A stretch of DNA of 64,000 nucleotides, taken from contig JACPCV010000005.1 of NCBI GenBank assembly GCA_016184345.1, positions 4,634 to 68,633 on the forward strand, read 5' to 3'. Below are positions 1 through 64,000 of the stretch, in pieces. The stretch is from Candidatus Woesearchaeota archaeon. Its GTDB lineage: Archaea > Nanobdellota > Nanobdellia > Woesearchaeales > UBA10216. The position numbers and the translations under genes are program-made. The notes under the pieces are model-generated. The model made no database searches. It saw nothing but the letters and a program-made list of their open reading frames with translations, and was not told where the DNA came from. Each line of letters begins with the position of its first letter. The stretch's first letter is position 1.

Positions 1-1
1 G

Positions 2-1324
2 GTGGCTTTAGCTGCGCTGCTGTCGGGCCCTGCGGTTTTAGGCGCGGTTTCTCCTCCCGGTTCTTCAGGATGCCAGTTGCAAGGGGATCATTACAGTTGC
101 GGCGGCAGCGGTTCTGGTGCTTTTATCTGTGATACTCACGGCGTTAATTCAGGCAATGGCGGCACTGGTATGTGTGATGATGCGTGCGGCGCTTCCTTGA
201 GTTGTGATGGGAGAGCGCCGGGTTCTGCCACTGGCACTTGTAATCTGAACACAGGGCAGGTGCAGTACTGTAATGCTGATTGCCAAGTAACTGGCGGCAG
301 TTGCTCGGGTTCGTGCGGCGCTTCTTTGAGTTGTGATGGGAGAGCTCCTGGTTCTGATTCAGGGTATTGTAATACTCTAACTCACAGGGAACAGTACTGT
401 AGTTCTTCCTGCTTGCTTTATGATGCTGTTTGCGGGCCTTGGAGCTGTGGGGGTTCTGCGAGCTGTACTGGTTATGCTCCTGGAAGTGATCCTGGCTTTT
501 GCTACAACCCCACTCACAAGAAGCAGACCTGCGGCAGCGCTTGCGAGCTTGTTACTGCTACAACCTGCACGAGCGGTGTGTGCGGGGCAGAGTGCAGCAG
601 CGGCGACCTTGTAAGCACAGGCTGTCCTGCAGGGCAGAGAAAGAGCTGTGATACTTCAACTTGCAAGTGGGGAAGCTGTGAAGTTGCAGCTGGTGGCCTG
701 TCTCCAACGTGCACCGATGAGACAGTCAAGGGCGGTTGTTCTGTAACTAAGCCGAAGTATTGTGACAACAGCCTTAGCCTTGTTAATAATTGCGGCGCTT
801 GCGGTTGTCCTTCGGGGCAGGCTTGTCAGGCTGATGGGACATGTGGAGCTACTGCGCAGGTGTGTGCTCCTAATGCTGTTGTGAGCCACAGCTGCAGCAG
901 TTGCGGGATTGCTTCTGAGACTGTGTGCAATGCTGATGGTACTGGGACTGGTTTAACGGCGTTTGTGGCTGATTCTTCCTGTACGGTAGGGTGTCCTTCT
1001 GCTGCGAGTTGTGCGGGTGTTGAGCTTGATGACAGTCAGGGGTGTTGTGTGGCTTCTGGTTTTGAGTGGGTGAAGAGTGGGGAGCGTGATGCTGGGGCTG
1101 CTCCTGCTGTTTTTACTGTTCCGAGTTGTGGTGTTCATGATTGGAAGAAGTCAGATTTGGGTGGTGTGGGTTCGCTGCTTGGAGGCAAGCTTGACGTTGC
1201 CAGCGTGGCTGCGCTTGGGAAGGCGTATTATGCTGTGTTGTCTACTGCTGTTGAGAATAAAGGTTTCACGACTGTGAGGGTTAGGAGGACCAGCACTGTT
1301 GGTAATTGCGCGCTTGGCTTTTGA
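2..1324 (+). CDS. Cys-rich secreted/surface protein, segment 1 (start probably just outside the window; apparently frameshifted into 1306..2025)
   Basis: Signal-peptide-like N-terminus (ALAALLSGPAVLGA), very high Cys/Gly/Ser, repeats CG(A/G)S(L/A)SCxG(R/Y)APGS; ends in T4 run GGCTTTTGAAC where one extra T would join the next ORF. Confidence 0.7.
   Translation: MALAALLSGPAVLGAVSPPGSSGCQLQGDHYSCGGSGSGAFICDTHGVNSGNGGTGMCDDACGASLSCDGRAPGSATGTCNLNTGQVQYCNADCQVTGGSCSGSCGASLSCDGRAPGSDSGYCNTLTHREQYCSSSCLLYDAVCGPWSCGGSASCTGYAPGSDPGFCYNPTHKKQTCGSACELVTATTCTSGVCGAECSSGDLVSTGCPAGQRKSCDTSTCKWGSCEVAAGGLSPTCTDETVKGGCSVTKPKYCDNSLSLVNNCGACGCPSGQACQADGTCGATAQVCAPNAVVSHSCSSCGIASETVCNADGTGTGLTAFVADSSCTVGCPSAASCAGVELDDSQGCCVASGFEWVKSGERDAGAAPAVFTVPSCGVHDWKKSDLGGVGSLLGGKLDVASVAALGKAYYAVLSTAVENKGFTTVRVRRTSTVGNCALGF
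184..356 (+). repeat. Intragenic direct repeat (2 x 44 nt, 184-227 and 313-356) encoding CGASLSCDGRAPGS
   Basis: GTGCGGCGCTTC(C/T)TTGAGTTGTGATGGGAGAGC..GGTTCTG seen twice; third diverged copy at protein level (CGGSASCTGYAPGS). Confidence 0.85.
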
Positions 1325-2025
1325 ACGGTGCTGTTTACGCTTATCAGGCTGATGCTTCTTCTCTTAGTGGCGGTTCAAAAGTTGGCAGTGCTTCTGTTGC
1401 TGTGAGTGGTAGTAGCATTGGCTTGTTTGATTTTTGGGTTGATAAGGATGGTGTGGAGTATGTTTATGTGAAGGATAATCGTGAGCAAGTGTTTGATGAT
1501 GATGGCGACAGCCAGCTTTCTGGCTGTGGGGTGGGTAGTGGTGTTTATTCTTCTAAAAAGGGGTTGATTGCGCCTTGGCCGAGGATGGTTGTTGATTTTT
1601 ATGGTTGCGCTGGCAGCTTCTGGGGCGGTCCTGTTATTGCCAGGGAGGGTGGGAAGAGCTATTACGTTTGGGGTGAGGAGGTGAATAACCGGAATTCTGT
1701 GCCGGATCCGCCTTTCGTTAGTGCTTACGTTGTCAGGGTTGCGGTGAAGGGCGGAGGGGCGTCCCAGCTTAATACTGTAGGGAGAGCAAATGGAATTAGC
1801 ACAATTCATGAGGCGGTGGTTAAAGGCGGCCTTGGTGCTGCTGTTGTTAACGGCGTGGTTTATTACTCTTACATAGCTTCCAGTAGCCAAAGCAGCGGGG
1901 TTAACATTGCCACTTTTAACCCTGCGAACAGCGCTGACGGCGTTGCGTTCGGCAGCAGTATGAGCGGTTATGCTTCTGGTAGCACTAGGCTTGTGAGCAG
2001 GCAGTCCTGTGGCTGCTGTTGGTAG
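1306..2025 (+). CDS. Surface protein segment 2 (Ser/Gly/Val-rich, beta-rich); no convincing own start
   Basis: Overlaps segments 1 and 3 in other frames; same composition. Confidence 0.55.
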   Translation: MRAWLLNGAVYAYQADASSLSGGSKVGSASVAVSGSSIGLFDFWVDKDGVEYVYVKDNREQVFDDDGDSQLSGCGVGSGVYSSKKGLIAPWPRMVVDFYGCAGSFWGGPVIAREGGKSYYVWGEEVNNRNSVPDPPFVSAYVVRVAVKGGGASQLNTVGRANGISTIHEAVVKGGLGAAVVNGVVYYSYIASSSQSSGVNIATFNPANSADGVAFGSSMSGYASGSTRLVSRQSCGCCW

Positions 2026-3202
2026 TGGCTTTGTTGTTGGCAGGCCGGGTTTTGCTCAGGTTTCCTGCAGCGGCGGTCAGGAGGAGTTGAGTCAGAAGGT
2101 TGCGAGCAAGAACGTGATTGACACTCAGTTTCAGGATAGCAAGGGTGAGAGGAAGGCAACAACCAAGCTTCTTCCGAATGAGGAGAGGTGTTTTGGTGAT
2201 GATTTGAATGAGCAGTTTTTTGTGAGAACTAGGGATTGCAAGGTTGGAGCGTGTGCAAGCAGCTTGTTTGATAGGGTGTTGTGTGATAAGCAGAGTGATT
2301 GTGTTTATGCTGGGAAGTGTTACTCTGATGTTAAGTTGGTGGCGTCAACTTTTTTCAGTAATGATTTGGCTGGCGTGTGGGGTTCGAATTGGAAGAGTGA
2401 GGTAGGTGCTGATGTGCATGGTGATGGGAAGGTTGAGTTTTGTGATCCGGGGCAGTGGCAGAACCCGGCAGGGGCAGTGGCTGGAACAGTAACTGATTCC
2501 GCCACAGCCGCTTCAATTGGCGGGGCAGCGGTGAACTTGGTTGGAACGCCTCCGAACCAGGCAACGGCGTATTCGGCCACGACTGCAGCAGACGGAACTT
2601 ACATGGTAAGCAGCGTTGATGCTTTTACTTATGATGTGACAGCGTCAAAGTCCGGCTACGTTGATGTTGTGAAGGCAAATCAGCCTGTGCAGCCTTTCCA
2701 GACGAATGTTGTTGATTTTCAGCTTTTGCTGGCGGCTGGGAATGTTGTTGGCACGGTCAGGAACTTTACTAATGAGCCGGTTGGGGGAGCAACAGTGAGG
2801 CTGCTTGGCACTGGTTTTGCAGCTGTGACCGCGGCAGATGGAACATACCTGATAAGGAACGTTCCGATTGGCGCGTATGATATTTCAGTAAGCAAGCCGG
2901 CTGATGGCTACAGTGATGCTACAGCGCTTGGCGTTGAGCTGGTATCCGGGGCAGTGACTGTTGACTTTACTATCCTGTTAAGTTTGGGAAGCTGTACGAA
3001 TGACTGCACAAAGGCAGGCTCGAACATTTGTGATGCAAGCTGCAACGGTAAAGGCTCGTGCAAGTTCTACAGCGAAGAAACAAAGCAGGCTTGTGATGGC
3101 ACTTTTGGCATCATTGGTCTGTCAGGGGGGAGGCAGGTTAGCTGCTGCAAGGGCCAGCCGTATACTCCAATTAAGGCTGATGTACCGGACAATAAGCCTT
3201 AG
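2009..3202 (+). CDS. Surface protein segment 3 with two carboxypeptidase-regulatory-like (Ig-like) domains and Cys-rich tail
   Basis: Two repeats G.V.GTV......IGGA.V.L....TAADGTY.......YD...SK..GY. Confidence 0.7.
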   Translation: MAAVGSGFVVGRPGFAQVSCSGGQEELSQKVASKNVIDTQFQDSKGERKATTKLLPNEERCFGDDLNEQFFVRTRDCKVGACASSLFDRVLCDKQSDCVYAGKCYSDVKLVASTFFSNDLAGVWGSNWKSEVGADVHGDGKVEFCDPGQWQNPAGAVAGTVTDSATAASIGGAAVNLVGTPPNQATAYSATTAADGTYMVSSVDAFTYDVTASKSGYVDVVKANQPVQPFQTNVVDFQLLLAAGNVVGTVRNFTNEPVGGATVRLLGTGFAAVTAADGTYLIRNVPIGAYDISVSKPADGYSDATALGVELVSGAVTVDFTILLSLGSCTNDCTKAGSNICDASCNGKGSCKFYSEETKQACDGTFGIIGLSGGRQVSCCKGQPYTPIKADVPDNKP

Positions 3203-3253
3203 CCTAATACTATGATTATTTTTATAGCGGTTCTATAGGTCTTTTAGGAATGC

Positions 3254-3261
3254 TTTTATAT
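3254..3261 (+). promoter_or_regulatory. Archaeal TATA box for the structured RNA at 3283
   Basis: TTTTATAT about 25 nt upstream of the closing stem; a second TTTTTATA near 3473 can serve glmS. Confidence 0.5.
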
Positions 3262-3282
3262 GCGGCTGCCTTGCTTAGTTGC

Positions 3283-3469
3283 AAGGCGGCATGCAGAATA
3301 ATGCTTCTGGAGCCCAAGTCGAGATACGCTCGACTGGGCTCAGTCAGCCGTAAAGCTGACTAGAGCCTCAACACCTCATGACCTTCTTAAAAAGAATGTC
3401 ACCGGAAAGGTGACATCCTTCGGCTATTAGCCGAAGTAAGGTCAATCAAGAAACTATGCATGCCGCCTT
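3283..3469 (+). ncRNA. Unidentified highly structured RNA (~185 nt)
   Basis: 13-bp closing stem AAGGCGGCATGCA/TGCATGCCGCCTT enclosing hairpins 3310-3341, 3342-3361 (GUAA-type loop), 3396-3416 (GAAA-type loop), 3418-3436; no ORF. Confidence 0.65.
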
Positions 3470-3511
3470 AACTTTTTATATACGCTGTCTTTTCGGGTTG
3501 TGTGAGTCAAC

Positions 3512-5320
3512 ATGTGCGGAATAAGCGCTTACATTGGCAAGAAGGATGCAGCGGGTGTTGTTCTTGAGTGCCTGAAGAAGCTTGAGTACAGGGGCTATGA
3601 CTCCTGGGGCATTGTTGCGCTGAGAGGCAGCACTGGCAGCAGCCCAGGCAGCTCGTTTTCCGTAATAAAGCGGATTGGCAAGATAGGCGGCGTAAACAGC
3701 AGCTACCTGAAGGAAGCCATAGGTGAGGACAGCCGCATTGCCATAGGCCACACCAGGTGGGCAACCCACGGCGGGGTAACAGAGCAGAACGCGCATCCCC
3801 ACTTTGACTGCAAAAAGCAGTTTGCAGTAGCCCACAACGGCATTATTGAAAACTACCAGGAACTGAAGGAAGGCCTCCTGGCAAAAGGGCACATCTTCTC
3901 ATCGCAAACGGATACAGAGATAATCCCGCACCTTATTGAAGAAGCGGCGACCACAGCAAAGGATTTTCCCGAAGCTGTAAGGGAGGCTTCCAAGCTGCTT
4001 AAGGGGAAATCAGCGTTTGTTGCAGTCAGCGCCTCGCTGAGCCAGATAGCGGTTGTAAGGAAGGGTTCTCCCCTGATTATAGGCGTGAATGAGGGCGATA
4101 ACAGCGAGTTCTATGTTGCATCAGACATCAACGCATTCCTTGAATACACGAACAAGGTCATGTACCTTGATGACAATGAGCTGGCGGTTATTGATGGCGG
4201 AGTGAAATTTTTTAGCATTTCAACAGGCAACGAGGTTGCGAAGAGGGTTGTCCAGATAGACTGGCACCCGGGAACAGCCCACAAGGGCAGCTACAACCAT
4301 TTCCTGATTAAGGAGATAATGGAGCAGAAGGACACGCTTGCCAAGGCAATAAACCAGGATGACGTGAAAATCCTGACTGTAGCTGAGCTGATAAAGAGCG
4401 CCTTCGGGACATTTTTTGTTGGCTGCGGCACAGCCGGCAAGGTCTGCATGGCAGGTGAGTACCTGTTTTCCAAAATAGCGCGGAAGCACGTCAATTCTGT
4501 TGTTGCATCGGAGTTCTCCAACTACCAGCACTACCTGACAAATAAGACGCTGATGGTTGCAATCTCGCAAAGCGGCGAGACAGCTGACGTCCTTGAGGCG
4601 ATTGACACAGCCAAGTCAAAAGGAGTAAAGGTGATATCGCTGCTCAACGTGTTCGGCTCCACAATGATGAGGGTAAGCGATGACTTCTTCATGGTCAACG
4701 CCGGAGCTGAGCGTGCGGTAGTAAGCACAAAGGCAACCACAGCCCAGCTTGCCGTGCTGACCCTGCTTGCTTACGCTACGGCAGGCAAGCTGCAGGAGGG
4801 CAAGCTGCTCTTAATAAACGCTTCAGCAGCAGTCAATGACATGCTCAACCCGCGGTATGACGAGCACATAAGAAAGCTCGCTGGGCTTCTTGCAGTAAGG
4901 AAAGAGACCTTTATCATCGGCCGCGGCCTGAACTACCCGATTGCACTGGAAGCAGCAATAAAGCTGCAGGAAACATGTTACATGCACGCCCAGGGCTTTG
5001 CAGGCGGGGAGCTGAAGCACGGGCCGCTTGCGCTTATTGAAGAAGGCACGCCATGCATAGCCATCGTTGCGAATGACGAGACAAAAAGTGACATCATAAG
5101 CAACGCAATGGAGGTAAAATCCAGGGGCGGCTTTATAATCGGAATTTCCCCCCAGAACAATGAGGTGTTTGACTACTGGCTCAGGGTTCCAGATGCGGGC
5201 AACGCCAGCCCGATAGTCAACATAATACCTGTTCAGATACTCGCCTACCACCTCGCGGTTTTGAAAGGGTGCGACCCGGACTACCCCCGCAATCTGGCAA
5301 AAAGCGTGACGGTGAAGTAA
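3512..5320 (+). CDS. glmS: Glutamine-fructose-6-phosphate aminotransferase
   Basis: MCGI N-terminus, LEYRGYDS, GHTRWATHG, SQSGETAD, GELKHGP, PRNLAKSVTV. Confidence 0.98.
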   Translation: MCGISAYIGKKDAAGVVLECLKKLEYRGYDSWGIVALRGSTGSSPGSSFSVIKRIGKIGGVNSSYLKEAIGEDSRIAIGHTRWATHGGVTEQNAHPHFDCKKQFAVAHNGIIENYQELKEGLLAKGHIFSSQTDTEIIPHLIEEAATTAKDFPEAVREASKLLKGKSAFVAVSASLSQIAVVRKGSPLIIGVNEGDNSEFYVASDINAFLEYTNKVMYLDDNELAVIDGGVKFFSISTGNEVAKRVVQIDWHPGTAHKGSYNHFLIKEIMEQKDTLAKAINQDDVKILTVAELIKSAFGTFFVGCGTAGKVCMAGEYLFSKIARKHVNSVVASEFSNYQHYLTNKTLMVAISQSGETADVLEAIDTAKSKGVKVISLLNVFGSTMMRVSDDFFMVNAGAERAVVSTKATTAQLAVLTLLAYATAGKLQEGKLLLINASAAVNDMLNPRYDEHIRKLAGLLAVRKETFIIGRGLNYPIALEAAIKLQETCYMHAQGFAGGELKHGPLALIEEGTPCIAIVANDETKSDIISNAMEVKSRGGFIIGISPQNNEVFDYWLRVPDAGNASPIVNIIPVQILAYHLAVLKGCDPDYPRNLAKSVTVK

Positions 5321-5364
5321 AGTTTATATAGAAGTAGTTATACTTAGTTATACTGGGTGATAAC

Positions 5365-5589
5365 ATGCTGGAATGCGAAGGCGTAGCAAAGAAATGGGGC
5401 AATTCAATAGGGTTAATAATCCCGAAAGAAGTGGCTGAGAAAAGGGGGATAAAAGAGAACTCCAGAGTTCGTTTCGCCATACTGGAGAATACCGGCGTCG
5501 GGAGTAGGATTTTTGGCATCCTGAAAGACTGGAAAGAACCCACCAATAAAATAATCCGCGAAATGAGGAAGGACGGCTGGGATGAATAG
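5365..5589 (+). CDS. AbrB/MazE-fold antitoxin (VapB-like)
   Basis: KKWGNSIGLIIPKE AbrB signature; overlaps downstream PIN gene; AGTTATACT direct repeat in promoter. Confidence 0.88.
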   Translation: MLECEGVAKKWGNSIGLIIPKEVAEKRGIKENSRVRFAILENTGVGSRIFGILKDWKEPTNKIIREMRKDGWDE

Positions 5590-5947
5590 CTACTTCTTCG
5601 ACACCTATGCCATTATAGAAATGGTTAAAGGTAATCCGGCGTATGAACCATACAAAAAATCCTCAATTGTGATTTCCTCACTCAATCTTGTAGAGTGCCA
5701 TTACCATATAACAAGAAAATTCGGGCTGCATTTAGCCAATCAGCTGCTGCAGGAGCTGTCGAACTGTGTAATAAGCTTCACGAATGAAGATGTTAAAGCC
5801 ATGACGCAATTCAGAACTGCGAATATGAAGAAGGACTTGTCATTTCCTGATTGTCTTGGTTATGTATTAGCCATGAGAAACGGGCTGAAATTCCTGACCG
5901 GAGACGAAGGCTCCCGCAATATGCCGAATGTGGAGTTCGTGAAATGA
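5582..5947 (+). CDS. vapC: PIN-domain toxin (VapC-like)
   Basis: FFDTYAIIE, LSFPDCLGY, LTGD PIN acidic motifs. Confidence 0.88.
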   Translation: MNSYFFDTYAIIEMVKGNPAYEPYKKSSIVISSLNLVECHYHITRKFGLHLANQLLQELSNCVISFTNEDVKAMTQFRTANMKKDLSFPDCLGYVLAMRNGLKFLTGDEGSRNMPNVEFVK

Positions 5948-6588
5948 TAAAGGCGGTTATTTTCGACTGGGATGGCGTACTTGTTGACACAGAAGGTTGC
6001 TGGGTAACAGCCGACAAGAGAATGCTTGCTGAGCATGGCATTGGCTATGATGGCGGTAACAGGCACCTTCTCACAGGCAGAAGCCAAAAAGAAGGCGTGC
6101 AATTCTTCATAGAAAAATATGGCTTGCCCCTTGATGTTGAGAAAGCAATACGGCTTAGGTTAGCAAAGCTTAGGGAAATCTATGCTGCAGTTGGCAATGT
6201 GCTGATGCCTGGAGCGCTTGAACTAATAAAAAATGTCAAGACAAAGGGAGTAAAGCTTGCAATAGCTTCTGGCAGCAGCAAGGAAATACTTGAGTTCTTA
6301 GTTCGAAAGCAAGGCATTTACGACTACTTTGACTATGTTGTTTCAACTGATGCCGTCAAAAACGGCAAGCCTGCCCCGGATGTTTATCTTTTTGTTGCAA
6401 AAAAACTAGGAGTGCTGCCAGCTCACTGTATGGTGCTTGAGGATTCAGAAAGCGGAGTGAGGTCAGCCAAGGCAGCAGGTATGTACTGTATAGCGGTTCC
6501 AAACAGCTATACGAAAAGCCAGAATTTTTTAAAGGCAGACAAGATTATCAGCAGCTTGAAGGAATTAAGCTCGGAAGATTTTAAATGA
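5944..6588 (+). CDS. HAD-superfamily phosphatase (beta-PGM/CbbY-like)
   Basis: DWDGVLVDTE, GKPAPDVY, EDSESG; ATG 5944 overlaps vapC stop (ATGA). Confidence 0.92.
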   Translation: MIKAVIFDWDGVLVDTEGCWVTADKRMLAEHGIGYDGGNRHLLTGRSQKEGVQFFIEKYGLPLDVEKAIRLRLAKLREIYAAVGNVLMPGALELIKNVKTKGVKLAIASGSSKEILEFLVRKQGIYDYFDYVVSTDAVKNGKPAPDVYLFVAKKLGVLPAHCMVLEDSESGVRSAKAAGMYCIAVPNSYTKSQNFLKADKIISSLKELSSEDFK

Positions 6589-6659
6589 GAAAGGCGTGAA
6601 TAACGAAAACAATAAAAACAGTGCTGAATTCAGCAAAATTTATCTGAGGGGGATGAAAA

Positions 6660-7322
6660 ATGGAAATCTTCATTGACACAGCCAACATTGATGAAATAAA
6701 ACAGGCGAATGACTGGGGAATCCTTGACGGGGTAACAACCAACCCCAGCCTTGTTGCAAAGGAAAAGGACAAGGGCAAGGACTTCAAGGCAATAGTGAAA
6801 GAGATATGTGAGATAGTGCACGGCGATGTCTCTGCAGAGGTTGTCGCAGTTAAATATGAAGATATGCTTCATGAAGCAAGAATCCTCGCCAAAATCCACA
6901 AGAATGTGGTTGTCAAAATACCGCTCACACCAGATGGCCTGAAAGCGGTGAAGGCGCTTGCCAAGGAAGGCATAAGGGCTAACGTGACGCTGTGCTTCTC
7001 AGCAAACCAGGCGCTCCTTGCTGCTAAGGCCGGGGCATACATAATCAGCCCGTTCGTCGGAAGGCTTGATGACATCGGCCAGGATGGAGTGCAGCTGGTT
7101 GAGGAGATAAGGCAAATCTACGACAATTATGACTTCAAGACAAAAATACTCTTCGCTTCTGTCAGGCATGCTGACCATGTGAAGCAGGCAGCGCTGCTTG
7201 GGGCTGACATTGCAACAATCCCCTTCAAGGTGCTTGAGCAGCTGTACAGGCACCCTCTCACTGATGTTGGCCTGAAGCAGTTCCTTGACGACTGGGCAAA
7301 GCTGGGGCAACAGATAAAATAA
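6660..7322 (+). CDS. tal: Transaldolase (short TalC/FSA family; Glu/Phe residues of the transaldolase type)
   Basis: [20 protein letters not shown] (Glu), [14 protein letters not shown] (Phe). Confidence 0.93.
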
Positions 7323-7324
7323 AA

Positions 7325-7621
7325 ATGGACAACTTCCCCGCGGAAGCGCAAAAAGTGGCTGTCGCTGCCGCCAAGGAAGCCGGGAAAATAATTCTAAATT
7401 ATTATGAAGCCAACATGAAAGTCAGCACTAAACAGGGGAATCCGCGAAACCTCGTTACAGCCGCAGACAAAGAGGCAGATGCGCTTATAATCCGGGAAGC
7501 CGGAGGTACAGTAACAGACCCTGATGGCAGAGAATGGGAGCCTGAGTCAAAAGGAGTGATTGCAGCCAGCTCAGCGAAAATAGCTGAACAGCTGCTTGCA
7601 AAGGTCAAGGATGCCTTATGA
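7325..7621 (+). pseudogene. Inositol monophosphatase/FBPase family gene with large internal in-frame deletion
   Basis: N-terminal AAKEAG..LVTAADKEAD fused via ALII to C-terminal REAGGTVTD; catalytic DPxDGT region absent; 98 aa. Confidence 0.75.
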
Positions 7622-8955
7622 CGACGACAAAACTATTCGGCACAGACGGCATAAGGGGAACACCGGGCGAAGAGCCCCTCACTTCTGAAAGCATCAAGAG
7701 GATTGCTGGCGGCTTTGCAACTTTAATCAGGAAGATGGCAAATGGAAAAAAGAACCCGTCTGTCGTTTTAGGAAAAGATACAAGGGCATCATGCGCCATG
7801 ATTGAGCAGGCAATTGTTTCAGGGCTTACTGATGTTGGCGTAGACGTCCAGCTGCTTGGAGTGCTTCCGACAGCGGCTGTCGCTTACCTTACAAGGCATC
7901 TGAAATCTGGCGGAGGGATAATGATTTCCGCAAGCCACAACCCTTCAGATGAAAATGGCATCAAGCTTTTCACGCAAACTGGTGAGAAGCTAAGCGAAAA
8001 GGAAGAGAGGTTTGTAGAGGATAATATTGGCACCAGGACAGAGAGAAGCCGCAAAGGCATTGTAATGACCGTGGCAAAAGCAGAAGCCGAGTACCTTGCC
8101 TTCCTGGCAGATTCCGCAGGAAAACCTAAGCTTAACGGCCTGAATGTTGCCATTGATGCCGCAAATGGCGCGGCTTACAAGGTGGCTGGCATTTTTACAG
8201 CCCTCGGAGCTGCAGCCACACTAATCAACAACAAGCCGGACGGCAACAACATCAACAAGGATTGCGGCGCACTGCATCCGCAGCAGCTGCAAAAGGAAGT
8301 TGTCGCAGCAAAGGCATCGTGCGGAATAGCTTTTGATGGTGACTCTGACAGGCTCATTATGGTGGACGAAAAAGGCAATTTAGCTGATGGTGACGCAATA
8401 ATACTTGCCCTTGCCATGCACATGATGAAAAATGGCAGGCTTAGCAAGAACGAGGTTGTCGTCACAGAATACACTAATACAGCCTTTGATGACGAGCTTG
8501 CGCTGATTGGAGTAAAAACAGTCAGGGTGCAGAATGGGGATAAGTATGTCTACGCGGAAATGAGAAAGCACGGCTACAGCCTTGGCGGAGAGCAGTCCGG
8601 GCACATTATCATAGGAAACAATACCACAGGGGATGGCGTCCTTGCAGCCATTCATATGCTTGCGCTGCTAAAGGAGTATGGCTCGCCCTTTTCCAAGCTC
8701 ACCGAATTCACCAAAAAACCGCAAGCCTTAATAAATGTGGAAGTGAAGGAGAAAAAAGAGCTAAGTACGCTGCCACTAACATCAGCCGCAATCGCCGAAG
8801 CAGAGAAGAGGCTGCAGCAGCTGAAAGGGCGCTCGCTCATAAGGTACTCAGGCACGCAAAACATGCTCAGGATAATGCTGGAAGGAAACAACAGGGAAGA
8901 AATACAAAAACTTGCTGAAGAAATAGCAGCAGCGGCTAAAAAAGAGCTGAACTAA
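7618..8955 (+). CDS. glmM: Phosphoglucosamine mutase
   Basis: LFGTDGIRG, ISASHNP, FDGDSDR, GGEQSGH, RYSGTQ. Confidence 0.95.
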   Translation: MTTTKLFGTDGIRGTPGEEPLTSESIKRIAGGFATLIRKMANGKKNPSVVLGKDTRASCAMIEQAIVSGLTDVGVDVQLLGVLPTAAVAYLTRHLKSGGGIMISASHNPSDENGIKLFTQTGEKLSEKEERFVEDNIGTRTERSRKGIVMTVAKAEAEYLAFLADSAGKPKLNGLNVAIDAANGAAYKVAGIFTALGAAATLINNKPDGNNINKDCGALHPQQLQKEVVAAKASCGIAFDGDSDRLIMVDEKGNLADGDAIILALAMHMMKNGRLSKNEVVVTEYTNTAFDDELALIGVKTVRVQNGDKYVYAEMRKHGYSLGGEQSGHIIIGNNTTGDGVLAAIHMLALLKEYGSPFSKLTEFTKKPQALINVEVKEKKELSTLPLTSAAIAEAEKRLQQLKGRSLIRYSGTQNMLRIMLEGNNREEIQKLAEEIAAAAKKELN

Positions 8956-8956
8956 A

Positions 8957-10159
8957 ATGAAAGCAGTCGTACTTGCGGCAGGGAAATCAACGCGGCTCCA
9001 TCCGCTTACTGTAAATAGGTCGAAGGTGATGCTGCCTGTTGCAAACACAACGATCCTCGAGTACAATTTACAGCAGCTGCAACAGACAAAGCTAATTGAT
9101 GAAGTCGTGGTTATTGTTGGCTTTGGCAGCGAGGGAATAATGGCAAAATTCGGGAAAAGCTATGGGAAAATTAAGCTTGCCTATGCTTTCCAAACCGGGC
9201 AACTTGGAACTGGGCATGCGCTGCTGCAGGCAGAGAAGTTTGTTGCTTCAGAGAAAAAGTTCCTGGTGATAATGGGTGATGACCTTTACAGCAGCAGTGA
9301 CATCAAAAAGTGCCTGAAGCACGACAGCTGCATTCTCGCAAAAAAAGTTGCGAACGTCAGCAGCTTCGGCAAAATAGTTGCAGACAAAAAAGCGCTTAGG
9401 TCAATAGTTGAAAAGCCTGACGAAAGCGGTTCTGGATGGGCAAACACGGGCTGCTACGTTCTTCCAAATGAAGTATTCCAGCTGCTGAGGAAGCTGAAAA
9501 AAAGTGGCAGGGGCGAGTACGAAATCACTGATGCAATACAGCAGCTGCCAAATGTTGCTGTTGAAGAGGCAGGGTTCTGGCAGCCAATCACCTACCCTTG
9601 GTCGCTTTTGGAAGCAAATGAATCATTGCTGCGGCAGAAGGAGAAAAGCAAGCTGGAAATATCAAAATTCGCTGTTGTGGAAAAATACGCCACGCTGAAA
9701 GGGTTTGTTGCTGTCGGCAAAGGGACACTCATAAGGAATGGCGCATATATTGAAGGCCCTGTTGTGATTGGCGAAGGCTGCATGATAGGCCCAAACTGCT
9801 TTATCAGGCCGTATACGTCAATTGGAAACGGCTGCAGGGTGGGTAATGCTGTTGAAGTCAAGAATTCCATACTGATGGACAACGTTACCATTGGACATCT
9901 TAGCTACTGCGGCGATTCTGTCATTGGCAGCAACGTCAATTTTGGTGCAGGCACTATAACTGCCAACCTCCGCCACGATGACGGCAATGTCAAGTCAATG
10001 GTCAAGGGACAGCTTGTTGACACCGGCAGGAGAAAGCTGGGCACAATAATCGGCGACAACGCAAAGACAGCAATCCACACCTCAATCTATCCCGGAAGGA
10101 AAATATGGCTGGGAAAGACGACGCTGCCGGGAGAGGTTGTAAAGAAGGACTTATTCTGA
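8957..10159 (+). CDS. glmU: Bifunctional sugar-1-phosphate nucleotidylyltransferase/acetyltransferase (archaeal GlmU)
   Basis: LAAGKSTRL, RGEYEITDA, hexapeptide LbH region, GNAVEVKNS, NFGAGTITANLRHD. Confidence 0.93.
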   Translation: MKAVVLAAGKSTRLHPLTVNRSKVMLPVANTTILEYNLQQLQQTKLIDEVVVIVGFGSEGIMAKFGKSYGKIKLAYAFQTGQLGTGHALLQAEKFVASEKKFLVIMGDDLYSSSDIKKCLKHDSCILAKKVANVSSFGKIVADKKALRSIVEKPDESGSGWANTGCYVLPNEVFQLLRKLKKSGRGEYEITDAIQQLPNVAVEEAGFWQPITYPWSLLEANESLLRQKEKSKLEISKFAVVEKYATLKGFVAVGKGTLIRNGAYIEGPVVIGEGCMIGPNCFIRPYTSIGNGCRVGNAVEVKNSILMDNVTIGHLSYCGDSVIGSNVNFGAGTITANLRHDDGNVKSMVKGQLVDTGRRKLGTIIGDNAKTAIHTSIYPGRKIWLGKTTLPGEVVKKDLF

Positions 10160-10163
10160 TTAT

Positions 10164-10898
10164 TTACGAATCTTGCGCCATATCTTGCCGATTATACACG
10201 TGCGTCTTAGGCACTAAAACTAAAAGCTGCTCTTGTAACTCTCTTTCTATGTGAGGGTCACCTTCCCGAAATGGCTTTGCTAAGTAAAGCACAGGCACGC
10301 CTTCTGAAAAAGGAACATCGCCTTTTACAGGCACGGTTAAGGCAGGCTTCCTTCCACTGCCTGACTCTGCGTAGATATAAGTTGCACCTTTAATCACCAA
10401 ATAAGATCGTTCTGGAGTTCTTACACTTAAAAAAGGCACTTTCCCTATTACCACGCTCAATAGCCCCTCCCTGGGCTGGTTATACAATACTTGTTCATAC
10501 CTAAAACTAAGATGAGAATCATTACTGTGTCGCTCTGCTTCTATTTCAAGATCTGCAAAAGCTCGCCGCCGGGAAAGTGCAGCAATGCCCCCATGATAAA
10601 TAAAAAAGTGGCTCCACATGTCAAAAATAAAAGACTGCTCAGTTACGTTAAGGGGGCTTATCGCGTCATTTACATATTCTAAAGCACCATCTCCATAGTG
10701 CTCCAAAATAAGGCTTTTTGGAAACTTTCCGGCATCGTAAGGCACCATGATTTTTCCAGCAGCTTTTCTCGCTTCCTTAATGGCCGCAGCATTATTTTCA
10801 ACCATACCGCTTTGAGCCAAACCCAGAATTTCCTGCAAAGACTTGCCTGCCATACTAACTGTGGAGTTGAGAATCGTATAAAAATTTGCTGCCGGCAT
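10164..10898 (-). CDS. Hypothetical protein
   Basis: 244-aa ORF, no recognised motif. Confidence 0.6.
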   Translation of the reverse strand: MPAANFYTILNSTVSMAGKSLQEILGLAQSGMVENNAAAIKEARKAAGKIMVPYDAGKFPKSLILEHYGDGALEYVNDAISPLNVTEQSFIFDMWSHFFIYHGGIAALSRRRAFADLEIEAERHSNDSHLSFRYEQVLYNQPREGLLSVVIGKVPFLSVRTPERSYLVIKGATYIYAESGSGRKPALTVPVKGDVPFSEGVPVLYLAKPFREGDPHIERELQEQLLVLVPKTHVYNRQDMAQDS

Positions 10899-10936
10899 TC
10901 ACTTCGGGAAATTAGCCCACAGAAAGCGTGGGAGGC

Positions 10937-11161
10937 TCAGGTTATGACCAACTGGTCTCTCAGGCCTTCTCCGCTATAATCGTAATACTCTTTCATAACC
11001 TCCAGCGGGAACTGTTCAGGGTCCCACGGCCTTATCAGTTCTGCAGCTGCGCGTGTAGCTTTTCCTACTGCGTCTGCTGCGGTTTTGTCACCGTGTGCAT
11101 CTGTTACAATTGCAAGTATCGACTCCAGAGACATCCCCATACAGAAACGAGTATAAGGCAA
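10937..11161 (-). CDS. Small hypothetical protein
   Basis: 74-aa ORF directly after trmI; weak support. Confidence 0.35.
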   Translation of the reverse strand: MPYTRFCMGMSLESILAIVTDAHGDKTAADAVGKATRAAAELIRPWDPEQFPLEVMKEYYDYSGEGLRDQLVIT

Positions 11162-11163
11162 AA

Positions 11164-11910
11164 CTATTTATGAATCTTTCTCACAAACGTCAAGAACCCT
11201 GAATGCCCTATCTGCTGCGACAGCGGCCTTACAACCCTCTCGTTGAACTCCCACTCCCGCTCAATCACCTCAATCGTCTTCACGAGAACAAGGCCCTTGT
11301 TTTTTAATGCAGCTGCAACGAAATCGCTCACCTGTGGGGTTGTTGGCGAGTACGAGACAATGAAGCCGCCTGCCTTGAGCGCCTTTGCTGCAGCGTCAAC
11401 AGCCCTCCACGGCTCAGGCAGGTCAAGCGTTACAACGTCAACGTTCTTCTCATCAATGCCTTCGTAAACGCTTTTGTTTTTCAGCAGGATGTTCTTCATC
11501 TGCAGGAACCTGATGTTCTCAGCAGCCACCTTTGCAAAATCATCTCTAAGCTCGTATGTAACGACCTTTTTTGCAATGTTGCCCAGGAATAATGCAAGCG
11601 CTCCTGAGCCTGTACCTGCATCAACAACAACACTGTCCTTTCCTATGCCTGTCTCAGCGATGATGGCTGCAACATCCTTTCTCGGGATAATCTGCGGAGC
11701 CCTTTTAATCCTGTTGTAAGAGTCTATGAACGATGGCTCAAAAGCAAAGAGCACTTTTCCCGTATTCGTCTTCACAGCATCGCCAGAGGCCGCTTTTGCA
11801 AGGATGCCCTTGCCAATAAAGCCAAACTGGGTGTGGAAGTCTTCGCTAACGTTGCGGACGTAGAACTTCTTCCCGTCATCAGCGATGAGTATTTTTTTAA
11901 TCGGCTCCAT
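11164..11910 (-). CDS. trmI: tRNA (adenine-N1, A57/58) methyltransferase TrmI/Gcd14
   Basis: DFHTQFG, PQIIPRKD, DAGTGSGAL, LDLPEPW, GHSGFL. Confidence 0.95.
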   Translation of the reverse strand: MEPIKKILIADDGKKFYVRNVSEDFHTQFGFIGKGILAKAASGDAVKTNTGKVLFAFEPSFIDSYNRIKRAPQIIPRKDVAAIIAETGIGKDSVVVDAGTGSGALALFLGNIAKKVVTYELRDDFAKVAAENIRFLQMKNILLKNKSVYEGIDEKNVDVVTLDLPEPWRAVDAAAKALKAGGFIVSYSPTTPQVSDFVAAALKNKGLVLVKTIEVIEREWEFNERVVRPLSQQIGHSGFLTFVRKIHK

Positions 11911-11999
11911 TTGAAACCTGCAAGAAACGGCGCTATAAAAATCCTTCTACTGCAGAAAATAAGGAAAAGAGAATTAAAAGCAGCTAAAAATGAGCGCGA

Positions 12000-12128
12000 T
12001 TACCACTCATCATCGTCGCCGCTGGTGTCGTCGAAGTCATCGCCTTCGTCCTCGTCACCGCCGTCGCCTCCGAACTCATCACTTAGCTCCTTTGCGGTCT
12101 TCAGTAAATCAAACATCTGGTGCGCCAT
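12000..12128 (-). CDS. 42-aa acidic microprotein (not in ORF track)
   Basis: MAHQMFDLLKTAKELSDEFGGDGGDEDEGDDFDDTSGDDDEW*, preceded by strong SD GAGGTGAGG (12131-12140). Confidence 0.65.
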   Translation of the reverse strand: MAHQMFDLLKTAKELSDEFGGDGGDEDEGDDFDDTSGDDDEW

Positions 12129-12193
12129 CTACCTCACCTCTGGGTTTGGCTGCTGGCAACCCTTTTCATATTTAAAGGTTTTGGTCGCAAGTT

Positions 12194-13042
12194 TCAGACT
12201 TTGAAGTATTCTACACCGCTGCTTTCAAGAAGCTCCTTCACCCTCTGCTTTTCGCTACCAAGGCCTTTCCAGTCAAGAACAATGCCCTTTGCTTCTGGCA
12301 TGCAAGCTGCCATCGCCTGCTGCAGCAGATGCGGTGTCAGCAGGCTAAGCGCGTGCTTCGGGCAGATGTGGCCGACTGCGTAGCCTGTCTCAAGCATGAG
12401 CTTCCTGAAGCTGCTTCCATAATGCAAGCCGCCAAGAGCAACAACAGGAATGTGCTTCTCAGAATTTTCCTCCATTGCAGCAAAATCACCAAGGCCGCCA
12501 ACCAGCGAGTCAGCCACCATAGAAGCGAGCTTCTCATCCTTCCACTCCTTCTCGGTGCTGCCAACCTCAATGAAAACAGCCGGCTTTTCAACAAAAGGGC
12601 CGTGGTGGGTGGCTTCCTGCACAACTTCCCCGGCATAGCCACTACTTTTCGCAACCGCTGATAGGTTCTGCAGGAAAAGCTTCAGCAGTGAAGGCGAAGT
12701 GGGGCAGACTGTGCTGTCCCTGCCGCCAAGCTCTGCCCTGCCCCAGTTGCCAATGGAATGAGTGGTCAGGGCCGGGACTCCTGCCTTGCTGGCGTGCCTT
12801 GTTGCGAAAACAAGAATGTCTGCATTGATGCGCTTGTCAATGTTTTCGCAGCGCACAGGCTCTGCTGCTGCTGTAAATAATTTTGCTTCATAATCCTCAA
12901 CTGGCAGGGTGTAAATTGGAGAGCTATCAAAAGTTTCGCCTTTTACCTCTTCAAAGCCGTAGCTCTTCAGCAGCTGCTGCTTAATTGTCATTCCAGCAAT
13001 GTCTTTGGCAGAAACAACGATTGCTATTGCGCTTTTTCCCAT
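12194..13042 (-). CDS. dtdA: Archaeal D-aminoacyl-tRNA deacylase (DTD2/GEK1 family)
   Basis: FATRHAS, LTTHSIGN, EATHHGP, FIEVGSTE, LGGLHY, LDWKG. Confidence 0.92.
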   Translation of the reverse strand: MGKSAIAIVVSAKDIAGMTIKQQLLKSYGFEEVKGETFDSSPIYTLPVEDYEAKLFTAAAEPVRCENIDKRINADILVFATRHASKAGVPALTTHSIGNWGRAELGGRDSTVCPTSPSLLKLFLQNLSAVAKSSGYAGEVVQEATHHGPFVEKPAVFIEVGSTEKEWKDEKLASMVADSLVGGLGDFAAMEENSEKHIPVVALGGLHYGSSFRKLMLETGYAVGHICPKHALSLLTPHLLQQAMAACMPEAKGIVLDWKGLGSEKQRVKELLESSGVEYFKV

Positions 13043-13197
13043 GTACCTTTGGACTGGCTGCGGATTTATTAATAAATTTTAGCCATGCAAGGCGAAAAGG
13101 CGTGAAACCGCAACACCGTATAGTATGTATAAGCGTAATCTTTATATATGAGTATACTAATTAGTATATTGGTTATGTGTGCTGTTGAGGTAAAAGC

Positions 13198-13524
13198 ATG
13201 TCAAAAAGAGTGAGTGAGGTTATAGCTATGCTCAACTACGAGGAGCTCGTAGACCTCCAGAGAGACCTGTTTGGAGGCGGGACAACCATAAAGCAGGTTG
13301 TCAACAACAGGATAAGGGAAGTAAATGATTCCCAGACAAGGGTATGCGCGACATGCGGGAACACCGTTAACCTGAGCCTCAACCATGAGTACACGCTGAT
13401 ATTCGGTCCAAAAGACCTGAAGAAAAGGGCAAGCTTCTGCGCAGTTGACTGCCTGGAATACTTCTTTGTCCAGCTCAAAAGCATAAGCGAGAAAAGGCTG
13501 CAGTCATCAAAGCAGGAAAGGTAG
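13198..13524 (+). CDS. Hypothetical protein with CxxC...CxxxC zinc-binding motif
   Basis: CATCG and FCAVDC. Confidence 0.7.
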   Translation: MSKRVSEVIAMLNYEELVDLQRDLFGGGTTIKQVVNNRIREVNDSQTRVCATCGNTVNLSLNHEYTLIFGPKDLKKRASFCAVDCLEYFFVQLKSISEKRLQSSKQER

Positions 13525-13588
13525 GAGCAAGCTTTCTGGCAGATTACGATTGTAAAGATATTTAAAACACCGCCTCGTTCCGAAACTC

Positions 13589-14137
13589 ATGGCAGAGTAT
13601 TCGTATGAGCTGAAGATACCGCTTGCAAGGGTTGCAGTGCTGATTGGAAAAGGCGGGAGCGTGAAAAAAGACATAGAGGACGCTACAGGGACAAAGCTCC
13701 AGATTGACTCTGCAGAAGGCGATGTTTTCATAACCGGCGAGGATGCTCTTGGCCTTTACACTGCAAGGGAGGTCATCACCGCAGTCGGGAGGGGCTTCAA
13801 CCCCGAGCTTGCCAAGCTGCTGCTGCGGCAGGATTACGCATCAGAGCAGATAGACATAGAAGACTACGCCAAAACCAAAAAGCACGAAATAAGGGTCAGG
13901 GGCAGGGTAATCGGGGCAGAAGGGAAGGCAAGGAAAGTCATTGAGGAGCTCACAGAGTGCCACATATCAGTTTACGGAAAGACAATCACAATCATAGGCG
14001 AGCTTGAAGGAGTGACAATGTGCAAGCGGGCGATAGAAAAGCTGCTGGGCGGAAGCCAGCACTCAGGGGTATACCGCTGGCTTGAGAAGCAAAGGAAGGA
14101 AATGAAGAGGAAAAGGGCGATAAGCCAGTTTGAGTGA
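13589..14137 (+). CDS. KH-domain rRNA-processing protein (Dim2/Pno1 family)
   Basis: VLIGKGG, AVGRGF, GRVIGAEG, YGKTITIIG, GSQHSGVY. Confidence 0.93.
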   Translation: MAEYSYELKIPLARVAVLIGKGGSVKKDIEDATGTKLQIDSAEGDVFITGEDALGLYTAREVITAVGRGFNPELAKLLLRQDYASEQIDIEDYAKTKKHEIRVRGRVIGAEGKARKVIEELTECHISVYGKTITIIGELEGVTMCKRAIEKLLGGSQHSGVYRWLEKQRKEMKRKRAISQFE

Positions 14138-14143
14138 ACAAAG

Positions 14144-15853
14144 ATGGCAGACATAAAAGGCATTGATACAGAATCAAAGGCAGTTGAGCTCGGAGAAAGG
14201 CAAAGGTCCATTTCCATTGCAGAATTCTTTGAGAAGAACAGGCACCTGCTCGGCTTTGACAACAAAAGGAAAGCGCTTCTCACTGCAGTAAAAGAGGCGG
14301 TTGATAATTCGTTGGACGCCTGTGAAGAGGCAAGGGTGCTGCCGGAAGTGACAGTTTCACTTACCGAGCTCAGCGAGGACAGGTTCCACCTTGTGGTTGA
14401 GGACAACGGCCCAGGCATCGTGAAAAACCAGATACCGCAGGTGTTTGCAAGGCTGCTTTATGGGAGCAAGTTCCACAAATTAGCGCAGTCAAGAGGCCAG
14501 CAGGGGCTCGGAATAAGCGCGGCAATCCTTTATGCCCAGCTCACAACCGGAAAGCCGGCAAAGATTGTTTCAAGAATCTCGCCCAAAAAGCCGGCTCATT
14601 ACTACGAGCTCAGGATTGACGTGGAGAAAAACACGCCCCAAATCCTAAAGGAGGAAGAAATTGTCTGGCAGAAGGAGCACGGCACGAAGATAGAGATGGA
14701 GCTTGAAGCCACCTACCAGAAAGGCATGCAGTCGGTTGATGAATACCTCAAGCAGACAGCAATCATCAATCCCCATGCCACCATAGTCTACATGTCGCCA
14801 AAAGCAGAGCAGTTCATCTATTCCAGGGCAACAGACAAGCTCCCCCCGCTGCCGAGGGAGATAAAGCCGCACCCTTACGGAGTTGAAATCGGGCTGCTGA
14901 TGAGGATGCTTTCCTCAACAACAAGCAGGACGCTGCAGTCGTTCCTGATGAACGAGTTCTCAAGGGTGGGGGCTGAAACTGCAAAGGAAATCTGCGAAAA
15001 CGCAGCACTCCTCCCAAGCCAGAAGCCAACTGAGCTCACGAGGGAGCACGCCGAGAAGCTTATTGCCGGGATAAAGAACACGAGGATAATCTCTCCCCCG
15101 ACAGACTGCATCTCGCCAATCGGCGAGGAGCTCATTGAAAAGGGCCTGAAGAAGGAGATTGCAGCGGAGTTCTACTGCTCAACAACCAGGCCGCCTGCTG
15201 TGTACAGGGGAAATCCATTTGTCCTTGAGTGTGGAATCGCATATGGCGGCCAGCTCCCGGCAGAACAGCCAGTAACTGTGCTGCGCTTTGCCAACAAGGT
15301 GCCATTGCTCTACCAGCAGGGGGCATGCGGAATAACCGAGGCAATCACAGAGACAAACTGGAAATCATACGGGTTGCAGCAGTCAGGGAACAGCGTCCCG
15401 GCTGGGCCGGCAGTAGTGCTTGTCCACATGGCATCAGTCTGGGTACCCTTCACTTCAGAAGCCAAAGAAGCATTGGCGCACTATCCTGAAATAATGAAGG
15501 AGATTAAGCTTGCAGTGCAGGAGTGCGGAAGAAAGCTGTCAATTTACGTCAACAAGAAGCACCACGCGCAGAGGCAGCTTGAAAGGGCCAACCTGTTTGA
15601 GGCGTACATTCCTGAAATCGCTGACAGCCTGGCCGCACTTACCGGAGTTGCAAAGACACCGCTCCTTGACAAGCTCAACTCAACCCTCAAAAAGGAAGAG
15701 ATACAGGCGCAGCTTGAAGTAAGGATTCCGGAAGTTGAGGAGGACATGAGGCTGCCAACAAAGCACGGCAGCAACGGCAGTGAAGATGAGGAGGAGCCGG
15801 CATCCAAGCCGCTTACTAAGAAAAAGAAAGAGGAACAAAAGAAGCTAAAATGA
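14144..15853 (+). CDS. top6B: DNA topoisomerase VI subunit B
   Basis: SIAEFFEKN, KEAVDNSLDA, EDNGPGI, SRGQQGLGIS, RFANKVPL. Confidence 0.98.
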   Translation: MADIKGIDTESKAVELGERQRSISIAEFFEKNRHLLGFDNKRKALLTAVKEAVDNSLDACEEARVLPEVTVSLTELSEDRFHLVVEDNGPGIVKNQIPQVFARLLYGSKFHKLAQSRGQQGLGISAAILYAQLTTGKPAKIVSRISPKKPAHYYELRIDVEKNTPQILKEEEIVWQKEHGTKIEMELEATYQKGMQSVDEYLKQTAIINPHATIVYMSPKAEQFIYSRATDKLPPLPREIKPHPYGVEIGLLMRMLSSTTSRTLQSFLMNEFSRVGAETAKEICENAALLPSQKPTELTREHAEKLIAGIKNTRIISPPTDCISPIGEELIEKGLKKEIAAEFYCSTTRPPAVYRGNPFVLECGIAYGGQLPAEQPVTVLRFANKVPLLYQQGACGITEAITETNWKSYGLQQSGNSVPAGPAVVLVHMASVWVPFTSEAKEALAHYPEIMKEIKLAVQECGRKLSIYVNKKHHAQRQLERANLFEAYIPEIADSLAALTGVAKTPLLDKLNSTLKKEEIQAQLEVRIPEVEEDMRLPTKHGSNGSEDEEEPASKPLTKKKKEEQKKLK

Positions 15854-16941
15854 CAGCCAAAGAAAAAACAATTGCAAAGGAGAAGATAGTGCAGCTCGGA
15901 AAAAAACTCGTGTCTGACATAGAGAAAGGCACAAACCCGAACATAGAAGTCCCAATAAGGTCGCTGAGCAACATAAGCTTTGACACAAAGGCAAAAACAC
16001 TCGTGCTTGGCGAAAAGAAGGCAAAGCGCTTCTTCTTCAACGTCGGCCATGTCAGGAAGTTCGTGCAGACGCTTGAGATTGCAAAGATAGCAAAGACGCT
16101 GCTTGAAGCAAGCAAGCACGCCAGCCTCAGGGACGTTTTCTACATGGCGAAAAGGACAATAAAGGGAACAAGCATAAACATCGTGGACGAACAGCCTGAG
16201 ACAGACAACGCGATTGAGGACCTTGAGCTAATAACAGACCTGAGCAGGGAGCAGCTCTACATGAACGCCAACAAGATGGGCTCTGTCGCAGGCAAGGTTG
16301 TAATTGAAGACAAGGGCGACACCATCGACTGGGGCAAGCTCGGCTCAGGAGGCTGGAGCATACCAAGCAACGTAGAGGAAATAGAGTTCAAGAAGGTCAC
16401 TGCAAACTACCTAATTTACATGGAAAAAGCAGCTGTCTGGGAAAGGTTGCATGAGGACAAGTTCTGGGAGAAGCAGAACTGCATAATAATGAGCTCGCAG
16501 GGCCAGACAACAAGAGGGGTAAGAAGGCTGCTGCAGCGGCTCCACACAGAGCACAACCTGCCGGTTTACGTGCTCACGGACTTTGACAGCTACGGGCTTT
16601 ACATCTACAGCGTCATAAAGTTCGGCTCAATTGGGCTGGCGCACATGGCAGAATCGCTCGCAATACCCTCTGTCAAGTTCCTGGGAATAACCGCTGACGA
16701 CATCAACAACTACGACCTGAAAAAGCACTTCATCAAGATGAAGGATGTTGACATCGCCAGGCTGAAGCAGATCGCTGACTACGACTGGTTCAAGAACAAC
16801 AAGGCATGGCAGAGGCAGTTCAAGATGATGAAGGACTTCGGCAGCAAGGTGGAAATACAGGCGCTTTCATCCAAGGGAATTACATTCATCTCCGACACAT
16901 ACCTGCCTGAGAAGATAAGGAAGAAGGATTTCATTGATTGA
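15850..16941 (+). CDS. top6A: DNA topoisomerase VI subunit A
   Basis: LRDVFY, EKAAV toprim, DFDSYG, VEIQAL. Confidence 0.97.
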   Translation: MTAKEKTIAKEKIVQLGKKLVSDIEKGTNPNIEVPIRSLSNISFDTKAKTLVLGEKKAKRFFFNVGHVRKFVQTLEIAKIAKTLLEASKHASLRDVFYMAKRTIKGTSINIVDEQPETDNAIEDLELITDLSREQLYMNANKMGSVAGKVVIEDKGDTIDWGKLGSGGWSIPSNVEEIEFKKVTANYLIYMEKAAVWERLHEDKFWEKQNCIIMSSQGQTTRGVRRLLQRLHTEHNLPVYVLTDFDSYGLYIYSVIKFGSIGLAHMAESLAIPSVKFLGITADDINNYDLKKHFIKMKDVDIARLKQIADYDWFKNNKAWQRQFKMMKDFGSKVEIQALSSKGITFISDTYLPEKIRKKDFID

Positions 16942-17824
16942 GTTTAAGTTGAGTTGCTTGATTCCTTTGTTGAACTGGCTTTTGATCACAAATGTTATAA
17001 AATTCGCACCATTTACATTTCCACGCATTATTTATGCCTACTGGAATAGCTTTCCTTTTTCCTGACCAGAAACCTTCAACAAAGTTACAGTCTCTCTCAA
17101 AATTCAGTGCATCAAAAGAGAATTCGTCAATACCGATTAGTTCTTTAGTTTCTTGGTATTCATACCTGATTTGCATTGTTTTCTCTGGGAGAGGTAACTT
17201 TTTGAAAAGACTGAAAGTTGTATCAATTAGTCTTTTAATGTTTGGCTCAATCGTCTGACCTATTTCCCTTATCTGTTTTTTAAACTCATTGCTTATTTTA
17301 TCAGAATCACCAAAGTTATAAACCTTCATAATATCATCTGTCTGGAATTTTCCTGAGATGATGTCGCTGATTAACTTATGGTATAGCATTAATTGGAATT
17401 TTGTGGTTCTTTTTTGGGCTTCGCTTGGCAAAGTATTATTTTTCCTAGTCTTTGTATCTAGAATAAACAGAGATTTTCCCCTCTTCTGTAATTCGTCTAT
17501 GGAGCCCAGAATAAATAAAGAGTTAATCCTGCCAAAAATAGAAAGCTCTCGCGTCATTCTCTCATTAATTAGTCTTTTTAATCCTACTTGTGCATTATGA
17601 ATTTTCAACGCAATTCTATCGGCTTGTGTTTTCGGTTCTACTGTAATCAAAATAGCAACTTCCTCATGTAAATTCTTGTGTCTTTCCTTGCCTTTGCTCA
17701 TTTCTTCCGTTTCTATCCTACCTTTTTCAAGACTGAATTCAAGTTGCTTCTCGCACCAAAGTTGAGCAGACAAATCTGTAACAGCCACGCCATACGGTCT
17801 ATACTCTTGAATAAGATTTACCAT
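16931..17824 (-). CDS. Exonuclease V (Exo5)-like PD-(D/E)xK nuclease with 4-Cys Fe-S motif
   Basis: VTDLSAQLWCEKQ, GSIDEL, DTKTR, QLMLY, C-terminal CKWCEFYNIC; AT-rich. Confidence 0.82.
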   Translation of the reverse strand: MVNLIQEYRPYGVAVTDLSAQLWCEKQLEFSLEKGRIETEEMSKGKERHKNLHEEVAILITVEPKTQADRIALKIHNAQVGLKRLINERMTRELSIFGRINSLFILGSIDELQKRGKSLFILDTKTRKNNTLPSEAQKRTTKFQLMLYHKLISDIISGKFQTDDIMKVYNFGDSDKISNEFKKQIREIGQTIEPNIKRLIDTTFSLFKKLPLPEKTMQIRYEYQETKELIGIDEFSFDALNFERDCNFVEGFWSGKRKAIPVGINNAWKCKWCEFYNICDQKPVQQRNQATQLKLNQ

Positions 17825-18375
17825 TCAACCACAACCTCCCTTTCGCCTAAACTTTTACCATATTCCTTATGATCGTACTTTAGTTTCCCAACCTTTTTCC
17901 CGTGATTAAAAACAGCTTGGGTAATTTTTAAATCGTTAAGTAGGTACTCCATAACTTCTTCGCGATGTCCATCTCTCCACATTTTTGGAATTTTAATTCC
18001 ATCAGCAGTCTTTCCCATGCCTAAATTCCTTCTGGCAAGGTCATCTAATGAAATCCAGCATCCGGTAAGCTTTTTTAAATCATGAAACATATCGAATGTT
18101 TTTGGCTGTAGTAATTCAACAACATCTTGCTGTATGTAAGGCTGAAGAGCCAAATAGTCAAACCGCAATAGATTGTGTCCAACTATTAAGTCAGCTTTAG
18201 CCAACTCACTTAGCAACTTATTAGCATGGTCTTCATGAAATAAGGTGGGTTTATTATTTAAAAGGATACCAGCAACTGCTAATTTAAGTCTTCGTGGGTC
18301 TCGACTTTCCCAGTCAATCATTCCAAGTTCTTGAAATGTGTATTGCGTCTCTAAGTCAAAAAATACGGTATTCAT
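17818..18375 (-). CDS. RNase H-like/DEDD 3'-5' exonuclease (YprB/RNase_H_2-like)
   Basis: FFDLETQ, VGHNLLRFDY, SLDDLAR, YLLNDLKIT; AT-rich; overlaps the Exo5 start. Confidence 0.85.
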   Translation of the reverse strand: MNTVFFDLETQYTFQELGMIDWESRDPRRLKLAVAGILLNNKPTLFHEDHANKLLSELAKADLIVGHNLLRFDYLALQPYIQQDVVELLQPKTFDMFHDLKKLTGCWISLDDLARRNLGMGKTADGIKIPKMWRDGHREEVMEYLLNDLKITQAVFNHGKKVGKLKYDHKEYGKSLGEREVVVEW

Positions 18376-18492
18376 TGTAGTTTGGCGGTTATTCAATTAC
18401 CACTGTTATTTATATACCTTACCCACCCAAATGTCCAGTGTCCAGTGGGATGCTGCAAACCTTTAAATCCTCAGCCAAGTAAGAAGAAGTCA

Positions 18493-19023
18493 ATGCACAT
18501 CTGGCTGCACAGGATAGAGGTGCTCGTTGACAAGCTGATAGCGCCAGTGCTGGCTGCCTTGCTCATCGTGATAGTGGGGGAGCTGTTCTTCTCGCACCAG
18601 TTTGAATGGTACAAGCACTACGCAGACCTGTTTGACGGCTTCGTAATCCTGGTTTTTGCGGCAGACCTGGGCTTCAAATACTCGCGAATAAGAAAACTGC
18701 CCGCATTCGTAAAGAAATACTGGCTGGAGATAATAGCGACAATACCTTTTTTCCTGATATTCAGGGTGCTTGAGTTCTTCAGGGTATCTGACGTCTTGGA
18801 AACAACACAGGCATTTGCACATGAAGGGGCTGGCGCCGGAAAACTGGAAAAGGAAGTTGAGCTGATTGCCCGGGAAACAGCGAAAGCAGGCGAAGTGAGC
18901 CGGACAGCGAAAATGCTAAACACGTTCAGGGCCATTGGCAGGTTCCCCCGCATGATAAGGGCGGCCCACTTCTTTGAGAAGCCGACAGGGCAGCACCATT
19001 GGTACGAGAGAAAGCGAAGATAA
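18493..19023 (+). CDS. Stand-alone voltage-sensor-like (Ion_trans S1-S4) membrane protein lacking a pore domain
   Basis: S2 FDGFVILVFAADLGFK, S3 KKYWLEIIATIPF, S4-like FRAIGRFPRMIR. Confidence 0.65.
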   Translation: MHIWLHRIEVLVDKLIAPVLAALLIVIVGELFFSHQFEWYKHYADLFDGFVILVFAADLGFKYSRIRKLPAFVKKYWLEIIATIPFFLIFRVLEFFRVSDVLETTQAFAHEGAGAGKLEKEVELIARETAKAGEVSRTAKMLNTFRAIGRFPRMIRAAHFFEKPTGQHHWYERKRR

Positions 19024-19113
19024 AGCAGATTCACGAATTAACGGAACTTTTTGCGTGAATCTGCTAATAGTAAATTCATTATTAAAAGTTCTATTGTTAA
19101 ATGAATTTACTAT
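19024..19113. repeat. Two tandem perfect inverted repeats between convergent genes
   Basis: AGCAGATTCACG/CGTGAATCTGCT (12 bp) and ATAGTAAATTCATT/AATGAATTTACTAT (14 bp). Confidence 0.8.
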
Positions 19114-19117
19114 AAAG

Positions 19118-19232
19118 CGGACCTGGTGGGATTCGAACCCACGACCTTCAGCTTTCCGCGTTTTCTGATTGACCTCTTTCCTAAAGAGGTCATTAGAAGG
19201 CTGTCGCTCTGTCCGGGCTGAGCTACAGGTCC
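19118..19232 (-). tRNA. tRNA-Arg(TCT) with 40-nt intron at 37/38 (19154-19193)
   Basis: GGACCTG/CAGGTCC acceptor, CT-TCT-A anticodon loop, GGTTCGAATCC T-arm; weak BHB. Confidence 0.9.
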
Positions 19233-19368
19233 ACACGCCCGGAATACCCTGCCCGCTTTTTAAAGTTGTTGCAAAATAGTAAAAGGCACAAATCTCATGA
19301 TAATTAATTGTGTCGTTTTCTAAAGTCAAGAAACCTTTATAAAAAGCCGTTTATGTCAGCACCCTTGC

Positions 19369-19441
19369 GCACAGGTAGCCAAGCGGCCAAGGCGATCGCC
19401 TGCAGAGCGATTATTCGGGGGTTCGAGTCCCCCCCTGTGCT
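19369..19441 (+). tRNA. tRNA-Cys(GCA), intron-less
   Basis: GCACAGG/CCTGTGC, U73, ATCGC-CTGCAGA-GCGAT. Confidence 0.95.
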
Positions 19442-19605
19442 CTCATCCTTTTTTTCAGCTTCGGGATTACCCAATAAGCCGTTATCGCTGCAACAACCGT
19501 CACGAGCCAGAACGCTGCAGGCTTTACTATCTTAAACAGGAGCCCTATGAAATTAAGAATAACTACTGCTGCCAAAACCAGGCTGAGAACTTTTGCAAGG
19601 CTCAT
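19411..19605 (-). CDS. Small two-helix membrane protein; 3' end overlaps tRNA-Cys antisense
   Basis: Two hydrophobic segments; ATGA coupling to upstream MazG-like gene. Confidence 0.6.
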   Translation of the reverse strand: MSLAKVLSLVLAAVVILNFIGLLFKIVKPAAFWLVTVVAAITAYWVIPKLKKRMRAQGGTRTPE

Positions 19606-19973
19606 CGCTTTATCCTCTCTTTTTCTTTTGCCTCAGCCCAGACCCTTTCCTCTTCCTCAAGCGTTACCTTTCTGCCTGTGACAAGAAAGGGCTTCCTGCG
19701 CTTCATCTTCTCAAGAACGCTGCTAATAGATTCCTCAGGCTTAAACCAGCCCTGCTTCTCGGCTATGAGCATGACCATAAGCGTATCCCAGAACAGGTCG
19801 CCAAGCTCTGCCTTCAGGCTCTCACTGTCGCCCTTGCCAACAGCTTCAAGCACTTCATCTGATTCGGAAGCAAGCTGGGCAGAATAGCTCTTTACGGTCT
19901 GCATGTTAGCCCAGGGAGACTCAGCAAGGGCCTTCCTTGCCAGCTTCACAAATTCGTCAAGTTCCTTTTCCAT
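19602..19973 (-). CDS. MazG-like nucleotide pyrophosphohydrolase
   Basis: SESDEVLEA, ELGDLFW, KMKRRKP. Confidence 0.88.
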   Translation of the reverse strand: MEKELDEFVKLARKALAESPWANMQTVKSYSAQLASESDEVLEAVGKGDSESLKAELGDLFWDTLMVMLIAEKQGWFKPEESISSVLEKMKRRKPFLVTGRKVTLEEEERVWAEAKEKERIKR

Positions 19974-19984
19974 ATTTTCTCCCG

Positions 19985-20689
19985 TTACGGCTGTAATCGC
20001 ACAATGTCCCTGAGCTTTTTCAGCTTTCCGATTACCCTCCTGGTATCTTCAAAGTAAAGCTTTGCGTACGTTTCTGCAACGTTGGTTAACCCTTCAATGT
20101 ACGGCCGCAGCCCTTTGCCCTGTTTCTGCAGCTTCGAAGTGTCACGGACTCCTTCAAGGTCTACCTTGACGGTCCTTACGCCATTCCTCCTGCAATAAAA
20201 GTTTAGTACGGCCTCAAGCCCATACTTGGCCGAGCGCGGATCAGCGCAAACAGCCCTGAGGTGCCTTGTGGGCAGTGCGCGCTCGCCGCTAAGCAACAGA
20301 ATCATCAGCTTTTTCTTTAGCACCTTGCTCCCGAAATGCCAGTCCTTGTCCCTGAGCCCTATTGTCATTATGTTGGGGTTTTTCTTCAGGGGGTCCAGCA
20401 GGGCAGCAACGCTGTCGTGGCGCAGCCCATTAAGGTCGGCATCGCACATGAGTACAAACTTTGTGGTAACATGCGCCAAGGCCATCCTCACTGATTCGCC
20501 CTTGCCGGCGTTCTTCCTGTTAGAGATGAGCTGCACGTTAAACTGTTTTATGATTGCCTCGCTCCCGTCTGTTGAGCCGTCATTCACAACTATGACCTTG
20601 CGTATTTCTGGCGAAGTCGTGAGAACTTTAAGCACGTTGCCGACTGTCCTCTCCTCGTTATAGCATGGCACAATTGCAGTGGCGTTCAT
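19985..20689 (-). CDS. Glycosyltransferase family 2
   Basis: IVPCYNEE, VNDGSTDG, NAGKGES, CDADL. Confidence 0.92.
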   Translation of the reverse strand: MNATAIVPCYNEERTVGNVLKVLTTSPEIRKVIVVNDGSTDGSEAIIKQFNVQLISNRKNAGKGESVRMALAHVTTKFVLMCDADLNGLRHDSVAALLDPLKKNPNIMTIGLRDKDWHFGSKVLKKKLMILLLSGERALPTRHLRAVCADPRSAKYGLEAVLNFYCRRNGVRTVKVDLEGVRDTSKLQKQGKGLRPYIEGLTNVAETYAKLYFEDTRRVIGKLKKLRDIVRLQP

Positions 20690-20718
20690 TTTTGGATTAG
20701 CCTGCTCTTAAAATGAAA

Positions 20719-20937
20719 TGGACTCGCCGGGACTCTCTCACTGGCGTTCGGGGCGCAAATCGCTGATGCGATTGTGCCCAGTCGGTTTTTCACCGACTTG
20801 GGTATTGTCCCTCCCGGGCGCCAATATTTGAACCCGGAGCCTCCACCTTTTAAGGACTTTTTGGTCGAGCTTTTTGGTGAGCTTGCGAACCAAAAAGGTC
20901 GTGCGAAGGTGGCGTCATGCGGTTAGACCACGAGCCC
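20719..20937 (-). tRNA. tRNA-Ala(CGC) with two introns: 53 nt at 37/38 (20849-20901) and 94 nt at 59/60 (20733-20826)
   Basis: GGGCTCG/CGAGTCC with G3:U70, TT-CGC-A, CCGGG-TTCAAA..T-CCCGG; mature length 72. Confidence 0.9.
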
Positions 20938-20980
20938 TTATGAAGAAAGCGACTTTGGAGACTTTAAAATACTTTTGACA

Positions 20981-21511
20981 TCAGCTCTTGCGAGTGAGTG
21001 GCACTTCGCACCAGAAAGCAGCTCCAACGCCTTGGCCTTTGTTCACATACCCTACTCTTCCACCAATTTTTTCGAGCTTATTACTTAACCAGTAGAGAGA
21101 GACTCCTAAGCCGCCATGCATGTTAAGCTTGCCAAATTTTGCTGACTCTATTCGGCTAATAAAAAGCAGAGGTTCGACTTCAGGATCGATCCCGGTTCCA
21201 TTATCTTCAACTTCAAGCCTTACACTATCAGCATGCAATTGAGCTAACAACTTCAATTTCCCCACAAAATTTGCATCCTCTTCTATCCTCGTTTTTATGC
21301 TATCGGCAGCATTTTCAACGTACCAATACCCTGCATCTAACAGAATTTTAGTATTTTCAATAGAATATCCTGTTGCCAATTTGTATTTCAAATCCAGCTT
21401 CTTTACAACCCATTCCTTAGCTTCGCAAGCGTCGACATAGAGTTTCTGTCTATAACGGGGAATCCCGCCGTTTGTTGTAATTTCCTTAGATACTATGATT
21501 TCGAGGCTCAT
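20981..21511 (-). CDS. Stand-alone GHKL/HATPase_c domain protein
   Basis: N box VENAADSI, G1 EDNGTGI, G2 GGLGVSL, G3 GAAFWCEVP; no HisKA domain evident. Confidence 0.8.
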   Translation of the reverse strand: MSLEIIVSKEITTNGGIPRYRQKLYVDACEAKEWVVKKLDLKYKLATGYSIENTKILLDAGYWYVENAADSIKTRIEEDANFVGKLKLLAQLHADSVRLEVEDNGTGIDPEVEPLLFISRIESAKFGKLNMHGGLGVSLYWLSNKLEKIGGRVGYVNKGQGVGAAFWCEVPLTRKS

Positions 21512-21583
21512 AAAAATTCGCCAAGCTATAGTAAAATTTGTAGTTATATAATTTTTTCGGTCTCTGAAACAGGCCAACAGAAT

Positions 21584-21760
21584 TCAGCTTGCAATGTAAA
21601 GCGTGTTGTGGCCCTTCCTGCCGCTTGAGTGCTCAAGCTTTTTAGCATCAGCTTCGCCATCAATAAACAACTCATCGGTATCAGAACTCTCCTCAGCATA
21701 ATCCTCGTAATCATCGGCGGGTTGGCGCTTTTCAACTGGTAAGAACCTGTGGTCTTTCAT
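21584..21760 (-). CDS. 58-aa acidic hypothetical protein (not in ORF track)
   Basis: MKDHRFLPVEKRQPADDYEDYAEESSDTDELFIDGEAD...; TATA-like TTTATAT upstream. Confidence 0.45.
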   Translation of the reverse strand: MKDHRFLPVEKRQPADDYEDYAEESSDTDELFIDGEADAKKLEHSSGRKGHNTLYIAS

Positions 21761-22001
21761 AAACTCATGACACCTTTTGTTTTGTTTTCAATGTCGAAAA
21801 GGTCATTTATATGCTTTTGGATAATACTTTTTTAATTATTTTTAGATGTGCGATATTGCAATGTGCTTTTGATACTTGCGATTATAAAATTTATAAAATA
21901 TATAATGTTGGAAACTGAAATTTCATAAGCTCGCCGCTACTGAAAAAGAATTCACAGCCATAGCTGCCGAAAAATCAAAAACAGCCAAATCAATCCAGAA
22001 A

Positions 22002-22202
22002 TCAAACGCCCTTTGCCTTCCTTACCCTGATGAGCCTAGTAAGGTAGCCTGCTACCATGTTCCTCAGCTTTGAAGAGTGAACAGTGACAAACTTGTTCAC
22101 CAGCTCTTTGTTTGCATTGAAATCCTCGCTGAACTGGCCAGTATACCTGCCAAGCAGATGCTCGGTTGTCCTTTTAATCAGTTGAGTTTTTATCCTGCCC
22201 AA
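22002..22202 (-). CDS. rps17e: 30S ribosomal protein S17e (TTG start)
   Basis: GRIKTQLIKR, FNANK, SKLRNMVAGYLT. Confidence 0.95.
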   Translation of the reverse strand: MGRIKTQLIKRTTEHLLGRYTGQFSEDFNANKELVNKFVTVHSSKLRNMVAGYLTRLIRVRKAKGV

Positions 22203-22207
22203 GTTGC

Positions 22208-23002
22208 TCACTTCTTCTCCTTTTCTTCCTTCTTTGCAGCCGCGGGCTGGGCGCCGCCTGGAGCTGCTGCTGCAGCCTTGCCTGCTTCTGCTCCCGGTGC
22301 TGTAGCTGTCGCAGCAGGCAGCAGTTCGTCAATGATCTTAGTTGGAATGGCTGCCTCTACCAGCTTTGCCTTTATCTCGCCACGGGCCTTTCCTGCCATG
22401 GAGTCAATAATGAACTTGGCTTTCGCGAGGAACTCTTCCTTCCTTCTCTCGATTTCCTCGGCAAGCTTCTTCCTTTCCACTTCCAATTCCTTGAGTTCCT
22501 GCGCAGTGAGCTCGGTCTTCTCCTGCCTTATCTCCTCATCGAAAGCCCCCTCGTTGACCATCTTGATTGCGTCAACAGCCGGCTTGCCTTCAACAAGGAT
22601 TCCCATGGAGTTGCATGTGCCAATGATTTCCTTGACTTTTGACTTCAGGCCATTACCAAGAAGCTGGGTGTCCTTCATCTTTGCAACCTTGATTATCTGC
22701 TCAATCCTCAAATCAGCAACCTTATCCAGCAGAGGGTTGCCGGAGCCCTTTTCTATGCCTGCTTCCTTCTTCGCGAGCGCGCTTGCAGGGGGAGTGCCTA
22801 TGCTTACAGTAAATGCCCTGCTTGAAGTGTCAACAGAAACCTTGACAGGAACCTGCATTCCCTGGAACAAGGCAGTTTTCTTGTTTATCTCAGAAATGAC
22901 CTGGCCAACATTAATTCCTAACGGCCCCAAGGCAGGCCCCAATGGAGGTGCCGCGCTGGCTTTTCCCCCTTCAACGAGTGCTTCTACGGTCTGGGTTGGC
23001 AT
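22208..23002 (-). CDS. rpl11: 50S ribosomal protein uL11 with ~100-aa C-terminal extension
   Basis: GGKASAAPPLGPALG, GMQVPVKV, KEIIGTCNSMG; charged helix + Ala/Pro linker + KKEEKEKK tail. Confidence 0.95.
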   Translation of the reverse strand: MPTQTVEALVEGGKASAAPPLGPALGPLGINVGQVISEINKKTALFQGMQVPVKVSVDTSSRAFTVSIGTPPASALAKKEAGIEKGSGNPLLDKVADLRIEQIIKVAKMKDTQLLGNGLKSKVKEIIGTCNSMGILVEGKPAVDAIKMVNEGAFDEEIRQEKTELTAQELKELEVERKKLAEEIERRKEEFLAKAKFIIDSMAGKARGEIKAKLVEAAIPTKIIDELLPAATATAPGAEAGKAAAAAPGGAQPAAAKKEEKEKK

Positions 23003-23038
23003 GAGAATGTGGTCTTAACGGGCTATTTATATAGGTTT

Positions 23039-23716
23039 CTAATCTTCCTGGTGGCTTGCCTCGCCTTCTTCTGATTCCCTTCTTATTACCTTCACGGCAT
23101 CCAGCTTAAGAGTAATGGGGATTGGGACAGCTGACTCAAGCAGCTCAACAACAACCTCTTCCTTGGTCTTGTCAATCCTCGTGACCTTGGCCTGCGAGTG
23201 CTTGAACGCAGCCCCGCTTATGATTTCAACGATGTCGCCCTTCTGAATGTTCACTTCAACCTTCTTTGCGGGCTCAAGCATGTGCTCAATCTCCTCATAC
23301 GAGACCTCCTTTGGCAGAAGGCCGCGGGCATAAGGCACCCTGAAAGCTGCCTGCTCGGCATCCTGCCTGTCTTTTGCCTCAATAAACAGGTAGCCGCGCA
23401 TGCCATGGGGATGCACAAGGGAGTAAACCTCCAGCTTCTTCTTCTTTGCATTGGAAGTGATGAAATCCATTACCTGCTCTTCCCTGTTTGCAGTGGTGCG
23501 CAGCGCAAAGATTGGGAAGCGGTGCTCAGCAGCAGCCTCTGCCGAGGCTTTTTCCGCTGATTTTGCGGCAGCAGCCTTTGACTCCTCTTCCATCTCTTTC
23601 TTAGTCGGAGCTACAAGAAGGTCCTCAGTGTCAATCTCAGTATCAATCTTCAGATTAAGCTCTTCAGCCGGATCCCCTGTTTCTGCCTGCTTATTCTCCT
23701 TTTCGTCATCAGCCAT
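23039..23716 (-). CDS. spt5: Transcription elongation factor Spt5/NusG with acidic N-terminal extension
   Basis: RTTANREEQV, MRGYLFIEA, KOW GDIVEIISG, VELLESAVPIP. Confidence 0.95.
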   Translation of the reverse strand: MADDEKENKQAETGDPAEELNLKIDTEIDTEDLLVAPTKKEMEEESKAAAAKSAEKASAEAAAEHRFPIFALRTTANREEQVMDFITSNAKKKKLEVYSLVHPHGMRGYLFIEAKDRQDAEQAAFRVPYARGLLPKEVSYEEIEHMLEPAKKVEVNIQKGDIVEIISGAAFKHSQAKVTRIDKTKEEVVVELLESAVPIPITLKLDAVKVIRRESEEGEASHQED

Positions 23717-23733
23717 TTTTCAGCTTCCTGCTT

Positions 23734-23919
23734 TCATGGAAAAACTATCCTGTTAATCATGTTAAGGACAAACCCGATCAGCCCGATAAGGCCGATGCCA
23801 ATGCCGGCAACCTTGACTATGTTCATCAGCTCGTCCTTCGTCGGCTTCTTCGTAACAGTCAAAACCCTCCTGCACTCCAGCGCAAAGCTCCTGAGCTTCG
23901 TGAAAACTGCGGTAACCAT
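23734..23919 (-). CDS. secE: Protein translocase SecE/Sec61-gamma
   Basis: RVLTVTKKPTKDE, GLIGLIGF; conserved position before spt5. Confidence 0.93.
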   Translation of the reverse strand: MVTAVFTKLRSFALECRRVLTVTKKPTKDELMNIVKVAGIGIGLIGLIGFVLNMINRIVFP

Positions 23920-24104
23920 ATTCTTTGCCCCTTTAACCCTCTAACTAACGCCGTTTTTAACACTCACCTTAAAAAACATTCCTAAAAATCGCTATGACAG
24001 CCCAGAGTAACCGCTCTTTTTTAAAGGTTACGGTTTTGGATTTTTAATCGGTAACAAGATTTAAATACCTATTCTACCTAAAGTAGTAAAAAATACTACC
24101 AAAG

Positions 24105-24389
24105 GTGGTAAAAATGCTGAAAGCGATTAAGATTCCGGAACAGGCGTACAGGGAAGCAAAGAAACTCGGTCAGGAGCTTGAAGCAGAGAAAGCTATAGAA
24201 GGAGTCTACAAGGTTTCTTTATCTACAGCAGTCAGCTTCGCCATAAAAAGGGCACTGACGGACTTGGAAAGGAAAAAAAGCCTGCGCATGGCTGCCGGCG
24301 GCTGGAAAGACCTTGATACAGACAAGATGATAAAAGAAATCTACGAAGGCAGGCTGACAGGGACAAAACGCGGTACGTCATTTGACTAA
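24105..24389 (+). CDS. Putative antitoxin (VapB-like)
   Basis: Small basic gene upstream of a PIN gene, AAGGWKD tail; AGTAGTA/TACTACC near-inverted repeat upstream. Confidence 0.7.
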   Translation: MVKMLKAIKIPEQAYREAKKLGQELEAEKAIEGVYKVSLSTAVSFAIKRALTDLERKKSLRMAAGGWKDLDTDKMIKEIYEGRLTGTKRGTSFD

Positions 24390-24403
24390 ACCAGGGTATC
24401 ATC

Positions 24404-24790
24404 ATGTACATTGTTGACACTGATGTATCTATAGATTACATGAAAGGCATTGCGCCTGCAGTCAATCTAATAAATTCCCTGGAGAACGTGCACCTTACAA
24501 CAATAACAATCGCTGAGCTGTTTTTCGGCGCTTACAATTCCCCAAAAGCCGCCAAGCACCTGCCTGTGCTTTTTAATTACGTCAAAAGCTTTGACAGGCT
24601 GACGCCACAGTTGTGGGATGCGATCAGGTTCGGCAAAATCAAGGCAGAATTGACCAAGAAAGGGATTGTAATCGGAGATGAGGATATCTTCAACGCATCA
24701 ATAGCATTATCTTACGGTTTTACATTTATAACCAGAAATGTCAAACATTACAGCAGAATAAAAGGACTAAGAGTGATAAGTCCAGCTTAA
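24404..24790 (+). CDS. vapC: PIN-domain toxin VapC
   Basis: [36 protein letters not shown]. Confidence 0.92.
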
Positions 24791-25881
24791 TCCACAAACT
24801 CTATCCCTAATTCGTGCTCCATTTCCTTCTTGGCTTCAACTATCCGCTTTGCGCCGGTAATCTGGGTTGACTTGACGCCTGTGACTATGAGCATTGCCCT
24901 CACTGTCCTTGCGAGGTCCTCGTAAATCTGGGCTCCCCAGATTACCCTGGCATCCTGGTCAAGCTTCTGGCTGACTGTTTCAACAACCTTCCTAGCTTCC
25001 TCAAGAGTCATATCAGGGCCGCCTGAAATGTTAATCAGCGCGCCTGTTGCTCCTGAAGTGTCAACGTCAAGCAGGGGATTGTTGATTGCCTTCTCAACAG
25101 CCTCAACTGCGCGGTTTTCAGAATCGCTTTCCCCAACGCCAATCAGCGCAACGCCACCACCGCCCATAACAGCGCGAATGTCGGCAAAGTCAAGGTTTAT
25201 GAGGCCTGGTTTTGTGACAAGCTCAGCAATTCCCTTAACGGCATTGGTTAGGATTTCATCAGCAACCTTGAAGGCAGTAAGCAGCGGAAGGTCCGGGGCA
25301 AGCTCAAGCAGCTTGTCGTTCGGGATTACAATCAGCGTGTCAGTGACAGCTTCCATCCTCTCCAGGCCGCCAACAGCATTGTCATACCTCCTGTTGCCTT
25401 CCATTGAGAAAGGTAGGGTAACCACCCCAACAACCAACGCTCCAAGCTTCTTGGCAATATCAGCAACGACAGGTGCAGAGCCTGTTCCTGTTCCCCCTCC
25501 AAGGCCGCATGTGACAAAAACCATGTCTGCTGCGGTAAGGGCTTCCTTGATATCGTGTTCTGTCTCGCGAGCGGCTTCTTCGCCAATCTTAGGGTCAGAG
25601 CCAGCTCCAAGGCCATGCGTGAGCTCCTTGCCAATCAGGATTTTCCGGTCAGATGTGGTATAAAGCAAGTCCTGCGCATCGGTATTGATTGCGATTGTCT
25701 CAGCGCCAACCACGCCAACCTCAGAAATCCTGGTTACAGTGTTGTTGCCTGCTCCCCCGCAACCAATAACCTTAATTGTTGCGCGATGCTTTGAAAGAAG
25801 CTGCTCAAGCTCGGCATCTGCAGCGTTCGTCTTGCTCAGCGAGCGCACAGTATCCTTTGTTGAAAGCACAACACTGCCCAT
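24787..25881 (-). CDS. ftsZ: Cell division protein FtsZ
   Basis: [23 protein letters not shown]. Confidence 0.98.
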
Positions 25882-26042
25882 AACAAGCTCCTCTTACAAA
25901 CTCACAACTAACTGAAGCTATTTTCTCCCGAAAAATACTTCTTTCACGCCCCTTACTACTATTTATATTTTGTCGTTTCAAAAAAAACAATGCAAAACTG
26001 CTTTTGTTTTCTGCAGTGACGAAATTTAAAGAGAAAATCCTG

Positions 26043-26789
26043 TCACGGCACTCGCTGCTGCTGCGTTTCAACTCCATTCGCTGCCGCTGCCGCCACATCT
26101 GCCTTTTGCTCCTTGCTTTCATCCTTCGCTGCTGCCTTCACGGTGAAAGAAACAGACTTAAGCTCAGTAATGGTTGACTTCAGCTTTTCCCCCAGGTCCT
26201 TCTTCAGCTCCTCAGGGGCTTCCTGGGGGAATTCAATCGAAACATTGCCTTCTGAGACAGAAATGCCAACAGAATTCGGGCTTATGCCTACAAGCCTCAA
26301 AACAGCTTTGACCTTCTCAGAAAGGTCAGCCACAATCCGTTTTACAAAAACAGAATACTCAAGGTCCCTGCCTGAAAGCGGGTGGTTGAAGTCAACTATC
26401 GTCCTGCCTCCTGTAACTGTCTTGACTGTCCCGACAATGCCGTCAATGTTGACCTGCATGCCTGGAAAAGGAGTCATGTTCTGCTGCCTGAACTTCGCAG
26501 TTGAAACCAGCTGGATGAGCTTGCCATTCTTCCTGCCAAAGCCCTCATCAGCAGTAACCTTGAAAGTGTAATCTTTCCCTGTCTCCTTTCCAACCAGCTG
26601 CCTGTCCAAGCCAGCAAGGAGGTGCTTCTTCCCGATGCAGACAATTGCTGCCTCGTAAGCCATGCGCTCATCAAAAATGCCAGCCTGCCTCGCAATCTCG
26701 GCAGAGGTAGTGTCAAAAACCTCGCCGTTATCAGCGGCCCTGCCAGTGTAATCCAGCTCAACAAAATCGTTTTCCTTTATTATCTCCAT
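26043..26789 (-). CDS. slyD: FKBP-type peptidyl-prolyl isomerase (long archaeal SlyD type)
   Basis: FVELDYTG, VFDTT, GFGRKN, VDFNHPLSG. Confidence 0.92.
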   Translation of the reverse strand: MEIIKENDFVELDYTGRAADNGEVFDTTSAEIARQAGIFDERMAYEAAIVCIGKKHLLAGLDRQLVGKETGKDYTFKVTADEGFGRKNGKLIQLVSTAKFRQQNMTPFPGMQVNIDGIVGTVKTVTGGRTIVDFNHPLSGRDLEYSVFVKRIVADLSEKVKAVLRLVGISPNSVGISVSEGNVSIEFPQEAPEELKKDLGEKLKSTITELKSVSFTVKAAAKDESKEQKADVAAAAANGVETQQQRVP

Positions 26790-26838
26790 AAATAAACTGA
26801 GAAAAAAGGGGATTTAAAAAAGTTCTTGTTTTTCCTTT

Positions 26839-27378
26839 CTAGCCTCTGCCCATGTAACTTTCTAAAGAGGGCAGGATAATCGGAGTTTCTTTAGGCCGAG
26901 GAAGCCTAAGATGTGTGGCTGTGAAGCCAAGCCCATCCATTACAGGCAATGTGTTACGAGAAAGAAAAACAAAAAATCCGTGCTCATCCCTGTTGCCACG
27001 CAGTAAAACGGCAACGTCTCCATAAGCTTTCTTTGCGTCAGCAGCCTCCTCCCGCCTGTACACGCCTCCAAAGAACAGCCCGCCATGGAAAAGCGCCAGA
27101 TCAGCTGTTTGGATATTTCCCAAAACAGCATCAAAGTAGTAGTCCCCAGCGAGAGCTGCAAACTTTGCCCTTTCTCTTTGGTACCTGCCGTACATTGCTC
27201 CCCTATGAGTGAATGCTGCCAGCAAAATAACAACATATCCCTTTAGGCCTTGAATTAGTGACTCGCTTCCTGTGCTTGTTAACTTCCCAACCAGGCCGCT
27301 TTCAGAGAATCCGGCAGCAACAGCGTCCTCAATTTCAGAATTAAGATGGCCCTGCATAATATAAGGCTCAGCAACCAT
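26839..27378 (-). CDS. Hypothetical protein
   Basis: 179-aa ORF. Confidence 0.55.
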   Translation of the reverse strand: MVAEPYIMQGHLNSEIEDAVAAGFSESGLVGKLTSTGSESLIQGLKGYVVILLAAFTHRGAMYGRYQRERAKFAALAGDYYFDAVLGNIQTADLALFHGGLFFGGVYRREEAADAKKAYGDVAVLLRGNRDEHGFFVFLSRNTLPVMDGLGFTATHLRLPRPKETPIILPSLESYMGRG

Positions 27379-27435
27379 GGCTTAATTTTTGTAACTTAAC
27401 TTTAAATAGTTTACACATATACTGAATCTACAAAA

Positions 27436-37368: not shown

Positions 37369-37460
37369 TTCAACTACTGTTATTCCGAATTAAAGTATAT
37401 TAACCTTGCGCATTAAACTTATAAACAGCTCCCTTCTGCCGCTGCCAGTGCAGAAGCAAA

Positions 37461-38843
37461 ATGAAGCCGAAAAAAGACCTGACAACAGGCAGCATAAGGA
37501 AACACATTGTCTTTCTCGCAGCGCCCATGCTCGTTGCGATGTTCATGCACAACCTCTTCACGCTGGTTGACACTTTCTTTGTTGGCAGGTTAGGGCCTGA
37601 AGCCATAGCCGCTGTTGCAGCTTCCTTCCCTGTGTTCTTCATAATCATAGCCCTGATAACAGGCCTCGGCGTGGGAGTAAACTCATTCGTTGCGAGAAGC
37701 ATCGGAGCCAAGGACTTTGGAAAGGTGAACATAATTGCGGAGAACGGGCTGCTAATCGCGGCAGCACTTTACCTCCTGACTTTGTTGATAGGATTCTTCA
37801 CTATAAGGCCGCTGGTGGCTTTCCTTGGAGTCCAGCCTGATGTTGCAGGCTTTATGAAAGATTACATCTCCGTAATATACCTTGGCAGCGCTGCGTTCTT
37901 TTTCGGCAACATAGCAAATGCGCTGCTTCAGGGCGAGGGTGACACAAAAACGCCGATGAAAGCGCTCGTCATGGCAAACATAGCCAACATAATACTTGAC
38001 CCTGTGCTCATCTTCGGCCTTGGGCCCCTTCCTGCGCTTGGCGTCAAAGGAGCTGCGATAGCAACAATAGCATCGCAGGCGCTTGGAGCTGTTTACGTCT
38101 ACTCGCACCTCTTCAGCGGGAAAGCATTTGTCAAGCTGAGATTCAAGAAGCTGGTTTACTCAGCAGAAATCGTGAAGGGAATCCTTTCGGTCAGCCTTCC
38201 AACCACAGCATCACAGGGAGCTGTTGCAGTCGGAATGCTCCTGATAAACAAGCTGATAGCAACCTTTGGCAGCACAGCCCTTGCAGGATTTGGAGTTGCA
38301 TTCCGGATGGAGTCAATCGCCATACTCCCGGCACTGGCGATAGGGCTTGCCACCCTTTCAGTAATTGGCCAAAACATAGGTGCCAAACAATACGCGAGGG
38401 CAAGGCACGCCTCTCTGATTTCAACAGCCGCTGCCTTCGTGTTCATGGAAATCATCGGAATAATCTTCATATTTGCTTCACCGCTGCTTATTTCAGCATT
38501 CACCAACAATCCCGAGGTAATAGGCTATGGAAAGCAATACTTCACAATCGTTGCCCTAGCTTACGGCTTCATAGGGCTGAGGCTGATAGCGGCAAATTCG
38601 TTTCAGGGCCTGGGCAAGGCGGTGCCTGTCCTGCTGATAACAGCCTTCACTTTTGCGGTAATGCTGCCGCTCGCATACGCGCTCGCATTCAGCCTTTCGC
38701 TCGGAATAAAAGGCATATGGTTCGGCATACTCGCAGCAAACATCCTTGCAGGTGTAGCTGCGCTGCTCTGGTTCCAGAACACGCTGAAGCATGCTGAAAA
38801 GCTGCACTTGTCAAACGGCAATCCGGAATTAATCAAAGCTTAA
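37461..38843 (+). CDS. MATE family efflux transporter
   Basis: DLTTGSI, VDTFFVGRLG, GEGDTKTPM, NIILDP, GAAIAT. Confidence 0.95.
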   Translation: MKPKKDLTTGSIRKHIVFLAAPMLVAMFMHNLFTLVDTFFVGRLGPEAIAAVAASFPVFFIIIALITGLGVGVNSFVARSIGAKDFGKVNIIAENGLLIAAALYLLTLLIGFFTIRPLVAFLGVQPDVAGFMKDYISVIYLGSAAFFFGNIANALLQGEGDTKTPMKALVMANIANIILDPVLIFGLGPLPALGVKGAAIATIASQALGAVYVYSHLFSGKAFVKLRFKKLVYSAEIVKGILSVSLPTTASQGAVAVGMLLINKLIATFGSTALAGFGVAFRMESIAILPALAIGLATLSVIGQNIGAKQYARARHASLISTAAAFVFMEIIGIIFIFASPLLISAFTNNPEVIGYGKQYFTIVALAYGFIGLRLIAANSFQGLGKAVPVLLITAFTFAVMLPLAYALAFSLSLGIKGIWFGILAANILAGVAALLWFQNTLKHAEKLHLSNGNPELIKA

Positions 38844-38874
38844 GCCGTGACAAGCCTCAATCAAGAGGCAACTT

Positions 38875-39612
38875 TTAAGGTTTGAGAAGGAAATCCCTGT
38901 AATCCACCCTTACGGCATCAGCAGCCTCACGGAGTTGAACTGCCCTAGCATGGTTTCTAGCCTGGTCAGCTAACTTCGCACTCCTCTCACAAGCGGTTAT
39001 AAACTCCCCTGTTCTCTTGTTAAGTTCCAGAAGGTAATCTACATTTAACAAGCCAATCCGTTGAATTGGCATATTAAAAAGCTGCAAAAATCGTCTAATA
39101 ACATCCAACTGCTCACGGGCGCTTATTTCCCACCTTTCATCGTATCCGTGTTTTATATACTTACCGACCTGATCTAAACCCCCTTGTATTATGTAATTCC
39201 TGATTGTCCATACTACTGCGGGTCTAAATTTGTCAAAAGGATTAATAGGCGGGTCCATTCCCATTCCTTCAAGGTAAACATTTCGCATCGCCAAAAGAAA
39301 ATTCGTAATTCCATCTTTCTTGGCCACATGTGGCGGCATTACGAATTTGGCTGCAGCCCACGTCAAAGCCAAAATATACTTTTCCTGATTGGTTGAGCCT
39401 GTAACCTCCGCGGCAGATTCTGTTTCGTCAAGCAAATAAGATTGAGGGAAAATGCCTGATACTTTCGCTAGACTTGTGGAGGCTTTTGCGTGGGGTACCT
39501 CGTGACCAGCTATGAGAGCCACGAGCCCATTAAACTCCTTTTCCTGTGAGATTATTTCTAAGCTTACTTGCTGCGGCGGGTGTACCACCTTGAGTGCTGT
39601 CCTTGACACCAT
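38875..39612 (-). CDS. Hypothetical protein
   Basis: 245-aa ORF, AT-richer than neighbours. Confidence 0.6.
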   Translation of the reverse strand: MVSRTALKVVHPPQQVSLEIISQEKEFNGLVALIAGHEVPHAKASTSLAKVSGIFPQSYLLDETESAAEVTGSTNQEKYILALTWAAAKFVMPPHVAKKDGITNFLLAMRNVYLEGMGMDPPINPFDKFRPAVVWTIRNYIIQGGLDQVGKYIKHGYDERWEISAREQLDVIRRFLQLFNMPIQRIGLLNVDYLLELNKRTGEFITACERSAKLADQARNHARAVQLREAADAVRVDYRDFLLKP

Positions 39613-39613
39613 T

Positions 39614-40201
39614 TCACTTCCTCAACTCAATCTCGCTTATCTTCTGCCTGAGCTGCTCAATCGTCTTGGAATTGTCCTGGTGCTGCAAGGTAGAGCCGCA
39701 TTCAGGGCACTTGAAGCTGATTTCAGCTGCCTTGTCAAACTCAAGCCTCGTGCAAAGGCTCGGGCAGATGTAGAACAGCCCCTCGTTAGCCTCTTCCTTG
39801 TGAAGGCGCTCACTCAGCTGCTGGAGCTTCTGCTTCCTTGTCGCGATGGAAAGGTGGTCAAACGACTCAGGCTTAAGGGTCCAATAGCTGATGTACCAGC
39901 CCTTCTGCCTGTCCTTCTTCCTGTAATAAGTTACAAGGTTGCTGGTCTGCATGGCATAAAGCATCTTCCTGACAGAGTTGACCTCGGCCCTTATGCTTTC
40001 AGCTATCTTGAACTCAGAAATGTTCTTCTTGCCCTTAAGATACTGCACGACAGGAACAGCTTCCTCACCAATCACTTCAGCAACAGTCTGAAGGTGGCCG
40101 CTCTTCCTCACAACAGCGGCAAGCGGCTTCGCCTTCTGCATCAGGCGTTTCCCGATCTGCATTCTTTGCATTTTCAAAACCTGTTTCATATTACTCTCCA
40201 A
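39614..40201 (-). CDS. tfe: Transcription factor E alpha
   Basis: Winged helix with GWYISYW plus zinc ribbon FYICP..C..FKCPECG. Confidence 0.92.
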   Translation of the reverse strand: MESNMKQVLKMQRMQIGKRLMQKAKPLAAVVRKSGHLQTVAEVIGEEAVPVVQYLKGKKNISEFKIAESIRAEVNSVRKMLYAMQTSNLVTYYRKKDRQKGWYISYWTLKPESFDHLSIATRKQKLQQLSERLHKEEANEGLFYICPSLCTRLEFDKAAEISFKCPECGSTLQHQDNSKTIEQLRQKISEIELRK

Positions 40202-40332
40202 ACCAGCTATCCAAAAGAGGACTACAGTGGCTACTCTAAAGACGCCAGCTTATCCCCCCCAAGAAGCATTTAAGGATAAGCTAGTATAAATACTTTTCGC
40301 TTTCTTGTCATTATTTGGTAGTAAAAGAAGTT

Positions 40333-40376
40333 ATAGAGAACTTTGACAACTCTGGTAATTAGTCAAAGTTGTCTAT
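40333..40376. repeat. Inverted repeat GAGAACTTTGA/TCAAAGTTGTC (second palindrome family)
   Basis: 15-bp stem with one mismatch; same arms at 62735-62824. Confidence 0.75.
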
Positions 40377-40415
40377 ATTAAGGGCTGCCAGGCCCGTTTT
40401 TGGGCTTCTTCAGTC

Positions 40416-40646
40416 TTACCTGCCCTTCTTCGCAGGCATCTCTGCCTTGCAGTGCGGGCAGTTTGGCATGACAAACTTCAGCACACCCTTGATGATGAGC
40501 AGCACTGCTATGAATGCAAACCAGCCATTAGGCCAATCTGTCCACTTTGGCCAGACGTAAATGTTGAGCAGCACCAGCGCACCGACAACCACAATCTTCC
40601 CGGCGCGGCACCTGCCGCACATACCATCACCACATCCTCCACACAT
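40416..40646 (-). CDS. Small Cys-rich membrane protein
   Basis: CGGC/CGRC N-terminus, two TM, CPHC. Confidence 0.7.
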   Translation of the reverse strand: MCGGCGDGMCGRCRAGKIVVVGALVLLNIYVWPKWTDWPNGWFAFIAVLLIIKGVLKFVMPNCPHCKAEMPAKKGR

Positions 40647-40750
40647 ACGCAACACCTCTTGGAGCCTCCGAAGAGGCTTTTATACGCTTAAGGGCGTTTT
40701 TGCTGTTTTAAGTATAAAAAGCTTACTGATTTTGGCGACTAAAGAATAAG

Positions 40751-40873
40751 AGCCTCCGGGGGGAATTGCACCCCCGACCTGCTGCTCGTTCGGTTTTGGT
40801 TGAGCTTTTGCTCGCCCGCAGGCGAGTAAAAGGTCATACGAAGCAGCCGCAATGGCTACTATGCTACGGAGGC
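40751..40873 (-). tRNA. tRNA-Thr(CGT) with 50-nt BHB intron at 37/38 (40787-40836)
   Basis: GCCTCCG/CGGAGGC-T, TT-CGT-A, BHB TTCG/CGAA; atypical T-loop TGCAATT. Confidence 0.9.
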
Positions 40874-40904
40874 AACCCTTTTGATAAAAGGGTTGATCGA
40901 AAAA
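40874..40904 (+). repeat. Hairpin+tail element copy abutting the tRNA-Thr 5' end (antisense to the tRNA)
   Basis: AACCCTTTT-GAT-AAAAGGGTT-GATCGAAAAA. Confidence 0.8.
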
Positions 40905-41063
40905 CTACTTTATTTGCTGCAATAGTGACTGCTTGTCCCTGAACCTTGACTGGCACTCAAAGCACACTGAACGCAGCTTGCCCTTCACATCCTTAACGAA
41001 CGTGCCCTTCAGCTTCTCCAAAAACGTCTGTGCCATGGCCTTGCCGCAAATATCACACTTCAT
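40905..41063 (-). CDS. 52-aa CxxC...CxxC zinc-finger protein (not in ORF track)
   Basis: MKCDICGKAMAQTFLEKLKGTFVKDVKGKLRSVCFECQ... Confidence 0.75.
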   Translation of the reverse strand: MKCDICGKAMAQTFLEKLKGTFVKDVKGKLRSVCFECQSRFRDKQSLLQQIK

Positions 41064-41160
41064 TAGTTAAGCGGTCTCAGCTGCTTCTTATAAATCTTTT
41101 CCGTTGCAATTAAACCACGGATGCGAAAGTAATAAAAGCTGCAGAATCGGGATGAGATGC

Positions 41161-41466
41161 ATGATTAGCGTTTACATAACCTGCAAGGACATGAAGGAGG
41201 CAAAGCTGATTGCTGGGCATTTGCTTGAGAAGAAGCTCATTGCATGTGCCAATATCTTCCCGGTCACGAGCATGTTCCGCTGGAACGGCAAGGTAGTTGA
41301 CGAGCCTGAAGTTGCCATCATTTGCAAGGCGAGGAAGGAAAGCTTTGAGCGTATCAAAGAGGAAGCACGGCAGCTGCACAGCTACGAGATACCCTGCATT
41401 GTTGCACTGCCCTGGCACGGCAGCGATGAAGAGTTCAGGCAGTGGGTTGAAGACGAGACAAGATAA
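41161..41466 (+). CDS. cutA: Divalent-cation tolerance protein CutA
   Basis: LIACANI, SMFRWNG, HSYEIPCI. Confidence 0.93.
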   Translation: MISVYITCKDMKEAKLIAGHLLEKKLIACANIFPVTSMFRWNGKVVDEPEVAIICKARKESFERIKEEARQLHSYEIPCIVALPWHGSDEEFRQWVEDETR

Positions 41467-41469
41467 GAC

Positions 41470-42171
41470 TTAGCTGATTACAGTGCCCCTGAATGGCTTA
41501 TCAGTCAGGAAGCTCTCCAGGTTCTCCAAATCCTTGCCCATCACCGCAACTCTCAGCTTCATCTTCTCAGCAACCTTCGCAGCGACAGGGTCAAAAGGAG
41601 TGTTAAGGCCAGGGCTCCATTTGCTGACGCCAATGAGCTTAATGAATTCCTTCCAGCTCACGCTGTGCAGGGGCTTTGCATCCGGAAATTTGGTGGGGTC
41701 CTTGTCATAGACATGGTCTGTGTTAGTTATGTTAATGACTGTTTTTGCATTAAGGTTTTTCGCCAGCAGCACGGCAATATAGTCAGTTGACCTTCCGGGC
41801 TTCCAGCCAGCAGCAACCACAACCCTTTCAGACCCTTTAAGCTTGATTTTCTCGTTTGGGTTCTTGACAAGCTTTGCATGCGCTGCATCCCTGAAGATTG
41901 TCCTGATAAGGTGGCCGTTCAGCCGCGTTGCGTGGATGCCGAGCCAGTCAAGGTCCTCGGCAACAGCGTTGACAACCTGCCTTGCAGCATTCTGGTACTC
42001 CCTGGCAGTCTTGCCTCCCCCGCAGATTATAGCAAACCTATCACCATTATGGATGAACTTCAGAATCAGCTGCCTGAACCGCTTCAGGAAATCAACGTCA
42101 ATCTGGCTGGGGGCAAGGACAGAGCCGCCAAGCGAGATTATTATGGTTTCAAAATTTTCCGCAGCCGCCAT
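41470..42171 (-). CDS. pyrH: UMP kinase
   Basis: ISLGGS, GGGKTAREY, DWLGIHATRLN, GWKPGRSTD, PFDPVAA. Confidence 0.96.
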   Translation of the reverse strand: MAAAENFETIIISLGGSVLAPSQIDVDFLKRFRQLILKFIHNGDRFAIICGGGKTAREYQNAARQVVNAVAEDLDWLGIHATRLNGHLIRTIFRDAAHAKLVKNPNEKIKLKGSERVVVAAGWKPGRSTDYIAVLLAKNLNAKTVINITNTDHVYDKDPTKFPDAKPLHSVSWKEFIKLIGVSKWSPGLNTPFDPVAAKVAEKMKLRVAVMGKDLENLESFLTDKPFRGTVIS

Positions 42172-42263
42172 GACTATCAAAAGCACAATGCCGGGCAAGA
42201 AGGTTATAAATCTTTTGGAATGCCCCTTAACAGCAACAATCTTTTTAAACCGCCAGCAGCCAC

Positions 42264-42296
42264 TTTCTTGATTGACCTTCTTTTCTAAAGAAGGGC
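42264..42296 (-). repeat. Hairpin+tail element copy 2 nt upstream of tRNA-Gly (antisense to the tRNA)
   Basis: GCCCTTCTTT-AGA-AAAGAAGGTC-AATCAAGAAA. Confidence 0.8.
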
Positions 42297-42298
42297 AC

Positions 42299-42428
42299 GC
42301 GTCGGTGGTCTAACGGTATGACCTAAGCCTTCCACACAACCTTTTTCCCCGCTGCTGCGGGCAAAAAGCTTGACCAAAAAACGTTGTAAAGAAAGCTTAT
42401 GGTCCGGGTTCAATTCCCGGCCGGCGCA
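42299..42428 (+). tRNA. tRNA-Gly(TCC) with 59-nt intron at 37/38 (42335-42393)
   Basis: GCGTCGG/CCGGCGC-A, TAAGC-CTTCCA..A-GCTTA; mature length 71. Confidence 0.92.
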
Positions 42429-42430
42429 TT

Positions 42431-42916
42431 TTAACTCTTATAAATAATAAAAAGGAGCATAAGTGCAATTAATAAGCCAAGAGCCAAATAATTGATGGGG
42501 TTTTGCAATAACATTATTAAAATCACAATAATCGTCAGGAAGACAATAAATCTGTTCAACCTCAGTATGTTGACATTTACTTTGTCTTGCTTTTTCATGT
42601 AGGCACAAGTAACTAAAAATTGTAAATTGTGCCGGATGTTTTCTGATTTTTCCATGGCCTCTTTTAAGACATCCTTTGTGCGAATCCTTGGAAGTGTTGA
42701 TTCTAAAAGCGTTTCGTATTCTATGAATTTTCTCATTTCAGTGAAAAGTCCCGAAATTTCCCTGTCATTAGGATTTAAACCCCAAGCTATAATTCTGTCT
42801 TGAAGTTTCTTGTCAATTGAAAGTTTGGCTGCTTTTATTATCTCTTCCACTTGCCTTAATGCTTCTCTTACAGAAATAACAGTTTGAACCATTTTTAGCA
42901 AAAAAGCTATTGACAA
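42431..42916 (-). CDS. AT-rich hypothetical protein with C-terminal TM helices
   Basis: Ends 3 nt from the tRNA-Gly 3' end. Confidence 0.55.
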   Translation of the reverse strand: MSIAFLLKMVQTVISVREALRQVEEIIKAAKLSIDKKLQDRIIAWGLNPNDREISGLFTEMRKFIEYETLLESTLPRIRTKDVLKEAMEKSENIRHNLQFLVTCAYMKKQDKVNVNILRLNRFIVFLTIIVILIMLLQNPINYLALGLLIALMLLFIIYKS

Positions 42917-42973
42917 ACAATCAGATGATTATTTGCATAATGCTTAAATAATTATTGCTTTAAGAGCGCATTC

Positions 42974-43378
42974 ATGAATGATGTGGAAAGTGTCCCTTAT
43001 AGAGCGTTTGTTCCTGGTGACAAGCCAAGGCCTCTGATAGAAGTTGAGATTCAAAACGTTGGCATTATTCTCTCTGTTATTGACTCCGGAGCTGATTACA
43101 GCACGTTTCCAAAGAGAGTTGGGGAAGAAGCAGGAGTTGATTTTGGTCTTGCTAAGAAGTCAACATCTGAATGTGCGCATGGCGACACTATTGTAAGTTA
43201 CCTCGCGCCTATGAAGGTTTTCATCAGGAATGAAGAATTTAACCTTACAGTAAATTTCATTGAGAATGGCGGTGAGCCAGCCCTGCTTGGGCGCTACGAC
43301 TTCTTTGACAGGTTTGAAATAACCTTTGATGAAGCGAACCAGCAGGTGTTATTCAAAAAGAAGAGAATAAAGGCTTAG
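42974..43378 (+). CDS. Retropepsin-like aspartyl protease
   Basis: IDSGADYS and LLGRYDFF motifs. Confidence 0.85.
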   Translation: MNDVESVPYRAFVPGDKPRPLIEVEIQNVGIILSVIDSGADYSTFPKRVGEEAGVDFGLAKKSTSECAHGDTIVSYLAPMKVFIRNEEFNLTVNFIENGGEPALLGRYDFFDRFEITFDEANQQVLFKKKRIKA

Positions 43379-43590
43379 TACATTGCTATGTTGCCCTTCT
43401 GCACCCTTACATAACTTGGCTTTTTCCCTGCATGATCCTTCTTGACTTTATCAATTACGTTGCCAATGTTCTCGTTATGGGCCACTATTGTTTCATCTAT
43501 AATAGCGAGCCATTCGCCTTTAAAGTCGTTTGCGTTTGCATCGGTGAGCTTTATGACTTCATCAGGTTCTCTTCTAAACTTCAGATTCAT
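43375..43590 (-). CDS. DUF5678-like small protein
   Basis: KGEWLAIIDETIVAH motif. Confidence 0.65.
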   Translation of the reverse strand: MNLKFRREPDEVIKLTDANANDFKGEWLAIIDETIVAHNENIGNVIDKVKKDHAGKKPSYVRVQKGNIAMY

Positions 43591-43659
43591 ACCACCTCAC
43601 CTCGGGCACGCACACCTTCCTTTTAGTTGGATTTTATGGTATATAAGCTTTTGTGTTTC

Positions 43660-45882
43660 TCACACCACCGGCTGCGCAATCCCGCCTATTATGCTGGCTG
43701 CGATGATGTTGAAGAGCATCGTGATTGCGAACGCGACCAGGCCGTAGATGATTGTCCCCCTGATGAGGTTGGTGCCGAGGAGGTAGCGCTCGGCAACCTT
43801 GTCAGAGCCGTTCTCAACACCGTTGATGAGCTGCGTGAGGATTATGGTGACTTCCACTATGTACAGGCCTATGATTATCTGGAAGAAGTAAGTGGGAACG
43901 CCGTTGCCGAAGAGGTTGAGAAGCCCTGAAGGGACTGCCGCAGAAGAGGATGAGAATTCTGTTATTGCAGAAAGCTGCTCGCTCAGCCTGCTTATGATTG
44001 AAACAATCATTGAGGTTATGCCTACAACAATCCCTGCTATTGCAGGAGCCAGGACGCCCACCTGCTGCTTCATGTCGCTTATGATGTCAGACATCAGGTC
44101 CTTCAAGCGCTCATCAACCCTGTGGATGTCCTTGATGTACTGCGATACGTTAATCATTGCAGCAGAGGCAACCATCGGCCCCTTCTTCGCGCCTTCAATC
44201 AAGACTTTCATGGAGCTTTCTATCAAAGGAGAAGGGAATGACAGCAGCGCGCCCCTTTTCTGGTCAAATATTGCGCGCTCAACAGACATGCCATCCCTTA
44301 CTACCTTCTGGCTCACGAGCGCGAAGAACTCGCCTGACTTCGTGCCCGGCATTACCTCAGACACCTTGCCGATGGCGAGCTCAAGCGGCAGGCCATCGCC
44401 TATCCTGTTGCCAAGCTGGAACAGCGCGGCAGAGAACTCATCTTCCAACGCCTTTGCCTCCTCGCGCAGCTTCAAAACATTTTTTGAGCGTATGCGGTAG
44501 TACAGGCCAAGCCCAATTCCTATGCCGACTGGTATGAAAAAGCTCAGGATTGTTGCGCCTATGCCGTAAGGCCCGGCAAGCCCTGTTGGCGTCTGCTTGT
44601 ATTCGAGGAACTTGAAGCCGAGCGCCTGGTCCAAAGGAGCCTCCTGCAGCAGCGCCTCATGCGGGATAATGGCGCCAAGCATGAGAGGGACAAGCCCTGC
44701 AAACACAGAAAAAACAGTAATGCCGATTGTGAGCCACAGCGGGTTTATCTGGATAAAGCTGCTGCCAGCCCTAAGTATGATGTTCTTCAGCGGCTGAAGC
44801 TGCGGGTTTGACTCTGAGATGTCCTGCTCGCCGTAGCCTGTCGGCCTCTTTGACAGCACAAGCTTTGTCATGTAGTAAAGGACAAACGGAAGTATGATGT
44901 TGTACAGGATTGCGATGTTAAGCGCAATCGTTGTAGAGGGCGTGTCTGAGGTGAGGAAGCTCGCAGCCATTGGCAGTATTACCAGGCCAAGCACCGGAAG
45001 GACAATGCCCAGCATGTAAAGCATCGTGACAGGGCTTTTGAGGTCGTGGCTGTACCGCAGCATCTTGTCATACGTTTCCTGAAGCATGACGTCAAGGCTC
45101 TTGTCAATCATGTTCAGCCTGCGGTCTTCCGAAGGCTCGTACAGCGAGCCCTCAATCAAGTGGAACGCCTCAATGAACTCAAGGTTCCACTTCCTCCAAG
45201 TCTCAAGGTAGCTGTCAAGCGACTCCTTTATCGTGTCATACCTGCCTGTCTCAACGTCCCAAAGGATTTTCTTGAGGTCAATTGCAAGGGGAGGGGTAAG
45301 CCGGTCAGCCGAGAACCTTATCGCGAGCTCAAGGTTGGAGGTGTGCCTCATGAATGTGGCAACGTAAAATATGCACTGCACCATCTGGTTTGAAGCGGCA
45401 AGGCGGAAGTTGTTTGCAAGGAACTCAGGGGCCTTGAGAAGGGCTGCGAGGATGAACAAGCCCATCCCCACACCATAAAAAGTGGCAACCATTGACTTCA
45501 CAAGAAGGAAGCCCATGGCACCGCCAACTAATGCCACAATCAACGCAGTAATGATTGCCAGGCTTATCGCACCGCCCGGTGTTGACTCAAGGTGGCATAA
45601 GGTAATGTACTGCTGAAGCTCATCAGCTGTCTTCCTGCCAGGGCTTATTTTAAGTATTCTTTCTGCCCTGTTGCAGAGCTTCTCGTAAAGGCTCAGGCTC
45701 CTTGGGAGGTTTTCCCTCTTGAAGTCAAGGTAATTCAGCGAGCGTGTTGGCAGCGCCTGCCTTGAGATGTCCGGCTCCTTCGCAGCAGGTCTCCTCTTGC
45801 CAAGCTTGCCGCCTATTTTCTCCTCAAGAACACTTGAATATTTCCTAGCCAGAGACTCCTCTGTTGTGTCAAGGCGCTTCAT
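43660..45882 (-). CDS. Type II/IV secretion membrane platform protein (TadC/ArlJ-like)
   Basis: Two T2SSF-like halves (SNLELAI; GDGLPLELAI), many TMs, follows the ATPase gene. Confidence 0.82.
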   Translation of the reverse strand: MKRLDTTEESLARKYSSVLEEKIGGKLGKRRPAAKEPDISRQALPTRSLNYLDFKRENLPRSLSLYEKLCNRAERILKISPGRKTADELQQYITLCHLESTPGGAISLAIITALIVALVGGAMGFLLVKSMVATFYGVGMGLFILAALLKAPEFLANNFRLAASNQMVQCIFYVATFMRHTSNLELAIRFSADRLTPPLAIDLKKILWDVETGRYDTIKESLDSYLETWRKWNLEFIEAFHLIEGSLYEPSEDRRLNMIDKSLDVMLQETYDKMLRYSHDLKSPVTMLYMLGIVLPVLGLVILPMAASFLTSDTPSTTIALNIAILYNIILPFVLYYMTKLVLSKRPTGYGEQDISESNPQLQPLKNIILRAGSSFIQINPLWLTIGITVFSVFAGLVPLMLGAIIPHEALLQEAPLDQALGFKFLEYKQTPTGLAGPYGIGATILSFFIPVGIGIGLGLYYRIRSKNVLKLREEAKALEDEFSAALFQLGNRIGDGLPLELAIGKVSEVMPGTKSGEFFALVSQKVVRDGMSVERAIFDQKRGALLSFPSPLIESSMKVLIEGAKKGPMVASAAMINVSQYIKDIHRVDERLKDLMSDIISDMKQQVGVLAPAIAGIVVGITSMIVSIISRLSEQLSAITEFSSSSAAVPSGLLNLFGNGVPTYFFQIIIGLYIVEVTIILTQLINGVENGSDKVAERYLLGTNLIRGTIIYGLVAFAITMLFNIIAASIIGGIAQPVV

Positions 45883-45959
45883 TCCTAATCTTCCTCTTTT
45901 TTATGACTGCCTCTTTTAAAATAGCAATAGCCGCTGCCAAAATACAAAACGATTTACAA

Positions 45960-55630: not shown

Positions 55631-55705
55631 GCACAAGTTTCTACAAATTTAAACGAAACATTTATCTATAAAGTTTGGTTACTTATCGTAGCAGATACAA
55701 GGAAA

Positions 55706-58700
55706 ATGGCCGAGACCGAACTTAAGCTTAAAGTTGCCGAAGCCGTCCAGGATGACGTCAACAAGGGCATCGTAAGGATAGACACCACGCTAATGCATGA
55801 GATTGGCGTCAGGCCCGGCGACATAGTTGAGATAGAAGGAAGCAGGGTTACTGTCGGAATAGCAGACAGGGCATACCCTGGAGACATAGGCCTCAACATC
55901 ATAAGGATGGATGGGATCCTGAGAAGGAACGCCAGGTCAGGCATAGGCGAGCTGGTCAAGATCCGGAGGGCGGACATCAAGGGAGCCAAGAAGGCTGTAA
56001 TCGCGCCAGCCAGAAAGGGCGTAATGATAAGGGCAAGCTCCGACATATTCAAGCAGGGGCTTCTCGGAAGGGCGCTTGTCAAGGGCGACATCGTAGCTTT
56101 GGGGGGCACGACGAGGAGAAGGACAACCTTCGTGCACAGCCCGTTTGAGGAAATCTTCAAGATGCTTGACGAGGTTGACGAGGACGTAATGGGCCTCGGC
56201 TTCTCAGATATCAAGTTCATAGTCATTGACACGCTGCCAAAGGGCCCGGTCATAATAACAGACCTGACCGAGGTCGTGTTCAACCCTGAAGCTGCCGACA
56301 TGGTTGAAGAGCCAAGGCTGGACATAACCTATGAGGACATTGGCGGCCTGTCCGAAGAGATAAAAAAAGTCAGGGAAATGGTAGAGCTTCCGCTAAAGCA
56401 CCCCGAGATTTTTGAAAGGCTGGGCATTGACGCGCCTAAAGGAGTGCTGCTGCACGGGCCTCCGGGAACAGGAAAGACGCTTGTTGCAAGGGCTGTAGCG
56501 AATGAGACAAACGCGTACTTTACCCACATAAACGGCCCGGAGATAATGTGCGTAGATGGCAACACAATGGTTCTAACTAATCCTAAAGGTTTCGTTAAGG
56601 CTAAAGAAGTGTTTGAAAGTGTTAAGAAGAAAGGAAAAGTTACTAGGGAAGGCGGCCACGAAGTGATTGAGCTTACAGAACCGGTTAAGACTTACTCTTA
56701 CAAAGATGGCAAGATTAAGAAGTCCAAAATAACTCACATGGTTAAATTAAAGGCCCCGTCTTTTAACATTGCCTTCAGTGACGGTTCGGAGTTAATAGCA
56801 TCTGCCAACCAGCCGTTCCTAACTTATCGAACTGGTGAACTTGTTTGGAAGCGCATAGCCGACTTAAAAAGAGGGGATTTCGTAGCTAAGCTTAACAAAC
56901 TGCCTGTTAAAGGGAAAAGTTACAAAATAGATTGGAGAAAGTTAGGTCTTAAATTGAAGATTAAGAATGAAAAAGCAGCTATCGAAAGCAGAAACTTGTC
57001 CAGGAGTAACTTTGTGAAGCTTCCTAAGAAAACCAGCGTAGAACTTATGATGCTCGTTGGACTCATTTTCTCTGATGGGAATATTAGTAAAGACCACGAT
57101 GCCATTATATTTGCCAATAAGGATGAGAGATTAGTTAATTATTTCAAAAAGCTTGCAATTTCGATTTTTGATATTGATAAGAATATGCTTAAGGAATATC
57201 ACGCAGATAATGATACCCGGGTTGTATTGTATTCAAAAGTTTTGGCGAATTTATTTGAATACCTCGGAATACCTTCGGGAAATAAGTCAAAAGTTGAGCA
57301 GCACGTGCCGAGTTATGCTTACGCTTTGCCCAAATCAGAAGTGGCTGCTTTCGTGGCCGGATACTTCGAGGGTGATGGCACTGTTGCGCTAACTGAAGTC
57401 AAGAACGCCAAGCACACATTCAGTTATCCAACTCCTAAAATTTATTGTAAATCAAAAAACTTTTTGCACGAAATGCAGGCTTTAATCCAGTTAAGGCTTG
57501 AGATAAGCACGAAGCTGAATAAGCATCCAACCCCGTTGGGCGAAATGTTTGAACTTGTAGTCAGAGGGAATTCCGGCAGGCTTAAATTTGCAGAGCTGCC
57601 ATTGGTGACTAAAGATATCAGAAGTGGCCAGATACGCAAAACTTTGCGGATAAAAGAATTTGAGAACATACCGACGCCAAACGCACTGATTAGAGAAATG
57701 AAAGCCAAGTTACCTTATGATGCTTACAGGAATCACGACTATTACATTTACAATCAAGGGAAATTTACAAAGCACGCGCTGAATAACCTTTATAACATAG
57801 CGGCAAGAAGTGGCGTAATTAATGACCTTCTAAGAAAAGAGTTCGCAGTATTGACCCGGAATGATATTTCCTGGGAAACTATTGATGGAATTGCCGATTT
57901 AGGCGAGCGGGACCTTTACGACTTTACAGTCAATGACGACAGTTTCATCGGTCACTATTATTTACTGCATAATAGTAAATTTTATGGCCAGTCTGAACAA
58001 AACTTAAGGAAGAAGTTTGAAGAGGCAGAGAAGAATGCGCCTTCAATCATATTCATTGACGAGATCGACGCCATTGCCAGCAAAAGGGAAGAGCTGCACG
58101 GCGAGGTTGAGCGAAGGGTAGTCGCACAGCTGCTTGCATTAATGGATGGGCTGAAGGACCGAGGGAAAGTTGTCGTCATAGCAGCAACAAACGTTCCAAA
58201 CCTACTTGACCCTGCACTGAGAAGGCCTGGAAGGTTTGACAGGGAGATAGAGATTGGAGTTCCAACCAAGGAAGGCAGGCTTGACATACTAAAGATTCAC
58301 ACGAGGAACATGCCGCTGGGAAGGGAAGTAAGCAGGGGCACAGCCCTGCCTAAGAGCGAGGAGCTTTTGCCGCAAGGGAAAAAGTACGAGCTCTACTCCG
58401 AGAAAGACAAAGAGAAATTCCTCGTTGAGTTTGCAGCCAAGACGCACGGCTTTGTGGGGGCAGACATGGCAATGCTCTGCAAGGAAGCAGCCATGGTTGT
58501 GCTGAGGAGGGAGCTGCCCGGCCTCAAGTTTGACGAGGAAGAGCCAATCCCGAAAGAAGTGCTTGAGCGCATGGTCATCACGAAGCACGACTTTGCCGAG
58601 GCCCTGAAGGTCGTAAGGCCGTCAGCAATGAGGGAAGTCCTGGTTGAGATTCCGACCGTAAGGTGGAAAGACATCGGCGGCCTCGATGAAGTGAAGCAGC

Positions 58701-59500
58701 AGCTCAAGGAAGCCGTAGAATGGCCAATCAAAAACCCTGAAGCGTTCAAAAGGTTGGGTGTCAGGCCCCCCAAGGGCATACTGCTTTACGGAGCGCCAGG
58801 CACCGGCAAGACCCTGCTCGCAAAAGCAGTAGCAACAGAGTCAGAGGCAAACTTCATACTCGTAAAAGGACCGGAGCTGCTCTCAAAGTGGCTCGGCGAA
58901 TCAGAAAAAGCAGTGAGGGAAGTCTTCAAGAAGGCAAGGCAGACCTCGCCAACAATAATCTTCTTTGACGAGCTGGACTCGCTCACGCCAAAAAGAGGCA
59001 TGAGCAGCGACAGCCACGTGACAGAAAGGGTGGTCAACCAGCTGCTTACCGAGATAGACGGGCTTGAGGACCTGTACGACACAGTAATAATCGGCGCAAC
59101 CAACAGGCCGGACATGATAGACCCGGCACTGCTAAGGCCGGGAAGGTTTGACAGGCTCATACTCACGCTAGTTCCAGATGTAAAATCACGCCTGGAAATA
59201 TTCAAGGTGCATACCAAGAACATGCCGCTAAAGAACGTGAACCTTGAGAAGTTCGCGCAGATAACGGAGGGTTATGCAGGAGCGGACATTGAAGCGGTAT
59301 GCAGGGAAGCAGCAATACACGCCCTCAGGGAAGACATGGCATCAAAGACAGTGGAAGAAAGGCACTTCATGGAAGCGCTCAAGAAAGTCAGGGCTTCAGT
59401 GACAAAAGAGATAGAAAAAGCGTACGAGGAAGTGCGCGACAGCCTGAGCGTTGCAAGGGCCAAGGAAATCAAGGAAGAAAGGCCCATGTACATGGGATGA
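55706..59500 (+). CDS. cdc48: CDC48/VCP AAA+ ATPase, intein-containing
   Basis: N domain, [33 protein letters not shown]-terminal MYMG. Confidence 0.97.
56549..57973 (+). mobile_element. Intein (475 aa) with LAGLIDADG endonuclease in CDC48 D1
   Basis: NGPEIM|CVDGNT...LLHN|SKFYG; VGLIFSDG and AGYFEGDG. Confidence 0.93.
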
Positions 59501-59838
59501 TTCTGAGATGAATGTCGGCTGTTTTATTAATCTGCAGCCAATGCAAAAAAGTCAAGTGGCATGTTTCTTAAAAATAAGAAAAAGGCAGAAACTGGTACTG
59601 CCTTAAAGGTCCCGAAGCCTCATTACTTTTTGTATAAGTTGGCTTAGTATTTAACTTTTTCGATTTTCACGGCAAACGGCGCAAAAGATCCCCGTCGTTG
59701 CCGTAAAATATCCGGAAAAAGAAGCTAAAAGCGAAATATTTCTGGTATGCTCTGTAAACTTTCTGATGTTGCCGGAAGAATTACAATGATTTCGGGGCAA
59801 GGCATATGAAGAGTTCTTGATAGAAGTACGGCGGGGTT

Positions 59839-59994
59839 GCCGCGGGAGCAGGAGCTGGTACAATTCCGCGAGGCGGAATGTACAATCGGCCGCTGCCGAT
59901 TTGTAACTGCACCTGCCTGAAAAGCAGGGGAGGTCCGAAGCCTCATCCGGGTTCAAAACTCAGCATAAGCTGGGTGGAGGTCCCGGCCGCGGCG
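59839..59994 (+). tRNA. Atypical tRNA-like gene: anticodon GAA, long variable arm, G73, 45-nt D-loop insertion (59861-59905) and 23-nt BHB intron at 59/60 (59958-59980)
   Basis: GCCGCGG/CCGCGGC-G, D-stem GCAG/CTGC, CCTGC-CTGAAAA-GCAGG, GAGG/CCTC arm, BHB TTCA/TGGA; G8 and G14 non-canonical. Confidence 0.72.
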
Positions 59995-60044
59995 CCCCCT
60001 CTTTCTGGTTATGGCAGTAGCAACAAAAAGTTTTATATAACCCT

Positions 60045-60353
60045 ATGAGACAGAGTGGTGCTATGGTAGCGCCAATCGTCATAGGAATAGCCGCTGTTGT
60101 CGGCGGCTTTATTATCTTGCGCTTGCTTATGGGCAGCTCACAGAGCGAGCAGTCAAAGAGGGAGTCGGAAGCTTCTGCAATCCGTAAAATGAATGCTGTG
60201 AGGGCTTATGAGCAGAAGATTGAGCATCTGCACAGGGCAATGAGAAACGCCCCGGACAGGCAAAGGGAGAGAATGGCAAAGCAGGAAGAGCTGCTCCTGA
60301 GGCAGAAGGAACGGCTCAAGCACACAACTGAAAGGCTGGTAAGGAAAAGTTAA
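60045..60353 (+). CDS. Small membrane-anchored coiled-coil protein
   Basis: N-terminal TM then charged helix. Confidence 0.65.
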   Translation: MRQSGAMVAPIVIGIAAVVGGFIILRLLMGSSQSEQSKRESEASAIRKMNAVRAYEQKIEHLHRAMRNAPDRQRERMAKQEELLLRQKERLKHTTERLVRKS

Positions 60354-60389
60354 TATAGCAACTGCTTTCTTAGCGTTACCAGTTCAAAA

Positions 60390-61709
60390 ATGACAAACCC
60401 CAAACCCGGCGACTTTGTGGAAGTTGCGACAGCAGAAGAAACCATAAGGGGAACGCTGCTGCAGAGCCCTGAGCTTGAGAAGGATGTTGTCATCATAAAG
60501 CTCCCAAGCGGCTACAACCTCGGGATTTCTAAGAATAAGATAAAGAAAATTTCGCTGTTGCCGCAACCGCAATCGCTGCATGAAAAAGCAGCAGTTGTTA
60601 CAACTGCCAAAAAAACAGCTTCCAAGCTGCCGAAAATCTCAATCCTCCATACAGGAGGGACAATTGCAAGCAAGGTGGATTACAGGACTGGAGGAGTTAT
60701 TGCAAGATTCACTCCGGAAGAAATATTGGAGATGTTCCCTGAGCTTAAAGAGCTTGCTGATATAGATTCACGATTAATACGAAATATGTGGTCTGAGGAC
60801 ATGCGGTTTGCCCATTACAACCTGATGGCGAAGGAGGTTGCAAAGGAAGCTGCCAAAGGAGTTGATGGTGTAATCATAACCCACGGCACTGATACCATGC
60901 ACTACAGCTCTGCGGCACTCGCTTTTGCACTGGAAAGAGTTAGTATTCCTGTAATCCTCGTTGGATCCCAGAGAAGCTCTGACAGGGGCAGCACAGACGC
61001 TGCTGTGAACCTGATCTCTGCCGCTTATTTCATAGCCAATTCTGACTTTGCGGGAGTAGCTATTTGCATGCATGAGAATATGAGCGATACAAGCTCACTG
61101 ATACTTCCAGCAACGAAAGTGAGGAAGATGCACACGAGCAGGAGGGACGCGTTCAGGCCGGTAAACTCAACAGCCATTGCGAGGGTTGATTTTGAAAACA
61201 AGAACTTAGCGTTCCTAACACCTGCATATACAAAAAAGGACAAACAGGGCAAAATAAAGCTCAAGCTGTTCAACGACAAGCTGAAAGTCGGAATACTGAA
61301 AACTCACCCAAACATGTATGCTTCAGAATTCGCCGCATATGCAGGGTTCGACGGACTGGTGATTGAAGGATTCGCGCTGGGCCAGGCCCCCATAAACCAA
61401 GTGGACGAATTCACGGCGGAGCACAAGAAAAACCTCTCAGCAATAGAAGCGTTATGCAAAAAGATGCCTGTAGCAATGGCGTCTCAGTCAATCTATGGCA
61501 GGCTGCAAATGAACGTTTATTCAACAGCCAGGGATTTACAGGCAGCCGGCGTAATTGGCAACCTCAGCGACATGACGCCTGAAACAACTTTTGTCAAGCT
61601 CGCCTGGCTCCTCAGCAACTACAAGAAAGATGAAGTGAAAGAGCTTGTGACAAGGAACCTCCGCGGAGAGATAACTGAGAGGACGGAGCCAAACTCTTTT
61701 CTGGTTTAA
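60390..61709 (+). CDS. gatD: Glu-tRNA(Gln) amidotransferase subunit D
   Basis: IKLPSGYNLG, TGGTIASKVDYRTG, THGTDT, SQRSSDRGS, KMHTSRRDAF. Confidence 0.97.
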   Translation: MTNPKPGDFVEVATAEETIRGTLLQSPELEKDVVIIKLPSGYNLGISKNKIKKISLLPQPQSLHEKAAVVTTAKKTASKLPKISILHTGGTIASKVDYRTGGVIARFTPEEILEMFPELKELADIDSRLIRNMWSEDMRFAHYNLMAKEVAKEAAKGVDGVIITHGTDTMHYSSAALAFALERVSIPVILVGSQRSSDRGSTDAAVNLISAAYFIANSDFAGVAICMHENMSDTSSLILPATKVRKMHTSRRDAFRPVNSTAIARVDFENKNLAFLTPAYTKKDKQGKIKLKLFNDKLKVGILKTHPNMYASEFAAYAGFDGLVIEGFALGQAPINQVDEFTAEHKKNLSAIEALCKKMPVAMASQSIYGRLQMNVYSTARDLQAAGVIGNLSDMTPETTFVKLAWLLSNYKKDEVKELVTRNLRGEITERTEPNSFLV

Positions 61710-61776
61710 AAAATACCAGGCGGATACTTTGAAACTTTGCAGAACGCGCATCCCAAACTTCAATAACCCCCTTTCT

Positions 61777-61826
61777 TTACGTCACATTTTTACAAAAATA
61801 GCAATATTTATATATTTGTGACGTAA
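61777..61826 (+). promoter_or_regulatory. 10-bp inverted repeat flanking the BRE/TATA of the second Fic gene (putative operator)
   Basis: TTACGTCACA / TGTGACGTAA around AAAATAGCAATATTTATATAT. Confidence 0.65.
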
Positions 61827-61839
61827 CAAGCGTGCTGCA

Positions 61840-62724
61840 ATGGTGAACCTTAGAGTAAAGGAGGCCAGGGGAAGGAAGTACTATTACCTGGAGCATACAG
61901 TCCGGCTTGGCAAAAGGTTCGCAAACAAAAGGAAGTATTTAGGCCGTGAATTGCCAAAGGACATTGAACGGCTTAAAGAAGAATTTATGCATGAACTGTT
62001 TTTGGAGAGGTATAGCAAAGTCCTTACTTCTATCCAAAAGAAGTTCAGCCACGATTTGTCAGCCTACCCGCCTTCGGCCAAAGAGAAGTACGTTGAGTCA
62101 TTCATGGTCAAATTCACGTACAACACAAACAGGATAGAAGGCGGAACATTGTCCCTGAAGGAGACAGCAGATCTGCTACAGCAGCACATCACGCCAAGAA
62201 ACAAGCCTGTTGAAGATGTCAAAGAGGCAGAAGCCCACAAGAAGGCATTTTACGAAATGCTCAATCACCAGAAAGAGCTGACACTTGCGACTGTCCTTCA
62301 TTGGCACAAGCTGCTATTGCAAGACACCAAGCCAGATATTGCCGGGCGAGTGAGGAAGCATCAGGTAGCTATTGCAAGAAGCAAGGCAGAACTGCCGTTT
62401 CCGGCAGAACTTGATACGCTTCTGCATGAGCTCTTTATCTGGTATCATAAAAACAAGAGCAAGCTTAATCCCGTGGTGTTGGCTGCCTTGGTTCACCTTA
62501 AGTTTGTTACAATCCACCCATTCAGCGATGGCAACGGCAGGATTTCCCGGCTTATGATGAATTTTGTCCTGCACAGGCATTCTTATCCAATGCTTAACAT
62601 TGAGTATACAAACAGGAGTAGCTATTATACGGCCTTGGAGAGAAGCCAGATGAAGCACAAGGACTACATTTTTGTCCAGTACCTAGTGAAAAGGTATCTA
62701 AAAGCTTATGAAAAATACTTGTGA
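61840..62724 (+). CDS. Fic family protein (paralog of 54173..55036)
   Basis: HPFSDGNGRISR, TNRIEG, N-terminal YYYLEHTVR..RKYLG. Confidence 0.93.
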   Translation: MVNLRVKEARGRKYYYLEHTVRLGKRFANKRKYLGRELPKDIERLKEEFMHELFLERYSKVLTSIQKKFSHDLSAYPPSAKEKYVESFMVKFTYNTNRIEGGTLSLKETADLLQQHITPRNKPVEDVKEAEAHKKAFYEMLNHQKELTLATVLHWHKLLLQDTKPDIAGRVRKHQVAIARSKAELPFPAELDTLLHELFIWYHKNKSKLNPVVLAALVHLKFVTIHPFSDGNGRISRLMMNFVLHRHSYPMLNIEYTNRSSYYTALERSQMKHKDYIFVQYLVKRYLKAYEKYL

Positions 62725-62734
62725 AGAAAAACAT

Positions 62735-62824
62735 TAGACAACTTTGATTATCGGCATTACATATCAAAGTTGTCTAAGAGAACTTTGAACAAAAGTTAAA
62801 TATGAGTAGTCATTCAAAGTTCTC
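62735..62824. repeat. Two tandem related inverted repeats
   Basis: TAGACAACTTTGAT/ATCAAAGTTGTCTA (14 bp) and GAGAACTTTGAA/TTCAAAGTTCTC (12 bp). Confidence 0.85.
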
Positions 62825-62854
62825 ATTAAAAGCATTACCCATGATTGACGAACT

Positions 62855-64000
62855 ATGATCGCTGACTATAAAGAGCTTGGCCTCAAGGCAGGAATTGAGA
62901 TTCACCAGCAGCTAGATACTAAAGAGAAGCTTTTTTGCAGCTGCCCAACCGCAATCCGGGATGACAAGGCTGATGTTGTTGTCAAGAGGCGGCTTCGCGC
63001 TTCTGCCGGCGAGACTGGCGAGATGGACGTTGCTGCGGCTTATGAGCAGTTGAGGGCGAAACACTTCGTCTACAACGCATACAACGATACAACCTGCGAT
63101 GTTGAGCTGGATGAAGAGCCAATCCACAGCCTCAACAGCGAGGCACTGCAAATTGCCCTTCAGGTTGCCCTGCTGCTGAAGGCAAAAGTTTTGGATAGAA
63201 TGCAAGTAATGAGGAAAACAGTGGTTGACGGCTCAAACACGTCAGGATTCCAAAGGACAGCTCTGGTTGCAAGGAATGGTAAAATAAGCATTGATGGCAG
63301 CAGCATTGCAATACAAACAGTGTGCGTTGAGGAGGAGTCAGCGAAGATTGTTGACAGGACAGCTTCTGCCGACACTTACAACCTTTCCCGGCTCGGGATT
63401 CCGCTTGTGGAGATTGCAACCGGGCCCGACATGAAAACGCCGGAGGAAGTAAAAGAGGCTGCAGAGTACATCGGAATGGTGCTCCGCAGCACTGGCACGG
63501 TGAAAAGGGGATTGGGCACGATAAGGCAGGACGTAAACGTCTCCATCAGGGATGGTGCAAGGGTTGAAATCAAGGGCGCACAGGAGCTGAGGCTGATTCC
63601 GAAGCTGGTTGAGTACGAGGCATTGCGGCAGAAAGGATTGGCTGAAGTTGCTGCCGAATTAAGGAAAAGAGCGGCCATTGTTGGGAAAGCTGCGGATATT
63701 ACTTCTGTTATTGGCAACTGCCCCTCGGAGATAATACAATCAACAGTTGTGAAGAACGGAGCTGTGCTCGCGGCAAAACTCTCCGGCTTCAAGAGGCTGG
63801 TTGGGAAGCATTTCCTGCCCGAGGGGCATCCTGTTGTAAGGCTGGGCAAGGAGCTCAGCGGCTATGCAAGAGCGTATGCCGGGGTTGGCGGAGTAGTGCA
63901 CAGCGATGAGCTGCCGAAGTACGGGATAACTCCTGAATATGTTGAGAAGATTAGCAGCAGGCTTGGCTGCGGCAGCAATGACGCTTTCATTCTTGTAGCG
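62855..64000 (+). CDS. gatE: Glu-tRNA(Gln) amidotransferase subunit E, runs off the window (not in ORF track)
   Basis: DYKELGLKAGIEIHQQLDT, RKTVVDGSNTSGFQRT, RLGIPLVEIATGP, RGLGTIRQDVN. Confidence 0.96.
   Translation, partial: MIADYKELGLKAGIEIHQQLDTKEKLFCSCPTAIRDDKADVVVKRRLRASAGETGEMDVAAAYEQLRAKHFVYNAYNDTTCDVELDEEPIHSLNSEALQIALQVALLLKAKVLDRMQVMRKTVVDGSNTSGFQRTALVARNGKISIDGSSIAIQTVCVEEESAKIVDRTASADTYNLSRLGIPLVEIATGPDMKTPEEVKEAAEYIGMVLRSTGTVKRGLGTIRQDVNVSIRDGARVEIKGAQELRLIPKLVEYEALRQKGLAEVAAELRKRAAIVGKAADITSVIGNCPSEIIQSTVVKNGAVLAAKLSGFKRLVGKHFLPEGHPVVRLGKELSGYARAYAGVGGVVHSDELPKYGITPEYVEKISSRLGCGSNDAFILVA

Follow-up and report, generated by a model that had tools for sequence, protein, structure and literature searches.

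The window, a stretch of 64,000 nt from a Candidatus Woesearchaeota genome, corresponds to positions 4634-68633 of contig C6 in an assembly (G000) of 884 kb that comprises six contigs and is 85% complete. The organism is uncultured, and the records of its relatives are titled 'Candidatus Woesearchaeota archaeon ... groundwater'. The region described here lies directly upstream of glmS and contains the following features (window positions; A1 is the alignment of orthologs described below):

3247-3261, + strand: BRE/TATA promoter GGAATGCTTTTATAT, kept across family f1
3254-3261, + strand: TATA-like box TTTTATAT, 22 nt upstream of the stem
3283-3295, + strand: 5' arm of the closing stem P1, AAGGCGGCAUGCA = AAGGCGGCATGCA, predicted 5' end of the RNA
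3299-3309, + strand: invariant block UAAUGCUUCUG of the A1 columns, GCUUCU fully invariant, resembling the promoter box AATGCTTTTATAT
3310-3362, + strand: insertion 1, a cassette of twin bulged hairpins (3313-3338 and 3339-3365), not found in the orthologs
3364-3377, + strand: putative seed AGCCUCAACACCUC, a mostly unpaired loop segment, invariant in A1 except in G002 (AACC) and G010 (CACCUU)
3378-3454, + strand: insertion 2 ('module A'), ATGACCTTCTT..AAGGTCAATCAAGAAAC, a hairpin-plus-tail repeat of 77 nt with two nested loop hairpins
3457-3469, + strand: 3' arm of P1, UGCAUGCCGCCUU = TGCATGCCGCCTT, in perfect 13-bp pairing with the 5' arm
3473-3477, + strand: T5 run (within 3473-3482) directly after the stem, overlapping a second TATA-like box, TTTTTATATA
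3500-3506, + strand: Shine-Dalgarno-like GUGUGAG before glmS, GUGAUUG in most orthologs
3512-5320, + strand: glmS (glutamine--fructose-6-phosphate aminotransferase), with GATase_6 and two SIS stretches

A sequence-only reading of this DNA had described a multibranch RNA of about 185 nt with a 13-bp closing stem, several internal hairpins with GNRA-like loops and a TATA box some 25 nt upstream. The two arms of the stem pair without a mismatch, and the TATA-like box is found close to the expected position. For positions 3283-3469 on the + strand the minimum free energy (MFE) is -89.9 kcal/mol, compared with -46.6 ± 4.4 kcal/mol in shuffled sequences (n = 200; z = -9.9). The fold contains internal hairpins at 3313-3338 and 3342-3361 together with a three-way unit at 3380-3446. 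The internal hairpins are present as described, but their loops (AUACG, CGUAAA, GGAAA and UAUUA) are GNRA-like only in a loose sense, because they are 5-6 nt long. The minus strand of the same segment folds equally stably, so that folding alone cannot pick the strand. A further hairpin, between GCTGCCTTGC (3265-3274) and GCAAGGCGGC (3281-3290), had been proposed to compete with the closing stem. It exists in the DNA, but transcription probably starts downstream of its 5' arm.

A cmscan search of the locus against Rfam returned no matches at the gathering thresholds and only noise at E ≤ 10 (3150-3560: sR23, E 1.7, partial; EBNA IRES, E 5.5). The element is thus not a known Rfam family, and the reported lack of glmS-ribozyme, RNase P and SRP signatures is borne out, since even at the relaxed threshold no such model matched. 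The promoter GGAATGCTTTTATAT appears to be the ancestral glmS promoter of family f1, now driving a small RNA, and the T5 run is probably an archaeal termination signal for that RNA. The second TATA-like box is common to G000 and G001 only.

Judged by its orthologs and a covarying stem, the segment 3283-3469 most probably represents a genuine small RNA, not described before, of a Woesearchaeota genus (g1) from groundwater, in agreement with the earlier suggestion of a novel non-coding RNA. We compared the glmS upstream sequences of the family and included every genus-g1 genome that has the locus. Syntenic orthologs were found in nine further species genomes of g1 (G001, G002, G003 and G005-G010) and on a metagenome contig (L115), which was the one new ortholog among the matches listed in pattern scans of metagenome and genome collections. 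Most ortholog cores are 65-90 nt long and form a hairpin with one large loop. In order, the core consists of the promoter (..AATGCTTTTATAT), a spacer of 21-23 nt between TATA box and stem in all genus-g1 orthologs, a stem of 9-13 bp, the loop, the 3' arm and, usually, a run of at least five T. The consensus of the loop is UAUGCUUCU-(0-7 nt)-A(G)CCUCAACACCUC-(variable), with GCUUCU...AGCCUCAACACCUC as its invariant part.

The alignment A1 comprises 11 sequences (ten genomes and L115) with inserts removed. On this alignment RNAalifold predicted 11 pairs for P1, six of them with compensatory changes. A tally of the non-Watson-Crick cells inside P1 in the A1 pair table gave approximately 13 G.U and 2 A.C, and this excess of G.U over A.C assigns the RNA to the + strand. 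A second pairing, P2 (GCUUC/GAAGC-type), occurs in the MFE folds of 7 of the 11 orthologs and shows one-sided changes only. The GCUUCU block may form the 5' side of a weak P2 helix; alternatively it may be left over from a duplicated promoter, as ATGCTTCTATAGAGCCT resembles ATGCTTTTATATGTGCCT. A run of at least five T follows P1 in 8 of the 11 sequences, the exceptions being G003, G008 and G002.

With a covariance model of the element, a single copy was detected in each of the nine other g1 genomes that have the locus, in every case at glmS (E-values 5e-7 to 6e-24); the intact, insert-bearing locus of G000 reaches an E-value of 0.1 only. No significant match away from glmS was obtained in a search of 26 genomes of the family. 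The pattern GAGCCTCAACACCTCATGACC, allowing up to three mismatches, gave only two chance matches in coding sequence among 300 genomes of the order, which argues that the RNA is restricted to a single genus. In 21 other families of the order, no comparable leader precedes glmS. Among the relatives the first 129 residues of GlmS are 52-73% identical and the loop blocks are nearly invariant. This conservation in spite of GlmS divergence points to strong selection on the loop sequence itself.

The arrangement of the promoter is informative about the origin of the element. In leaderless genera (g4, g5, g6, g10 and g12) the glmS promoter is located approximately 25-30 nt before the ATG and there is no Shine-Dalgarno (SD) sequence, whereas genomes with the element carry the SD-like GUGAUUG before the glmS ATG. 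Since the SD is restricted to leader-bearing genomes, at least some glmS mRNA is expected to start upstream, and the position of the promoter in the leaderless genera suggests that the element arose between the glmS promoter and glmS.

Several other assignments were considered. A1 contains no conserved terminal C (RUGAUGA) and D (CUGA) boxes of the kind expected in a box C/D sRNA. A leader peptide in g1 was rejected, the conserved block being read in different frames and an early stop occurring in G006 and G005. In two sister genera, g9 and g3, an 18-21-aa reading frame (MNTSVAAA..) stays open and is statistically uncompelling. An invertible segment (inverton) was also rejected: all 11 sequences have the same orientation, the segment measures approximately 45 bp, and the mismatches between its repeats are G.U-biased.

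The multibranch structure as such is not the functional unit that it had been taken for, because the orthologs are short one-loop hairpins and the branches are lineage-specific insertions. A BLAST search against the genome itself and 60 relatives identified both inserts as repeats. The hairpin of insertion 1 (3313-3338) belongs to a family with many copies in G000 and its relatives, and at the position of the cassette G009 and G007 read GCTTCTGAAAGAGCC without it. Module A has three more copies of 76-77 nt in G000 (86-92% identical) and many in G001, G004, G005 and G009. Its tail gives 53 matches in G000, mostly to short units of the form (C)ATGACCTTTTT-loop-AAAAAGGTCAATCAAAAAC, dozens of which are loop-less; module A corresponds to copies whose loop holds two nested hairpins. 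Such hairpin-plus-tail units form introns of tRNA-Arg genes at the canonical position and also adjoin the 5' ends of tRNAs in antisense orientation. The stems of the repeat units show compensatory changes; head, tail and stems are conserved and the loops are variable.

Two shared sequences noticed earlier proved to be real. Within the window there are exactly two copies of the 16-mer AAGGTCAATCAAGAAA, one at 3438-3453 (+) and one at 42264-42279 (-), where shuffled sequences predict none, and the hairpin CCCAAGTCG..CGACTGGG is present at 3313-3338 (+) and at 20777-20802 (-), the second copy lying inside an apparent tRNA T-loop intron. Palindromic elements shared with tRNA introns have indeed been collected here, and they exist in many copies in this genome and in the genus. 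Among the orthologs, G007 carries a module-A variant at the same site as G000 and G002 carries other hairpins; the remaining sequences are insertion-free. Compared with these, the multibranch shape in G000 is that of a core swollen by three inserted mobile hairpins of two repeat kinds, which entered on either side of the loop segment 3364-3377. The insertions (3310-3362 and 3378-3454) bracket this segment and leave it intact. Mobile hairpins that seed the tRNA introns of this lineage can apparently invade a functional RNA without destroying it. We know of no enzyme that mobilises these modules.

The segment between the modules was overlooked in the sequence-only reading and, on the comparative data, is probably the functional heart of the RNA. 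Its mean unpaired probability is predicted to be 0.70 in the 195-nt form of G000 and 0.63-0.91 in the orthologs, compared with 0.34-0.51 for the rest of the RNA. In G002 an insertion is located inside it. The exact complement of 12 nt of this putative seed, GAGGTGTTGAGG, marks one orthologous site in eight genomes; approximately 1.4 occurrences are expected by chance over 11 genomes together, and three non-orthologous ones were seen. The site, GAGGUGUUGAGGCUUG, consists of the SD GAGGUG, a 7-nt spacer and a UUG start codon. In seven genomes the seed AGCCUCAACACCUC is a perfect 14-nt complement of this initiation region, part of the complementarity (CACCUC/GAGGUG) being of the generic anti-SD/SD kind. 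Seed and target are both altered in G010, where pairing is kept via G.U. The RNA of G003 is kept and the site of the glycoprotein gene is lost.

The open reading frame behind this site encodes a protein of 1150-1470 aa with a class-III (type IV pilin-like) signal sequence (..LFSQKKG/AIYSLVLL..). Over 759 aa it contains 61 N-X-S/T sequons, three times as many as its composition predicts. In an alignment of the 5' untranslated regions the promoter and the 16-nt site are the sole invariant islands, and the remainder is indel-rich. The protein is present in 9 of 11 genomes of g1, in all four of g9 and in the single genome of g3, and these are precisely the leader-bearing genera. Nine other genera (ten genomes) lack the protein, and the leader is seen in none of them; in three of these, no glmS was detected. 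AglB/STT3 is encoded in 10 of the 11 genus genomes, in four of them on the same contig as the target gene, at a distance of approximately 10 kb. Both the main target gene and aglB are missing from the 85%-complete assembly of G000, which is most simply explained by an assembly gap; the target is also missing from G001. The site sequence that the glycoprotein gene of the aglB region would carry in this genome is GAGGTGTTGAGGCTTG. A search for trans targets by complementarity inside G000 yielded only a site at the S-layer gene (11 bp) and chance coding matches. The decisive target surfaced only in the relatives.

An analogous leader is found upstream of glmS in the sister genera g9 and g3. Its 5' end, (GU)AUGAACACCUCC, starts 21-23 nt after the TATA box and is followed by a covarying hairpin of 12-13 bp and a T-run. 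The leader sequence (GU)AUGAACACCUC is complementary over 11-15 nt to the target site of the same genera, GAGGUGUUCAU(AC).., which stands before the AUG of the target gene. Duplexes within a genus comprise 11-15 contiguous pairs with energies of -23 to -35 kcal/mol, whereas cross-genus duplexes reach 8-10 pairs and -13 to -18 kcal/mol; shuffled seeds average -11 to -15 kcal/mol. In a formal count on a concatenated alignment, 14 central intermolecular pairs are formed in 135 of 140 cells, and three adjacent pairs have changed on both sides (CG to UA, CG to AU and CG to GC). The covariation between seed and target amounts to 0.232, compared with 0.03-0.10 in slid registers and with none of 500 shuffles reaching it; it reflects few independent events, since the data contain essentially one split (g1 versus g9/g3) and a few single changes. 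The 3' end of 16S rRNA is canonical (GGAUCACCUCCU, taken from four relatives, as the G000 assembly has no 16S gene) and its pairing with the target sites extends over no more than 6-7 nt, which makes the RNA a better predicted partner of these sites than the ribosome.

A second candidate target is the S-layer gene, which was identified by PF05124 and TIGR01564, both above their cut-offs. In g1 its initiation region is the invariant sequence GGAGGUGUUGAGA-GUG, of which 11-14 nt are complementary to the loop. In g9 and g3 the invariant part is shifted upstream (CACGGAGGUGUU) and matches 12 nt of the respective leader, the pairing overlapping the base of the terminator hairpin. The S-layer match of G024, where the leader reads CCUCUG, comprises 9 contiguous pairs. 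In leaderless genera the same region reads GGAGGUGUUUAGA. The site in G000 (11 bp, -22 kcal/mol) is outscored genome-wide by chance sites in coding regions. This weaker site is the only one visible in G000, whose assembly lacks the glycoprotein gene.

Based on these results we propose, with moderate confidence, that the element is a small RNA driven by the glmS promoter which masks the ribosome-binding sites of surface-protein mRNAs. Positions 3283 to approximately 3477 would be transcribed from the ancestral glmS promoter, and transcription would end at least partly at the T5 run; read-through past this run would give the glmS mRNA. In this model the core has the long stem P1 and possibly a short P2, and the 14-nt seed is exposed in a large loop at its apex. 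Pairing of the seed with the region from the SD to the start codon of cell-envelope mRNAs would block ribosome binding. The strongest predicted target is the sequon-rich surface protein of 1150-1470 aa, followed by the S-layer protein.

GlmS supplies GlcN6P, the entry to UDP-GlcNAc, which feeds archaeal N-glycans. Since the enzyme provides the amino-sugar precursor for N-glycans, an RNA made from the glmS promoter and directed at glycosylated envelope targets would form a coherent circuit in which the synthesis of heavily glycosylated envelope proteins is tied to glmS promoter activity. If confirmed, this would show how an archaeon that is minimal and depends on a host adjusts the making of its glycosylated surface to the amino-sugar precursor supplied. 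The analysis yields a concrete, testable sRNA-target pair from sequence data alone; to our knowledge few archaeal sRNA-target pairs have comparative support. A full-text literature search found no described regulatory RNA of DPANN archaea. A more elaborate scheme, which we regard as quite doubtful, is a two-way switch: the terminated RNA would silence the S-layer protein and the giant glycoprotein, and their abundant mRNAs would in turn titrate the leader and thereby influence read-through into glmS, with the inserted hairpins tolerated or serving as scaffolding. If true, DPANN archaea would thereby gain their first defined regulatory RNA circuit.

The most serious competitor, unlikely as we judge it, is a leader that acts purely in cis on glmS. 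It would work like an attenuator or riboswitch, its loop binding a metabolite (e.g. GlcN6P) or a protein, and the complementarity to the envelope genes would be incidental anti-SD mimicry. The position of the RNA between the ancestral glmS promoter and glmS is what one would expect of such a leader, as are the SD gained by leader-bearing genomes (the leaderless ones having their promoter directly before the ATG), the terminator-like succession of a stable hairpin and a T-run, and the lack of room for a second promoter in g9 and g3. However, neither a conserved structure within the loop nor a pseudoknot is present that might serve as an aptamer, and P1 is the only covarying helix, although 11 sequences give this comparison low power. 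Pairing between loop and glmS SD stays at the level of shuffled sequences in 8 of 10 genomes (z from +0.8 to -1.4), with G006 (-2.6) and G024 (-3.0) standing out. Above all, a purely cis-acting leader leaves the 14-nt match, its co-variation between genera and the co-occurrence with the target gene unexplained. The RNA may act both in cis and in trans.

The same motif occurs at three functionally related loci, and the loop contains a promoter-like ATGCTTCT box resembling AATGCTTTTATAT. Both facts would suit a shared DNA operator, i.e. a transcription-factor site of 12-14 bp (GAGGTGTTGAGG) for glmS and the envelope genes, with the stem as an incidental inverted repeat. We consider this improbable, because in each of the two target genes the motif falls exactly on the SD, the spacer and the start codon, at a distance of 70-100 nt from the upstream TATA box, which is an odd place for an operator. 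Moreover, leader and target are antisense to each other in every genome of both genus groups, and the G.U bias in P1 points to a constraint at the RNA level.

That the locus is a functionless pile-up of mobile palindromic repeats in an intergenic spacer is very improbable: genome-scattered repeat copies do make up approximately 130 of the 187 nt (3310-3362 and 3378-3454), but the remaining core is single-copy, syntenic and strongly conserved against a GlmS identity of 52-73%, and its stem covaries. A tRNA-derived scaffold, with an acceptor-like stem and a D-arm that acquired introns, is scarcely credible, since against the resemblance of the 7-bp GGCGGCA/TGCCGCC to an acceptor stem and the occurrence of the inserted modules in tRNA introns stand the lack of an RF00005 match at E ≤ 10 (3150-3560), a negative ARAGORN result, the loss of the supposed CAGA/TCTG D-arm in the orthologs (G007 has CGGC) and the failure of a T-arm or anticodon arm to assemble after insert removal.

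The small RNA with predicted masking activity can be compared with several known systems. SreA and SreB of Listeria are riboswitch-terminated leader sRNAs that act in trans, with read-through giving the mRNA. The proposed termination of the glmS leader is similar; it has no recognisable aptamer, and the termination context is the oligo-T type of archaea. The glmS ribozyme (RF00234) shares with it the position of a structured RNA directly upstream of glmS. The element presented here, however, shows no Rfam match at E ≤ 10 and no double-pseudoknot core, is archaeal, and is much smaller in its conserved form. The inserted modules resemble REP/REPIN- and RPE-like repeats, being short, hairpin-forming and multi-copy, with insertions into intergenic DNA, into RNA genes and, with the reading frame kept, into coding genes. 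They differ in that they also constitute tRNA introns and, at this locus, bracket the seed.

GlmZ of Enterobacteriaceae activates the translation of glmS and is encoded elsewhere in the genome (PMC2267818, PMC4152352). Like GlmY/GlmZ, the RNA described here would be part of a regulatory circuit of glmS and envelope precursors. The two are not homologous, and in contrast to GlmY/GlmZ it would be made from the glmS promoter itself and appears to act on the consumers of the pathway product and not on glmS. Parallels in the proposed mechanism are sRNA154 (through its loop 2) and sRNA41 of Methanosarcina mazei, archaeal trans-acting sRNAs that mask ribosome-binding sites (PMC5867862). They share with the present element the nature of an intergenic archaeal small RNA, the loop-displayed anti-RBS sequence and the proposed repression of translation initiation on related mRNAs, which is here predicted from sequence. 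There is no relation in sequence or structure. The present RNA belongs to DPANN archaea, is fused to the promoter and leader of glmS, has a 14-nt seed that covers SD, spacer and start codon, and its predicted targets are envelope glycoproteins. The element is a new RNA family whose predicted mechanism is of a known kind. Its occurrence is limited to one genus, two sister genera having an analogous leader. What is unusual about it is the linkage to glmS, the long seed reaching from the SD to the start codon, the predicted envelope-glycoprotein targets and the apparent tolerance of mobile hairpins.

The small RNA upstream of glmS is preceded on the same strand by a protein-coding gene:
Window 2009-3202, + strand: gene 5' of the small RNA, 397-aa product

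The C-terminus of this product is Cys-rich, and the protein also has two domains of the CarboxypepD_reg-like kind. In relatives this gene is not the upstream neighbour, and a DUF99-like gene neighbours the glmS locus. Approximately 50 nt on the 5' side of the TATA box are kept family-wide (window 3205-3261 and orthologs). This conserved stretch contains two spaced boxes, TTTTTAATGG.. and TTTTAnnAATGC.., which are possibly a regulator site or the divergent promoter of the neighbouring DUF99-like gene. The promoter box itself, AATGCTTTTATAT(G)CGGCTGCC, is located at 3247-3261. It is resembled by two further segments, one within the loop of the small RNA (3299-3312, AATGCTTCTG..) and one following the RNA (3472-3490, CTTTTTATATACGCTGTC). 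These look-alikes hint that the glmS locus grew by promoter duplications.

The analogous glmS leader of the sister genera g9 and g3 can alternatively be read as an ORF of 18-21 codons (MNTSVAAA..), found in the following glmS upstream regions:
L034 (G022)
L036 (G018)
L037 (G012)
L038 (G025)
L039 (G024)

Its start coincides with the predicted 5' end of the leader and its stop lies inside or just past the glmS SD. The frame is uninterrupted in all five genomes, which is statistically not compelling.

A possible third target of the small RNA was observed in two relatives, on the same strand as the glycoprotein gene (the main proposed target) and approximately 6-7 kb downstream of it:
L369 (G006:C1:~13120) and L370 (G008:C14:~15505): membrane-protein gene, AVLRLFVLVAV..

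The assignment is based on the gene start, GCGGUGUUGAGGCUG.., where 12 nt overlapping the start are complementary to the seed, the conserved loop segment of the small RNA. The glycoprotein-gene ortholog L328 (G003:C23) has a short 5' UTR from which a deletion removed the seed-complementary site. Despite this loss, the small RNA is retained in G003 and its seed is intact.

One tRNA gene in the window was reported by neither Rfam nor ARAGORN:
Window 20680-20920, - strand: multi-intron tRNA gene

Its T-arm, GGGTTCAAAT...TCCCGG, is interrupted by an intron of ~100 nt. This intron contains two hairpins, one of them CCCAAGTCGG..CCGACTGGG. A unit of the hairpin-plus-tail type lies upstream of the gene. 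Three short repeats of this family were located outside the window in the same genome (G000):
C2:222530-222558
C2:153583-153613
C2:136331-136360

All three are bordered by direct duplications of the adjacent gene's start, comprising 18 nt (AAACTAAAATGTGCGGCA), 12 nt (ATGAACTGCCCC) and 15 nt, the last inside a diverged duplication of ~40 nt. These flanking duplications suggest that the repeats inserted near gene 5' ends with long target duplications.

Follow-up and report, generated by a model that had tools for sequence, protein, structure and literature searches.

The allo-tRNAs of bacteria (Mukai et al., 2017; PMC5389517) resemble the tRNAs described here in combining a long variable arm and G73 with diverse non-Ser anticodons, including those for Leu, Ile and Phe. 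Some of them have extra stems, are seemingly translation-inactive and are linked to mobile or toxin-antitoxin DNA. Their hallmarks are an acceptor/T-stem split of 8/4 or 9/3 and a long, tetraloop-capped D-stem like that of tRNA-Sec. Similarly, the nev-tRNAs of nematodes form a lineage-specific, conserved class II group whose anticodons are neither Leu nor Ser, such as Ile UAU (Hamashima et al., 2012, 2015; PMC3333845, PMC4300185). In yeast, accumulation of a tRNA-Ser bearing GAA or GAU is lethal (PMC6125640).

Archaeal tRNA-Phe has A73, a short variable loop, G20, C13-G22 and G34 A35 A36, and archaeal Leu identity needs A73 and specific arm-loop bases, G73 being an antideterminant for the LeuRS of H. 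volcanii (PMC9976931). G73 and G30-C40 are strong Ser determinants for both bacterial-type and archaeal SerRS, which ignores the anticodon (PMC9976931). As SerRS is blind to the anticodon, a Ser body with GAA, GAU or CAG should therefore place Ser at Phe, Ile or Leu codons. Natural anticodon variants of tRNA-Ser reportedly include the tRNA-Ser(CAG) of Candida, and a human tRNA-Ser G35A variant is said to read Phe codons.

Here, we analyzed a tRNA gene with the anticodon GAA at 59839-59994 (plus strand) of the window, i.e., the whole stretch of 64,000 nucleotides under analysis, which comes from the ∼85% complete genome of a tiny groundwater archaeon. It is a genuine archaeal-type tRNA gene and an accessory paralogue of tRNA-Ser, not the tRNA-Phe of the organism.

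The GAA gene and its two inserts

The gene has a class II long-arm tRNA fold with G73 and is composed of the following parts (window coordinates):

59799..59810, plus strand: promoter-like block AAGGCATATGAA, ending 29 nt upstream of G1
59833..59838, plus strand: 5' leader GGGGTT, whose GGGG (59833-36) can pair with CCCC of the trailer (59996-99)
59839..59860, plus strand: exon 1, with the acceptor 5' strand, G8 A9, the D-stem 5' strand and the D-loop up to U20 A20a
59861..59905, plus strand: 45-nt D-loop insert, consisting of module M1, TA, module M2, TA
59861-80, plus strand: module M1, the hairpin CAATTCCGC-GAG-GCGGAATG, followed by TA
59883-903, plus strand: module M2, the hairpin CAATCGGC-CGCT-GCCGATTTG, followed by TA
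59906..59957, plus strand: exon 2, with A21, the D-stem 3' strand, A26 and the anticodon arm in its first part, and the 18-nt variable arm, the T-stem 5' strand and T54-A59 of the T-loop in its second part
59958..59980, plus strand: 23-nt intron at position 59/60, a perfect hBHBh' motif in the BHB scan
59981..59994, plus strand: exon 3, with U60, the T-stem 3' strand, the acceptor 3' strand and the discriminator G73
59995..60006, plus strand: 3' trailer CCCCC followed by T-rich, terminator-like TCTTTCT; no CCA is encoded

All stems and the BHB are free of mismatches. The 7-bp acceptor stem (GCCGCGG 59839-45 with CCGCGGC 59987-93) begins with G1-C72 and leads to G73 at 59994, the D-stem has 4 bp (GCAG 59848-51 with CTGC 59907-10) and the T-stem 5 bp (CCGGG 59947-51 with CCCGG 59982-86). 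The anticodon stem (CCTGC 59912-16 with GCAGG 59924-28) encloses the 7-nt loop CTGAAAA, with GAA at 59919-21, which is canonical (U33, A37 and A38). The variable arm (59929-46, 18 nt) leaves 1 nt unpaired on its 5' side and 2 nt on its 3' side, and the D-loop is 10 nt long before insertion. Core positions are G8 A9 at 59846-47, G14 A15 at 59852-53, G18 G19 at 59857-58 and U48 at 59946. These readings agree with the initial annotation, which had reported perfect acceptor, anticodon and T stems (seen also in the minimum-energy fold), an 18-nt variable arm, G8 and G14 with A15-U48 kept, a perfect BHB at 59/60 (recovered by the BHB scan) and a GGGG leader pairing with a CCCC trailer.

Minimum-energy folding of the raw stretch yields precisely this cloverleaf (z = -3.1); without the T-loop intron, z falls to -4.1 and none of 200 shuffles folds as well. 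When both inserts are removed, what remains is a regular tRNA cloverleaf whose arms have standard lengths, with U33, a TTCAAAT T-loop and 7 nt in the anticodon loop, and ARAGORN calls a tRNA(gaa) with a long arm. Neither ARAGORN nor Rfam RF00005 (gathering threshold; E<=10) detects the raw locus; in the case of Rfam, the model is disrupted by the inserts of 45 and 23 nt. The gene is indeed hidden, as had been annotated, and in such genomes a sizeable fraction of tRNA genes escapes standard finders. Our own model R1, whose training set contained the sequence of the GAA gene, scores it at 71 bits. Reading the anticodon in a shifted register, which would make positions 33-35 a UGA anticodon for Ser, was excluded by the unambiguous and co-varying 5-bp stems and 7-nt loops. 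An 8/5 or 8/4 acceptor of the tRNA-Sec or allo type, in which base -1 would pair with G73, was excluded as well, position -1 being C, U or A. Window 59612-59623 shares 12 nt with the variable arm, a match at chance level (E about 0.6).

The T-loop intron agrees with the archaeal definition of a BHB: two 3-nt bulges (AA-A and GG-T) are separated by a 4-bp central helix (TTCA/TGGA) and flanked by an inner helix of 6 bp and an outer helix of 5 bp. It is the single outstanding motif in the scan and has, at a non-canonical position, the textbook form of an hBHBh' intron. Of 62 family members, 46 are interrupted at this same position, and the inner helix co-varies among orthologues. One EndA, of 197 aa and encoded in the C2:95903-96163 region, was found in the genome, along with many interrupted tRNAs; DPANN EndAs with an L3 loop accompany heavily disrupted tRNA genes (PMC5829648). 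At least one other tRNA gene here, that of tRNA-Ala on the minus strand (window about 20720-20940), has a seeming T-loop intron with an imperfect central helix, and the endonuclease may therefore accept more than the strict scan allows.

The D-loop insert was annotated as two hairpins between GTA repeats without a clear BHB, and this was confirmed by reading the sequence (GTA at 59858, 59880 and 59903, with spacings of 22 and 23) and by BHB scans. Around 59861-59905, the strict scan of the locus found no BHB, and in a relaxed scan allowing one central mismatch, precise excision of the insert leaves no inner pairs and no more than 2 outer ones. Any 4-bp central helix that forms either exchanges the GTACAAT repeats or abolishes the D-loop. 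On these grounds, a BHB intron or two nested ones were excluded. Both modules have the traits of a palindromic repeat family, namely a CAAT...ATTTG hairpin base, one bulged base, a complementary clamp of 2-3 nt and dispersed copies. We identified 65 module matches across the genome, with twin copies about 90% identical, and the M1+M2 pair occurs at C5:187968-188016, C5:47041-83, C2:194463-505 and further sites. Copies are present in 9 of the 10 genomes of the genus. The modules stack in tandem and sit in and beside tRNA genes. Elsewhere in the genus, the identical TA-flanked variant turns up just twice, each time in the D-loop of a family member of one relative (G009). These two members are intact and carry it at the same D-loop site; the same mobile hairpin pair has entered this site in three paralogues. 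Element insertion with target duplication had been suspected from the outset. The insertion holds, the insert being a copy of a genome-wide repeat flanked by TA. As for the duplication, TA...TA is also a self-complementary 2-nt clamp, and the TA repeat is indistinguishable from the clamp that every module of the repeat family carries (cg..cg, tg..ca or cc..gg elsewhere). In the predicted fold, G19 is paired inside hairpin 1 of the insert.

Two relatives have copies at the same locus between cdc48 and gatD, one with AAG (L003) and one with GAA (L004). Their exons are about 90% identical to the GAA gene and their flanks far less, and compensatory changes are seen in the anticodon stem and the inner helix of the BHB. 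The insert is absent from both syntenic orthologues. Together with its presence here, this makes a dated, testable case of selfish DNA in a tRNA exon, and this DNA brought no splicing motif with it.

The promoter-like block is kept in the syntenic orthologues while the flanks diverge. Within the genome, 4 of the 10 accessory tRNAs are preceded at a distance of 25-29 nt by a block of the AAGGCATATGAA type (at most 2 mismatches) and others by variants of it, whereas the canonical tRNAs have TTTATAAA-type boxes instead. We infer that the block is a putative promoter specific to the family. Leaders GGGGCT or GGGGCC with trailers (C/T)CCC recur in the homologues L002, L003, L004, L005 and L007, a variant (GGGACT/TCCC) is found in the homologue L012, and similar T-rich trailers are carried by the other family members.

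The accessory family and its serine identity

An AAG tRNA had been annotated as a companion of the GAA gene in a possible set; the set exists and is much larger, with 10 genes here and about 60 in eight relatives. These tRNAs share Ser identity (G73, G30-C40 and a long arm), number 6-10 per genome in the genus and are also present in two other sampled genera. A custom model gave 8-14 matches per genome in 7 of 10 relatives of the same genus and 3-4 in G002, G003 and G010. In other sampled genera it gave mostly 0-5, with the exceptions of G012 (12) and G033 (7). Copy number and anticodon differ between species.

The Ser-type body proposed initially is supported: G73, G30-C40 (59915/59925), C11-G24 and the geometry of the 18-nt arm are as in the true tRNA-Ser of the genus and, with G1-C72, make up the Ser identity set; only the anticodon is not of a Ser type (NGA or GCU). 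Apart from its anticodon, the gene lacks the features of archaeal tRNA-Phe (PMC9976931), having G73, an 18-nt arm, G13-C22 and U20. The question whether separate normal tRNA-Phe(GAA) and tRNA-Ser(GGA) genes exist, raised by the initial annotation, was answered in both cases. A class I tRNA-Phe(GAA) with A73 and G37 is located at C2:192074-192176, which excludes the GAA gene as the tRNA-Phe of the cell, and a normal tRNA-Ser(GGA) at C6:154191-154324. Relatives have the full Ser set UGA/GGA/CGA/GCU. The GAA gene is non-essential. A73 and UUAGU-containing arm loops characterize the true tRNA-Leu genes here and are missing from the accessory tRNAs. The genome has one SerRS, of the bacterial-like type (one serS equivalog), which is encoded on C3 (L082:808-2121). 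In a codon tally on Cdc48 against 45 distant homologues, conserved columns read CTN as L, TTY as F, ATY as I and AGG as R. This is the standard code, and reassignment of CUN, UUY or AUY was thus excluded.

Homologues with compensatory stem changes were found in 9 related genomes. In the hand-spliced alignment A1, where exon 1 was aligned with 15 homologues, 96.6% of stem positions (counted as sequence by pair) are paired and 15 of 24 pairs show compensatory change; the corresponding values in A2 are 97.3% and 20 of 24. Accumulating stem mismatches in relatives had been suggested at first as the mark of a pseudogene; the stems of the homologues show compensatory change. G8 and G14, noted initially as replacing U8/A14, are shared by all of the sub-clade, the insert-free copies L003, L005, L013 and L014 among them, and are not decay. 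The insert-bearing GAA copy shows no decay, with stems, BHB and promoter-like block intact. Elsewhere in the family, C5:12279-12388 is decaying (A8, a C3·U70 mismatch and a BHB mismatch) and C1:2121-2216 is a 5'-truncated relic.

Across the family, no fewer than 27 anticodon changes are required by the tree. The switches run among CAG, AAG, GAA and GAU, and the anticodons are almost always N-A-N; UAU and AAC are further types, and CCU and CUC members exist. Leu anticodons are present in 41 of about 60 accessory tRNAs, and nearly all others read hydrophobic NUN codons. Among 61 accessory tRNAs, G73 is near-universal, G30-C40 occurs in 55 and C11-G24 in 61, while A35 is found in 56 of 60 and is conserved in other genera too; U33 and A37 are also conserved in the family. 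Position 8 may be U, A or G, and the U8-A14 core pair is therefore relaxed. Members with a Leu (NAG) anticodon mostly have A37, as opposed to G37 in the canonical tRNA-Leu genes of this genome. The true Ser tRNAs (UGA/GGA/CGA) form the sister group of the clade of the GAA gene with moderate support (94/87).

No common neighbour gene, dedicated partner or second SerRS was found in the genome (about 85% complete); neighbours are housekeeping genes and there is one serS. One family member lies 9 nt from a PIN-domain gene. Many PIN/VapC nucleases are present in these genomes. A blastn search of intron-less members against E. coli genomes, for an origin as bacterial tRNA-Leu, was empty but insensitive (84 nt against 28 Gb), and the idea of such an origin was dropped. 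A phage or virus origin was rejected: only SSV and Aeropyrum virus records match, at a generic T-arm/acceptor stretch, and these matches are presumably tRNA-derived attachment sites. The family as a whole follows a birth-and-death pattern, that of a dispensable set of deviant class II tRNAs. It is probably kept as structured, processed RNA and not for redefining the genetic code.

Possible roles of the gene and its family

It is fairly probable that the GAA gene is a transcribed and spliced accessory tRNA-Ser paralogue that was recently entered, and probably impaired, by the mobile hairpin pair. Transcription would start from the family-specific upstream block, the single EndA would cut out the T-loop intron, and SerRS could charge the tRNA body. 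The 45-nt hairpin pair would stay in the RNA and sequester G19 in the clamp of hairpin 1, beside positions 20a/21, which orient the long arm. Because the insert would sequester G19 and adjoins 20a/21, this copy is probably impaired or silenced as a decoder. Several observations stand against this explanation: the insert-bearing copy shows no decay, the insert is kept in two intact G009 members, which also fits a tolerated or removed insert, and the imperfect T-loop intron of the tRNA-Ala gene points to an endonuclease that may be less strict than the scan. The near-invariance of A35 likewise speaks against an idle family.

If the insert were removed by a relaxed endonuclease or tolerated as an extra arm, the gene might be a working, serylated tRNA that places Ser at UUC/UUU, as part of a regulated set making a statistical proteome. 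We consider this unlikely, even though the Ser identity set is intact (PMC9976931), the anticodon loop is canonical (U33, A37, A38), the promoter-like block is common to the family, A35 is conserved across genera, three insert-bearing copies are free of decay and allo-tRNAs put Ser at sense codons in E. coli (PMC5389517). Accumulated tRNA-Ser with GAA or GAU kills yeast (PMC6125640), about 10 genes reading the abundant CUG, CUU and UUY codons would be a heavy load, and the encoded proteins follow a fully standard code; moreover, no BHB surrounds the insert, which sequesters G19 in the predicted fold. Still less likely is programmed mistranslation, in which some 10 co-regulated Ser-accepting N-A-N tRNAs would conditionally place Ser (or another amino acid) at hydrophobic codons and the D-loop hairpins would be retained here as an extra arm tuning or gating activity. 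If true, this would be a natural archaeal programmed-mistranslation system with a six-armed tRNA in Woesearchaeota-like DPANN. A class II tRNA working off the ribosome, processed and perhaps charged, would be consistent with a co-varying structure alongside 27 or more anticodon switches, with the relaxed U8-A14 pair (position 8 being U, A or G) and with A37 in most NAG members as against G37 in canonical tRNA-Leu. Such a molecule could be an amino-acid donor, a regulator or a decoy for tRNA-cutting toxins (e.g., PIN/VapC nucleases), its anticodon loop varying within limits set by a partner. The member 9 nt from a PIN-domain gene would fit, nev-tRNAs mature normally with undetectable mistranslation (PMC4300185), and many allo-tRNA(UAU) are translation-inactive and lie near toxin-antitoxin loci (PMC5389517). 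However, the N-A-N restriction resembles a decoding constraint, the neighbours are housekeeping genes, and neither a partner, a common neighbour nor a second synthetase was found; we regard this role as unlikely too.

Charging with Leu would account for why N-A-N anticodons alone persist. It would require that the LeuRS of this lineage accepts G73 long-arm tRNAs, so that most members are extra tRNA-Leu and those with GAA, GAU, UAU or AAC give conservative Leu substitutions at Phe, Ile or Val codons. The 41 Leu anticodons among about 60, with nearly all others reading NUN codons, and the leucylation in vitro of class II nev-tRNAs with odd anticodons (PMC4300185) are in agreement with it. We regard it as quite improbable, as G73 is an antideterminant for H. 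volcanii LeuRS and archaeal Leu identity needs A73 and specific arm-loop bases (PMC9976931), the A73 and UUAGU arm loops of true tRNA-Leu are missing from the accessory tRNAs, the tree places true Ser tRNAs as the sister clade (94/87), and CCU and CUC members exist. Finally, this copy could be a dead pseudogene within a functionless family of neutral tRNA-Ser duplicates. A repeat is inserted in its D-loop, two copies (C5:12279-12388 and C1:2121-2216) are decaying, and copy number and anticodon vary between species. Against this, compensatory change pervades all helices and the inner helix of the BHB, G73, G30-C40, U33, A35 and A37 are conserved, as is the upstream block, and the GAA copy has zero mismatches. 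The near-invariant A35 implies selection on the anticodon, which argues against a functionally idle family, and we consider this last explanation extremely unlikely.

Comparison with described systems

No prior description of such an archaeal tRNA set was found in the searchable literature. Ser-body genes with a Phe or Ile anticodon kill yeast, yet a whole order of tiny archaea seems to retain several of them per genome. Selection seemingly acts on the stems, the intron motif and the upstream block, and the middle anticodon base is almost fixed at A. These tRNAs may be off-ribosome RNAs, they may be charged in a way unlike the identity rules, or mistranslation may be tolerated or exploited; each option bears on tRNA identity and the drift of genetic codes.

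The two inserts have different counterparts. The T-loop intron is like those of multi-intron archaeal tRNA genes with non-canonical BHB introns (reviews PMC4090602, PMC4033280), whereas the D-loop insert lacks the BHB that defines these introns. Its short palindromic modules, dozens of copies and tandem stacking are shared with REP, MITE and Rickettsia-palindromic-element repeats, and, as in mobile-element models of tRNA disruption (Sugahara et al., 2012; PMC3293823), modules land in or beside tRNA genes. The repeat differs from these types in that its module stems co-vary and are not identical copies, and in that the insert variant occurs only in the D-loops of one tRNA family.

As for the tRNA itself, the GAA gene shares with allo-tRNAs the long variable arm, a discriminator of the G73/U73 kind and a non-Ser anticodon, but not the 8/4 or 9/3 organization or the long D-stem. 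It has a 7/5 organization, a 4-bp D-stem, a normal D-loop and a BHB intron, is archaeal and belongs to an N-A-N-restricted family. The nev-tRNAs are eukaryotic and leucylated in vitro, while the family here has G73 and many more anticodon types, and the GAA copy differs from them in its two insertions. The yeast tS-F(GAA) and tS-I(GAU) (PMC6125640) follow the same principle as the family, a Ser body with a non-Ser anticodon. However, the known anticodon variants of tRNA-Ser, natural or engineered, are single genes that are toxic or reassigning, whereas here about 10 genes per genome are present and the encoded proteins show no reassignment.

Structure and predicted splicing of the GAA gene

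Direct reading of the sequence gave the parts listed below for the GAA gene, and the stems, G8, G73, anticodon and 18-nt variable arm reported in the initial annotation all stand.

Parts of the GAA gene (window positions, plus strand)
59839-59845 with 59987-59993, acceptor stem GCCGCGG/CCGCGGC
G8 and A9
D-stem GCAG/CTGC
59861-59905, 45-nt D-loop insert with two hairpin modules: M1, CAATTCCGC-GAG-GCGGAATG, and M2, CAATCGGC-CGCT-GCCGATTTG
59919-59921, anticodon GAA, in loop CTGAAAA on stem CCTGC/GCAGG
variable arm, 18 nt
T-stem CCGGG/CCCGG
59958-59980, T-loop insert
59994, discriminator G73

Neither ARAGORN nor Rfam matched the raw locus, because two inserts interrupt the gene. Unconstrained folding of the raw 170 nt gives the cloverleaf as minimum-energy structure (z = -3.1, and -4.1 once the T-loop insert is taken out), and with both inserts excised ARAGORN reports a long-arm tRNA(gaa). 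A 12-nt match, CCGAAGCCTCAT, between window 59612-59623 and the variable arm (59935-59946; E about 0.6) is probably due to chance; the former site is part of a small hairpin that precedes a T-run, downstream of the cdc48 stop.

Bulge-helix-bulge (BHB) motifs were scanned over all cut-site pairs (4-bp helix, two 3-nt bulges, cut two bases beyond the helix on each strand) by a rule calibrated on clear introns of the source genome, which may overlook relaxed motifs such as that of the tRNA-Ala T-loop intron. A single motif stood out, defining a 23-nt intron at 59958-59980 between positions 59 and 60; in this motif the central helix is fully paired, the inner helix spans 6 bp, and the outer helix is supplied by the T-stem. 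By this rule, the T-loop insert is a regular BHB intron at a non-canonical position, as had been proposed from the first reading. One EndA of 197 aa was found in the genome, which is about 85% complete. DPANN EndAs with an L3 loop accompany heavily disrupted tRNA genes (PMC5829648).

Elsewhere in the window, tRNA-Ala (20720-20940, minus strand) carries a T-loop intron of ~88 nt that contains two hairpin modules; by the calibrated rule its central helix has an A·A mismatch, and therefore the endonuclease may accept relaxed motifs. Two further genes, tRNA-Leu(GAG) (C2:133759-133941) and tRNA-Glu(CUC) (C4:5525-5697), each have a 96-nt intron, placed at 41/42 by ARAGORN, with a common block of ~40 nt, CGTTTTTGGATTGAACCTTTTGC(C)GTGCAAAAGGGTCA.

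The D-loop insert and the cdc48-gatD locus

For the D-loop insert no BHB was found, even with one central mismatch allowed and the D-loop kept in the product, in agreement with the initial annotation, and its suggestion of an element inserted into the D-loop is supported: M1 and M2 are modules of a genome-wide repeat. Each is followed by TA, and the insertion point is the TA of the original D-loop, between GAGCTGGTA and ACTGC. The M1+M2 pair recurs at ~90% identity at C5:187968-188016, C5:47041-47083 and C2:194463-194505, and the 0.88-Mb genome has 65 copies of single modules, each bearing a short complementary clamp. Modules are also found in all but one of the other ten genomes in the genus. 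Among these eleven genomes, only three sites have a TA-flanked twin whose M2 loop is the variant CCGCT.

Sites of the TA-flanked twin with the CCGCT variant
GAA gene, source genome, anticodon GAA
Locus L012, genome G009 contig C3, anticodon CAG
Locus L002, genome G009 contig C6, anticodon CAG

All three occupy the identical D-loop site in accessory tRNAs that otherwise differ in sequence and are otherwise intact, and close insert-free relatives exist for at least two of the three (L014 for L002; L003 and L004 for the GAA gene). These observations point to a single origin of the insert, which would then have spread among paralogues by conversion, duplication or site-specific insertion.

L003 (G001:C106) and L004 (G005:C54) are orthologues that lie between cdc48 and gatD, as in the source genome; their exons are ~90% identical to the GAA gene and their flanks far less so, with compensatory changes in the BHB inner helix.

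The cdc48-gatD locus in three genomes
Source genome, anticodon stem CCTGC/GCAGG, anticodon GAA, D-loop insert present
G001 (L003), anticodon stem CCAGT/ACTGG, anticodon AAG, D-loop insert absent
G005 (L004), anticodon stem CCTGT/ACAGG, anticodon GAA, D-loop insert absent

In L004, a twin hairpin from the M1/M2 repeat family stands directly after G73-C74 and splits the CCCC trailer, so this locus was struck independently at a second site. The cdc48 gene upstream of the GAA gene (window 55706-59500) encodes an intein with a LAGLIDADG domain; close relatives have an intein-free Cdc48 of 789 aa.

Canonical tRNAs and the accessory family

Canonical tRNAs were sought by removing all BHBs in silico and rerunning ARAGORN. 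A class I tRNA-Phe(GAA) with A73 and G37 (C2:192074-192176, minus strand, outside the window), split by a 28-nt D-loop BHB intron, was detected only after this removal, which rules out the GAA gene as the tRNA-Phe of the cell. The genuine tRNA-Ser(GGA) was found with the family covariance model R1 at C6:154191-154324, 85 kb past the window end, with two introns, one of 13 nt (37/38) and one of 37 nt (59/60); both separate genes whose presence the initial annotation had proposed to check thus exist. The acceptor of this tRNA-Ser(GGA), GCCGGGA/TCCCGGC-G, is common to it and three accessory tRNAs. The normal Ser set of the genus (UGA, GGA, CGA and GCU) is near-identical across species, with a 37/38 intron in 11 of 12 genes. 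One bacterial-like SerRS was found in the source genome, whose incompleteness means that gene absences prove little. In Cdc48 columns where conservation across 45 distant homologues reaches 80% or more, Leu is matched by CTT, CTC, CTG and CTA, Phe by TTC and TTT, Ile by ATC and ATT, and Arg by AGG; as judged from these alignments, the genetic code is shown to be standard.

Ten long-arm G73 tRNAs with non-Ser anticodons are present in the source genome, and about 60 in relatives, bearing out the earlier idea of a Ser-type set that includes an AAG tRNA.

Accessory tRNAs of the source genome
GAU: C1:17254
AAG: C4:6932, C5:162147, C6:39042 (window 34409-34520), C6:147511
GAA: C5:12279 (decaying) and the GAA gene
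CAG: C5:96512, C2:199732
GAG: C3:4675

A 5'-truncated relic (C1:2121-2216) lacks the 5' acceptor strand and has a 5-nt anticodon loop; it retains the 59/60 intron, and an M2-like hairpin lies directly 3' of it. R1 had 8-14 matches in each of 7 of the 10 congeneric relatives and 3-4 in each of the other three (G002, G003 and G010); genomes from most other genera sampled had 0-5, with G012 (12) and G033 (7) as exceptions. We fetched and aligned 74 matches from eight relatives, of which about 60 were accessory genes beyond the normal Ser set.

Accessory anticodons in the eight-relative sample
CAG 26, GAA 11, AAG 10, GAU 4, GAG 4, CCU 3, CUC 1, CAA 1

Among 62 non-Ser rows, which include one true A73 tRNA-Leu, 46 have the 59/60 intron and just one has a 37/38 intron. 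Nearly all of 61 accessory genes have G73, all 61 have C11-G24 and G1-C72, and 55 have G30-C40; U33 is found in 59/60, A37 in 53/60 and A35 in 56/60, U34 never occurs, and position 8 is U, A or G. Counted by sequence and pair, 96.6% of stem positions form pairs in the hand-spliced alignment A1, with double changes at 15/24 pairs, and 97.3% do so in the model-fitted A2, with double changes at 20/24, both far above shuffled and slid controls, although hand splicing and fitting to R1 favour the structure.

In a maximum-likelihood tree of 89 columns, where short sequences leave many forks open, true Ser UGA/GGA/CGA tRNAs are sister to the clade of the GAA gene with moderate support (94/87), and at least 27 anticodon changes are required. 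Two groups deviate, one of short-arm GAG tRNAs and one of CAG tRNAs that have G37; both are conserved with fixed anticodons and lie closer to Leu and Ser(GCU). The GAG group (C3:4675-4774, L039, L048, L057 and L070; loop TTGAGAT, 13-nt arm) keeps its anticodon in five genomes; in the source genome its member has a PIN-domain gene 9 nt away, and a normal A73 tRNA-Leu(GAG) is also present. G73 long-arm tRNAs of G012 (another genus of the same family) and G033 (another family of the order) carry UAU, GAU, GAA, CAG, CAA, AAG, AAC and GAG, all N-A-N. None of the explanations tried accounts for this rule, and the near-fixed A35 speaks for a continued relevance of the anticodon.

The block AAGGCATATGAA, 29 nt upstream of the GAA gene (59799-59810), is kept in L003 and L004. 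A block AAGGCATNTGAA, located between -25 and -29, is shared by accessory tRNAs (C5:12279, C5:96623, C6:39153 and others), whereas the boxes of canonical tRNAs are of the TTTATAAA type. A palindrome, TTTCCGGAAA, often lies at about -46 of accessory tRNAs and has 188 genome-wide matches with at most one mismatch.

Possible roles and known systems

Transcription would start at the upstream block, the short GGGGUU leader would pair with the CCCC trailer, and EndA would remove the T-loop intron; the D-loop hairpin pair would be retained in the RNA. In the predicted fold G19, normally the partner of C56, is drawn into the clamp of hairpin 1, and the insert adjoins positions 20a/21, by which the long arm is oriented; on this model, the GAA copy is expected to serve poorly both as a substrate and as a decoder. 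By published identity rules, its Ser-type body would be recognised by SerRS, for which G73 and G30-C40 are strong determinants and the anticodon is ignored (PMC9976931).

With a synthetase that ignores the anticodon on one side and a D-loop expected to impair decoding on the other, active mistranslation with serine by the GAA gene seems unlikely to us. A non-ribosomal or decoy role of the accessory tRNAs, weighed between their relaxed position 8 and near-fixed A35, is about equally doubtful. Leucylation is less probable still: the LeuRS of H. volcanii is blocked by G73 (PMC9976931). That the GAA gene is a plain pseudogene is very improbable, its decaying relative C5:12279 standing beside its own perfect stems. 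A dispensable accessory set fits the combination of strong selection on structure, a relaxed position 8, rapid turnover of anticodons and the presence of decaying copies.

A literature search of limited range found no archaeal family of such accessory tRNAs described. In concept, allo-tRNAs are the closest analogue, although they are defined by an 8/4 or 9/3 architecture that the GAA gene does not have (PMC5389517). In yeast, tRNA-Ser with a GAA or GAU anticodon is lethal on accumulation (PMC6125640), so that a multi-copy family in nature is unexpected. In behaviour, the nematode nev-tRNAs are a close counterpart: they are conserved and mature normally with no detectable mistranslation (PMC4300185).
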